Shown here: one piece after another, positions 1-64,000 of the stretch
How positions within the stretch are numbered: the stretch's first letter is position 1
Layout of the letters: every line of letters begins with the position of its first letter
Assembly (NCBI GenBank): GCA_000320545.1
Contig: ADNK01003064.1
Span: forward strand, 1-64,000
Length of the DNA: 64,000 bases
Source: Bigelowiella natans CCMP2755
Taxonomy: Eukaryota > Protista > Cercozoa
Direction: 5' to 3'
The notes under the pieces: model-generated
The model's input: the letters and a program-made list of their open reading frames with translations, nothing else
What the model was told of the DNA's origin: nothing
Database searches by the model: none
Made by a program: the position numbers and the translations under genes

Positions 1-113
1 CCTAACCCTGACCCTGACCCTTACCCTTACCCTGACCCTGACCCTTACCCTGACCCTGACCCTGACCCTGACCCTGACCCTGACCCTTACCCTGACCCTG
101 ACCCTGACCCTGA
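1..113. repeat. Telomere-like hexamer array (14x CCCTGA, 4x CCCTTA, one partial CCTAA)
   Basis: Perfect 6-bp periodicity from base 1, C-rich strand on +, as expected at a left chromosome end with a TTAGGG-type telomere. The alternative reading, a Gly-Gln/Gly-Lys coding repeat on the minus strand (ORF 2..310), is not excluded. Confidence 0.65.
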
Positions 114-1330
114 CCCCTTTGTCGTTTTTTTTTGCCAGTTTTCCTCGCCAGGATCCTCGTTTCGATCTTTGTTTGGATCTGTTTTTTGTTTTGGTCCTGG
201 CAAATGAGCATTGAAACCCCTTTGAATCCAAACCCCACTGTGACCTTGTCCCTGTCCCCAACTGAAACTCCAATCAGTTTGTTAATCCATGATGTTGGGA
301 TGATCGACACAGCTAGCTAGTCTAATCACGGCAACATTGAGAGTTTGATGTGACCAATGGCGCAGTTCAAAGCATGCCACGTCAAGTCAAAGTGTTGTGT
401 TGCATTGTCCACTAGGATCAATGCATGTGGAAATTGTTTCTCAGTGCATCTAGGATTCGAGGACCGCCACACACGCATTCTCTCAATTCAGGCAACTTTG
501 GAAAGGTGGCCAATTTTGCTCATTCAAAAAACAATTGATTGTGCACGGTGCATGAAAAATTGGCCCAATCTAGCAATCGCTGGCACGTGCATGTCACACT
601 GGTGCAGGCACACCCGTGTGCCAAACGGTTTGTCACATGCACGCGCGTGTGAAGCGTTGGGCTGCACCAAACTTGCTGAGTTTTTTCGTCGTGCATTCCC
701 CCCAAAAATTGTCATGATCTGCATGCTGATCTTGGCGACTAGCCGATTGTGTTTGCTACAGCTAGCAGTGCGGCATGAAAATTTTTTCAGCCGAGCCGCG
801 AAACAAGCCAATGCGATTCAAACCAGAGGTTGTTGTCATTTTGCGAATTGCCACGGCGCGCTCAATTTGGAAAGTCAACCAGACACCCAATCTTTGTCTT
901 TGCTGTGGTTCTTGTGGATCATGCAACGCACATCCACACAAAAATGCACTGTGGTCGTCGCGGCCGTGCTGCCATGGTTGCACACCAGGTCGATCAATTG
1001 GTGCAATCTGAATCATTGCATCATTCGGACAATGCTGATTGTTGTTTCTCTGCATGGTCGGTTAACCATGAATTGATGTTGCTAATGTGACTTGTTCCTG
1101 CAGAACATCATCTTTTTCTACTTGGTTTTTTTTTCCATCTCATTTTGATGACTATGCAACAAAAATTGTGTGAGCTGACATGACTGTTGCATCACATTTT
1201 GGACAACGAAAACTGCTCTGTGACTTCTTTCTCTCTTCTTTTGCACACGTGACACACAAAGCTACATGACCGCATGGAATCATGCACACTTTAGCAATGT
1301 TCTTTTTGCATTTTCCGCAGCCTGATGACA
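114..1330. other. TpA-depleted, TG/CA-rich hypermutated island (subtelomeric)
   Basis: 361-1020 contains only 6 TA (5 CTAG, 1 CTAC) by manual count; CpG is retained. Overlapping ORFs are open in many frames because TAA/TAG are absent. Confidence 0.85.
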
Positions 1331-2689
1331 ATGTCGATTCCTCATCTCTTGAATCCACTCCCTCCTTGATAATGGCACTCATAAGGTCAACGTGTCAATT
1401 AGAATATTTGTTCACTTTCATTTTGATGACATGCTTCCTCCCCACATGTTTAACCTTTGCTCTCTCACTTCCTCGTATCTTTAATACATCAGATGTCACG
1501 GTCCTGCACACTGGACAACGAGGGTCTTTGTTCTCGTTTTTTGCATTTTTGTGCAATGTTTTGGCGCAGCTCTCACAACATACCTAGTATGAACAAAACA
1601 AAGTCTCATACACCATTGAGATTTAAAATTTCTATTTGTTGGGCTTTTATCACTCAATTTCCTTATCTTTTATTACTTCAACTCTAACATCGTACCGCGT
1701 GATGGCATGGCAGGAAAGCCGTGTTTCTATCCCTTTCGAAGCAGACAATGCATTTTGTGCTCCTCTTTGTGTTATCATTAGCACATTGCTGATGTTTTGA
1801 GTCAGTCTGAAATATCCACAATTAGCGTAAGTCATTCCTATTTCAATATTATTATATGTACAAATAAGCAGCAAGCCAGTGAAATATTATATATATATAT
1901 ATATACATATAGAGTAAAAGAGAGGAGAAGTCGATGAACTTATGATTTTATAAGAATCCTGCGGTTTTCATCTTTCTGCGTGCTTACTAAGTGTTGTGTG
2001 TAACATTACCCCTTCAAGATGCTTACTACTCCATATTTCTGGGCATTCATCGAAGTATGTTGATGATGGTGATGATGATGATGATGATGACGATGATGAT
2101 GAATCCTCTAATTCTTCTTGATTCCCATAGCTATAAGAGCTACGACTAGCTTCATCACGGTAGGAATAGTGATGGCCTATCTCATTTTCATTCCTTAGAT
2201 ATATAATTGGAGCATGAGAGGATGCGACTGAGCCTGTTCCCGTCCCATTTCTTGTGACTTTATTGTTTGTTCCCACAGCTTTTATCTTTCGTCCGTTGGC
2301 AGTGTTGTTGTCGCCGTGAATATTTATACAAACCTTTAAGTTAAATACCACACGCATCACGGAAAAGAACAGATTAGACCAAATCCTTTGATTTTCTTGC
2401 GCGTTGGGATAATATCCCTCTCAAAAAGGAATTTTATTTATGAATAATCGAAGGCTATTTCTGATATCGTGACTAAATTTCGCAATATTGAAAATTCTCC
2501 TGTTCGAAGTAAGTGAATTACTTGTGTATTGTATCATCTCTATTGTTGTCATTTATATTTGCATATTTACCCCTGAGATTGAATTGAAGCTACCATATAC
2601 ATCTATATCCACACCTAAATGTATGTGATTCCAACATTCAACCTTTATTCATCTGATTGATGCAAAAATACCATACAGTGTACATTTCG

Positions 2690-2727
<38 letters not shown>

Positions 2728-2904
2728 ATTACATATTTTATAGAATGTAAGGCAGAGTGAGTGCCTACCAGACACATAATTGTAGTCTCCTATCACAGTT
2801 TTTTGACTGCCAAATATTCGTAGATGAGAGCCAACAATTCTCTCCTTAGAACTATATCCGTTGACTTTCCTGATATACATACAATTTTTTTGCTGATTGC
2901 CCAT
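1152..2904 (-). CDS. Multi-exon protein with two tandem C3HC4 RING fingers and N-terminal short G-x-x-N-x-V-type repeats (probable E3 ligase)
   Basis: Spliced exons give MGNQQK...GDYNYVSG/VDIDVYG...GDNNTANG...; RING1 CIVCFERDRNTAFLPCHHA|VCCESCAK...RCPVCR (1410-1810); RING2 CGKCKKNIAKVCMIPCGHVALCVTCA...RCPKC (1152-1350). Middle exons are not fully resolved. Confidence 0.85.
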
Positions 2905-3264
2905 TTCTTCTCAAATGATAGGCAAAATAGCAGCAGGAAACCAAATTTCCTCTTCTCTAAAACATTATTTCGAATATATCGTTCTTAGAAATAAAAAAGT
3001 GACTGTTTGTAATAATTTTAAGCCACGTGTTGCTGCTTTACCGCGGACCACCCGAACCAACTTGCATAACCGATCTTTTGAATGAGAACCTCTTTCAATA
3101 TAGGAGCAAAGGAAACGTTTCATTTTATACACAAATTTAGCATGTGAGATGAGATAAGGAAGTTAGAAGCATATTCGATTCTTACAATGCAGTACAGGGC
3201 GTGGTGTGTGGCGTGATCGGAGTATGTTGCAAGAATGTAAGAAATAATTATAAGTATGCGATAC

Positions 3265-3528
3265 TCAGTCTTGAGGAATTCGCCCGGATTTGACGTGGAA
3301 CAAACCGAGATAGCATGTCGCACATGTAGATTAAGGAGCGGTTGACAAATTTCAAATAACTCGGAACTTCTCGATAGCCGTTGAATTTCAAACCAGTGAT
3401 ACTCAGCACTATGATGATACGTCGGCACGAAGAAATGTGAAGAACGCAAGGCTTTTTATCTGTATCATATCAGGATCAGTTGTCGTCAGAGTGCCAAAAA
3501 AATCTCCAATCTGAATGTCCTCTCTAAC
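3265..3528 (-). CDS. Cadherin-repeat-like coding fragment (gene structure unresolved, possibly pseudogene)
   Basis: After a ttttcag acceptor: VREDIQIGDFFGTLTTTDPD, matching the cadherin V-x-E...G...DPD motif. A putative 37-nt GT-AG intron joins it in frame to AEYHWFEIQRLSRSSELFEI. No LDYE or DxND motif found. Confidence 0.45.
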
Positions 3529-4100
3529 CTGAAAAAGTGAGTGTCTGCTTAGCGAAAGGTAGATTATTTTCGCTCTGCGACACGAATTTAGCAACTTCTA
3601 TCAGAATCCAGAAGGTGAGATGGTGGTGGGAACTAGGTGAAGAACCACAGCTGCATGCTCGTGCAAAGCTTGTTGTACTCGAATGGCTTCAAGGGGGATC
3701 TGTGGACGTTTTGTAATTATACTTATCAGCTCTGTGCATCTTACTCGTTCACGACACATAAAAGGTGTATCACAATTCTCTTTCACAAGTGGCCTTTTGA
3801 CCGAATTGGGTTGTTTAGGTCATTTCCGCATTTTGAGTCTGGGAAAACTGCGAGGAGGAACGTTACAAACTGAAGGTTTTCGATTTTCCATTTTAGAATA
3901 GAATCATGATAGCTGAAGTCATTCACTCTTTTGAATGTTTGTTACTTTATTGTATTTGAAAGAGCTGAACTTCGATGGCAAGTCTCTCCCACGGTGTCCT
4001 TTTCATGGAAATTGCGACCAGATTCATGTGTGAAGAAATATTATAAAAGCCATATTTTATTCGGGAGTCGCCAATTTGAGCTCTTATTTCAACATCGGAT

Positions 4101-5397
4101 ATGTCAACAGGATCCAAACCATTGTCGCGAATGGAGGCATCCTTGCGTTTTCTCGTTAAGGTGCTACAAATATCACATATATTTCACAGCACGATATTTA
4201 GTTGGAAACTAAGTTTTAGCAGCAATTTCTATGCCGTTGTTTCTGCTGATTATGCATGTATCAACATATAGATCGTTCGAAGCATGTCCCCAATCCAATG
4301 ATCCTGAGCATCGACGACTCTATGACCACATAGACACCCGCGTGAGTTTGTGAATGTGCATGAGAGGGGGCGTGCATATTAGCAGTGGACTAGAAGTATA
4401 TAATATAACTCCAGTATTTGTTCAAGAATATTGATAAGTGTATTGATCGGTATTCCAGAACTAATTCTTCTCTTCCAATGAATGTGCTGCTATAGGATGA
4501 GCTAGATTTGTTGGTTCTGAGCCATCAGGATACCGTAATAGTCCACGATACGATAATAACATTAATGAGTTGTAATTTAACTATTTATGAAACGTGAATA
4601 AGACATTGCTCAATTACACCAGCTCATGATGACCATCGCTCACATTATCTTCATCATCACCACCATCTCCATTACAAGCATCATTAATTGCTTATTAGAC
4701 TATTCAATACTAGGTCTCAGATACTTTCAGGCTAAAACTTAACTTTAAAAGTAATTATTTTATCCTCTTTTTCCATTTGGTAGAGCATCCCAAGATCACG
4801 GATCGGTATAATTTTGGTGCTCATAATAATCTCGTAGAAGACGTTTCTAAGGATAAGTCTGAGGAAGCAACTGACATTTTAATCGAAGCGATGGTAAGAA
4901 TTAAGATTCGAGTAAAGTAGACCCTTCTTACTGAGCGTAAAACTTGATTATGTTACTCAAGGATGCCATGGATGCTGGAAACAAAAGAGATGCTCTAAAA
5001 CTTGTCACAAGGGTGACTTATAAAACATCGCATTTTGTTATTACATTAGCGATAAACGGAGAGAATCTTTCACATGCCTTACGATGCTAACACCGACTGT
5101 ACTACATGGCAAGATTTTCTTTTTTTATCCTATCCCTTGTGACACAATCAATTGTATATTGGTTGTTAAAAAAATGAATTTAAATTATCTAGGCGATCAC
5201 GATCAAACCAACAATTTCCAGCGTATTAAAAAGGTAAAACATGTTTTGCCTTACTTAGTCAATGACCACGATCATCGTCAATCATCAGTCTCGCTAATTG
5301 ATGTGTGATGCTTTCTCTATTCACCCCCTGAATCATCCTAATTAATATATTTACATGTAAATAGATATATGTGTATACTGGATATATGTATCCGTGC

Positions 5398-5429
<32 letters not shown>

Positions 5430-5871
5430 CCTACGTATATCTAGTGGTAATAATATGGTCCTAAAACACTAACGTCAATTGTTCAGAGCAGAGATTTTAT
5501 TGGAAATGGAGATGCCAAATCATGCATTGGTCTTAACCTAATCCATCTAAGCTATGTGAATAAATGAATGAATGATTTGGTCGAAGAAGATACTTTCTTC
5601 TACCAATACTGAAAACCAGTAAGATAAGTGGCTGAGCACTGCTTTAAATGCTTGTGAGTACTCGTTCAATTATGACCCGTCTTGTCTGACCGTATTTAGA
5701 TAGATTGTGGGAGGGTGTTACGTGAAAACCCTCGATATCCAAGACCATATAAGATTGCAGCTAGGTAACATTTCTCACCCCTTCTCTGTCCCCCCTTTCG
5801 AAACTATCTCGCCTTGGCTACCGCAGCAAACAACTGTAAATAGATTCCTATCAGCATTCGTGCAGTATAAT

Positions 5872-5903
<32 letters not shown>

Positions 5904-5923
5904 TTATATCTTTATATATGTAT

Positions 5924-5976
<53 letters not shown>

Positions 5977-6270
5977 ATCGCACGTATGAAAATATACACA
6001 TACACATACATATGCAGATATAAATATGTAAACATATATACACCTGCGGATGTATGTATGTTTTAGGGCATTTTGTATGCTCGGAAAATGGCAAGAAGCT
6101 TTGCAAAAAGTCTCCAGAGCAAATGAGCTTTTCGCGTAAGCAGCAATTGTGTTCTATTATGTACGAATTATAATCATTAGCACAAAACAACAAACCCCAT
6201 CCATAGGGACGAATCAAGTATTAAGCTTCATAACGACTTGCTGAAGAAGCTGAGAAAGGGTGGCACCTAA
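4101..6270 (+). CDS. HIP/ST13-like Hsp70-interacting TPR protein (short form)
   Basis: Exons: MSTGSKPLSRMEASLRFLVK; SEEATDILIEAM|DAMDAGNKRDALKLVTR|AITIKPTISSVLKR|AEILLEMEMPNHAL...ENPRYPRPYKIAAR|AFCMLGKWQEALQKVSRANEL. These parallel the ST13 TPR region (AIxLNP...KRA...KPNAA...PYK.RGKA...LG.WEEA). Confidence 0.75.
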
Positions 6271-6479
6271 ACGACACTAAGATTGATTCATAAGAAACGA
6301 AAAATTAAGAGTAGGTTGTAGCACTACAATGCTTGCGGTATGCCTTATTTTCTTCATCTGCTTAGGTGACAATGGTTCCTACACCGCACAGAGGAAGGGC
6401 AACTCTCCTAATGTGCATCAACTTGATTCTGCGACGAAGAAGTTAGTCTGAAATTCATCACATGACATCGGATGAGACG

Positions 6480-7980
6480 TGTGCATGAGTGTGAAAACAG
6501 GTACACCTCTATGTCAATTGTGCATGACTAGATGACCTGAAATGAGCAAATGCGGGCGACAGCAGTGTGCATGATGTTCACATCACCGCTGCGTTGTGTG
6601 GTCGCATTGCAGCAGCCGTGTGGCGTGGTGATCATTGTCGCGGTTGCACAGCGCAGCAGCTCCATAGCCCTTTTAGGCTACATTGACTCGGTACGCTCCA
6701 CAGCCCTTTTGGGCTACATGCAGCAGGTAGAGCATGCCCCAGTTTTTTCCCTACAACTGCAATGCAATCAGCACATGCATGGATACTCACAAGTCATGGG
6801 GACTCATGAGTCCATGTGCATGAGCAGTGGAAATGCCGCAAAATTCGCATTGCAAAACAAAAACATCACCCACTGCTGAACCAAATTGCTAGAATGACAT
6901 GACAAAAATCATGGGCACAGCAGATGTGAAGCAGCATGGACAGCAGCCACATTGGGATGTTGGGATGACCATTGAAAAGATTTGATCACTTCACTGCATC
7001 CGTCTCACGTGTCTTTCATCAAAGTGATCTGTAGCTGTGTTGAAATGACACATCAGCAAAAAAGTGTCATCGCCAGAGCATTGTGCCATTCTGGCGCTGC
7101 CTGCATCGCGCCATTGCCCACGTCACACACACTTTCGCCGCTGTCAGCTAGCCGCGAACTTGCTTTTCCTTTTCTGTGCGTCCTCAATCATTTCTGTCAC
7201 GTTGATGCCAACAACTCAGAACTCTGCTAGCTCGCGAGAGCCTCATCTTCAAAGTCACTTGCAAACGAAAGGCTGAAGGTTTCTGCCATCGACTGGGGGA
7301 CAAGAAAAAACACTCGAGCTTTCTCCGCTTCTGATGCACCGAATGAAATCAGTTCATCAACGCATCCACGGACTTCGTGCTGCCAATCGCGACTTGGTGC
7401 AGTGTCCGACAGTTTGTTGCTGCATCGATGGCGGCCGGGTGGTTTTTGGGACACACTGTGTGTTCCAACTTTTGATCCTCAGCTCTGGAGCTGTCTTTTT
7501 GATGTGTTCTCGGCGTTTGTCCATCTGGCCTTTCACGCCGCCCGAGAAAATTTTCAAAGTTGAATGAGCAGGAAACTCGTGAACCTTGTCTTTCCAATCA
7601 CCACTCTCGTTCTTTTTTTCAGCGTCAGCCCGCTGCTCAGGGAGACGTCTGGCGAAAAGTTTGCAACCCTTGCAAGTTTCAGCAAAGAACCATTTCTCGC
7701 CATTCAATCCGGTGATGTTTTCAGAATGCTTCTCTGCATGCGCTTGGAAGACCTTGCTCTCAATCGTGACCTTTCACGTGGTTTTTGTTCGTTTCTCATG
7801 AACGTGGATGGAAAGTGACTTGCACGCAGTCCCTTGACTTCCACTGGGGTTTGGTGTTCTTGACTTGCACATTTACTTGCACAGTTGCAGTGGAATGTCT
7901 CGAATGGTTTTCTTTTGGCTTGTTTATCTAAAGTTTTAACACAATTGAGGATGTTGTCGCACCATGAGTCGGCGTGGGGT
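6480..7980. other. TpA-depleted hypermutated island
   Basis: 6841-7860 (1020 bp) has 4 TA (3 CTAG, 1 GTAG); 7261-7860 has none; CpG is frequent. Confidence 0.9.
7357..7830 (-). pseudogene. Relic ORF of unknown origin (possibly TE/viral) with apparent Tyr->His/Cys recoding
   Basis: KSLSIHVHEKRTKTT*KVTIESKVFQAHAEKHSENITGLNGEKWFFAETCKGCKLFARRLPEQ...DWKDKVHEFPAH: charged, protein-like composition, zero Tyr, with His/Cys at aromatic-like positions. Family not recognised. Confidence 0.5.
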
Positions 7981-8387
7981 TTTCAAGAGTGAGACTCATT
8001 ACTACTAACCAACATCCATGTAAGAAGTACCCGTAGTGAAAAGATGATCAGTCGAAGTACGCTTTGGCGAGTACTCTACTCAAACAGAAACCAGAAAGAA
8101 GAATGAATCCCAGCCCACCGCCCTGCTTATAACACCGATATTAAATCTTCCATTCTCGCTTCTGATTAGATAGAATAGATCAGGGGAAAATAGTATTGAG
8201 CTTAAACTGGGTATAATGATGATATCAACGGTGGCTTGGGGAGGAATCCGATCGAATGCACTTTGAACGGAGAGAGGAGGAAGATGAGTAGAAGATGGGG
8301 CTACCTGAATATCTTATTGCGTCATTTTATCATTCACGATCTTTTCCTTTCATTGGCGTTTACGTGACGCGAAAGATAAAAAATTAG

Positions 8388-10933
8388 GTGATGATCTGGG
8401 AGAAAATGAGGATTTCACTGAACCGCCTCCGTCAGACCATCATGTAAAACATTTGTTCGCCCTCTCAGATTCAGAACTTCGTCATCAAGTAAATACCGAA
8501 TAGATAAAAAGGGAAACATGTTGCATTTTTGGTATGAATTCAAATATTTGAGAGGTTGTACTTTTGTTATGAAACTTTTGATATGAATTCAAATATCTAA
8601 GGGACATTCATATTACTTTAGGGCCTTTTTGCGATCGAGGGTAACCTATAGTCTCCATTCATCTCACTCAAACAATTGTGCATAGCTTCTTTTGATTGCC
8701 GCCATTTCAGTTGCCTGTGACGAACTATCAATTATATTTTATTGCTTCGAATGCTATGATTTTTTAAACTTCATTTGTGTTCTATGCATGAAGTAACATA
8801 TTTATGATATCGATGCAACAAAGGCTTGAAGTTGATTCGAGAAGTTATTTCCGCTGCAAAAACTTGTCCATTGGCCGTTATTACAAAGTAGTAATTTTAG
8901 CATCAAATTCATCAATTAATGCAAATTTTAAAACCGAATTTTCAGAATTGAGAATACCAAAGGACTACACTTCTACTTCAACAAACATTTTTACGATCAC
9001 GATCAATACCTGGGACACATTTTCTTCACTTTTAACATCAGTTTCGCGACATTTCAAGATGTGACAAAGGAACTACTCCAAGTGAGGAAAAATCATAGTA
9101 TTCTCCAGGATGACGGTACGTCATTATTCAAGATAGTTCATCACCCTCTTCATGAAGGTGATGATTGCGGTAAGAAGGAAGTGGACCATGGCACACTTTG
9201 CTATGGAAGCAATGGTGGTGAAGTATCAAAACGAGTTGAAACAGTTCCAGTGGTTGTGGGTGATTCAAATAGGATTTGTCAATTAACACGATATCGTGGC
9301 TGGAAGGTATGTGAACCACTAAGAATGATTGGCAATGAATAATAACAAGGTTAAAGCCAACACGAACTAAGACACAGAAAGATGATAATAAATGTCCATT
9401 ATAAATGATATTCTTAATGAAAGAAAGTATACGGAACGTCGAAGTGGGATTTGCACAGCAAGTCTGCTTTGAATGTTGAAAAAATAAATTTTCATATCGT
9501 ATATGTGCATCAAAGAAGAATGCATATTTGCAGTAATTTTCTAGTCATTTTTGTATGTCTTCCAAGTTTATGTTATTGAGTATATGTATATTTGCGCATC
9601 ATTGAGTAGCAAGTATAAAGGGAAAACGTGTACATTGTCAGATTGGGTGTATGGCTATATTCTCGAGAAGATCCGTTTATCGTATGGTGACAGCGAATCA
9701 TTATTCATTAGAGTCTCCTCGCCCAATGGCAGCATCTTTATGGTCTTCGTCGCATTGTAACCCTTATTACGATACTGTTAATTCTACTGCTGTAATCAAA
9801 CGTTGGATTGATGCTCTCCTTTCTTCTGATGGCGACAATGAAGTAGATGAATTCAAGCAACAATCAAGAAGAAGGTGGCTGCATCTCGTCCTGAATCTGT
9901 TTACCGAAGTTAAGCTAAATTCAATTTCAGTAGTGAAAGAACACCAAAGGATACAATCATTCTGATTTTAGACCACATCACAAAGGCGGAGGTGAGCATA
10001 CAATCCAACATACATTGATTTTTTGCAATATCCAGGATGTGAACCGTCAACATTAGGTGAGGTGATGTCATGGCTATACATATTGTTTCATCAATCATTC
10101 TTACCATCCATGTACTGAGGGTTGAAAATAGAGTGACGAGAACAGTTGGTTCTTTGTTCGAATTACATAATGAGATACTACCTGTATTTTTTTTATCTTC
10201 TCTTACTCTAGAATATAGGATCTATATTCAAACTGGCAAACAAATTTGGTGTGGCCGGTGTGATCTTGGCTACGGTAGTAGAAAAAAAAAAGAATTATAT
10301 ATTTTCAATACCAACCGAAATATTAGTATAACCAACCTGTTTGACGGTCATGAATTCGTCTATCAAGCACTTATTATTATGTTTGTCGTCGTCGTCGATG
10401 ATATCAATCAACAATAGGGATGCTGTGATCCACTGTATAGGCGCGTAGTATATGAATCAAGAAAACAAACATGGTATTTATAACAGTAGCAGATACTAGT
10501 GGGAAACGATGACAAATGAATTCAGAGGAGAGCGAAATATATTGTTGCCTAAAAACGACAAATTTATAATGGTCTCGATTTGTCTTCCACATAGTATCCC
10601 TATATCGATGCTGAATCCTCTTTCTTAGTACTAATTTTCAATATCGCATTGGATACCCTTTTTATATTCCAGTGATATTTTTAACCCTCCACTCTCAGGT
10701 ACCTTCCTCATCTTGTTCTTTCAAATGAAAGAGACTACGACACCGTGATGTCAGAATTAAAAGTAAAGGGCATCGGCATCACTGCTCTATCGTTATCTGA
10801 TCCATCGAATGGCACTGTCATGACTCCAAACCAGATCCTTTGTGACTATGAGAAGGGAAGGAAGGAAAGAAGGAGAGGTACTAATATCTTCGATCACTTC
10901 AATAGCCATCTTACTCCAAACATACTATAAATA

Positions 10934-10975
<42 letters not shown>

Positions 10976-11358
10976 TATCTTTACACACACACACACACAT
11001 TAATTACAGAAGAGAGGGGAAAGATGTATCAGCAGCACATTGGCAGAGAAAACAGTAAAAGTAATATTGTTGATGGTATCGCACTGGTACTCGGAAATGA
11101 ACATCGAGGTCTTCCAAGGCGTATCATTGACAGAGTTGACAAGGTTATTGCAAATATGAGCGCTATTCTAAAATGTACTGGCGAGAAAAATTGCGATTCT
11201 ACCTAAACTAATGCGTTTGAAAAATATGTATCTTACAGACGGTGAAAATACCAATCAGCGATGCAATTGATAGTTTGAACGTCGCCATGTCGCTATCAGT
11301 GATGCTCTACAAACTGCATCAATTAGTTAGCAGGTTGGTGCATGAAAATCTGCAATGA
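8388..11358 (+). CDS. SpoU/TrmH-family (SPOUT) RNA 2'-O-methyltransferase, multi-exon; N-terminus unresolved
   Basis: Exons GCEPSTLG|SIFKLANKFGVAGVILAT|GCCDPLYRR (motif 1), IALVLGNEHRGLP (GxExxGL motif 2) and VKIPISDAIDSLNVAMSLSVMLY (SLNV motif 3). Confidence 0.9.
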
Positions 11359-11375
11359 ACCTAGAAACTAGAAAT

Positions 11376-11657
11376 ATGTCAAATATACAACTTGAACGAA
11401 ACGCAGAATTCACAAAACGAAGATGGTCGAGTTTGGTGACCTCGTGGATGTGTATGTGCGTTGTGCTGCGTTGTCTTCCCTCCTCTGCTCGCCCTATCTC
11501 CCCAAAATTCAGATGATGTCTTCGACGACATTTCGGAGGAGCTTCGACAGATCAGTGAGGAGGGCTATGAAAGGCAGAGCCATGATGACGACTCGGATTT
11601 TGTAAGGAAAACAGACTTTTTCTCGCGACATCGCGGAATTTACGACGACGACAATGG

Positions 11658-11689
<32 letters not shown>

Positions 11690-11817
11690 GGGTTCAAGCG
11701 TCGTCCTTGGGATGCAGCGTCCGAATCGTAGATGAATGCGCTCATGATGAAGATCGGAACAAAAGAAATTTGTTATGTCTTAATTTGTGCTTCAATGATG
11801 GAAAGTTCAAGCCTTGA
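11376..11817 (+). CDS. Possible small acidic protein of unknown function
   Basis: ATG at 11376 plus a gtatgt...cag intron gives MSNIQLERNAEFTKRRWSSLVTSWMYDVFDDISEELRQISEEGYERQSHDDDSDF. No recognisable domain. Confidence 0.3.
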
Positions 11818-12700
11818 AGTGCCATTTTGAAAAATGTTGCATCATGCCACATGGTGCGAAGGCAAGCATGCAGCCAGCAAACATTGCACATTGGACATTC
11901 GTGTGCATGTGTGCCCTGCAATGCTGCATACGCATGGACATCTGTGTTCGATCCCTTGCCATGTGTGCATGTTGATCAGAACAGAATGGGCCGGGGATGA
12001 TGTCCAACAGTGTGCGCAAAGTGGTGCGCATTTTCGTTGGGTCATGCTTGTAGTTTGGGTTTGAGTAGCAGTGCATTGATCGCAGCATTGTGCTGCAATT
12101 GACAAAAAACACAAGTGCCGCTGCGATGCCCGTGTGCATTTTGAAGTCTTTTGAGACTGGCTTGTGGCGTGAATTCATTTGAGCTCAGAAAGTTGGGTGA
12201 TTGTTTGAATTTTTTGTCTTTTTCAAATCATTTCAACAGCATGCATGGAGCTCAGCGTTGGCTTCCTTAGAAACATCAAATGAATTTGTTTCGGTCAGAG
12301 ATCAAAGACTGAGAAAGTGATCCACACAGCTTTTCTGTTTTGCAAGTGACAAGTGAGGTTGTCCTCACTGAGAACGGTGACATTGTTTTCTGACATTTTT
12401 TGTTGATTGTCATCGGGCACAAAGCTGCCACGTGCATTGCATTTTGCAAGTTGCCATTTTCATGGCTGTCTTTTTCGTTTGAGGGGAGGAAACTCATTGG
12501 GATCCTTCAAGTTAGGAACGGGCAAAGGATTGGCTTCTCCCTCTGCCTCATTTCCCTTCGACAACAGGTCCAATCCAATGCGTTTTCTGCGTTCATCGAT
12601 GCTCTCGATGAGAACGTCCACGCGATCGCCACGACGAAGGATGTCGCCTGCGGAACAAAAAGCGCTGCCAGATGAACTACGAGCGGATTCTTCCTGCCGA
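11815..12700. other. TpA-depleted hypermutated island overlapping the 3' end of the S1-domain gene
   Basis: 11821-12660 (840 bp) has 5 TA, 4 of them in NTAG. Confidence 0.85.
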
Positions 12701-13435
12701 TTGTTCCAGAACCGCAAGCAGCCAAGCTAGCCAAGCGGAATTATTCCGTCTTTCGTGGCACCAATGTCTACGAATGCACCAAAGTGAAGCACGTTTTTCA
12801 CGTGTCCTTCCAGAACCATTCCTACCTTTAGTGCTTCAAGGCGCTTGCGAGTTACTTTAATCTTCGTTCCAGCTTCTTGCAGATTGGACGACAGGTGCTG
12901 ATGCACTTTCTTCGTTGGCGCAGAATCAATGAGTTTGTTGTGGAATGCAGTCAAGTCTTCGTCACCCTTGATACTGGGTGAGCGTGACGAGCTGCAGGAC
13001 CCCATTTTCGATTCAGTAGGACTTGTGGCGTTCGTCGTGGCTGCTACAGAGGATGATGATGTAGATGATGATGATGAAGGTTTCTTCATGCCCGGACTGT
13101 GCAAGTAGTTGAGAAATGCACGCGACTTAGCATCGGCGGGAGCACGTTCCAGGTCAATTTGACGCTGAGAAACCCGTGAGACAACCACCTCAATGACGTC
13201 TCCAGGCTGAAGCACCTCGCGACAGTCTTCGGTCTTTGGATGCCACAGTTTCATAGTGGACTCGTATTTGTTAAAGAACTTCTTCAGGGAAAGAGCAGCC
13301 ACACGTGAGCGCGGTAGTACACCTAGGATCGTTCCAAATCCAATGTCAACGGAAGCGGCTTTCAGGTTCTGAAGAATGTTAATTGGAGAGATTCGGTGTG
13401 TTGTTCCGATGACCTCACCAGCTGCTATTTGCTGC
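12460..13435 (-). pseudogene. Two-S1-domain RNA-binding protein (ribosomal S1/Tex-like) with an in-frame TAG in the second S1 domain
   Basis: [38 protein letters not shown]...GDILRRGDRVDVLIESIDERRKRIGLDL; first S1 domain ...ASVDIGFG...EVLQPGDVIEVVVSRV. The stop at 12727-12729 lies within a CTTGGCTAG-CTTGGCTGC duplication. 5' exons are unresolved. Confidence 0.8.
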
Positions 13436-14479
13436 TAGTATTGATGGCGTGTGTAAACCTGCTCATTTGATGTTCTCCCGCATGTGATAACTGGCACTTT
13501 TGTACAACTTTTTGTTTCTTTGCATTGGGATTAAGGGAGAATCAATGAAAAAGGAAATGGTGCAAGCAAAACACTGGGACTCTTTGAGCGATGCTGGGAA
13601 TGGAGGAGTGTCAAACGAAAAGAGGCAACGCAGGCGTTTGGTAATTAATCGGTGGCAACGAGCCTACACGCTGCTTAAGATTCCAGAGGTTCTAACGTCC
13701 TTTGTTGTCCATTACCGCACATAGATTTGACTAACCTGTGTCCTGATGATGGGCTCGGAAGCAACGCCACTGGCGAGTAAAAGCAGCTTTAGAAGAAGAG
13801 AAACGATCCAAGGTTGCAACAATTCTACACTGTGCTGCTACGACGCAGTATTTTTGCTTGATTGTTCATTCGGCATCTGAGGATTGGTCCAAGAGCGGCA
13901 GTTAGAATAGATGCTTATTGTCGCCAGATGTGCATGAGAATTAAACGCCTCTGATACTCATTTGATTTTCACAGCTCCCAAGCGTTTTTGAGGACATAAT
14001 TACGGGAGGTGGAGTTGCAGCATCAAAACTAGTTCGCCGGAGGCGAATTAGGGATAGGCATGGACTTCCAAAAGCAGCGGGTTCATGTTTTTTTAGATAA
14101 GAGATAAGTAGGATAGGAAAGAGGGTCAATACAAATGGAATTATGAAAATAATGTGTATTTTTCAGGTCATTTGATCAAAACAATAAGAGGTTGGATCAA
14201 ATGAGTGAAAGGGCGGGACGTACACATGCTTTTGCTAGCCAAGCAAATGTGTCAAAATTTTCTAGTAAACAACAAGAACGGATGATCCAGGTGTAGTCAT
14301 GTGTGCACGCAACGACGCGTACTCGATCGCCCGCTAGATAAATTTATCAACGGTGAAACTTATCCTATCTTGGATGAACCGCCTGTACTTGTAACATCTG
14401 AATCACAGTGAACAAGTTATTTGTGTGGTGTGTTATTTACAAGGTTTAAATGTTCTCCAATGAGACCAGTGCAATGAAA

Positions 14480-15260
14480 TAATTAAACCTATTTTGTAAT
14501 CATTCTTTTGCTGCTGTGCAAAGCGAGCATCAACAGCACCCATGATGATCTAAAGAATGTTGCATCCATTTGTTTCTGCTGTTACTTGCTTCATGGCTCA
14601 TTGCAAAGCATTCGCATAGCATTGTGAGACAGGTGCACGCAAAGTGATTGAATCACTTCAACAAATGGTCAGGCGCAGCTGTGCAAAGAAAGCAGCGGCT
14701 ACAGCGTGCAATGACAAGCATGTGAAGAACAGACAGCTGTGAATCCATGCTAGCATGGCACTGCTGTTTGCATTGCATTGCACCACGTTCAGGATCGTGC
14801 AGGACCTGTCAAGTGCACATGTTTGTAGCGAGCGGCGCAAGAAATTTGGCACACATGTGGGCAAAACATGTGCACCATCAACACACCACCACATGTGGTT
14901 GAGAACTCATAGATGCATGAGCGCAAAACTAAGCGTGTTCGGCGAAAGGACACACGCTCCATGGAAGCCATGCTGCGTGCATTGTGATTGCTAGATTGGG
15001 GTTTGTGTTTCTTGCAAGCACGCTGACACAATGAATGTGAACTCATACAATCGCAGGCCCGCAACACTCATCGCGACATTGAGATGACAGACCAAGAAAG
15101 TCGAGAGAGGGGGCTCGCCCGCTCTCGCTCGTCGAGCAAACATGCATGCCATGGATCACGATGCAGGCTAGCAGGTAGAGCTAGCACGCTCATGCTCCAC
15201 TTCAAGATTGCATGTGGGTAGCTAATGAATGTTCACATCGCTGATGCCCAGCTGGTTTTA
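14480..15260. other. TpA-depleted hypermutated island
   Basis: In 14641-15240 nearly all residual TA are CTAG, CTA or TAG; the region is rich in TGCA/CATG. Confidence 0.85.
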
Positions 15261-15588
15261 GATTTATTGATGCGATACGCGAACAATTAATGCAGCGACG
15301 ACGGATTAAATATCTCAGAAAGCCGAAAGACCTTCTGCAAGTAATCCACATAACAATCAGCTCTCTTCTCTTTTCTTTCCCTCTTCTTTCACGGAAAACA
15401 AAGAAACAAAATGGCATTTGATGGTTAATCGATTTTACATCACATACAGAGACCACATTTAATGTCAAAAATGATGATCACGACAAACAGATATTAATTC
15501 TACAGAAGCGACCAAAAAATTGAAAAAGAAACTGAGTGATTAGTATGATAATGTGCAATATTGACCACAATAGTAGCTATGAAGGACA

Positions 15589-18500
15589 TCAACTTTGCAT
15601 CAAATGAAGGCCGTCACCAGCGATAGCAAACGAACAATTACCCTCCTCTCCAAAACACTTCAAATACGATACCAGGCACTTTTCCCAACCTTCGTAAACG
15701 TCACCTAAGTAATTCGATCCCAAAAAACAAATGACGATAAATGTACAGATTCTTTTTGAACCTCTCCACATTTGATTGAGTATATGATATTGACTGACCT
15801 TGGTCGTGTTCTTGGTTGTCTTTTATTTTCACTTTCTTTTCAGAGTGTTCTTGTCCTTGGCCATGTTCTATTGTAACTACCGTCCCTCCCCCTGTTACTA
15901 CCGTCTTCTTCTTTTCCTTCTTCTCAACGACTTGAATAAATGGACAGTACGCCCGATGAAATTTCAATGGGTCAAACAACTTATTAATGATGTTGCCGCC
16001 TTGGAACGCGTGTTTGTTGCTGTTTGTGCTGCTAGTGGAACTGCTCTCAAGGTTGTGCGGAGTAGCTCCGGTAATTCCTAAATTGTAAGCAGTAGCAGCA
16101 GCAACATATGCAATTTAATTGAGTTGACGTTTTAAAATATTGAGACCAATTAGAAAACACATAACAAAGTGCACCCATGAGAACATATATCGCTTTACAT
16201 CACGCAGCACACACTACTCATATCGTTAAATTCTGTATCTATGCACATTTATATGATTATGATTCTTTACTACTAATACTAACGTCGTCGCTTCATGCCA
16301 GTCGTCGTTGAAAAACTTGGTGTCGATGCTGCTGCAACCCCTGTATCTCTTCCTCCGACATTGCTCCATGATGCTGCTGCTATTCCGGTCAATATCACAG
16401 TAGAGGACGAAAAAATGTATTCATAATATTGCAACAATTAAAGAAACAGTCGTGTCTCAAAATAAGTTCGCTGTTGTAGCCTGATTTACTAAGAAGATAA
16501 AATTTACTTTTGGCCGCATAGGTTATCTATTTGGAATTGCATTCAGTTATCTTTAGTAGTACACTACTTAGAACACGACTGTTCTAAATGCATCAACAGT
16601 AGCACTAGCAGCAGCAGCAGAGTACTTGTATCTTTTATAGCCCCATTCTCCATCTTACGATTGGCTAAACGGATAAAGATAAAAAAATAAGAAACATCAA
16701 GGAAAGACGACGAGCTGCTACAGATAAGAACGGATTTTGTAAGAAGGAAAGATAGCTATGCAAATCTATGCTAAGACTACTACTACTACTACTACTACTA
16801 CTACTGCTACTTCTACCTACTACCAGCACTACTACTGCCTGGCTGCCTCTATTCACACATCATCATCATTATCATCATCATCATTATCATATTACATAGG
16901 ATGATGGCACTGCCCTCCGTAGACTCGTCGAGTAGTACGTCATCATCATCACCATCATCCTCTTTATCATCTAATGGTGAATATAATAACAGAACATAAT
17001 TGTTTAGTAGTAGCTGTGTGTATTCGCCTCCTTGTCTAATAACAGTGGATGATGATAACAACAAATACTGCTATTTTCTTCTACAACATTCGGTGCTTAT
17101 TCTTCATCTTACCATCAGGATGATTATGTCGTTGTTGCAGCAGCTGATGATTTTCCTGAAGCATCACGCGAATCCTCTGCATGCACCTATTATATGTTCT
17201 CAGCTTCTTCTTCTTTTTCTTCAGTTGTATGTAGTACTTCAGCAACAGTTATAAAATCATCGTAATCATCATCATCATCATTATCATCATCATCATCATT
17301 TTCCATACCCGGTACACTCTAATATGATGACTTGTTGTTGCTTGTTGGTGGCGGCGAAAATTTTATCACTCCATCGAGAACAAGAGGCTGCTGATGCTTC
17401 TGTTGGTTTTTGTTGGGATTGGTTGTTACGGCTCAATCCATGTCCCCTTCGAGGTGGAGGGTGAGGCAAAACAGGACGCCATCTACTCAAAACAGGCCAG
17501 CATCATAAAGAGCGACAATAGCAACACGCAGGACCTCGTCATAATAATGATTCATTCACACAACACCACTCATGGTCGTAGCCTTCATTATCCTAACGAC
17601 AACACAATCCGACTATAACTTTGAATACTTTATTATCGGTTATGACTAAATGGTGATGATGATGATGATGATGATGATGCTAGCAAGGATGAAGATAATT
17701 ACCCTGTTGCGGCAATGATAATTTCCTTCGAAAGTTGATACTCAAGCCGATATTGAATAACATTTGATGATATGATGCGATCGGTTATTTGTGGAGAAAG
17801 AACGATGCTTCGGTATGCGCTATCTCTGTTTGAAATATCATTTAATTTATGGAAACGACCTTGAAAATGATGACAATTATGACTATGATGATGATGATGA
17901 TAAACACGATGTATCTCAATGGCTATAACTAAATTTGATGTGATTGGTAGTGCAATTTCATGCCCAACGAATGGCCGTACGTAACGTCAATATTTTAGTT
18001 GCTCATTCTCTCAAACACACTCGGTTTATGGTGGACGAAACCGCATGCAATATCGTCAATAAATTTACAAAAACTGTTTGTGCTTACTTCTTCAAGATGG
18101 CTACCCGAGAAGCAACTTCGGCTGCAATCTGTTGTGTATTTGATGGGATCTCCTGATCCAAGATTTTGATAACAAATAAATGAGTAGTTGCAACGGTTTG
18201 TGAAGTAAAACAATAGTTTTCCTATGAGGGAGGAAAGTGACATCATATAGAAGAGAACTTAAATAACATGGCATTTAGAGACATCGGAATAGCGTATTCT
18301 AAAAGTACAAAAGTACCGCGAAACTTTTTGGGGAAGGACTCCCCGCCCACATACACTTCACTTTATGTCCGTTCCTTATTTTATCAAGAATCTGATCAGA
18401 GAAAAAAATTATCTTCATCTCCGGGGCCGCATCTAACAGCTCATCAAATTTATACACAACCGCAGAATTATTTCGCTTCAGCATTCATTGGAACAATATA

Positions 18501-18922
18501 AATACAAGACGGACGGATGAGTTGTGACGCTTATTGCAGTTGTTGTAAAAAGCCAAAGTAAACATAGTACTATTTTTATATTACCATATCTGCTGCTTTT
18601 GACCTCATTTCAGATCCCAGACGAGAGTCGATAGAGGTATAGACGATTGCGTTACCTAAACACCGCATCCGTTTCACCCCCAATTATGACAGTGGTCGAT
18701 ATATGTAATGGACAGTGCCGGGGTGTTACGTACTACGGCAAATTCCATGTAATGTTCTTATTTCAACAGTCATCGGCATAATTAGATTCTCTATTAAATG
18801 ATGAGATAACAAAATAAAACATGGACCAAGTTATTCTTTATTATTCTGAAAGTAATCGCTACAGTTAGTCGTCTTACAGCATTGGCACGCCAACGTATTT
18901 TCCTTAATGCAGTGCCATCCAT
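15589..18922 (-). CDS. NIPA/ZC3HC1-like C3HC zinc finger and Rsm1-like nuclear basket protein, multi-exon
   Basis: DKIRNGHKVKCMWAGSPSPKSFA (cf. H..FC.W..SPSP..F), IIAATG|WRP, VIILECTG, FDPLKFHRAYCPFIQ (FDP..EHR.YCP), GWEKCLVSYL. The start codon is tentative. Confidence 0.8.
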
Positions 18923-19010
18923 GAAGAGCGACTTTCCTATCAGTCAGTGAGATTGCGATGACTTACATCACGCATGCGGAGGAATACGCACTTGGAATGT
19001 GTAATTAATT

Positions 19011-19092
19011 TGTTGGAATCTTACAAAGGAGAGAGATTCGCTGTGTTATCAATAAATTATGTTGGAATCTTACAAAGGAGAGAGATTCGCTG
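19011..19092. repeat. 33-bp perfect direct repeat (2 copies)
   Basis: TGTTGGAATCTTACAAAGGAGAGAGATTCGCTG at 19011-19043 and 19060-19092. Confidence 0.95.
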
Positions 19093-19480
19093 GCTTCCCA
19101 AACCATTTCGAGGCCGAGAATGTCCTCAGTCTTTCGCGATAAGACTCTTCAATGCGCAGTGGACAACATGTGATTATTGTTTACAAACCATGAATTATTT
19201 GCGTTGATTGGAGTTCGCCACATAATACGCATCATCAGTGAAAAGTGTAACTTTGTTGTAGTAGGTAGGACCTCGGGAAAAGTCCATCTTATGGCAGTCT
19301 TGTCACACTTTTATCTATTTGCAATCTGGTTTCAGCCGAGGAGAAGAGGGAGCTGATTAATCGAATAACGATCCAATTAGTAGTCCTTCCTTCCTCCTCC
19401 TCTAGTTCCTACTTTCTGATTAAGATGGATGATGATGACTTAGGAGAGGAGTTAGATATATTATTAGATCTAGTTAGATC

Positions 19481-19577
19481 TAGTTAGTTAGTTAGTTTTT
19501 TTATTCTGTTCGCATAATTCCATAGTGGAGGAACTACCATACTAGAAACTACTACATACAAGAATGTACTACATACC

Positions 19578-19654
<77 letters not shown>

Positions 19655-19655
19655 C
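19481..19655. repeat. (GTTA)n-TTATTCTGTTCGC module followed by a long (CAA)n tract, upstream of the ZIP gene
   Basis: The same module recurs at 46696-46729; (CAA)n spans 19577-19655. Confidence 0.75.
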
Positions 19656-19758
19656 TCACTGAATAAGGAAGGAGGAGGACACACACTACGTCATTGCTAC
19701 TCCACGAGGGACGGGGGAGACAAGCGGTTCTAAGGGGGAGGAGGCCAAAATACAGGAG

Positions 19759-20727
19759 ATGGAGGGCACATCGATATCGGAGGGAGTTGGATGCCTTGCA
19801 GATCTCGCCCCCCTCCTCACATGGTAGCGATGAGTCAAAGTAGTGATATGACGTATGGTGTGAGACCCTTGTTTACACTTGTCATATATTAGGACCTTCC
19901 TAGGGCCAGCTTTGGTAGGCTATATTCCATTTGTGCTCACCACTACAGCACCAGAGGTTGCAACCACAAGCCAAAACATTACATCTATTAAATGAACCAA
20001 GGAGTAGTCATTTTTAACCTCAGTTGGAAAATATCATCACAAGGAAGGTTACTATCGACTGTGACTCCATGCTCAAGGTTTGTATTTGCAGATTCTTCAT
20101 TTAAGCTCAGTTCTCGGATCTGGACTTCTGGTATTATATGATACGTGATGACCATATGTAGCTAGTGTTATGTGTAGTAGTACCAAAATAATGGCTAGTG
20201 TATTACTGAACTTATAGTATTATTGTATTTAATACGTGATGAGTATATGTAGCTATGTATGTAGTATCCATATAATAGCTAACATATTTAACATATTATT
20301 ACCAGTGTATAGCAAGAGTTAAGCCGACATAATTATAGACATAATACCAATATGCGTTGTTAAGCTGACATAATTATAGACATACTAGCAATATGCGTTA
20401 AATTCTTTCGTTTTAGGTTGGAACTGTAATGGAAACTATCATACCAGAAGCTTACAATATGCTACTCTTGAATCATCAAGAGCAAGAAGAGAGAAATATT
20501 GAACACCGCCGTAACCTCAATACTGGTCACCCTTCGCATCCGGTCGGCGGTGACAATGGGCACAGAGGAGGAGGAGGAGGAGGAGGAGAGGTCCCAGGAG
20601 AGTTCTCAAGTAGTGGAGATACTGAAGAGAGTCAGAAAAAGGTTATGCTTCAGTTGATCGTGGAAGAAGATACATATTGCCGCCATCTCATTAAGTGACC
20701 CTAATTTATATAAGATGGTTATTATTA

Positions 20728-20763
<36 letters not shown>

Positions 20764-20781
20764 TGTGCTATGAACAAGAGA

Positions 20782-20839
<58 letters not shown>

Positions 20840-22911
20840 AGAATCTCCCTATCATGTAAACTTCTTTTATCTAAAAAAGGCATTGAAATTCTGACTTATT
20901 GAGGTGCATATGTGTGCGTGATTTTATTCAATCCCCCTCCCACCCCCTCCCTTCTGTATTGACTGTTCTTGGTTTCGCACCAGGAATTATCCTCTTATTT
21001 GTTGCATCGCACGTACTACGAGGCTTCTCACTTTGCAGGACTTGCAACTGCTCTTGGGTACTAAGAGCAGCAATAAGAAAGATCATTACCACGAAGAAGA
21101 AGATTCCAAACTATGTTTTCGTTTTTCATGGATTTCTTTTGGGCGGAGAAAATTCAATCTACTTTTTATTGATGGATTCCTTTTGGAGCTGGGAAAATTC
21201 AATTATACTTTTTATTTATGGTTTCTTGCATCCGCCCTTTCAGATAATATCGATACTTATGCTAGATCTTGCTAATCTGATGGTGTTGTTGATAATATCA
21301 CTGTTGTGCAGGTTTTTATTCATGTTGCTGTGCGACCGAATTCCCAATCTTGTAACAAAAATACGAAGAAGAAAACACCATCAATCAATAGAAAGTGGAG
21401 TTGTAGTAGCTCAGACAACTTCTGGTTCGAAGGATGGCATTGAGATGGGAAATATCTTACACAACTCTCATGGTCATCATGAGCTGCTACACCACCACCA
21501 CCATCACCAACGAAAACAAAGTAGCAAAAGCGCTTTTACCAATTCCAGTGCTGCCAGCGTCTCGTTTGGACTCATAGTAAGACTTCGACGATCATATTCC
21601 TAGTCGTAGATAGTTATATTGACAAATTCCCTTCTCCTCTACGTTGTAAAGATAGAGCTTCTTCTTCTTCTTCTTTTTATTATTATTATTATTATTATTG
21701 CTGTTGTTGTTGATGTTGTTGGTGGTGGTGTTCTGTTTTTGGTTGTTCGTTCTCCCATCTTTTCTGCAGCTCCACTCTGCAATGGATGGGATTCCACTGG
21801 GGGCAGCAGCGTGTTCTGGTAGTATTCTAATAACCATAGAGAATAAAATATTACTGCAAAACATGGGCGGGTAGAAAGGTGGGTGCCTTAGCATTTTGTT
21901 TGTATAGCCCCTTGAGTGTTAACTAATAGTTTACAACAATGAGAATAATAAAGGATACGTCGGAAAACTGCGAAAAAACTACTCTTAATGATGAGGAAAC
22001 CCCAAAAAATCACTAATTCATTATGGCAACTCATAGGAAATCAGGATGTACAACTTGTTTTAATGTTAGCTACACTATTACACAAGGTGATAAAGAGATA
22101 GGAGAGGGATCTTCTGTTCCAGCTGCTTTCTAATTTTCATTTTAGAAGGGATTGCTTTATTATTGTTATGGTTTTTCGAATCCCCCCCCCCGTTATATTA
22201 TCTTTCGTCCTATGTTTTCCTTATCCATGCAAATTTTGCGTTTGGGTATTGTGTTAAAAGTAGTTGTATCGGGGTATTAGTAGCAGTAGTAGTACTAATA
22301 GCAGCGAATTTGGACAACATTCATTTTAATGACATTAAGTGTACACCATCAGTATTTGTGTTATTATGGGTACGTATCTAATTAGATGTGTGTGGTCTGT
22401 GGTCGTCGATAATGATACATAAAGGCCCCCGCGTCATTTGGACTTAGTAGTTTTCTTCTGGGGTCTGGAGCACCTCGTCGTATAGGTTATTACTTGTTGG
22501 AGACGTTATCATTATCATATTTTCATTAATATTTCGACGATTTCGTTACTTATCGGTACTACCATCATCAGTGCTTCGTAGTCTGGGTTATTTCTGTTTA
22601 GCAGCACCATTTACTGCTCTGGTTGTAGCTCTCGCTTTATCGGTGTGGAAGAGTAGCAGCAGTGGGGTCCTAACGACTGTTGTTCCAGCCACTGCAACAA
22701 CAACAACAACAACTAGTACGACAAATTCTGGGATTTCGTCTTCACCACTTTCAGATAGAGAGCACCTAGATGCAGCTGCCATGAGTTCAGCTCTCACAGG
22801 TGTTAATTCAATAGCGTTCGTTATGTAGCTATTCTTGTTATTATAGTATTATTATCACAATAAGGGAGGCGAAGAAGGTCACTGATTATGTATACATTAT
22901 GCACAGTATGA

Positions 22912-22942
<31 letters not shown>

Positions 22943-23786
22943 TGGATTGCAGCGATGCTCATAATTTTGGGAAGATATATCAGTATCACCATCATAAAAT
23001 AACGGCATTAACGATGATATCATCATTGATAGTGGTTAATGAAAGATGAAGAAGTTCTTCTGTCCGACCACAGGCGACGGCACTAGCTCCTGCACATTCT
23101 TGGCACAAAAAAAAACCAACGACCACAGTGACTCATATTATATCTATTATCCAGGCCTTGGACTTCTCTTCTCCGCGGGGACTATGATTTACACTATCAC
23201 AACGTAGAAACAAATATGAATACTTGTGTTATGAGGACAAAAATAAATATATCTTTTTGGTGCTGGGACACCTTCATGTTGCGATTGCTTAGTGTGAAAT
23301 TTCTATGGTATGTGTATACACCCTGCTTGTATGATTCATTTTTGTCGATATATGTGTTCTTTACCATCATGTTCTTGATAGTCATTTGCTACCCGAGCTT
23401 CTCAAGAAATCACCACATCATCATCCACCAGAGTCAAGAGATATGAAAGATTGCAAAATAGAAGACAACGATAAAGATGAAGACCCCACCGTACTCCAAG
23501 TGCTGGAACTTTGTACTTTCGTGGTACTGTTTTAAATAGATAGCCAGATAGTCGTAAATCAAGTGAGGAAAAATGTTCAACATGCATGATAAAAAAGAAA
23601 TGTGTTTTCTTTGAAAAAAATAGACTGATTTCTTTGACATCTGCTTTCAACTTGATGATAAATTTGAAATTTACGTGTATTACAATACTTTTCACAATTG
23701 GTTTCGGGTAAAATTTTCAGCTCGGTTTAATGGTACCTTTTGCGATTGAGATTATCCATGGAGGACACGCCGGACATCGCCATTAG
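19759..23786 (+). CDS. ZIP9 (SLC39A9)-like zinc transporter, multi-exon
   Basis: MEGTS...FLGPALVGYIPF; VLGSGLL|VGTVMETIIPEAY; HFAGLATALG|FLFMLLCDRI; FGLI|LHSAMDGIPLGAAA; LATLLHK|APASFGLSSFL; GLLFSAGTMIY; HLLPE; LGLMVPF...GHRH*. All ZIP9 TM motifs appear in order. Confidence 0.92.
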
Positions 23787-23929
23787 TTGATAGAAATATA
23801 ACAGAACTCTCAGCTGCCATCTTAACGGTATGATGGATAATATTCCAATTTCCACGATGGAGCAGGATAGGCACAAAAACTTATAATTGCATTTTGAAAG
23901 TGAAATTTACAACCCTTGTTGTGTCGAAG

Positions 23930-24960
23930 GCTAGCATTGCATGCGACTTTAGCTACTGTGCTTGTGCACAACCCTGGAACACGATGCACACCGCATTAGC
24001 ATGTTCCTGCTGCCCATCTCAGCATGATGGTTTGTGCCGCATCATTCCAGCAGTATTCGCAATCGTTTGCAGTTCCAGACACAATGGACACAACGTTCAC
24101 ATGACATGTTGAGTGTGCTGTGTAGCTGAAGATGTGCATTCATGTGCACGTTTAGATGTGCACAGCTGCAGTCTAGCAGTGCAGATCGAATGGTCCAAAT
24201 GAACTGTGTTTGTTGCAGCATGAATGACTTCGAAGATGTTCGCACGCTTTGGCGCTCACGTGCAGCGCACCGCAATGGGCCGGTGCTGCGCATGCAGTCT
24301 GCTCCCAACCGAGCGACCAACAGGCTGCACTTTGACCAGATCTTGATTGATCAGGTGCCAGTGCGAGAGACCTCCAGATCCAGAGACGGATCGCCTCTCT
24401 CGCAATGCTGGGGTGATCGATGGCACTGCTAGACTGGCACAGGTCAGACATTCGTGCCACGTCATCACTTCACGATGGTGCTGAGTGCAGTGCCCAAGCG
24501 ATCCAGCGATGGTGAACTCCAGAACTGCCACGCTTTCATCATCAGGAGCAGCAAAGTCGCAGCATCTCTCGCGGAGTGAACCCTGCAAATTTGGGCGCAC
24601 GGGGCGGGACGCTGATTGCAGTGCACCAGTGTGTGGCATGCCAGCAGCAAGCCCACGTGCACAGCTGGACAGCACCGTGCTTGTGCACGTGTTGTGTTTG
24701 TTGTGTGTCGTTTCTTCGTTTTCGGTTCAAGCGATGCATGCGCCTCAGGCACATCTAGACATGCAAGACATCAAGACATCCCCAACTTGTTGTGTTCACT
24801 TGTTTCTGCATTTCGTCACAGTGGGCTTGTGATGTTGGGCTTGTGATGTTGGGCGTTGTGACGCGCAACTCGCTGGCTTTTGTGCGTCTGGTCTTCGATC
24901 ACTTGTTTGCACGTGCACTGTCATTGGGATGTCATTCATCATGGGATGTTCTTCAGGATG
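23930..24960. other. TpA-depleted hypermutated island
   Basis: 24181-24960 (780 bp) contains exactly two TA, both in CTAG; CpG is abundant. Confidence 0.92.
24256..24675 (-). pseudogene. Relic ORF with apparent Tyr->His/Cys recoding, family unknown
   Basis: ...LRERCCDFAAPDDESVAVLEFTIAGSLGHCTQHHREVMTWHECLTCASLAVP...GLSHWHLINQDLVKVQPVG...RLHAQHRPI: no Tyr in 139 aa, with clusters of H/C next to W/L. Confidence 0.5.
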
Positions 24961-25261
24961 TCACTCATCATAAGATGTTTCTGGGATATATTTTTATCCA
25001 GAAAATGTCGAGTAGAGTGTTCATTGGTAACCTCAGTTTCCACCCTCACCTCACTTATGTAAGCAGCGGTGAGCCATCTGGTTGTGTCTTTTGCACCGAC
25101 ATCAGCATACATCGGGATTTAGGTTCCGCACTCTCTTGTCTCTTCCCTTGCCCCTTCTCTTTCATTCTTTGCAGCATTTCCGTTGTCGATGCTAAAAAGG
25201 AACCAATATCATCAGTGCATGTCATCCTGCTAGACGACTGGGTTTCCTACTTCCTCTCACG

Positions 25262-26415
25262 ATGCAAGGAGTAAATGTGAAGAGCTGCGCGGATGAGGTT
25301 GCACCTGGTTGTTCTTTTCATGTCTCCTACGTGCTTTACTGAATATTTGTAACAAGATACCTAGATGCATGTACCGTCAAAGCATTCCCTCATTTAGTGT
25401 GTGGATGATATGTAGAGTCGAGGGAGAGGACTGTTCGCTGAGAGGGATTTCCTTGCAAACCATGTACTATGATGACTACTATTGACCCTAACCCTACCTA
25501 GCTCACAGGAACTATGGTGTGTCCTCCGTCCTGAAGAGCCTTGATACGTACTGCTCAGACGATTGCAAAGGACGTACCATTTGCTTCATGCCCAGACCTC
25601 AGGGTAAGTAAGTAAGCAATTCGGTAGAAGATGGAAAAGGGGGTCTATTTGTTGTGAGAATTGAAAATACTATTTGAAACAGATAGTATGATAATTAGAA
25701 GTAACCAATGGAAAGTATGGATGGTTTAGAGGTTACGTTCTTAGTTGTGGTATTTTCCTGGTCGTTTTCTCGTCGAAGCTTGCGAGCTACTTAGCTGGGA
25801 GGAGCATTATTATGAGATCTTGACGACTCTCTAGTTCTGCTTAGAACAGCATATGGAATGATCTGGTTCATTATGGGGTTTGGTGATGTCCGGGTGAACA
25901 TCATATTGATGGTAGTTTTCGTATCAGGATCTCATGGAAGATCATGGAATATTAGTCTGCGACACATGTCGGAGATTCCTTGGCAGTGTGCAGTTGCAGG
26001 TTGTAGTAGTAATCATAGCTAATGTTGATTTACAGAGGGGAGAACACGTATTAGACGTTTTGTTCATTGTTTTTCTTGGTTCACATTCTGACATCAGAGA
26101 CAAATGATAACCAACGCTTGCGATTCGTACGATTCGTGTGTAATCTGTGCCTTTGCTCAGTTTCTTCTTGCCGCTGGTGGCGTCGATCCTTCCTTTCTTC
26201 GCCAGAGTCTATCTGCTAAAGAATTACAAGCAGCAACAGCAGAAAGAGGAGAAGGAGGAGGAGGAGGAGGAGGAGCAGTAAAGTTGGCAGGTGCATCAGG
26301 TGATGAAGATGCCAAAAAGGTAGATATACCTCCTCGTTAGTCTTATGATTAGTGATGAGGACCGACAGTACTAAAGATGATAAAAGAAGTAACTTTGACA
26401 ACAGTCCTCCTTATT

Positions 26416-26446
<31 letters not shown>

Positions 26447-26867
26447 CCCTCGCTATCTTGGTGTATTTTGTCGTTCACGTTCGTCCCCTTCTTCACTATA
26501 TTTTCCTCTCCTCCCCCATTCTCGTTTCTATCCCTCATTCTAGGACGAAATTAGCAGATAGCAAATATTTAACAAGCTTGGTGTTCAAATTATTATCTGA
26601 TAGAATGCAGGAAGGATAGACGACAATAGATTTAGAGGAGAGGAGGATAAGGATATCGATGTTAAGTCAAAAAGTAGTGGTAGAAGAAGACATTCCATAG
26701 TAGAAGTCACAGAGCTTCTTCTACACACAATATACAGCAAGGTAGTATCATTTTCGACAGAATTTTCCAATAAGGAAGGATTCTTCCTCTTATTAATTGA
26801 TGCCTCAGTTACTCAAACACTACTGCGTTCACGAAGTAAAAAAAGTGATGTTCTCCATCCTCGTCGC

Positions 26868-26909
<42 letters not shown>

Positions 26910-28628
26910 TAAAACAACAAGAGTGGAAAAAAAAGGATGACAAAAACATCGGAAGAATACGATAAAGAAAGACAAATCGGATATTAAATCGTTACTATAT
27001 TTTCAAAATCTCCATTAAAAAAGATGATTTTATCATTAGAACAAACCCAACGAAAAGCTGCAGTTTTTGATGGAAACTTGGCCAGATGTGCCAGGATTGG
27101 AAACAAAGCTTTCTTCGGTTTATGTATCAAGTAAAAGCGCATCAAATACTGCACTTGATGTGATAAGATGTCGTAAATATTTTTTGTAATAGTGTCTATC
27201 AATGTAATTAATATTATAAAATAAATAGTAGTTGTGGTCGTAGCAGAAAAAGGAGAAGGAGAAGATAACAGTAGTTAGTAGTAGCGGTGAGTAGCAACGG
27301 CAGCAGTAACAATAAGTTAGAAACCTTCTTGGTGACTGATACTAATCTTTATTCATTACGTTTTTATCAACAAACCGGCAAGATCTGCACCCAAACTTAC
27401 TGTTCTGTAGCGTGAAATGTGCCAGAAATTTAAGCCCCAAACAAGTGATGCTATAATTTTTTTGTTTTATCTTTGTATTATGGCTGAAAATAAGACATTC
27501 TTTCCATTTCTTAATTCATAGTTTATAACTTCCCATTACACCTAAATGAGAATTAATGTCACAGGATAAAGAAATATGTGATGAATTAAAAGCTCTTTTT
27601 TTATATTCTTCTTCCCAGGGGCAATTTTTATTAAGCTTATATGAAGAAGAAGATGACGAGGATGAAGATGATGAAAAAGGTTAGCAATGAGTTGTTTGAT
27701 GTGGGTTGAATGTTTAGTGGGTTAATAATCTATATCCTTGGATACCTCTCGACGAAGAGTGCCCGTGCAATATCGTACAGATGATGTATTGGAACATACC
27801 AACCATTAATAATTCATTTAATCTACATGATATAGTAGACCAGAGATGATCTTTCGTGTAGAAAATAATGATGGTGTCGTTCTCAAAATAGTTCTCATCG
27901 ACAGGTGCAGACACTGCTACCTCATGGAAAGCTATGGGTAATAACTATTTTTTTTCCACATAATGATACAATTTTTTTATCGCTATTGCTATTGACATAA
28001 GTTTCTTCATTCTATCTTTGATTTTGCCTTTTTGCTGATCTTTATTTTCCTCTGTCTGCTAGCGAAACTTGGAACAATTCTCTATGATATCGAGGATCCA
28101 GATATACAAACGTATACATAATGATATTTACAATAAAGATTTATCGCTACCTACAACAATGTATGCAACATATTAAATCCAAAAGTTTCTGTTGAAAAAG
28201 TGTTTTTCCTTCAACACTCTCCATTGATACCAATTACATTCATATGTGACTTAGTGCTTACGTTTATATAATGCTTATTAGAATAACTTTAAGAATTCGA
28301 GATAACAGCTAATAATAATGGTTTTATTGTATTTCTTCAATGGTTGTCATGGTCATAGAAATCTGCATCTCATCGGCAAATAATATATTCCAGACATACA
28401 GCACTCGCGTGTGCACTATGGTTTTGGGCACTAAGCGCTCCTCCTTCAATCGAAAACCAACCAGAAAAAAGAGAAGAGGGAGTGGGGAAGAGCGAAGAAA
28501 AAGAAGACCGAGATCAAAGTAAAAGGAGGAGAGTGATGCAGCCAGAGAATGTGGCATTAGCTACACGAATGAGGCAGTTGAATGCTTTGAAGGTGGAGAA
28601 GAGTAGAGATAAAGATATTACAAATATA

Positions 28629-28671
<43 letters not shown>

Positions 28672-30555
28672 TAGTAGTATCATGAGAAGGAATAGGAAAA
28701 AAAAGCAGTAGTATACTTTGAGGTATAAAAGTCAAGTAAATATTTTGCGAGTGTTGGTGGTGAATTAGAATCATTGACAGACTAACCAGATAGCAAGAAT
28801 GTGGAGGGAGGTGGAGTAGGAGAATAAAATTGTTGTAATCATGAATATCAATCCTTGAAATCCAAGAGATCAGTGGTAATTAAATTGCAAGAATTTCTCA
28901 TATACCTTGGGGTAATAAAGCTGATAATTTAGTTAATGTTACACTCTTATTGCCATCTTTCTTTACAGACCTTACCATATTTTTTTTGTTTTTTTGATAT
29001 TTTGATTGGTGCAGTCTGAGATATACTGGAGATTTGGACCCGAGGGGCAACGAAATGAACGAAAAGATGTTGCTTCTGTTGTTTATAAGGTATTGGTGTT
29101 TTAGATATTCGTAATATAACTGTGCTGCTGCTTCAGCTTATTACTATTATTATTATCAATACGTTTTTGCCTGCACCTCTCGTCTCTATTCTTAGAGAAT
29201 AAGCGATTTGTGGATTTTTTATTTCCATTGAGGAAGATACTTTTCATATATGTATTATGAATACCGATTCATAGATAGGAGTTTCACATATGATATGAAA
29301 CAAAATTTAAATAATAAGGTCGATTAAATTCATTATGCTAGATGTAATGAATGATAACAAAACAAATAAAATTTATTCCCAGGAATTCTGCAAAATTATG
29401 AAAATCGACTGCATGATGGAGACTCAAGGAAAATTAAAGACAGAAACATCTCAGAAAACAAACAAAATTGAGAACTCTGAAAATAGAAAAATGATGGCAA
29501 ACAGGAACACAGCTACTGGTGCGATGTTATCACCAAATTCATTTGAGGTATGTGACTAACTTCATAGTCGTGTGCCTATGTCTATGTGAGTGTGAGTGTG
29601 TGCACTTAGAATATGTTGGGATTGAAGTTGAACTAAGCTCTCATCAACGGAGCTTGCTTCTACGTGATCATATTCTTGAAAATATTCCTACACTCCTTTG
29701 ATTTTAAACGAAGGAGTATTATAGAAAGAGAGAGGGACTTTATATCAGCATTATTCTCCAACAAAAAAAATGAAATATTGTCGTATTCTCCTGTTTTCCA
29801 CATGTTCTTTAGTGGTTCGGAAATCTTTTAGGTGCTGTTGCTCAAAATGCTCTTCAGGTAGTAGAAATGTGGTAAATTGATCCGGAAGTTGGGATTATCT
29901 ATATTAATTTTATTAATGTTGTTTCAAGATCAAAATTCCATCACCAGCGGCTATGTTTTGTATCAAGATAGATCAGGTGGTAGTAGTACTGCTTATTGAA
30001 AATAGCAATGCATAACCTTATAAGATTCCTAAACGAGGTTGTCTATCATATCATCAAGATTTATCAACGAGAAATTTCGGATGGAAAGAATTACCCTGGT
30101 AGTACCGAAGACAAGGAAGATCACATCTTTTATCATAAATTATTGAATCGATGTAATGCAGTGAAACGTGAGAATATGTGGTGGAGGAGAATTAATTTAT
30201 TTACAGGAGAAAATATCTTTCATGAATTTAGTTTTTGAAGTGGTACAGGATTTTGTGGAAGCTATTATTTCAAATAGAGTAAGGACAAAAATTATCATCA
30301 TTCACTTCATCAATTTTCAAGCTATTAGAGACTCTAAATGCGAATGACATGCACTACGTTAGATTTAAATATTTGTACTAATTATACTTGTATCCATAAA
30401 ATGCTTTGCTCATCTAAATGTATTACATACAGAAAAATAAGGTAGAATAAATTTACAACATAACCAAACTAGGAAAGAGTAAGTGAGTCATCCATGGAAC
30501 AAAATGATGAAGGTAGCGATGATATGCTGAGTGATTCGGACGAGGTCATTACATA

Positions 30556-30596
<41 letters not shown>

Positions 30597-31313
30597 ATTA
30601 TCGTCATTAAATTTCGTAGAAAGTTTGAAAAAAGTTGTTATAATGTACGTAGCATTATCTCATTTAATAGCAGCAGTTTATGACTATAATTTGCAACAAC
30701 ACCTACCGCAGGTTGTCGAATTTTCGTGGCCTAGAGTCAAATTTAGAAGTTCACTGGTACTCGTATTATGTGTGTAGTAGTAGTAGTAGTAGTAGTAGTA
30801 GCAGCAGTTTCTTAGTCAAAATAATGTTTATTGGGGTTATCTAGATTAAGCTACGGAATATATTTTTTATTATTTTTCCTCTATGAGTGATCATAGTTTT
30901 TTAAAAAAATTGTAAACCTCATTTGATGGTTTCGTATCTCTATTGATATCACATCAGTTCCACCACTTTGAAGGAGTAGCGATTTATCCATTATTGTCCA
31001 TGTTAAATCATGCGGTTAGTTAAATATATTTTTTTTCTCATATTTTTTAATTTAAAGATTGGAATAACCGAGTACAAAATAATGTCTAGAAGAAAGCTAA
31101 CTAGATGTCAGTAATCTGTCAATAAATACATATTTTCATCGGATAGGGAAATAATTTACCGTTTTAGTTACGAATTCTCTTTTACATTTGTTTGGCCATA
31201 TTTTAGTGCGCTCCAAATTGCGAGCGTACATATCCTACATCTGTTGAAGCAATACTGTTTTCGGTAAGACTAATATAATTTTGAATAGAAATTGACTGAG
31301 AGATATAACTTGA

Positions 31314-31359
<46 letters not shown>

Positions 31360-31873
31360 GTATAGCTTATTTTGTTTAGCTAAACCTCATTATAATAGTT
31401 CTATTTTAGTTCCACACCCATGGCAAAAGAAAATATGTTCATAATTTCGTTGAAATACTCATGGGATATAGAGAATCGGATAATTAAATAAATTCAAGCT
31501 TTGATTAATGTCAGAAAGAAAACATAAAAAATGGACAAGAGCTTACAATATCTTACATAGGTTGTTTTGACATTTCCACACACTAAAAATCTTAATACTA
31601 CTAGTAGTAGTCAATTCACGCTTTTCAATTAGTAGTAGGTAAGGTATTATATCATATGAATCAGGCGAGGGAGTTGATTTTGGCGATTCAGTAGAGGAGC
31701 GACAAAGAGATTTGATGGAGCAGTATGGGTGAATTTTTTGTTTCTCTTCTAATTTGAAATCATTCTTTATTATTTATTTAGCTAAGTTACATCTAAAAAA
31801 AACTCATAATGTTTTTATTACCAATAGGTTTAAATGCAGATGTTCATTGTGCAGCCTTTCTCATGATTCATGA
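25262..31873 (+). CDS. ATXR2/SMYD5-like SET-MYND histone lysine methyltransferase, many small exons
   Basis: MQGVNVKSCADE|SRGRGLFAERDF; ILVCDTCRRFLGSVQLQ; LLFCSVKCA; LGAVAQNALQ|IKIPSP; EGVAIYPLLSMLNHA|CAPNC; KNGQELTISYIG; EERQRDLMEQYG|FKCRCSLC (post-SET). The start is tentative. Confidence 0.88.
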
Positions 31874-32702
31874 GAAGAAACGAATGAGCTCATTATATTA
31901 GCACCGTCTTCTAGATAACCTACTTTGGCGTTTGTTGTGGATATATTGCACTTGCATCATCAAAATAATTCTTATCAAAAATTTGGGATCCTTCCTGGCG
32001 AGACGCGTACGTAACTAAAGTGTATTGATTCAATAATGTTCAATGTTATCCTCCAATGATATAATACACTTTCAGTATTAATAACGGTCCTCTGTCGTTA
32101 TTTCCTGCATGGGTATGCTGCTAGTATGGTGTAAACAGAACCTTCTGACTCAACATATCAAAATAACGTATAGACTGCAAATTATGATGGCCTTATATAG
32201 ATTGATGACTTAGTTTGTGCACGTTCGCTAGTTTATATCACACCGATTTACATAATACTACATACAAGCTGCAGTTCTCATGCAGCGCAAGTCTCGCCAG
32301 CAGCGCCATTAGCATTACGTGCTGCGTATCTTGCGATGTGTGCATTACATGTGGGCGTTTAACCTGCTACACAAAAATTGCAAGAGCAAAGCAATAAACG
32401 ATAGATTCAAATTTGGGGAATGGCTACGCTGCTGCATATAACCCCTTGTACTATGTAACACTAGCTGCTCAGCAGTGTCTAACAACATTTTAGATTAAAT
32501 ATTGCTATATATACTCATGAGCCTAGAGCTGTAAATGATCGGTTTTTAGTCGATAACATCAACTCAGAACAAACTTCTTAGAAGCAGTCACATATGCTGT
32601 CTTTCGTTGAAATATATATATGCGTAGTGGTCTATGCTCATCGTGTCGATACACATGCCTTGTCCAATAAATAAGAACGATCAAGTATTCTGCATTTCTG
32701 AA

Positions 32703-32863
32703 TCAAAACTCCGCATTTCCTGGATATCTTGGATAAGGAATTACATCCCTTACGTTTGTCATCCCTGTTAGATAGCATACTAATCTTTCAAACCCAACGC
32801 CATATCCAGCATGCGGGACTGATCCGTACCTAATTGCAATTTAATGGAAATATATATATAGAA

Positions 32864-32908
<45 letters not shown>

Positions 32909-33394
32909 AAAAATCCAGATAATGTGTGAGTGAGTGAGTGTGTGTGTGTATGTGTGTGTTCGTTAAAAAGACGCTTGGCATCCCCCGTCTCACCTTATTA
33001 TTGGACGTTATAATGATTTACTTGTTTATGGTAGGTAGTACAGATAGCAATGTTTCCACGTATTACCAACTAAACAACATAGAGTGTTGTAACTACTTTT
33101 AAATTTATATTCAATTCATTTTTTTTGGTCCCTACTTTCGAAGATCCATATACCACCAATAATCATCTTCAATTAAGTCAAATTCTTTCAATTTCTTCTG
33201 GAGAACGTCATATCTAGTTGTTATGAATAATGGACAAAAAAACTCAGTTGTAATAAGATCTGTTGCCCCTCCCTTCAACCCACCATAGTGGATTTTCTTC
33301 TGCTTTCTTTTGGGTTATTATTATCTTCTTGTGTACATGATACCTCGCATCTTTCTTTCTACTTCACGTACTGCTAACTCCTCAACCAAAAGTT

Positions 33395-33427
<33 letters not shown>

Positions 33428-33463
33428 GCAATTACTATATCCTCCCCCTCCTCTTCCTACGCG

Positions 33464-33502
<39 letters not shown>

Positions 33503-33814
33503 CAATATCATCACCACCTTTCTTCTCTTTGACTGCCTCCAGCTAATTCACCCACGCCAGGAACTAGCAAATCGAAAGCTAGTAGTAGCATTAGGTAGTA
33601 GAAAAAGATTATGTTTTAAGAATCATCAATGCTAATCAAAAAAAGGAAAAACCGACAAAACTACTCACAGAATAAATGAACCAGGAAAGAAACAGAGATT
33701 TCTTTGTCATTTGTGCTACTTCTTACTACCAGCAACTGTTTTCCCATCGTCGTTATCACGCATATAGAATGCTTTTATATCTCTGGGGTAGTTGTACCTG
33801 CATAAATGATAATA

Positions 33815-33854
<40 letters not shown>

Positions 33855-34829
33855 CATATTCAATATGCAACATCAACAAGTAAACAAATTGATCATGCTC
33901 TGCACACAATAGGGAGGACACACATCCGTCACAACATCTACAATTTTTCTATGAATGATGGGTGAATAAGATTTCTGCATGATGATGATGATCTTTCTGA
34001 CACGAAGGTAGCAGCTCCTTGCCCCCATTTTTCACATATCCAGCGCTCATGCTCAGTAGCTAGATCTGTCCCGAATCCGACATCAGGGTATTCCCACTTA
34101 CTAGCATCTTTTGTAATCTACAAGAAAGAGAGGAGAAGAGAAGGGAGGACAATCAAATAATAGTTAGTTGCTGCGACGATAAGTAGGAAAGAATTAGAAT
34201 CAATATTTGTCTGCTAAATACATTGTCATCCATCGAGCTGCTGCTACGGGAAGAAAAGCAACAAAGATAGGCAGTATTCGTGGTGTAGAGAGTTCGTGTA
34301 TGGAGAAAGAGAACATACACACGGCGGCCAAAACGTCACTATTATATTGTTCCAGCAGTATCATGATGACGATATATTACTATAATTCATGTGTAGTTCG
34401 GTCACACAAACACAACTAGAATAACCTCTTCTTGAAGTAGCTTGATTGCTTCTTTGTACTCTATCTTCATAAAAGGCTTATTTGCTATCAAACCTAAACG
34501 TTCTTTGAGCCCCTTCTCATAGAATTTTCCGAAGAATTCCAAATCATCTGAACATTCTTCCATCGCAGCCGTTGCTGCTGCACGAACCTGCGATTAATTG
34601 GATGATGATGATGATGAGGAGGAGGAGGAGGAGGAGGAGGATGTTACTGCTGTCTGTCACCATCAATTGGTACTACTGTTTTCTGTTTATGCGAATACAT
34701 ACACATTGATGTATAATATATCTTAGGCCCAACTTTTCCTTCCACCTCATTATTTATTTCAGTAGTAGTAGTAGTAGTAGTGAATCATCTTCATGTACGT
34801 CCTCCTCCTCCCTCTCCTTCTCCATCCAC

Positions 34830-34868
<39 letters not shown>

Positions 34869-35273
34869 GCCCTCACAGTTGTCCATTGCATCAAATATAT
34901 CAGCGAAAGCCATCTCTGGTTCAATCATCCAAAATTCTGCAAGATGCCTTCATATACCATCAAGATGCAAGCCAAGCAAACGTGGTATACGTCAAGAGGT
35001 AGTAGTGGTAGTAGTAGTAGTAGTAGAAGAAGAAGAAGAAGAGGGTTGTTATCAGGGGGGAGAAAGAAGTAGTATTTGTGGAGAGAGAGGGAGTCATATA
35101 TATATATATATATATAGTTCTTCCTTGAACAATCATCATATCATGGATGAATGAATGATATCAACAAAGTGAGTGATTAGTGGCAAACATTACAAATTAT
35201 TGAGGTTATTCAAAAATAATAGACCTGTAGATCTACTGAGCCAATAGCATTATTACCATTATCATTATTAGTG

Positions 35274-35306
<33 letters not shown>

Positions 35307-36737
35307 ATAGTAGAAGTGGTGCCCTATTTGCAGCAGCAGGAACAACAACAGCACATGTAGGAGAAGCAGTTGTAGTAGTAGTATATTTGCATATGTTTGA
35401 TAAGAAGCACACTACTAGGTAGAAGATAGGTAGTAGCCAATAATGATAATAACCACCACCTCACCTTGATGTTTGAGAATTCTCAGCTCTAAATGTAGGT
35501 CCAAACGTGTATATGTCTTTATTGAGGGGGGGTAGGAGGAGGAGGAGGAGGAGGAGGAGGATGAGGTAAAATGAGGAGGTCATGCTATAAATCAATACCA
35601 ATTTACTATCCCCCTCCCCTCCCCCTCCTCCCCTTCTCTCTCTCTCTCTCCCTCTCTCTCTCTCTCTCCAAGATACGAAATAAATTGTTGTGTTACCTCC
35701 CATTGCACAAGCGTACGTTTCTCCAGATAATTGTCCACTCACAGTCAAATATGCTGGTTTGTCTAAGAACAACGACGATAACGACGAGGATAATGATAAT
35801 AATTAAGAATAACGATATATATCATCAGATATTGAAGTAGTGCCATTAAAAGTAAGCATTTAGACGACGACGACGCCATGTAGCACAAGAAGTGGGATTG
35901 GTACTCATTATTTTTTACATGGTAGGTAACCAATAACAAATAGAGCCAAGCAGTTTTCTTTGCTTCCTATTCTTCTTCTTCTTCTTCTTCATGTTCTTCT
36001 TCTTCGTCTTCTTCTTCTTATTATTATTATTAATCTTCTTCTTCTTCTTCTTCTTATTTCTCTTCTTTTGACATAAGACAACTGTAAACTGACTGTCACT
36101 ATATTATCACATCTCGTAGCTCAGTAGTCTAGAACTACTACTACTATTACTACTACTACTACTCATTATTAAGCATATCATCATGATACCAAAGAAATCG
36201 TTCTTGTAGAATTCCTTCATCGTGTCATCATTATCATCATCGTCGGATTTCTTCTTGTTATTTTTTAAAGAAGGTGGGTTTTGAGGATCTATCGTCGTAA
36301 CTCGAAACATCTCTCCAGCACCCTCACAATCAGAAGCCGTGATGATGGGACTACGTACGTTATTGATGATGGGATTATAAATGGTGGTGGTGGTGGTGGA
36401 TGATAATGACGATTGATCACTGATGACGATCAAAGTAAGAACTAGAGATAATGTTATCATTTAGGATAATGAAAGTAAGGACTGTTTAATAATATCCTCT
36501 TTTATCATCATCATCATCATCATCATCATTATCATCATATAGCTGAAATAAGCAAGGAGCAGCACTCCAACCTGTGGAGGTGTTTAAAGCCCATCGAGTG
36601 AAAATAATTATGGATCTGAACGGATATAAATATAATATAATATAGATAAAAGTAATCAAGAAGACAGAATAAAGCCGTACTGTCACATGGTTAGTGATCA
36701 ACGATGAAAAAATTGACTTACATATAATTAATCAATC

Positions 36738-36777
<40 letters not shown>

Positions 36778-37705
36778 GTACCCCAAGAGCCAAACTGGAT
36801 CTTACGCGAGAAACAGCTGCAAATGTGTTAGTACGTGCCCGAAGATGTGCGATTGACCTACAACATGCACAAAAACAATACTACTTACTAAAAGGCTGCT
36901 GCTGCTGCTACTACTAGGAATCTGCTAGAAGAGACTAGAAATAATAACTGAAGTCTAGGGATAATATAGATGATGTGCCAAAAAAGGCAGCCGCATGATA
37001 TTTCGCACACATACATTGCACATTGCATTGTGGTGTGTGAATGTAGATTAGTTAACGACGATGATGTTTTAAATGGATGCTGATGATGCAAGATTTAATG
37101 AAAAAGTCATAATAATGATGATGATGATGATCATGAGGAGGATGGGGCTCTTCTTTCTCCTCCCCCTCCCCACCACCCCCCCCCCTCCTCCTTCTCCTCC
37201 TTGATAATTACCGTAAGAACTCCAGAGAGTGTCTTTTCTTTTGAAGAGGGTATTTGTCACCATCTTGGACAACTCCGACAATCTTGATATCCTGTAATAA
37301 AGTGTAGTATCATCATGTTGGTGTTATGGCGGATGATGCATCCATCATCGTGATCATCCCACTACTACTTACCTCACATTGTATCTCTACTGCTTGACCC
37401 TTCCCTGGTGACTCGACAAGCTTCCCCAAAACAGCTACTGATGCTCCTGTTGTAACTTTTGATGTCACGTCTTCAAATTTATCAACTCCTCCTTCCATCT
37501 TGCCAGCATCTATAACGACCTAAAATGGTAAAAATAGTACTACATTTACCATTAAATCTGCTACTACTCCTCCCCACCAGATAATAATAAAAATAATAAT
37601 CATCATCATCATCCATCATCAGGTTTTTGACAACCAACTACGTACTATATGCAATGTAGCCATCAGCTGTTTTTAGAATCATGCATCTCCGTCACAATCA
37701 TTGTT

Positions 37706-37737
<32 letters not shown>

Positions 37738-38601
37738 TATCATCATTTCGATCAATCCACAGAGAAGTATTCATAAGAGTAATGCTACAAATCATACCCT
37801 CTGTTTCCCCTTCTCATCCTCCCCCCCATCCTCTTCCTTCTATTACTACTACTACTACTACTGCTACTCGTTTACCTGTATACCACTAAAAGAGCTACCG
37901 TCGTTGATCTCCATAAATGCTAGTTGCTTTTGAGCTCTCAGAGTCCTAACCCATCCTTTGATAACAACTTGCTTTCCAATCAATTCACTTTTCTTGGCCT
38001 CTAACGACAAAGAAGACTTCAATATGTCACCAACTTTTGTGCGCTTTCCCCCTTGGGATGCGAACGTTTTCCGAACGGAGTCCTATTATTAATATAATAA
38101 GCAATGATGAAAGGGATGGTGCTGCTGATTATGATAATTACATTAGTAGTGCAATGAGAAACTAGTAGTAATAGTATGATGATAATGGGGTCTGATGAAT
38201 TATATTGGTCTTTATTGCTAGAAATTCTTTGCTTCAGATGATGCTACTACCTCTGCTACATCTTCAAGAGAATCTTTGGAAGTATGAATTGTTGCTCCAG
38301 ATTTTGTAGCAAACAGACCCCTCCTCCTCCTATGATGTGATCCCAATTGGTAGTTGTAGTAGTGGTGGTGTCCGGCCATATTATTATGCATCGAAGCAAA
38401 CCCTTCTCCTCTCCTATTCACAATGGCATTGGTGGCCATTTTTCCTGCCACCATCTTGCGACAACCTCGTGCTTGCACCAGGGCTGCTGCCTTTACAGGA
38501 GGTGTTGTTCTCCTCAGTGTCATCATCTTCATCGTAACAGCGATTGCGGTAGTGAAAAACAGTGCCAATACTCCTCTTCTCAAAAGTGATTGTGATGGCA
38601 T
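32703..38601 (-). CDS. asnS: Asparagine--tRNA ligase (bacterial/organellar type) with bipartite N-terminal targeting leader
   Basis: [25 protein letters not shown]; [14 protein letters not shown]|[10 protein letters not shown]; [18 protein letters not shown]; AYLTVSGQL; [16 protein letters not shown]|[11 protein letters not shown]; DLATEHER; [12 protein letters not shown]; [18 protein letters not shown]; [17 protein letters not shown]...[11 protein letters not shown]. Confidence 0.97.
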
Positions 38602-39003
38602 ACTATAAATGCATACACGGGTGGGGTGGGCTGTTTTTTTGAGGGAGCAAGCAACCAACCAACCACACAGAGGAGATGTTTATTATGTGTGTAGACTGTG
38701 TGCTGTGTGTGTGGTAGATAGATGATGAGCCACGTGTGGTGGTGGTGGTGTACACTTTGTTGTCGTTACATCGTAGATCGCTCATATGGTTGTCGCACAA
38801 TATGAATCGCATGTGAAAAGAGGAAGAAGAAGAAACATGGATGACATCGAAGAAATTTCCTAGAGATACTACATCGATATTATTATAATTATCCCGGTAT
38901 TATTATTATTATCACCGGGTGACCGGAGCCAGGAACGGCACAAACTCCCAAGTACCACAAACCAAAATCCCGCTCCGTGGTGCGCAAGTGGGAGAGAGGG
39001 GAG

Positions 39004-39054
<51 letters not shown>

Positions 39055-39246
39055 AGGGAGAGGAGGGAAAGCATGAATGTATGTCTGAACCTTTATTATT
39101 GTAAGTTTGGAGTTGTGCCCACCATGACAGACACGCTGACGAAAATTCCGTTGTTTACTACATACTCCGTCTGCATCCCGCTCTGTGTTCAGGATTTTTT
39201 TGCGCTGTCGAAGTCCCAGCGCTCTACAAGCTAAAACACCTTCACA

Positions 39247-40645
39247 ATGTCTGAACCATCTAGCGTAATTGGCTTGGAAGAGAATAAACATGGGAGTCTT
39301 TACAATCAAGAGAAAGCCAGGTTAAATTATTACATTGTACTGGAACTCTACAATAAATGTACCGTATTTTTTAACATAATTTTGTGTTTGAACTTCTTTC
39401 TGACTAATTTCCATCAGATTCGAAATTAATCAGGGGAGACGCGTAACTTGGTTAAGAAGGGGTCTGATGGGCTTGTCTCTGTTGATGATAATTCTCTTTA
39501 TTGTATCCTTCGCACTGATCGCCGATCTGGAAGGACGTGTGGATGACAACAACAACAACAACAACTCAGCAGCAGGGTCTAATAGCCTAGTGTTAAGTAC
39601 TTCTCCTGTTAGATCTAACATGGTCTCAGAACTATACCGTGGATCAGGACAATGGGCAGTCAAAAAAAGCCTTCCTTATCTTGCAAGTGATGTTGCAACG
39701 ACAGACTGTGGTGGGAAAATCTACATTGTAGGTGGACTTGAACAAAGTGGTACAACTGTGAGCAATCGCGTTATGGAATATGATCCTATATTTGAGACAT
39801 ATACAAACCTTACTTCCTTGCCCAATCCCCGTTATCGGCACGGTGTCGCATGCATCTCTGGAGCTTCTGCTGGAGACTACAAATTATTCGTTGTAGGTGG
39901 TTTCAATTCTACAGCCCGTGGAAATAGTGGACAACCTGAGGCCGATGTATTTGAGTATAATTCAGCAACACAAATCTGGCAAATCACTTCCAGGTTGATC
40001 GTACCTCGAGGGGATCATGCGATTGCTCAAATGAACAGCAGCATTTATGTATTTGGAGGATATGGTTTAAACTACAATATGGCTATGAGTGGAACCTCTC
40101 TTGAAATCATGAATACAGCTGCTGGACGAACATGGACAGCTGGGCCCAATATGCCAACATCTCGTGGTGATGTTAAAGCTGCGGTGCTTAATGGTAAAAT
40201 ATATGTAGTGGGGGGATGGAATGACGTGACTTATGGGTTCCAAAACGCTGTCGAGGCTTATAACCCTCAAACAAACGTCTGGGAATCTCTAGCAAGTCTA
40301 CCTGTTGCCCGTGGTGATTGTGCAGTTGCTGCTATTGCGGGCAGACTTGTTGTTGTTGGTGGAGAGATTTGGTCTGGAACAAGACGTCCATGCGACTGGG
40401 ATCCTTCCACCACATGTAATGTCAACGAGATTCCAGTACATAATGTTGAACAATATGATCCAAATACGAACTATTGGACACCTCTCGCCCCGCTCCCGAC
40501 TGCTAGATTCCGATTTGATGCTTCAGCTGAAAATGGTGCTCTCTTCGTGTTTGGAGGTCACATGATCGGCAATGTTGATGTTGGAAACGTGGATGCTTTG
40601 TACCTTATCGACCACCCAAGCATTTTCGTACACAAGAAGAGCTAA
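39247..40645 (+). CDS. Membrane-anchored kelch-repeat (beta-propeller) protein; one short 5' exon plus a ~1.2-kb exon
   Basis: The 392-aa ORF has a hydrophobic N-terminal segment and repeated GG...Y...W kelch motifs (KIYIVGG, SIYVFGG, KIYVVGG, RLVVVGG, ALFVFGG). Upstream exon MSEPSS...EKAR splices in frame via gttaaa...catcag. Confidence 0.93.
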
Positions 40646-40702
40646 CTTCTTGTACCTTATCGACCACCCAAGTAATTTCGTACACAAGAAGAGCTAACTT
40701 CT
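40598..40702. repeat. 52-bp tandem duplication spanning the kelch gene stop codon
   Basis: TTGTACCTTATCGACCACCCAAG(CATT/TAAT)TTCGTACACAAGAAGAGCTAACTTC occurs twice with period 52. Confidence 0.95.
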
Positions 40703-40739
40703 TTAAAAATGATAAGAGGTTGCAGTGAGTAACACTACA

Positions 40740-41900
40740 ATGTCTTAGTATTTGAGCATGTGTAGCAGCAACTATTTGTTTTCTGTGCTTTAGATCAATT
40801 TTACAACAATGTGTGAAAGCAAACTGCTTGTTTTTTGTTGCTGACGTTCGCCAGCTCCACACAGCGCGCACATGCAGCTTTTCGTGAATACCCATTGGTT
40901 AGTACTGAAATAGTCATGTGCACCATTCTAGCATTCTAGCATTTCTCGGGGAAACTTGTCGGTCTTTGCTAGTTATGGCGTGATGCATGCACACAAAAAT
41001 GCTGCTTCACACTTAGCCGCCAGACAACCATGCTAAATCGTGTCATTAATTATAGCGCATTTGCTTCGGCAAACATGATTCGCCAACCTCACACACGCCA
41101 CATTGCTAGATTATGCTATGGTGAACGCTGCTGTGGTTTTGATGCGCAACTAGGCATGTTAGCATGGTCTGTGTGTTGGTGCTCATTGTAGCAATCGATG
41201 CCCGTGCCAAGCTAGCAAGCTGCATGTTTCTAGCTAGGATTTGCTTGTATGCTTGTCCAGCAGATACAATTCAATCTAGGCAATGCATCATCGATTATTT
41301 AATATCAAATGCTTCGCTTTCACGCAAAAAATGCGATGCGATGTCCAAGCTAGCAAGGCTGAATTTATTAAGCACGGCCAGCATGCATATACGTCAGACT
41401 CGATCGAATAACAACAAAATCAGATACTCTTGCGAAAGTGAATCTAGTAATGTGGCATGCAAGCTAGTGAGACAATAGACAAGTAATACGATATATATAC
41501 ATCTAAAGATTATTGTTGAGCATGCAAATTGTGGTGCATAGCAGCAGGATAGCTAGATAGCAGGATAGCAGGGCTAGCGAGGGTGAAACGAGGTGCAATT
41601 TCGGGAATGCTCACTATCTACTACTAGACTAGCATGGATTTGCTTGCGCAGCTGGACCATGCAAGTTGGGAAAACAGGTTTGCTACGATGTAACAGCCGA
41701 ACCCATGATGTGAAATGAAATTATTAGCGAATCTGTGAAGCGCGCATGACGCTCGATTAGAAAGGCCTGCTTCTTGTAGACTGTGTATGTGTGCCATGAA
41801 GTGTGGGAAGGCGAAGAACGAGCGTGCATCCAGTAGCATTGAGACTAGTGACATTGCATGTTCTTGAATGCGAGCGCGCTGACACCAAGGATGTGGTAAA
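40740..41900. other. Partially TpA-depleted, CTAG- and TGCA-rich island between convergent kelch and ABCG genes
   Basis: Many surviving TA are in CTAG (gctagc, tctagc, gctagg); TG/CA is in strong excess. Confidence 0.75.
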
Positions 41901-44900
41901 CCAATCCCATGCCCCCGAGAATGATCCATGCCTCATTGTGATCGCTTTTGATATCATAGAAATCTAGCACAGCACGTCCATCTTCAAAGGGCCTCTCCAA
42001 AGGTGTACAAAAACCTTTTGACTGATCTATTGAAGAACATTCAATAGGCCCATAGTCTCTCCATTGGTTCACCATAAGAAGACGGAATACCCACGTATAA
42101 GGAGACGATTCGCGCAACCATATGTAGTAATCAGGAACTTCATCTAATTGGATGATGAAACCACTGTAACAAATAGTAGATTTTCATCCATAATAATGGC
42201 AGGTGGATGAGAATTAGAAGAACTAACTTCAAAGACACGACGATAAATGTTTAAGATATACAGTCAACCAAAGGTCAATAATCAATAAAGTCTCTTCTAC
42301 TACCTGGGCACTAGCGTAAAAGAAATGAAAAGAATTGCTAGCAAGTATGCTACTTGTTCTGAAGGTGCCAAACTGATAATAATGATAAATTTAAACATTT
42401 AGTCACATATCAATGCTGCTTAGATGTGTGTTATGCAAACAGCATCAAGTAAGTACTACAATTAAACTCTATAAATTGTTTCCTGTAGTTTTATTGATAT
42501 GTTCAATTACACTTCTTGTTCTTTAAGTAATCATTTCTTCTGTAATTTTGTTATCTTCTTCTTCTTATTATTATTATTAAGGATACTACCAGCTGATCAT
42601 ATAGGCCGCTGACGTTGTGACAAAAGTTATCATTGCCAAAATGGCAAGAAACGTGCCAAAAACGATGTTGTCCTCAGAGAATCCCACCATATAGAAACCA
42701 ATCGGTGCGAACATGACCCTAATTAATCATGTGATGCCAGCATCATCTTTTCATTTTCTCATAATCATCATCATCATCATTATCATCATCATCATCAATA
42801 TTCATGAACACTTACACTTACCCCAAAATCATGTCAAGAAGAAAGTTTGATAAGCTCTTGGAGAGGTAGTAGGGTATGATTCCATATATTCCAGAACTAT
42901 ACTCTCGACGAAATACTACGAGCTCTTTTGGAAATGTGTTGACGGTGGAAATCATGAAGGCAAGTCCTTGATTCACCATTAAGAAGAACAGCGCGCCATT
43001 GATGGACTTCCGATCACAATTTTTCACACCATCACGATACATGACGGAGTTATGATTTAAATGAAGAAATTATGGTTTACATCAAGAAATTATGATTTAT
43101 GACAATGTAGGAGCACATGTGTGTGTTCCTATAAATTTCGAACCAAGGAGAAACTTGTGCATCGGTTTCAATATGTATTATTATCATATTTTATGATACT
43201 CATCGCTCTCGGTATTTGCTGTGCGTTTGACTTAAAACAGCAGTTCTAGTTCTAGTAGTGGTAGTTAGTGGTAGTAGTAGTAGTTCCACCTGTACAGCAG
43301 TTTGATCAGATTGACGCCCCAATCCCAAATACATCGATCCCACGAATACCATTACGACACAAGTCCTCACCAGAAGTACAACAGTCAGGATTCTAACACA
43401 GCATGCAACCATCAAAATTAGAAGTATAATGAAGACAATGCCAACAACAACTGTATATTTTAATAACGTTTTGTTGATGTATTGGGTTATCATCTTTTAG
43501 TGTTACAGACGAGCACTTATTTCTCCTCCTATCAATGAGCTCCCGGTACAAAAGCACTCTTAGCTGTACAAGACCAGAGATCCTACTATCTACACTCTCC
43601 TCCTCTCCAGTTGTAGTAGTAACCTATTATTATTATTATTATTGTTGTTGTTGTTGTTGTTGCTATGATTGATTATTATAATTATAGCACACGTATTATC
43701 ATCGTTTATACTACAACTTTTCCATCTCAGCAGCGCGCACGCACTACTACGATGTAGAGTAGTAGCTAGGTAGCTACTAATTTGCATGTTGTTATGAGAA
43801 GATACTCCTTTTCTATCGTATCACCTTGTTCTTTTTAACAGCAGAGAGCAAGTAATGTTTCTTCGTGTCCGAGCCGCGTTTGCTCGATGTCCAAGCATCT
43901 CTCACACGCAAACGATCTATCTTAGATTCCATCAAGTTTTCTAGGAAAAACTATAAAGCAGCATGATATAACGATTGTGCCGATTGTGAGTAATAATCAG
44001 TGCAATGATAAATGTAATAATTCGTTGCTTCTACTAATCGAACAATTGCTGAATTTGTAGCTCTCTTTTTCTTTTTCCTCGCTATCCTTTTTTTATTATC
44101 TTTTTCTTCTTCTTATTTCCCCTCTCACCCTCTGCACTCCCTACCCTCGTTTCCTTTCTTTTCAACCTCTGCTGGATTTGTGAAGGGGGGACATTGAGTA
44201 TCCATGGTATCACAGTAGCTTCTAAGCTGATTTGCAGGTCCAAAGTAGGCAGTGTGGCCTTCAACCAACACTAATAGTTCTTCAAGCTCCCCAAATATGC
44301 GTGCAGAGGGCTGATGGATTGTGGCAATCACTGTAACTCTATTACCACCAGTTCCGTGTCCTTTTGCAATCTTCTTTAAAAGCTTTATAATTCCAAGTGC
44401 CTTATAGGAATCTAGTCCAGAAGTGGCCTCATCCAGAAATAATAGAGATGGCTTATTGGAGATCACTGTAGCGATTGATAACCTTCGTCGTTCACCACCA
44501 GAAATGCCGCTCTCATCAGGGAATCCTGATAAGAAACAAATAAAGCATCAGCAACAGCAGCAGCAGGACTGCATAGTAAGTAAGTAGGAGGAGGAGGAGG
44601 AGAAAACAATACACTGGTGACGATGACGACGGTGATGATAACAATGATACTGATGCTGGTGCTGATAGTGTTAGTGCAAAAGGAAGATGGAACCCTTTCA
44701 ATTTACAAGAGAAGTGACAATGATGGTGAAGATAGTAACTATAATCTAAGTACACACCAACTTCTCACCCCCCTCTCCCATCCCCCGCGTCATTATCATC
44801 ATTCTCCTAACTACCACCGCTACTATCACCAATTATTCAAAACTAAGTAGTGTTTTAGCTATTAATAAATGACCGATGATTGTATTTTGGCATTTGATGA

Positions 44901-46404
44901 GATCAAGTTGCTCAATGAGCTCCTCTACACGTTTTTCCACCACAACTCGGTCACGTGTGGCAGTTTGGTCCATCATCAACAATGTATGCACATATAGATG
45001 CTCTCGAACGGTCAGAAGCTCACGGAAGAGGTCATGCTGATTTTGATTTACAACCATGATATTATACATATTTAATTCGTCGCGAGTATATATATATATA
45101 TAATATTGATAATGTTTAAAAGATGCTGCAGTATTATCCGAACATTAACTGTTACCTGATGACACAAAGCAATGTCTGTTAATGGCACATTTTGAATCGG
45201 TTTGCTGTTAAACACTATCTCTCCAGAGGATGGAAGGAGTCTTCGCGACAAGCACTTCAGCAAGGTCGACTACCTCCGTGGTAAGTAAGATGATAATAAA
45301 TATGACAATGATGGTGTTAATTAACCTGCTGAGAAGCTTTGAAGAGGACACGTGATCACAACACATATACCGTGTATCATTTCCAATATATTTACAACTA
45401 GTACTACTACTGCTACTACTATTACTGTACCAACTAGCTCCTATCCTTACCTTTCCAGCTCCTGATGGACCGAGAATGCATAAAAGTCTTCCTTGCCGTG
45501 CTATACCATAGCTGTCGCCTAGAATCTGTTTATCATAACCCTGAATAGATACATGATCAATATCGTAATCTGGGAGATAAGATATAAAAGAGAGGGAAGG
45601 TGGGAGGGAGAAGGAGAGGGGGGGGGGGGGGGAGAAACTACGCTGGAAGCTGTGATATTGAAGGAGAGCTGTGACCACAATAATGCGGGTCTCGAAGCCT
45701 TTTCTTCAGAACTGACATTTGTCATGATGGTTCCTCCAGTAGCAGTAGAAGCGGTCATAACAGGTGTATGTTGTTGTTGGTGAGGAGGAGGAGGTTGAGC
45801 ACTCGAAGAGTTGGTCTCTTTTATGTCTATTACAAGAAGCCTCTCGTCCTTTGTTGTAGAATGATAAGCATTGACAGTAGATTTAAAATCTGTCTGTTTA
45901 GTTGCATCAATAAGCTGCAACTGCTCCGTGCCACCGCCCTCCAAGTATGACGATGAAATAGCGCGATCATCAGCATCACCGTTTGTTACGTTTGTTATCG
46001 TTTTAACGGACCCCAACGACTCTAGCCGATTCCTAGCATTAGTTGTAGTATTGCTACCTTTCTTCGCAGTAGAGAAACTATGACGAAAAACTTTGTTATC
46101 ATGACTCAGGAGCTGGGGATTGCTTCGATTGGGAGAAGATGCCCTGCTACTGTGCTTACTAGTTTGTCGTGACCCTGGGCGAAATAATGCGTCTTATTGA
46201 AAATATTGAGACACTTACTGGAAATGACGAGATATGGTTAAAACATGCACCTTCTCGGCGGCCATGGGGAGAGCTATCACGTCTCCGACTTGCAAGTAGT
46301 GCAGGATGAGCACTGTCATTTGGCGCGGCGTTTACATCGTCGTCATTGTAACTCTGATCACCCGTCGCCCCCTTGTCCTTCTGCTTCAGCGTATTAAGAC
46401 TCAT
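41845..46404 (-). CDS. ABCG (White-like) half transporter, multi-exon
   Basis: Walker A ILGPSGAGK; Q-loop QHDLFRELLTVREHL; GISGGERRRLSIA; LLFLDEATSGLDS; VIATIHQPS; TM domain INGALFF...FPKELVVFRREYSSGIYGIIPYYLSKSL; SPYTWVFRLLMVNQW. Confidence 0.96.
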
Positions 46405-46695
46405 TTCTGACAAGGTTGTAAGATACCTTCTTCGTAATTTAGGTCAGACGACATCCATCGAAAGGCTGGTGTCGTGTCTCGATGCAAACATAGATGGATT
46501 CCGCAATGAGATTTGAGGCATCGACCGATCAACTAACAACAATCGACAACAATATTATTCACGAATAGGAACAAAAACAACCCAGAAATTTCCAAGTAGT
46601 CTCTCAAACGAACAGCCGGCACTATCTCAAAAGAATAAAGATGTTAGTCTAGTTAGTTGTTCTAGTCGCATCCTTGACGACTTCCCAGTTATGTT

Positions 46696-46847
46696 GTTAG
46701 TTAGTTAGTTAGTTAGTTATTCTGTTCGCGCCCTTGACTTCCCAGCTATGTTGTTACACCGAAGTGATTTTCATATGTTGTTTGTTTGTTCATTCACCGA
46801 TTAAGTACTCGTAGGATGTTATCTCATAACGGATATTATTGCAAAAA

Positions 46848-46912
<65 letters not shown>
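46696..46912. repeat. (GTTA)n-TTATTCTGTTCGC module, internal CTTCCCAG(T/C)TATGTTGTTA duplication and (CAA)n tract upstream of the PiT gene
   Basis: Matches 19481-19513; (CAA)n spans 46851-46912. Confidence 0.75.
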
Positions 46913-46988
46913 GAGACACCAACCACGTGGTGTATCATTTATCTATTCATTCATTCCGTACTGCTTCAGGCCTCCCCTTAACAATCAC

Positions 46989-47970
46989 ATGAGTGCTGTT
47001 CCGAAAAACGCGAGCTCTCATCATGATGGGGAAAAGACTGCAGCAGCTGAGAGCCAAAGCTCAACTATCATGGGGGCAGTTACGAGGCGGGAGAAAGTTG
47101 TAGTGATAACAGTGTCGCTGGTGATTATGGGCTTCATGAAATCCATGTTGTTACGGACGGACAAAGACGCAGCATCACCTCTGGTTTCTCACCTTGCGCA
47201 CCTCTCCGTGTATGTTTAGTATAACTATAGTGATAATAATAATAACACGGTAAAGGCTGCATGTATATTAAGGATGGTACAGCTCCTAATGCAGCATAAA
47301 GTTGTTGTTTGCTGTTTGCTGCGAGCTACTACTACTATTACAACATGTCTCCCTGCCTGCCTTCATCACCAATGATGACGTACGAAGGTATGCGGCCTTT
47401 CTCCTTGCCTTCACCAACGGGGCAAATGACATCGCGAACAGCATGGGTAAGTAGTGTAGTAGTAGTAGTAGAATACTTACGTCATCATCATCATGAGAAT
47501 CTCATGATTTCCCTCCATTCAGTCGTCGTAGTCAAAATTCTAACATTATTGTTTGATCATGGATTCGCACCGTTGCTTATTATCGCTTACTATACGGTGT
47601 GAATAATAGGTACAAGTGTAGGCGCTAATGCGCTTACTTTAAGAGGAGCTATTGCGGCTGGATGCGTGTTTGAACTCACAGGTGCTGGTTGTGCTTATTG
47701 TTGTTGTTGCTGTTGTTGTTGTTATTGTTGTCAAAACTACTTGGCGATGTTACTTTTGGATGGATGATACCGGCACACATCCATATTATCTTCAAAAGCT
47801 GTTAGCATTTCTCAAACACACACACACACATACACACACATACAACACATATACACATTAAATAAATGATTAACCAATTGTTAGTCATCGCTTTGCACTC
47901 ACAAATGATATTCATTCCTCCTCTTCATCCTCACCCCCCTCCTCATCCTCCTCCTCCTCCTCCTCTTTTG

Positions 47971-48001
<31 letters not shown>

Positions 48002-49456
48002 CACTACAACTATGCTACTGCTACTATTACCACCACTATTACTACTACTGCAACTATGCTACTGCTCTACCCTCTCCAACAAATAGGCGGGTTGATTATT
48101 GGACCCCTTGTTAGCGACACTTTATCCCATGGGGTGGGTAGGAATTAAATAACAGCGTCGTAACAATAGCAGCAGCAGCAGCAGCAGCAACTATCGATAA
48201 AACAGGCCGCTGTATTTATTATTAACAGCTATGAGACGTTGTAAATTACAGCAGTTTGATGAAATACTTGTAATGGGAGGAATAGGAGAATAGTAGAAGT
48301 GAGGAGAAGGAGGAGGATAAATGAAACCTGCGCACATCATCTTCTCATTATAATATTGATGACTCCGATACACACTAGATAATCAATTCTCATTACAATA
48401 TTGATGACTCTGATACACATTACATAATCAATTCTCATTATTGATACACACTAGATAATCAATTCTCATTATAATATTGATGACTCCGATAATACATATT
48501 AGATAATCGATTTAGAAAGTTTCGAGAAGACCCCAAACACGCTCGTTAAGATAATGTAAGAAGAAGCAGCAACACGCCCATCTTCACCTCATCTTCGAAT
48601 TTTCCTTTTTGTGTATTAGTAGTAGTAGTAGCAGTACCAGAAGTATAATATACTTACGAGGCATTTAACAGTATAATTACAGTGCTTTTGTGTCCTTTAC
48701 GTTCTACTGGCTTTGACAAATTTAATAACATTACTTAGCAACAAAAAGTCATAAAATAATAAGAACTTCGTATGCTGCTGCTGCTGCTGCTGCTGTTGCT
48801 GCTCCTTGTGGTGGTGGTGACACTGCTGCTGCTATTTAGGTTTTGTTCAATATTGGGAAGTGCCTTCTCAACCCTTGGTATTATGTGTTTGAGTGTATAT
48901 GATGTGTCTTTATACGTGTGTGTGCGTGTGATTTGTTCACTTGTACAACAACAAACACCTTGTTGTTGTGTAATGATTGCTACTCTCTACTTATTCTCCC
49001 TTTCTTCTTCTTCTTCTTCTTCTTCTTCTTCTTCTTCTTCTTCCTACCGTATCCTCCTTCCGTATGATAACAAATTATCGTTCATCCACCCCCCCCTCTC
49101 GTTGCTTCATTGAAATCCAACCGACAAATCATCAATAAATTAATTAATAAATAAATAGGTGCTACTGCGTACGGAGTTCCTGTTTCAGCAACTAAAGGAG
49201 TCATCACCAGCATGGTATATATTACTAACTTGTAACTAACAGAGGAAGGAAGATAAAGGAAAAGATCGCCTGAGAGGCCAATCATCATCATGATAATCGT
49301 ATTGTTGGGGTTAGTATCACAAGCCTACTATTTGTTGTATGCTTCTTCTCCTCCTCCTCCTCCTCCTCCTATCATTCGTTCGTATCGTAGGTGGTTTTGG
49401 CTCTCTGCACGCTTGGCCGTAAGTCGCTCAATACGCATGGTAAGTACTACTAAACA

Positions 49457-49492
<36 letters not shown>

Positions 49493-49567
49493 AATTTTAT
49501 TTCAGGATTAAATACAGAAGTAGTAGTAGTAGTGGTGGTGGTGGTAGTAGTGTGCTAATCGGTGTGG

Positions 49568-49598
<31 letters not shown>

Positions 49599-50137
49599 TA
49601 ATGTTTGCCAGGATTGCGTTTGATGGGATTGACTTTTATCGTGAGTCCGATCGCAGGGATGGTCGGAGCATATGTGTTTTATTCGTTGATAATTAATTTC
49701 ATCTTAAAGGTCAGTTAGTATAGTACATACTAACATAGAGATAGTAGTAGAAGGGGCGAGAATAAATGGTGGTAGTAGTGGTGATGATGATGATGATGTT
49801 GTTGTGCTGCTAGTTGTTGTCACCATTATGTGCCGATGATGATGATCATCGTCATTATCATCATCGTCATCTTTCCTCCTCCTTGATATCATCTTCATTC
49901 ATCTGCTAATGTTATATAGTCTTCCCCAGTCGAGAATGCCCGAGCTTATCAGCCGTTACTAATTGCAATCACAATTGCCGGTATGTAAAAATAATAATAA
50001 TAATAATTCGACTAAATAAAATAGTTTGAATACATGAGAAAAGAAGAAGAAGAAGAAGAAGAAGAAGAAGAAGAAGAAGGAATTATCTAAGGTCTATAAC
50101 TGTCCTTTTGTATGTGTGAATGGATCATCGGTCGTTG

Positions 50138-50171
<34 letters not shown>

Positions 50172-50445
50172 TATCTTCAGTCTCCATGCTCTCCCTCACA
50201 CTATCTGGGCCAACGGCAATCAATCCCCCCCCGCTTGCATTCATCGCCGCTATAACTACTGGGGTGGGGTGATAGAGAAGAATCAGAAAGGCTAATGAGA
50301 GACATTATTATTATTAATAATGATAGTAATAATAATGACAGTACGGGACCTGAGGGAGAGAGGGAAGGGGGATGATGATAATGATGATGATGATGATAAT
50401 GATGATGATGATGATGACGATAGGGATGATGATGATGGAAGATCT

Positions 50446-50476
<31 letters not shown>

Positions 50477-52310
50477 TAATCATCATCCCAATAATATCAC
50501 CACCTACTAGCTCTAACCAACACACAATAACCATAACAGGGGGTAGTTGGGATCATGTGGCCAATGATGCAGCAGAAACAGCAGCACCAACAACAACAAG
50601 AGAAAACAACTCTACATGGCGAGTATATCCTGAAGAGTGGTGACATTATTATTGAGGGGGGAGAGAAGGAGGAGATCGAGTTAGAGGAGAGAAAGAAGAA
50701 TACGCACGAAGCAGGGACTGCAGCAGTTTTACACACAGAAGAATCATCGACGATGATGTTTATGAAGGCAAATCCCAATTGCTCACATAACGAAACCTTG
50801 CCATCATCATCATCATCTTTTGAGATAAGAAGAAGCAACACCGAAAATAAACAGAGCAGTTGTGGCCAACAGAGTGCTGGTACTACTTCAGCTCCTCCTC
50901 TATCAAAAGTACAACAAGAAGGGGAGGGGGGGGGAGGAAAACATAGTGGTAGAGACTACTCAGCAGTGACGACGATAGCTGCAACAATCAAGAACATATT
51001 CTCTCCTCTAGTTGTTCTCAGTGGATGTGTGGTGGTAAGATATATATCTATTGAATGATGATGATGAACAAGAAGAAGAATAACAGTTCGTTGATTATCT
51101 CTTCATGTTTCGATGTGCTCTTGAATAAATATGGCGCAAAGACGATAATGATGATGATGGTGGTGGTGATGATACTGATGATGATGATACTGATGATTGA
51201 TGATGGTTAAAAATCATCGGTGTGTTGTAAGTGAGTAATGATGACTGATCACTATATCCAGGCTTTTGCACACGGAAGCAATGATGTGAGTAATGCTGCA
51301 GGTAATAATTTTCTAAGAATCAACGAATAATCACGTACTGCTGATAAGTTATTAAGGAATAAATCACTTGTTATTGGTGATATAGATCCTTACATGCAAT
51401 ATCATCATAAATGTACACACATTTTGGGTTTTTGTGGCTACTGCGGTAGTTATACTTTTCATCCCATGTGTGATACTACATATGTGTGTTTGCTGATAAC
51501 AATAACAATAAAGGGCCTTTGAGTGTGATAGCCGGTTATTCTGCAAATCCAAATACAACTATGGCTACAATCCAGGTAATAATAGCAACAAACAATATGA
51601 ATATATGCAGTAATGAATGAAGGATAATGATGATGCTTTTGATGTCCATGTAAACAACACACTATTCGAATGACGACGACGATGCCAAACACATAGAAAC
51701 AAATATATCATAACTACAATATTGAGTAAATATAATGTCATATGATTTGTCTGTTCTGAGACTTTTTCTATTGATATTGCTTATTTGAGTCAGTAGTAGT
51801 AGTAGTAGTAGTAGTAGTAGTCTGTATTAGGAGGTAGATAAGATCATCCTTCGTTTTATCCTTATATACTGTTTTGGTTGTGACCTGCAGAGACCGTATT
51901 GGACAAATGCACTTGCTTCAGTAGCTTTTGTGTGCGGCATCGTAACAATGGTAAGTGAGTAAAGCAACATGTATGTATAGATGTAGTAGCAATTCATTAT
52001 GATAATAATCATGATGATGATAATTATGGTGAGGGTTTCATACTTACATACTGCCATCGCACGCTGCATCTGATGATATTCCTCCCATGTTAGCACAAAT
52101 GCTATTTGCTTGATAAATGATTAGTGTCACACACGTGATGTATTGTTCAATGCTAAATGATATTCTTCAACACTATTAGAATCATTTTTATTATTTTATT
52201 ATAGCCATCCTCTTTTATCCTTATTCTTTTCCTCTTCCTTATTACTATCAATCCTCATCATTATCATCATTATTATCGTTACGTCGTTGTCTCATCATCG
52301 TGTATACTAT

Positions 52311-52347
<37 letters not shown>

Positions 52348-52461
52348 GAATGACAGGGAGGCCGAACAATACGCTTGGTTGGTTGTAAATTAGCGAAGCA
52401 AACAGCACCTAAGGTGCTATGTCCGCAGCTTCTTTCAACTGTTGTTGTGGTTGTTGTTGTA

Positions 52462-52497
<36 letters not shown>

Positions 52498-52633
52498 ATG
52501 GTTGATAGTGAGGATGAAATGACACCAGTACTAGATAAAAAATGAGACCTTCTTTCCACAAGTTTTAAGTAATTTGTGCTGCTAATGTGATGTTGCAATC
52601 AAAAGAGAATCATTTCTCCCTTCTCCCATCATT

Positions 52634-52665
<32 letters not shown>

Positions 52666-52756
52666 TATCATCGACGATGATGACGACTACGATACACATT
52701 GTAATATAGGCATTTGCAACTCAGCTTGGAGCTGCCTGCACGATACTTATCTGCAG

Positions 52757-52795
<39 letters not shown>

Positions 52796-52854
52796 CTCGA
52801 AATAATCAAATTAATGATATTTGGGAAAGAGACGCTTCCACATAGTAGTAGTAA

Positions 52855-52887
<33 letters not shown>

Positions 52888-54010
52888 CACCTTTCAAGCC
52901 GTTGCATTATTCAGTGAAATAGTAGCTGTAGTTTATATGTTGTCGACTCATACATGAAATCAAATTTAAAAGAAGGAAGGAGGGAGGGGGGATGGGGAGA
53001 TGGACAGAAAATAATGTGAGGTATAAAATGCATCATTTGCATAATTTGGCAACAAATCATGGCTATCTCGATATTGTAAGAAAATGAAGTTCAAAGTGGC
53101 TTATGCTATTGTAAACGGCCAGTTCGATAATTGTTACTTTTCGTGTTACCGTAGTATAGATATCACAAACTGAACAAATGAATGAATATTAGTTTTGCCT
53201 CGTAATGATTTTAACATCATCATCATCATCAAGAGAATAAATTAAAGTATTCGAATATGGTTTTTCCATCACAGTTACGTAAAGCAGACAGTGAGCACAT
53301 CCCACGTCCTTGTCGGGTAGCAAAGACTAATTGGCATTTGTTTTTGTTGTTGTTATTGTTGTTGATGATGATGATGATGATGATGATCATGATCATGATA
53401 GTCGAAGGCAACAGAGGAAGATCACCACTTCCTCAATAAACTGATGGAATTCATATTATTGCTCTCTCCTCTTTAATAATAGCAGCGTTTAGTATTATTA
53501 TTATTATTATTGTTGTTGTTATTATTATTATGTAATTATAATCATTCTCCGTACAAGTGGCAGTAGTATTTTATCATCTCAATAAATACCACATAAGCCC
53601 ATCATTTAACAGACGCATAATCATACTACTAGCACAGCCCCTTAATAGACACATCATCATCGGCTAGCTAACTGAGAGGCATTGACACACCATCATACTA
53701 CTAGTTCTGTTGTCGGAGCTAGCATAGCTGAGAGGCATTGGCTATCTTCTAACGTTGATGTGGATTACAGGTTGTTAGTCGCATAACTACATATCAGAGA
53801 GCAGCTGTAGTGTACCTAAAGCAGACAATAAGATCATAGTGCAGAAGTCACATCAACAGCATATATAATGTAATATATTATTTGTATTATATGCTTTCAA
53901 ACAGTGTATTGGTAAAGATAGTGACTGGTTGGATCGTAACAATTCCAATAGCAGGAGGTATTGCATGGATTTGTTTTTACGGTGTTAATATCATCTCTGG
54001 GCAATGGTAG
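46989..54010 (+). CDS. PiT/PHO4-family inorganic phosphate transporter, many small exons
   Basis: AFLLAFTNGANDIANSMG|TSVGANALTLRGAIAAGCVFELTG; ATAYGVPVSAT; AFAHGSNDVSNAAG (second signature); FATQLGAACTILI; VKIVTGWIVTIPIAG. Confidence 0.93.
48345..48510. repeat. Intronic ~45-bp minisatellite (about 3.5-4 degenerate copies)
   Basis: The unit TCTCATTATAATATTGATGACTCCGATACACACTAGATAATCAAT is repeated with internal deletions. Confidence 0.85.
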
Positions 54011-54239
54011 GTCAAATTTATGACTATTTCTTCTTCTTTGAATTTTGTTAATATAACCTCATCTCGGCAAGTTGTGAGTAGGAATTATCAGTAGAACTAA
54101 TTTCATAGAGTACGTACTTTCTCGTAGCATTTAAAAGCACGTACTACGCCTCTAATTGATAAAGGTGAGACCATTGTCGTATACCCGTTATTCGATTTCA
54201 AATTGTTAGCCATTATTACATATGTGTCATCAAACAGTC

Positions 54240-55060
54240 CCTGTGCGTGATGTCTAATGCTTGCATAGTACGACTCGTGTGCAAACTCTTAGTTGCTAGG
54301 TACATGCTGCCTCATGTTCTCTCCTTGGCCAAAAACTCACTAACATATCAAAATATCCGTAATACCACACTATATGCCTCAAATTGATAACCACCTGCTG
54401 TCAATGGGTCATTATGAGCTGCATGACAAGAAGATGTACTGCACGAATAAAAATGTACGTCTCCCTTTTAGAGCGCCTGTCGCCGAGCAGGACGAACGCA
54501 CACAGTACAACATGGAACAACACTTATTGTTGCTGAGCGCTGCGCACATTATTGATGTGCGCCAAAGCAGTATAAGTAGCCAACTATGTATGTGCAATAT
54601 AAAAAACCGTATGATATTGATAAAAGCCATTAACAAGGCATTTAACGTACAATACGTGCGACATAGCACAGCCACATCACACTGTCACGTACATGCATGT
54701 ATATCGATATGAACAAACGTATGCATTCTGTCATACGACACGTCGGCTGCATCGCTGCATCACAGGGTGGTATGTACTTCACCGCTGCTATATATGTGAT
54801 AGACATATGGCTCCGGCTAGTAGCGGCTATCACACGCAATAAGTCTAGACAGCTGCAGGTAGCACTAGAGTATGCGAATCGCAACAATGTGCACTACGTA
54901 CAGCATGCATACATGCATTATTACTTTGCTATTGATGACGTGTTTTTCTATCAAAATCATCGATACGAATTGCATGCACCACATCGATCCCCTGTGTACT
55001 AGTGTGGCCAGTCCTAGAGTCAGCCAGTCAGTCAGTTATTCAGTCATTAGCATGCCCATG
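54240..55060. other. Partially converted TG/CA-rich island between convergent PiT and desaturase genes
   Basis: Alternating purine/pyrimidine words (TGCA, CATG, TACG, CGTA) are abundant but TA is still common; a weaker version of the other islands. Confidence 0.55.
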
Positions 55061-55107
55061 ATGTGATGATACTCACTTGTTCTTCTTCTATGTACTGCTG
55101 CTGCTGC

Positions 55108-55706
55108 TTAGGTCCTTCGCTGCTTCATCCAGTGATTCTTTTGTAGTGCCGGAAGCCATTTAAACTCATAATCGAAATAGCTAATTTCCTTTCTTACAGC
55201 ACGGCTCCTTAGCATTTTGATAATCTCTTTGCGTGGCATATTCTCGGTGAAATCAACATAATGATCTGCTAGTTGATCGAAATCTTTTATAAGTAAGAAA
55301 AGGGAATGCTCCAAAATGCTGAAGTCTTTGAACACACTTGCGTGATGTTTCTTGAATTGCAGTAACATCTTATTATGGTAGTCAGGAAGATCCTTATAGT
55401 AGACGTTTGTGGCATAGTGATGAGCGAGATGATCGTCTTCACCGAAGTAGTCATCATCACCGTCGATCACCTAAACCAATCAAACGTTGTCGTAGACATT
55501 TTTGTATAATGATCAGGAGTATATATTCAAAGATGAAAACATAATAATTTGAATGACAATCGCTCATCTCCCTCTTCGCTTCGCTACCTAATCGTATTTT
55601 ATTAATTAAGAAGAACATGCTTCGCTACTTTATTGTATTTTATTGATTTAGAAGAACATGCTTCGCTACTTTATTAGAAAGAGCATTCATTAAAATAGGC
55701 AGTCAG

Positions 55707-55737
<31 letters not shown>

Positions 55738-55963
55738 ACGTATTCTTACCGCTGAACTGTTAACCACTGATATATGACGCCCATTTTCGTCAAAGTCAAT
55801 GTACGCGTGCAAACCGATGTTGATGAATGCAAGAAAGTACATCATAGCCACAGCAGGTTGCAGGTAAATGAAGAAGATGAAGCTGAAACTGCCTGTGATT
55901 GCATAGAGGCAGGAAGGAACTACCAACCAGTACCTAATTATTTATTGATGATAACGGTCGTCG

Positions 55964-55998
<35 letters not shown>

Positions 55999-56060
55999 CG
56001 TTACTCTACCACATACTATAAGCACTGGACAATACTGGCTTACACAATACTTATACACAA

Positions 56061-56092
<32 letters not shown>

Positions 56093-57374
56093 TTTCTCGG
56101 TGCTACTTACCATAGCATTCCCTGTCGCAATAGATTGTAGGCTCGATGCTGCTCGTTTTTCTTGAAGAAATACAGCGAGCTGAAACCCACAACATGGGTC
56201 ATAATACGATAGATGAACAGCATGAAGTCGCGCCAGCTTGTGCGGTCAATATCCCATTGATAGAACGTATCACCCATCCCTCCCTGTAACTTATGGTGGA
56301 TACTGATGTGGCTTGTCGTGAAATTCTGATGAGAATATTAATAGGAAGAACACACTTGATGATGAGGGAGGGACTGAATGAGGGGAGAGGAAGTAGTATC
56401 TGTTTTGGTAATTTGCACGCACGGTAAAGAAGCATGAGTGGTGTAAAGGGTGTATATTAACGTTAAATGGTGGTAATATCCTCTCTAACTATACTAACTA
56501 ATTTCTTTCTTTACCGCGGGTATCATGTACTAATAATAAACCCCCACTTCTGATATGATTCTATTCTATGATTACTACTACTACCCATGGAACATTTCCG
56601 TAGAAGACCCCAAGATAGTTCTCAAACCAATTTCCGATTGTTTTCTTAAACCAAGGCTGGTACAGGTAGGCGTTGTGGCCTTCTTTATGAGCAAATGTGT
56701 AAGCACCCCCCATTTGACGACCTCCTATCCCAACCCACAACCAGTAGTACGCCTAATAGTATTGAGAAAAAGTGCATAGTGAGTAATCTAGTGAAGACAG
56801 ACATCCAAGAGATTGTAGTTTATTTAGGGTTTATTATTTAGGTGTTTGCGGAGTTCGATTATTGGTAGGTCTTTCGTGTTGCAGTACTATTACTTACTTA
56901 CTTACCGCTATTTAGGGTTTATTATTTAGGTGTTTGCGGAGTTCGATTATTGGTAGGTCTCTCGTGTTGCAGTACTATTACTTACTTACTTACCGCTATT
57001 TAGGGTTTGTTATTTAGGTGTTTGCGGAGTTCGATTATTGGTAGGTCTCTCGTGTTGCAGTACTATTACTTACTTACTTACTTACTTACCGCTATAACAC
57101 TCCAAGACAATGTTCCGTAGGTGAGTTGATACCAGAATACCATCGAAAGACTTGCAAATGCGCTCAGTGTTACAAGAAATGCAGTTGCGGCGTAATCACC
57201 GTGTCTTGGGTTCTTGTAAAGGTACCTAGTAATGATGACCAGAAGAAGAAGAAGAAGAAGAAGAAGAAGAACGTGTTCCTTCAAGAGTGCAATATTGATA
57301 ATTGGTATCAAGAAACCTTGCACATTCCGCAGAACAATTGCTAGGCGTATGATGGAAAAGGAGAAACCAGAACC

Positions 57375-57428
<54 letters not shown>

Positions 57429-57779
57429 AGAGAAGATCTCTTTCTTGTTTGTTACGCAGAAGCCTCTCACTTCTAATTTTCTCTACCTTGAGGCGACCCA
57501 GCGTACTGGGCTAAAACGACTGTCTATAACATAGAAGAGAGGTCTGATAACATGTCGGAGGCAATGCTTCCACAGAAGGCCATTTCCAGCGATAGGTATA
57601 GCCCAAAATACGAGGAAGTTTATGGTTAAAACCCAACCAATGGCCTCCCTCGTTCTTATCGTCAGGGCGATTTGCCACGGACAATTTGGGGGAAGTACAT
57701 GAGCAGGAGGAATTTTTTCCATCTTTTGAAGTCGCTCTGCAACATTAACATCCTGACGATAGGTACAGCAGCAATATTA

Positions 57780-57815
<36 letters not shown>

Positions 57816-57910
57816 ACTGTTGCATTTCTGTGGTAATTTTTGCACGGTACCTGTTTGGATGCAGAAGATTTAGGCACAGAGCCTCTTCCTGGATTACCCC
57901 CTTTTCCCAT
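55108..57910 (-). CDS. Membrane-bound fatty-acid desaturase superfamily protein (three His boxes); apparent 1-nt frameshift at 56706-56710
   Basis: MGKGG start; YTFAHKEGH, TTSHISIHH and EDDHLAHH His boxes in order with intervening hydrophobic segments. Confidence 0.88.
56821..57094. repeat. 88-bp tandem repeat x3 in a desaturase intron, each unit carrying a copy of the exon end and 5' splice donor
   Basis: Units start at 56821, 56909 and 56997. In gene orientation each reads TAGCG|GTAAGTAAGT...AAACCCTAAA. Confidence 0.95.
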
Positions 57911-58745
57911 AATTGGAACGAACCCTTAGAATGATGTTACAAGGAGATCCCTAAAATATTAAGAAAGTGTTCATTCTCTGAGAAGATCCTGGCATATTAT
58001 CAAATCAAAAGCGTTGCATGCCACTATTCTAACAGTATGATTTAACAGTTCTGAATTCATCCGGGTCATCATCCCCTCCCCCTTTTCTTTCTATGATTGA
58101 ATAGATTACCCAAAACGATTACTGTTGATGGAGCCAGGGAGCGAGTGGCAGGAAGTCAGATAGACAGAGCAGAAATTATTCTTTGTGTGGGATAATTGCT
58201 TCCTTTTTATACTAGAGACATATATTTTTCTGTGTCGTATTTCTAAAGTTATCAAAGTTCGAATCAGAGTCCGGATGGTGCGAAGTGCTACTCGTATTGG
58301 TCGTGAAGCTCCTTGAAAAGGATGTCGCTCATTGATATGGAAGCTTGTTTTTTACTTTTATTCAGAATCATCTCCGCATCTCGGCCATGGAAATCCCAAA
58401 AACGTCGAAGAACCGGGTTTAGGCGGCAACGTGGCCATCGTCGCAAGGAAGAATGGCGTACTCGAAAAATTAATTTGCATGTGTGGAAATGATCGTAGTC
58501 ACGTCGCCCTACGTATTAGTTAAATTGTTCCAACAAGCATTGATGACACCCAAGAAACACCAGGAAAAATGGGCCTATAATCGGTAGATGAAACCGACGA
58601 CGACAACAATAACAACAACAACGACAACCCCAACAACTCCTGACAACAACAACAACAACAACAACAACAACATCATCTTCGGATATTTGATTGTCCGATG
58701 GGCGCTCAGTGTTCGCTCCAGTGCTCGCAATGGTTTCCCGTTCAG

Positions 58746-59533
58746 ATCTCTATCGACACAAGGGACAGATTACCCAGCACCGGAAATATGATCCCACGAT
58801 TTGGCCTTGGAACTTGGCTAAGTGAGGGCAAAGGAGAGGCATACAATGTATTAAAAACAACTATCTTGAAAATGAAGCAGACTTAGCATCATCATCATCA
58901 TCATCATCATCCTCCCTCAACACATCAGGCGGTTACAATTGCGCTTCGGAATGGATATAGGTATAAATGATGATGTTTTGCATTAGGCACCGATTGTCCC
59001 TGATGATGATGATGATGATGCACAATGGAAGTGTATACTAATATTGAAAAATAATAGATTGATCGACACAGCGGCATTATACAACAATGAGGAGGACGTT
59101 GGAAGAGCTATCAAAGAAGTAGTAGTAGTTGTAGTGGTAGTAGTAGTAGTAGTAATAGCATTTCTAGCATTAGTATTAACATTTAGAGTAGCACATCATT
59201 GTCGAACGCAAATATTTGTTATGCGTTTTTTCCATAATCAGTCCAAAATTCCAAGGAATGAAATTTATGTGGTGACAAAGCTTGACCCTGAAGAGCACAA
59301 CAATCCTGTCAAGGTATTTCACTTCAAAATTCAAATAGTATTGGCTAATGAATGATAAGTTATGGTTTTTATTACATTATTGCATGTTACTTAAATAAAC
59401 ATTTCTGGATTTTCTAGGGGAACATACATACATAATAATGACAAGTCAGATTATAGCTTTAGTTTTCAGCGAAACCGATGGGTATCTATCCATTCTTTTA
59501 AATCTACCAAATTATTTGTATATCTCTACAACA

Positions 59534-59569
<36 letters not shown>

Positions 59570-59867
59570 GCTATCATCCTTGTCGGTAATTTTTATCAGG
59601 CGTTGAAAGTGTCTTTACGCAAACTAGGCCTTGAATATGTGGACCTCTATCTCATTCATTCGCCGAAAGGAAAACAGGTATTTATTTATAATGATACTAA
59701 TTATAGTAAATTTATCATGATTTACTTTTTCTTCTGATGGATGGATATTAAAAGTAGTATAAAAACAACACTATCAAAGGTACTCAACGCATGGAATGCC
59801 TTGATTAAGGCCAAGGAAAAAGGCCTCGCGAAGGACATTGGGGTGAGTCATCTTGTCGTACAAACGC

Positions 59868-59910
<43 letters not shown>

Positions 59911-61473
59911 TGTATTATATCTGGCGCATAAATATTTCCAGGGTTGTTTTATACTACTTCTACAACACTACTGCTACTTAGTAGAAGTACTAACTACTCT
60001 CTGCTGTAATAAGAAGACCCCACTCACTCCTAGTGAGGGAAGATTTCATCATGATATATTTTGCACCACATGCACACATAATAGTACACACTACATAGTA
60101 ACACGAACAGCCGCATGATATTAATGTATTATCAATTTACATCATCATCATCATCATCGTCATTATTATCATAATCTCTCATTGTTAATATCTTGAAGGT
60201 GTCCAACTTTGGAGTAGAGCAGCTGGAAAAGCTGAGACAATCAGGGTGATAATAACTAATTATAATGATCATGATCATGATATTCAAATTATTTGAAAAT
60301 ATTTGAATTTATATCAGCATGAAGAGATTCTCAATAAGCATTATATAAATATATATTTTTTCATTTAAATATAATATTAAATAATGTTTATTATTGGGCT
60401 GTTAAAGGTACTACTGCTTGATTCATCTTCCTTTCCATCATCCATCCCCCATTCCCCCCCCCATTCTCCTCAATTTACCGTTTTTGCCAGTTGTTCAGAA
60501 ATGCCTGCAGTAAACCAGATCGAGCTACATTTGTGGAACCAACAAAACGAGGTAGGTAGGTAGGTAAGGTAGTAGGTTGTTTGCCTAAGACGTACGGCTT
60601 GTAGTGATGATGCTCACCCAATGCTGCTGCTGCTGCTTCCATGAAATCAAGGAAGTAAAGCTTGACAAATGATGATGTGCCTCATCCTGCAGCATCGTCG
60701 TCATCATGCATCATAATTGAATACCCACACTACTACTACTACTATTGCTGCTGCTACTACTACTACTACTACTACTACTACAGACTATCAAGTACTTGAA
60801 GGAAAACAAGATTGCTGTCATGGGCTATTGTCCCTTGGGTTGTTTTGTTTTGATTGAATGGATGCTGCCAATATGTACTACCAGTATGTAGTATTTGTAT
60901 ATCACTTTTTACTAGTTTGTGATGCATCGATCGATGATGGTGGTGGTGGTGGTGATGATGATGATGATGCGTATTTTACATCATCATCATCATTATCATC
61001 ATCATCACCACCATCACCACCATCACTGCGCACACTCCAACCATCCATCAATACTTCACCACCACCTGTATAATACTAATAGTGTAGCAGTAGTAACAAT
61101 TTGATGTTTTCATTTATTATTAAGGACGTTTGAAGCGTTTAAACTCTTCATCTTTGGTTGATGACGTAATACTTTAAATTTAATACTAGGTGCTAGTAAG
61201 TAATAGTAGTAGTAGTAGTAGTAGTAGTAGTCGTGGTTGCATTAGTGATCCTATGTGTATTCCTCTTCGTCGGAGAGTGATGATGAGTCAGTCATCATCT
61301 TGCATTTCAGAGATGCAGGCCGTCCTTATCATTTCCCATCATCATCATCATCATCATCATCATTAAATGTCAATCAAATATTCACAACACCTTTTGCATG
61401 ATTATGCGAAATAATCACTAGGTTGCAAAGAAGTGCAATCTTACTGTGCCTCAAGTAAGAGTAGTAGTAGTAA

Positions 61474-61505
<32 letters not shown>

Positions 61506-61626
61506 TTGGCCGATTTACACACTAATATAAACTATTCAATGATGAAAATAATGATAATAAAAGATTATTAGGCTTTGAACGAAGTAAATGCAGTCGTTGC
61601 TGCAATATACTCTGTTGATTGCTTGA

Positions 61627-61668
<42 letters not shown>

Positions 61669-61837
61669 CCTCACTCTCAGCTTGCTATTCGATGGTCTGT
61701 TCAGAAAGGCTATATTACTATACCTAAGGTGTGACTGTAAATAAATAATAATATCGACTAACACTAGGATGTTACGAGACCATATTTATATTTTTTGATG
61801 ATGTTTGTGTGAGGAGTGTGCGTATCAGTAGTAATTA

Positions 61838-61869
<32 letters not shown>

Positions 61870-62431
61870 TCTTTAAGAAGAAAGAAATACCTCTGTGCGC
61901 TACTTGCTTGTCAGTGAGTATTATTGCCTCGTTCTTCTGTGTATTTGTGTCTATCTCTAGAGCTCAAACGAGAATCGTATCAAGGAGAACTCCAATATTT
62001 TTGGAAAATGCAGAATTCCGGTAATAAAGCGGGGTAAGAGAAGGAGCGAACAATTTGATGTGAAAAGAAAGAACAAGCATAGAAAATATATAAGCAATAT
62101 TAGTATACATTATATTCAGAAGATAAGTGCATTTTATGCGTAAATATGATGTTCCCTATTAAATACGCTTGCAACTACGTAAATATATTTCCTATAGTGT
62201 ACTCATGCAATAAGGGCACATACACACACACTCACTCACTCACTCACTCACACCACACACCACACACATAAATTTACACCTCACGCAATACACAAATATG
62301 CTCATATGTGTGTTAAATCATGATTAACTGTGTAGAAACATATGATGGAGGAATTAGAGAAAGTGGACGAGGGCTTCGAGGCATCAAACTCCGTTAAAAG
62401 CATGAATATACCATGGGAAGATGTTAAATAG
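58746..62431 (+). CDS. Aldo-keto reductase (AKR5/AKR1-like), multi-exon; N-terminus unresolved
   Basis: MIPRFGLGTW; GYR|LIDTAALYNNEEDVGRAI; IPRNEIYVVTKL; SLRKLGLEYVDLYLIHSP; AKDIG|VSNF; PAVNQIELH; VMGYCPLG; LAIRWSVQKGYITIPK|SSNENRIKEN. Confidence 0.96.
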
Positions 62432-62910
62432 TAGTAACAACGACAAAAGATACGTGCGCGTGTAAGAAGAATCTGGGTTGTTCCCGGGAAATCTTCCATG
62501 TTCCCGGGAAATCTTCCATGCAATCATGTAATGTAACGCATCCGCGCGCGGCTGCATAGGAGAGAAAACTTCTTGTTTGCAAATTTGCTAGCAGTGTATG
62601 TAAAAGTGCATGCATGCGTACGACGTGCGACAACTGCTTCAATAATGAATCAAATCAAAATGCACTACTTCCATGTGCGTGTAGGAATGTTATATGTTGC
62701 TAACTTATTCATCTAGACTAATCTAGTAATCACTGAGGCGGTATCGTATGAATAATGAGCGCCAATATATACCAAATTCGCAAACAACGATGAGTCAGCT
62801 AAATCCCAGCTGCTTTAGCAGTCTTAAAGCAGTTTTAAAGCAGCATAGAGGTGAACGAGCCAAATCGATAAAAGTCATGATGATGATTATGCATAATAAC
62901 CACTCCGTAC

Positions 62911-63746
62911 TTATCTTACACCAAGGCGGCTAGGAAGTCGGTGCTGCACTGTATGAGGGGGGGGCTGTAGAGCATGTTGCGGGCCAAGTCTTTGTGCTGT
63001 GTACTTATGGAACGATCGCATGCACAAGTGGTGCAGCCGCATCTGTGTCTGCTGATAGGCGTAACGTCTCAAGTTGCTCAGAGGGCTTGGGCGCCATGGT
63101 TGAGGTTCAACTCCTGGTGGAACTTTGAGCGACAATGCCTCTGCGACAGTCGTTGGAGGTTTTTTCGTTGAGAAAAGACTCTTCGAGCGCTCGTGTTCTC
63201 GGATTGCTTTGCTCAATGGTGCGGGTGTACCGGCGATTCTCGAACGAAAACCGTCTAAACGTGTGCGAAATTCCCCTGGAACTAAGAGATGGAGGAGTGT
63301 CTCATTAGAGAGGGAAAGAAAGAAAGAAAGAAAGAGGCGAAAGAGATACAATAATGGGGAGGGACAGTCTGCGGAGGATGGTTTTGCGAGCCGTTATAAT
63401 AAGGCATTGTTTATTGGGTATCGTGTTGTAGAAATGCATTTGAAGACTCATTCTTGTGCAGCAGCTTGTTAAAGGATTGCATTGTAAACATTATTTTATG
63501 GTGCTACTTTATGGTACCTATCTTATCCCCAGTTCCAGCTAGTGAAAATGGTGCGCGGAGGCTTCGGAGTAAAAGATAACGAATAAATTGTGAGGAGGCA
63601 TGCGGAGTCAGCAGCATCATCATCATCCATTTTCAGCAAGATAAAGTGATAAGATTGCATCAATTTAGGTGTCATCTTATAACCAAACTTATTACCATAA
63701 CGGTAATTAAATACTCTGTGTGCGAGACTACAAAGCATCACTTTTG

Positions 63747-63780
<34 letters not shown>

Positions 63781-63890
63781 TGTGTTGATGATGTGTAGGT
63801 AGGTATTGGTTGTTGTTCACGTAGTCGTTGCCGTCATCCATGTACTAATAGTATATGATGTTGTAATACTCGAATGCTAAAGTGCCCGAT
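62911..63890 (-). CDS. 3' part of an unidentified multi-exon gene running off the window
   Basis: Long terminal exon (…GEFRTRLDGFRSRIAGTPAPLSKAIREHERSKSLF…LRRYAYQQTQMRLHHLCMRSFHKY…) and upstream GT-AG-bounded coding-like segments (FNYRYGNKFGYKMTPKL, LRAPFSLAGTGDKIG). Family not recognised. Confidence 0.5.
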
Positions 63891-64000
63891 TCCGGCCTAT
63901 CTGCCAACAAACCACCTTCTACTCTGTACCACCATCCCCCACCCTACAATCACACACCGTCACATACGCGCACACACAAAGTGGGAGAGAGAGAGAGAAA

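What the first reader, a model, noticed from the sequence alone, without database searches (positions are those of the whole stretch)
6841..7860. TpA-targeted hypermutation islands (reverse-RIP signature): TA erased, TG/CA gained, CpG kept, CTAG spared
Seen: 1020 bp with 4 TA (none in 7261-7860, where base composition predicts roughly 30-40). The same pattern occurs at 361-1020 (6 TA, 5 CTAG), 11821-12660 (5 TA, 4 NTAG), 14640-15240 and 24181-24960 (2 TA, both CTAG), while flanking DNA is TA-rich. CpG is plentiful. Established: 5mC deamination depletes CpG, and fungal RIP creates TpA from CpA, so neither fits. Inference: a localised process converts TpA to CpA/TpG (T->C or A->G), and a 5' C / 3' G neighbour is protective, so CTAG is doubly protected. 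Candidate chemistry is a modified thymine (5hmU/5-formylU or base-J-like via a TET/JBP dioxygenase; 5-formylU mispairs with G) or a DNA adenine deaminase. I know of no description of this for such an alga but cannot search the literature.
Basis: partly seen in the sequence, partly recalled or inferred. Interest (0 to 1): 0.93.

Follow-up and report, generated by a model that had tools for sequence, protein, structure and literature searches.

The report
TpA-erased hypermutation islands, Bigelowiella subtelomere
Five blocks of about 1 kb near a chromosome end of the alga Bigelowiella natans have had almost every TA dinucleotide turned into TG or CA by a local hypermutation process first reported in a 2026 preprint; here it acts on decayed copies of the alga's own genes and leaves CTAG untouched.

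Summary
In 6841-7860 there are 4 TA where 67 are expected (P about 1e-23), and a 646-bp run has none. There are five such islands, all within 25 kb of a telomere array. The window is Bigelowiella natans scaffold_93. A 2026 bioRxiv preprint (doi 10.64898/2026.01.13.699255) showed by mutation accumulation that this alga mutates TpA to TpG/CpA about 1000-fold faster in integrated viral DNA, and it mapped TpA-poor clusters genome-wide. The core idea is therefore already described, and other first-stage notes on this genome report the same signature on other DNA. New here: islands 2 and 3 are degenerate duplicates of expressed genes with no viral or transposon signature (Bigna1 137312 and 86555). 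Parent TA became TG/CA at 35 of 53 sites, against 2 changes the other way. A>G is confined to a 5' T and hits both strands equally. A control gene is symmetric (15:15). Conversion fades across a single duplicate, so island edges are not duplication edges. CTAG keeps its background density, sites with one 5'C or 3'G flank survive at 20%, and unflanked sites at 5%. The preprint's own mutation table also under-hits TAG/CTA. The enzyme is unidentified. Islands 1, 4 and 5 have no identified ancestor.

The parts
1..116 (.). Telomere array at the chromosome end, read on the C-rich strand: 14 CCCTGA, 4 CCCTTA and 1 distal CCCTAA unit
   Evidence: Canonical TTAGGG is reported for B. natans (PMC13746701). 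CCCTGA is the TA-to-TG product of CCCTAA, but the CCCTTA units keep an unprotected TTAC, so a link to the hypermutation is ambiguous.
117..1367 (.). Island 1, TpA-erased block next to the telomere; ancestor not identified
   Evidence: HMM segment with rho_TA 0.17 and rho_CA+TG 1.69. No Pfam, PHROG, protein or viral relative was found for its 239-aa ORF.
6660..6719 (+). Two 24-nt copies (6660-6683 and 6696-6719, start-to-start offset 36) that differ only at two TpA sites (ATAG/ACAG and TTAG/TTGG)
   Evidence: Sequence. It is identical in purine/pyrimidine coding.
6787..7924 (.).
   Evidence: 5 TA against 75 expected, rho_TA 0.07.
7146..7799 (-). Degenerate duplicate of the 3' part of a chlorarachniophyte gene (Bigna1 137312 family, scaffold 38), with stops and frame breaks
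   Evidence: phmmer E=4e-35 to P0128, whose cluster holds Bigna1 137312. blastn of transcript L005 1267-1880 against window 7765-7146 gives 82.5% in blastn, 85% in the global alignment. tblastx matches run on to 7799 (L005 1233-1234). Of 22 parent TA sites, 10 became TG, 6 became CA and 2 were kept.
11392..13251 (.). Island 3, strongest at 11800-12650 and fading towards 13250
   Evidence: rho_TA 0.21; fine map.
12205..13362 (-). Duplicate (pseudogene) of the S1-domain gene Bigna1 86555 (scaffold 11). A 9-bp insertion at 12720-12728 creates an in-frame stop where it meets the following base.
   Evidence: Transcript L001 aligns to 13189-12205 at 93% in blastn, 95% over aligned bases. P0127 residues 42-334 match 13362-12478. 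Of 31 parent TA sites, 10 became TG, 9 became CA and 12 were kept; 2 sites changed the other way.
14500..15162 (.). Island 4; ancestor not identified
   Evidence: rho_TA 0.24 and rho_CA+TG 1.87; no family hits.
24002..24968 (.). Island 5; ancestor not identified
   Evidence: 6 TA against 52 expected, rho_CA+TG 1.84, GC 53%; no family or viral hits.

Best explanation
The islands are chromosomal DNA of Bigelowiella natans that has been run nearly to completion by the locus-restricted TpA-to-TpG/CpA hypermutation described for this alga in 2026. At least two of the five islands began as ordinary, TA-containing copies of expressed genes with no viral or transposon signature, duplicated into the subtelomere. 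They then lost 60-90% of their TpA by A>G or T>C transitions on either strand, while other sites changed at the background rate. The process acts on double-stranded chromosomal DNA in place. It is confined to domains whose edges need not match the duplicated segment. It depends on flanks: R-TA-Y sites are lost first, a 5'C or 3'G slows loss, and CTAG is effectively immune. Shown: the direction, the TpA specificity, the use of both strands, the host-gene ancestry of islands 2 and 3, and the flank effect. Inferred: the chemistry is adenine deamination to hypoxanthine by a TadA/ADAT2-like enzyme, which I put at about even odds. Also inferred: the targeting signal is silent or subtelomeric chromatin, or duplication, rather than foreignness.
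For: Identity: the Kelch ORF is 99% identical to a cluster holding Bigna1 91212, and the S1 ORF is 100% identical to Bigna1 82468 'fgenesh1_pg.93'. Published experiment: 230 of 231 single-nucleotide mutations in the two hypermutable regions are A>G or T>C, nearly all at TpA. Here: island 2 against L005 has parent TA going to TG 10 and CA 6, with no parent CA or TG going to TA. Island 3 against L001 has TG 10 and CA 9, with 2 the other way and one site CA against TG. The per-strand A>G rate is 0.30-0.43 after a 5'T and 0.02-0.10 after A, C or G, which equals the G>A/C>T baseline. Outgroup proteins agree with the parent at 35 sites and with the window copy at 3, including Y>H, Y>C and I>M. Control: the Kelch gene against B. 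longifila shows TA to CA/TG exchange of 15:15. Both products are about equal (20 TG, 15 CA), which argues against a single-strand RNA or cDNA step. Conversion falls 8/9, 5/7, 4/9, 2/7 across one duplicate while background divergence stays flat at 2-4%. Retention relative to background density is 0.049, 0.20 and 1.07 for 0, 1 and 2 protective flanks. In the preprint's Table S2, TAG/CTA make up 10% of hits against 19% of strand-sites (P=3.5e-4).
Against: No de novo mutation is recorded at these loci: Table S2 lists only an indel at scaffold_93:6619. Islands 1, 4 and 5 have no identified ancestor, so for them the reading rests on composition alone. Converting background-like DNA does not reproduce the island composition: TGC/GCA and CpG-containing tetramers are in greater excess than predicted. 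The ancestors were therefore more GC-rich, probably gene-like DNA. Island 3 has no outgroup. The telomeric CCCTTA units retain unprotected TTAC. The enzyme and the target base (A or T) cannot be told from sequence, because TpA is its own complement.
Confidence: 0.85

Rival explanations
1. The genetic outcome is the same, but the base attacked is thymine. T in TpA would be oxidised or otherwise modified (5hmU, 5-formylU or base-J-like, by a TET/JBP dioxygenase) and would mispair with G, giving T>C.
For: TpA is self-complementary, so every count here and in the preprint's Table S2 fits T>C on one strand as well as A>G on the other. The four non-TpA events in Table S2 are T>C at ATG (3) and ATT (1), which also read either way.
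Against: Nothing in the sequence favours it. The preprint reports an ADAT2-like candidate with the residues linked to DNA editing, but did not report a search for a thymine-modifying enzyme. I know of no locus-wide T>C hypermutation by thymine oxidation (own knowledge).
Confidence: 0.1
2. Editing happened on RNA (ADAR-like A-to-I) or on cDNA, before the gene copies were inserted as retrocopies, and not on the chromosome.
For: Both duplicates are colinear with spliced transcripts over 614-983 nt, as a processed copy would be. ADAR prefers a 5' U (own knowledge; also noted).
Against: Both strands are hit about equally: 10 TG to 6 CA on the sense strand in island 2, and 10 to 9 in island 3. Conversion fades gradually along one copy. 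A 3' G is protective, whereas ADARs favour a 3' G (own knowledge). The mutation-accumulation lines show the changes arising in chromosomal single-copy DNA.
Confidence: 0.03
3. There is no special mutator. The islands are TA-poor because of their origin (foreign or compositionally odd DNA), selection against TA, or GC-biased gene conversion in a recombining subtelomere.
For: The islands are subtelomeric and more GC-rich (46-53% against 39%). Part of their composition is not explained by TA conversion alone.
Against: The parents carry TA at the very positions where the islands have CA or TG. A>G is raised only after a 5' T and not at other A or T positions. No viral, phage or transposon relatives were found. 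The fragments are pseudogenes with stops, so codon selection does not apply.
Confidence: 0.02

Closest known systems
TpA hypermutation of integrated NCLDV and virophage DNA in Bigelowiella natans (Mettrop et al., bioRxiv 2026, doi 10.64898/2026.01.13.699255)
   Same: Same species. Same TpA-to-TpG/CpA signature on both strands. Same long-term footprint of low TpA with high CpA+TpG. The preprint also reports 124 genome-wide clusters and 324 low-TpA gene models.
   Different: The islands here are 0.7-1.9 kb, below the preprint's cluster threshold of three consecutive 1-kb windows. At least two are duplicates of expressed genes with no viral or transposon signature, not viral or transposon DNA. 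The preprint's main text does not mention flank context, CTAG or telomeres, and the models in this window are absent from the parts of its gene lists that are held.
Repeat-induced point mutation (RIP) of Neurospora and other fungi
   Same: Local, dinucleotide-specific hypermutation that wrecks duplicated DNA and leaves a strong dinucleotide skew.
   Different: The direction is opposite: RIP makes TpA from CpA, and this process destroys TpA. Here the parent copies are nearly untouched (2-3 changes against 19-21). The island edge does not follow the duplication edge. The preprint observed the process in vegetatively propagated lines, not before meiosis.
ADAR A-to-I editing and APOBEC/AID cytosine deamination as antiviral or anti-repeat hypermutation in animals
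   Same: Clustered transitions with a nearest-neighbour preference, directed at repeats or invaders. ADAR shares the 5' U/T preference.
   Different: ADARs act on double-stranded RNA and favour a 3' G, which is protective here. APOBEC/AID give C>T. Here the substrate is chromosomal DNA and both strands are hit.
TadA/ADAT2 tRNA adenosine deaminases and the adenine base editors derived from TadA
   Same: Their natural target A34 follows U33, a T-A context, and evolved TadA deaminates DNA adenine. TAC is among the best-converted contexts here (13 of 22).
   Different: No natural TadA/ADAT2 is known to hypermutate a chromosome domain. The preprint's candidate Bn78255 is a prediction only, and nothing in this window bears on it.

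Membership tests
B. natans TpA hypermutation (Mettrop et al. 2026) | The sequence is from the Bigelowiella natans nuclear genome | tested here: met
   The window ORFs match Bigna1 models 91212 and 82468 on scaffold 93. The preprint's indel at scaffold_93:6619 T>TG fits the T followed by G at window position 6619.
B. natans TpA hypermutation (Mettrop et al. 2026) | The excess substitutions are A>G/T>C transitions confined to TpA | tested here: met
   The A>G rate is 0.30-0.43 after a 5'T and 0.02-0.10 otherwise, equal to the baseline. TA went to TG/CA at 35 sites, with 2 the other way.
B. natans TpA hypermutation (Mettrop et al. 2026) | Both TpG and CpA products occur, so either strand is hit | tested here: met
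   20 TG and 15 CA products across the two duplicates.
B. natans TpA hypermutation (Mettrop et al. 2026) | Rho_TpA <= 0.43 together with Rho_CpA+TpG >= 1.52 | tested here: met
   Islands 1, 2, 4 and 5 give 0.17/1.69, 0.07/1.54, 0.24/1.87 and 0.12/1.84. Island 3 gives 0.21/1.43 and narrowly misses the second cut-off.
B. natans TpA hypermutation (Mettrop et al. 2026) | Cluster of at least three consecutive 1-kb windows (the preprint's operational definition) | tested here: not met
   The islands are 663-1860 bp long, so they would escape that screen. The preprint's sheet S10 is not held, so the list itself could not be checked.
B. natans TpA hypermutation (Mettrop et al. 2026) | The target is of viral or other foreign origin | tested here: not met
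   Islands 2 and 3 derive from expressed chlorarachniophyte genes with no viral or transposon domain. Islands 1, 4 and 5 have no relatives at all.
B. natans TpA hypermutation (Mettrop et al. 2026) | De novo TpA mutations arise at the locus in mutation-accumulation lines | not testable with these tools
   Table S2 lists no single-nucleotide mutation on scaffold_93. Only about 64 TA remain in the islands, so few hits would be expected.
Fungal RIP | C>T at CpA, creating TpA | tested here: not met
   The direction is opposite: no parent CA or TG became TA in island 2, and 2 did in island 3.
Fungal RIP | Both copies of a duplication are mutated, over the duplicated length | tested here: not met
   The parent L001 shows 2-3 TA-type changes against 19-21 in the window copy. 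Conversion declines within the duplicate.
ADAR-type RNA editing | 3' G favoured, and changes confined to the transcribed strand | tested here: not met
   A 3' G is protective. Sense and antisense products are about equal.
TadA/ADAT2-like DNA adenine deaminase | The enzyme is present and deaminates A in T-A context in DNA | not testable with these tools
   The T-A context fits. The candidate Bn78255 is named only in the preprint, and no such gene lies in this window.

The most novel reading that the evidence does not exclude
The hypermutation is not aimed at foreign DNA as such. It is aimed at a chromosomal state, either silent or subtelomeric chromatin or non-allelic duplication, so the alga's own displaced gene copies are destroyed as efficiently as viruses. 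Its flank rule (R-TA-Y fastest, 5'C/3'G slow, CTAG immune beyond what single-flank effects predict) would be a fingerprint of the enzyme, or of a protecting CTAG-specific modification. That fingerprint could be used to identify it.
Probability: 0.4. Interest if true: 0.7.

Novelty: new member of a known kind. Interest (0 to 1): 0.45.

Why it matters
A eukaryote that erases one dinucleotide from chosen stretches of its own chromosomes is a rare, RIP-like genome-defence phenomenon running in the opposite chemical direction, and it has only just been reported. This window adds three things that bear on how it works. First, the targets include decayed copies of expressed genes that carry no viral or transposon signature. 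That questions the 'foreign DNA' reading and points to position, silencing or duplication as the signal. Second, the mutated domain fades within a single duplicate, as a spreading chromatin state would. Third, there is a clear flank rule with CTAG immunity, which gives biochemists a simple oligonucleotide test for any candidate deaminase. It also shows that short islands are missed by the published 3-kb screen.

Tried and rejected
- Rfam scan of the window: no hits.
- Pfam and PHROGs on island ORFs: nothing except the S1 domain of the island 3 pseudogene.
- Purine/pyrimidine-coded search for paralogues inside the window: only the 24-bp duplication at 6660-6719 and a short repeat at 24924-24982.
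- Exact look-up of island ORFs, and of Bigna1 models 86555 and 137312, in public assemblies: not on record. The genomic parents, their introns and the true duplication limits could therefore not be examined.
- Homologue search with the 239-aa ORF of island 1: nothing.
- IMG/VR scans with ORFs of islands 1 and 5: no viral relatives.
- A strand-wise rule, 'A followed by G is not a substrate'. It predicts NTAG to NCAG and CTAN to CTGN; the products were 9 as predicted and 7 not. I rejected it as a strict rule.
- A simple model in which islands equal background DNA with TA converted. It accounts for the total TG/CA gain (about 30 against 37 per kb) but not its distribution, because TGC/GCA are too high.
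- Reading the telomeric CCCTGA units as hypermutation products: left open, because the CCCTTA units keep unprotected TTAC.

Full report
OBSERVATION. In 6841-7860 there are 4 TA (3 CTAG, 1 GTAG) where base composition predicts 66.9 (o/e 0.06; Poisson P=8e-24; the lowest of 2000 shuffles gave 42). No TA occurs in 7261-7860, and the TA-free run is 646 bp (7228-7874). The other stretches also check out. 361-1020 has 6 TA, 5 of them CTAG. 11821-12660 has 5 TA, 4 of them NTAG. 24181-24960 has 2 TA, both CTAG. 14640-15240 is milder, with 12 TA and o/e 0.34. CA and TG are raised (o/e 1.5-2.0 against 1.23-1.25 for the window), and CpG is not depleted (0.73-0.90 against 0.75).

A two-state HMM gives five islands: 93-1367, 6787-7924, 11392-13251, 14500-15162 and 24002-24968. 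All lie within 25 kb of a telomere array at 1-116. The remaining 39 kb holds only two TA-free scraps of 120-160 bp.

ORGANISM AND PRIOR WORK. The Kelch ORF at 39467-40642 is 99% identical to a protein cluster that contains Bigna1 91212, a scaffold 93 model. The next relatives are Bigelowiella longifila, Norrisiella and Chlorarachnion. The S1-domain ORF at 12727-13299 is 100% identical to Bigna1 82468, 'fgenesh1_pg.93'. The window is therefore the start of Bigelowiella natans scaffold_93.

A full-text search found one paper on the subject: Mettrop et al., bioRxiv 2026, doi 10.64898/2026.01.13.699255. In a mutation-accumulation experiment, 231 of 302 nuclear single-nucleotide mutations fell in an integrated NCLDV (scaffold_10) and a virophage (scaffold_146). 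That is about 6e-7 per site per generation, and almost all were A>G or T>C at TpA. The authors also found 324 low-TpA gene models and 124 TpA-poor, CpA+TpG-rich clusters, and they proposed an ADAT2-like adenine deaminase. At least eight other first-stage notes on this genome report the same signature on other DNA. The preprint's main text does not mention flank context, CTAG or telomeres. The gene models of this window are not in the held parts of its low-TpA lists.

WHAT THE ISLANDS ARE. It matches P0128 at E=4e-35 (67% identity) and four further clusters. P0128's cluster contains Bigna1 137312 (scaffold 38), one cluster (P0131) is from Lotharella globosa, and the rest are MMETSP or JGI transcript sequences whose organism was not reported. 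None has a credible Pfam domain. The transcript contig L005 that encodes P0128 aligns to window 7765-7146 at 82.5% in blastn, 85% in the global alignment.

Island 3 contains a copy of a second gene. Transcript L001 aligns to 13189-12205 at 93% in blastn, 95% over aligned bases. Its product is identical over 235 residues to Bigna1 86555, a 334-aa S1-domain protein on scaffold 11. Residues 42-334 of that protein match 13362-12478. The window copy carries a 9-bp insertion at 12720-12728 that creates an in-frame stop where it meets the following base, and the JGI model hides this by calling an intron there.

Both islands are therefore decayed duplicates of expressed genes with no viral or transposon signature; island 2's parent has relatives in Lotharella globosa and in other marine-eukaryote transcript sets, while no relative of island 3's parent was found outside B. 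natans apart from a bacterial S1 protein. The parents have transcripts in public data. The exact ORF products of the island copies are not on record, which is weak evidence that the copies are silent.

DIRECTION AND SPECIFICITY.
- Island 2: the 22 parent TA sites became TG (10), CA (6), stayed TA (2) or changed otherwise (4). None of the 81 parent CA or TG sites became TA.
- Island 3: the 31 parent TA sites became TG (10), CA (9) or stayed TA (12). Two sites went the other way. At one site the window has CA where the parent has TG, which is most simply explained by an ancestral TA mutated independently in both copies.
- Rate by 5' neighbour: the per-strand A>G frequency is 0.43 and 0.30 after a 5' T. 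After A, C or G it is 0.07-0.10 and 0.016-0.029, no higher than the G>A/C>T baselines of 0.069 and 0.020.
- Polarity for island 2: where the window copy and the parent differ, a more distant homologue (P0129) agrees with the parent 35 times and with the window 3 times. These sites include Y>H, Y>C and I>M.
- Control: the non-island Kelch gene compared with its B. longifila orthologue, at similar divergence, shows TA to CA/TG exchange of exactly 15:15.
- Internal control: the two copies of the 24-bp tandem duplication at 6660-6719 differ only at two TpA sites (note s1-417734).

WHERE AND ON WHAT IT ACTS. TG and CA products are about equal on the sense strand (10:6 and 10:9). This rules out editing of an mRNA or first-strand cDNA before insertion, and it fits changes made on duplex chromosomal DNA, as the mutation-accumulation lines show directly.

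Within the island 3 duplicate, the converted fraction falls 8/9, 5/7, 4/9, 2/7 from 12205 to 13189, while divergence at other sites stays flat at 2-4%. The edge of the hypermutated domain is therefore not the edge of the duplication. The parent copy is almost untouched. This differs from RIP. It suggests a positional or chromatin signal, although purifying selection on the parent could contribute.

In the preprint's Table S2, several of the TpA hits outside the two hot regions lie near scaffold starts: scaffold_100:281, scaffold_134:539, scaffold_146:2024 and 2049, and scaffold_78:6956. This lead is compatible with a subtelomeric bias but is untested.

FLANK RULE. I compared the density of each site class in the islands with its density outside them.
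- TA sites with neither a 5' C nor a 3' G survive at 4.9%.
- Sites with one such flank survive at 20% (Fisher P=3e-6 against unflanked sites).
- CTAG survives at 107% (16 found, 15 expected; P=1e-10).
- ATAT and GTAC are extinct.

In the two paralogue comparisons the same order holds: 3 of 24, 9 of 26 and 2 of 3 sites were kept. My hand count of the preprint's Table S2 gives TAA/TTA 71, TAT/ATA 76, TAC/GTA 56 and TAG/CTA 23. TAG/CTA are thus 10% of hits against 19% of strand-sites in this window's background (P=3.5e-4). That normaliser is not the NCLDV region itself.

A halved per-strand rate would predict only 25% survival of CTAG (P=2e-6 for 16 or more). So either the two flanks act synergistically or the ancestral CTAG density was higher. 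The products at singly flanked sites (9 as a strand-wise rule predicts, 7 not) do not support a strict rule that 'A followed by G is not a substrate'. Within Table S2, A>G at TAG (3 of 91) is rarer than T>C at CTA (17 of 115; P=0.008). I cannot explain this asymmetry.

MECHANISM. The best-supported reading is in-place hypermutation of TpA in delimited chromosomal domains. The enzyme is unknown. Adenine deamination by a TadA/ADAT2-like enzyme is plausible: the T-A context matches U33-A34 of its tRNA substrates, and TAC is well converted (13 of 22). A thymine-directed chemistry gives identical sequence outcomes, because TpA is self-complementary. GC-biased gene conversion, selection against TA, and foreign TA-poor origin are contradicted for islands 2 and 3 by the context specificity and by the TA-bearing parents.

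LIMITS.
- Islands 1, 4 and 5 have no detectable relatives, so for them the reading rests on composition.
- The genomic parents on scaffolds 38 and 11 could not be fetched. The introns and the true duplication limits are therefore unknown.
- The island composition has more TGC/GCA and more CpG-containing tetramers than conversion of background-like DNA predicts. This fits gene-like ancestors of about 48% GC but does not prove them.
- The telomere array (14 CCCTGA, 4 CCCTTA, 1 distal CCCTAA) may record TA-to-TG changes of the canonical repeat reported for this species. The surviving TTAC in the CCCTTA units argues for caution.

VERDICT. Its core was published as a preprint in 2026. The increment here has four parts: short subtelomeric islands that the published screen would miss, origin of two islands from expressed genes with no viral or transposon signature, a conversion gradient that is uncoupled from the duplication, and CTAG immunity.

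Noticed in passing
window 1-116: The telomere array is dominated by the variant CCCTGA (14 units), with 4 CCCTTA and one distal CCCTAA. Canonical TTAGGG is reported for the species. CCCTGA is the TA-to-TG product, and CCCCAA, the product blocked by a 5' C, is absent. However, the CCCTTA units keep an unprotected TTAC.
   Followed up: partly
preprint Table S2 (doi 10.64898/2026.01.13.699255), not window DNA: In the mutation-accumulation data for scaffold_10, A>G at TAG (3 of 91) is much rarer than the complementary T>C at CTA (17 of 115; Fisher P=0.008). This strand asymmetry is unexplained. Several TpA hits outside the two hot regions lie within a few kb of scaffold starts.
   Followed up: partly
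window 6619: The only mutation-accumulation event the preprint lists on scaffold_93 is an insertion, T>TG at 6619. It lies in a GT-rich stretch on the left flank of island 2.
   Followed up: no
window 5871-6006 and 10922-11005: Compound (CA)n(TA)n microsatellites in inverted orientation, about 5 kb apart, bracket island 2 and its flanks. These TA-rich repeats are not converted, although they sit between islands.
   Followed up: no
window 39101-40824: An ordinary expressed Kelch-repeat gene (Bigna1 91212) with one intron near 39329-39414. Transcripts L003 and L004 are 99% identical to it. Its rho_TA of 0.73 serves as the non-island baseline.
   Followed up: yes
window 11461-11817: An ORF on the plus strand inside island 3 has a (GAT)n poly-Asp run and no detectable relatives. 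It lies downstream of the S1 pseudogene, beyond the end of the parent transcript.
   Followed up: no
L001 and L005 (parent transcripts): The parent genes themselves have lowish rho_TA (0.44 and 0.51, against 0.73 for the Kelch gene) without a raised CA+TG. The scaffold 38 model P0133 has Cys where P0128 and P0129 have Tyr at one site. The parents or further paralogues may have been lightly hit.
   Followed up: no
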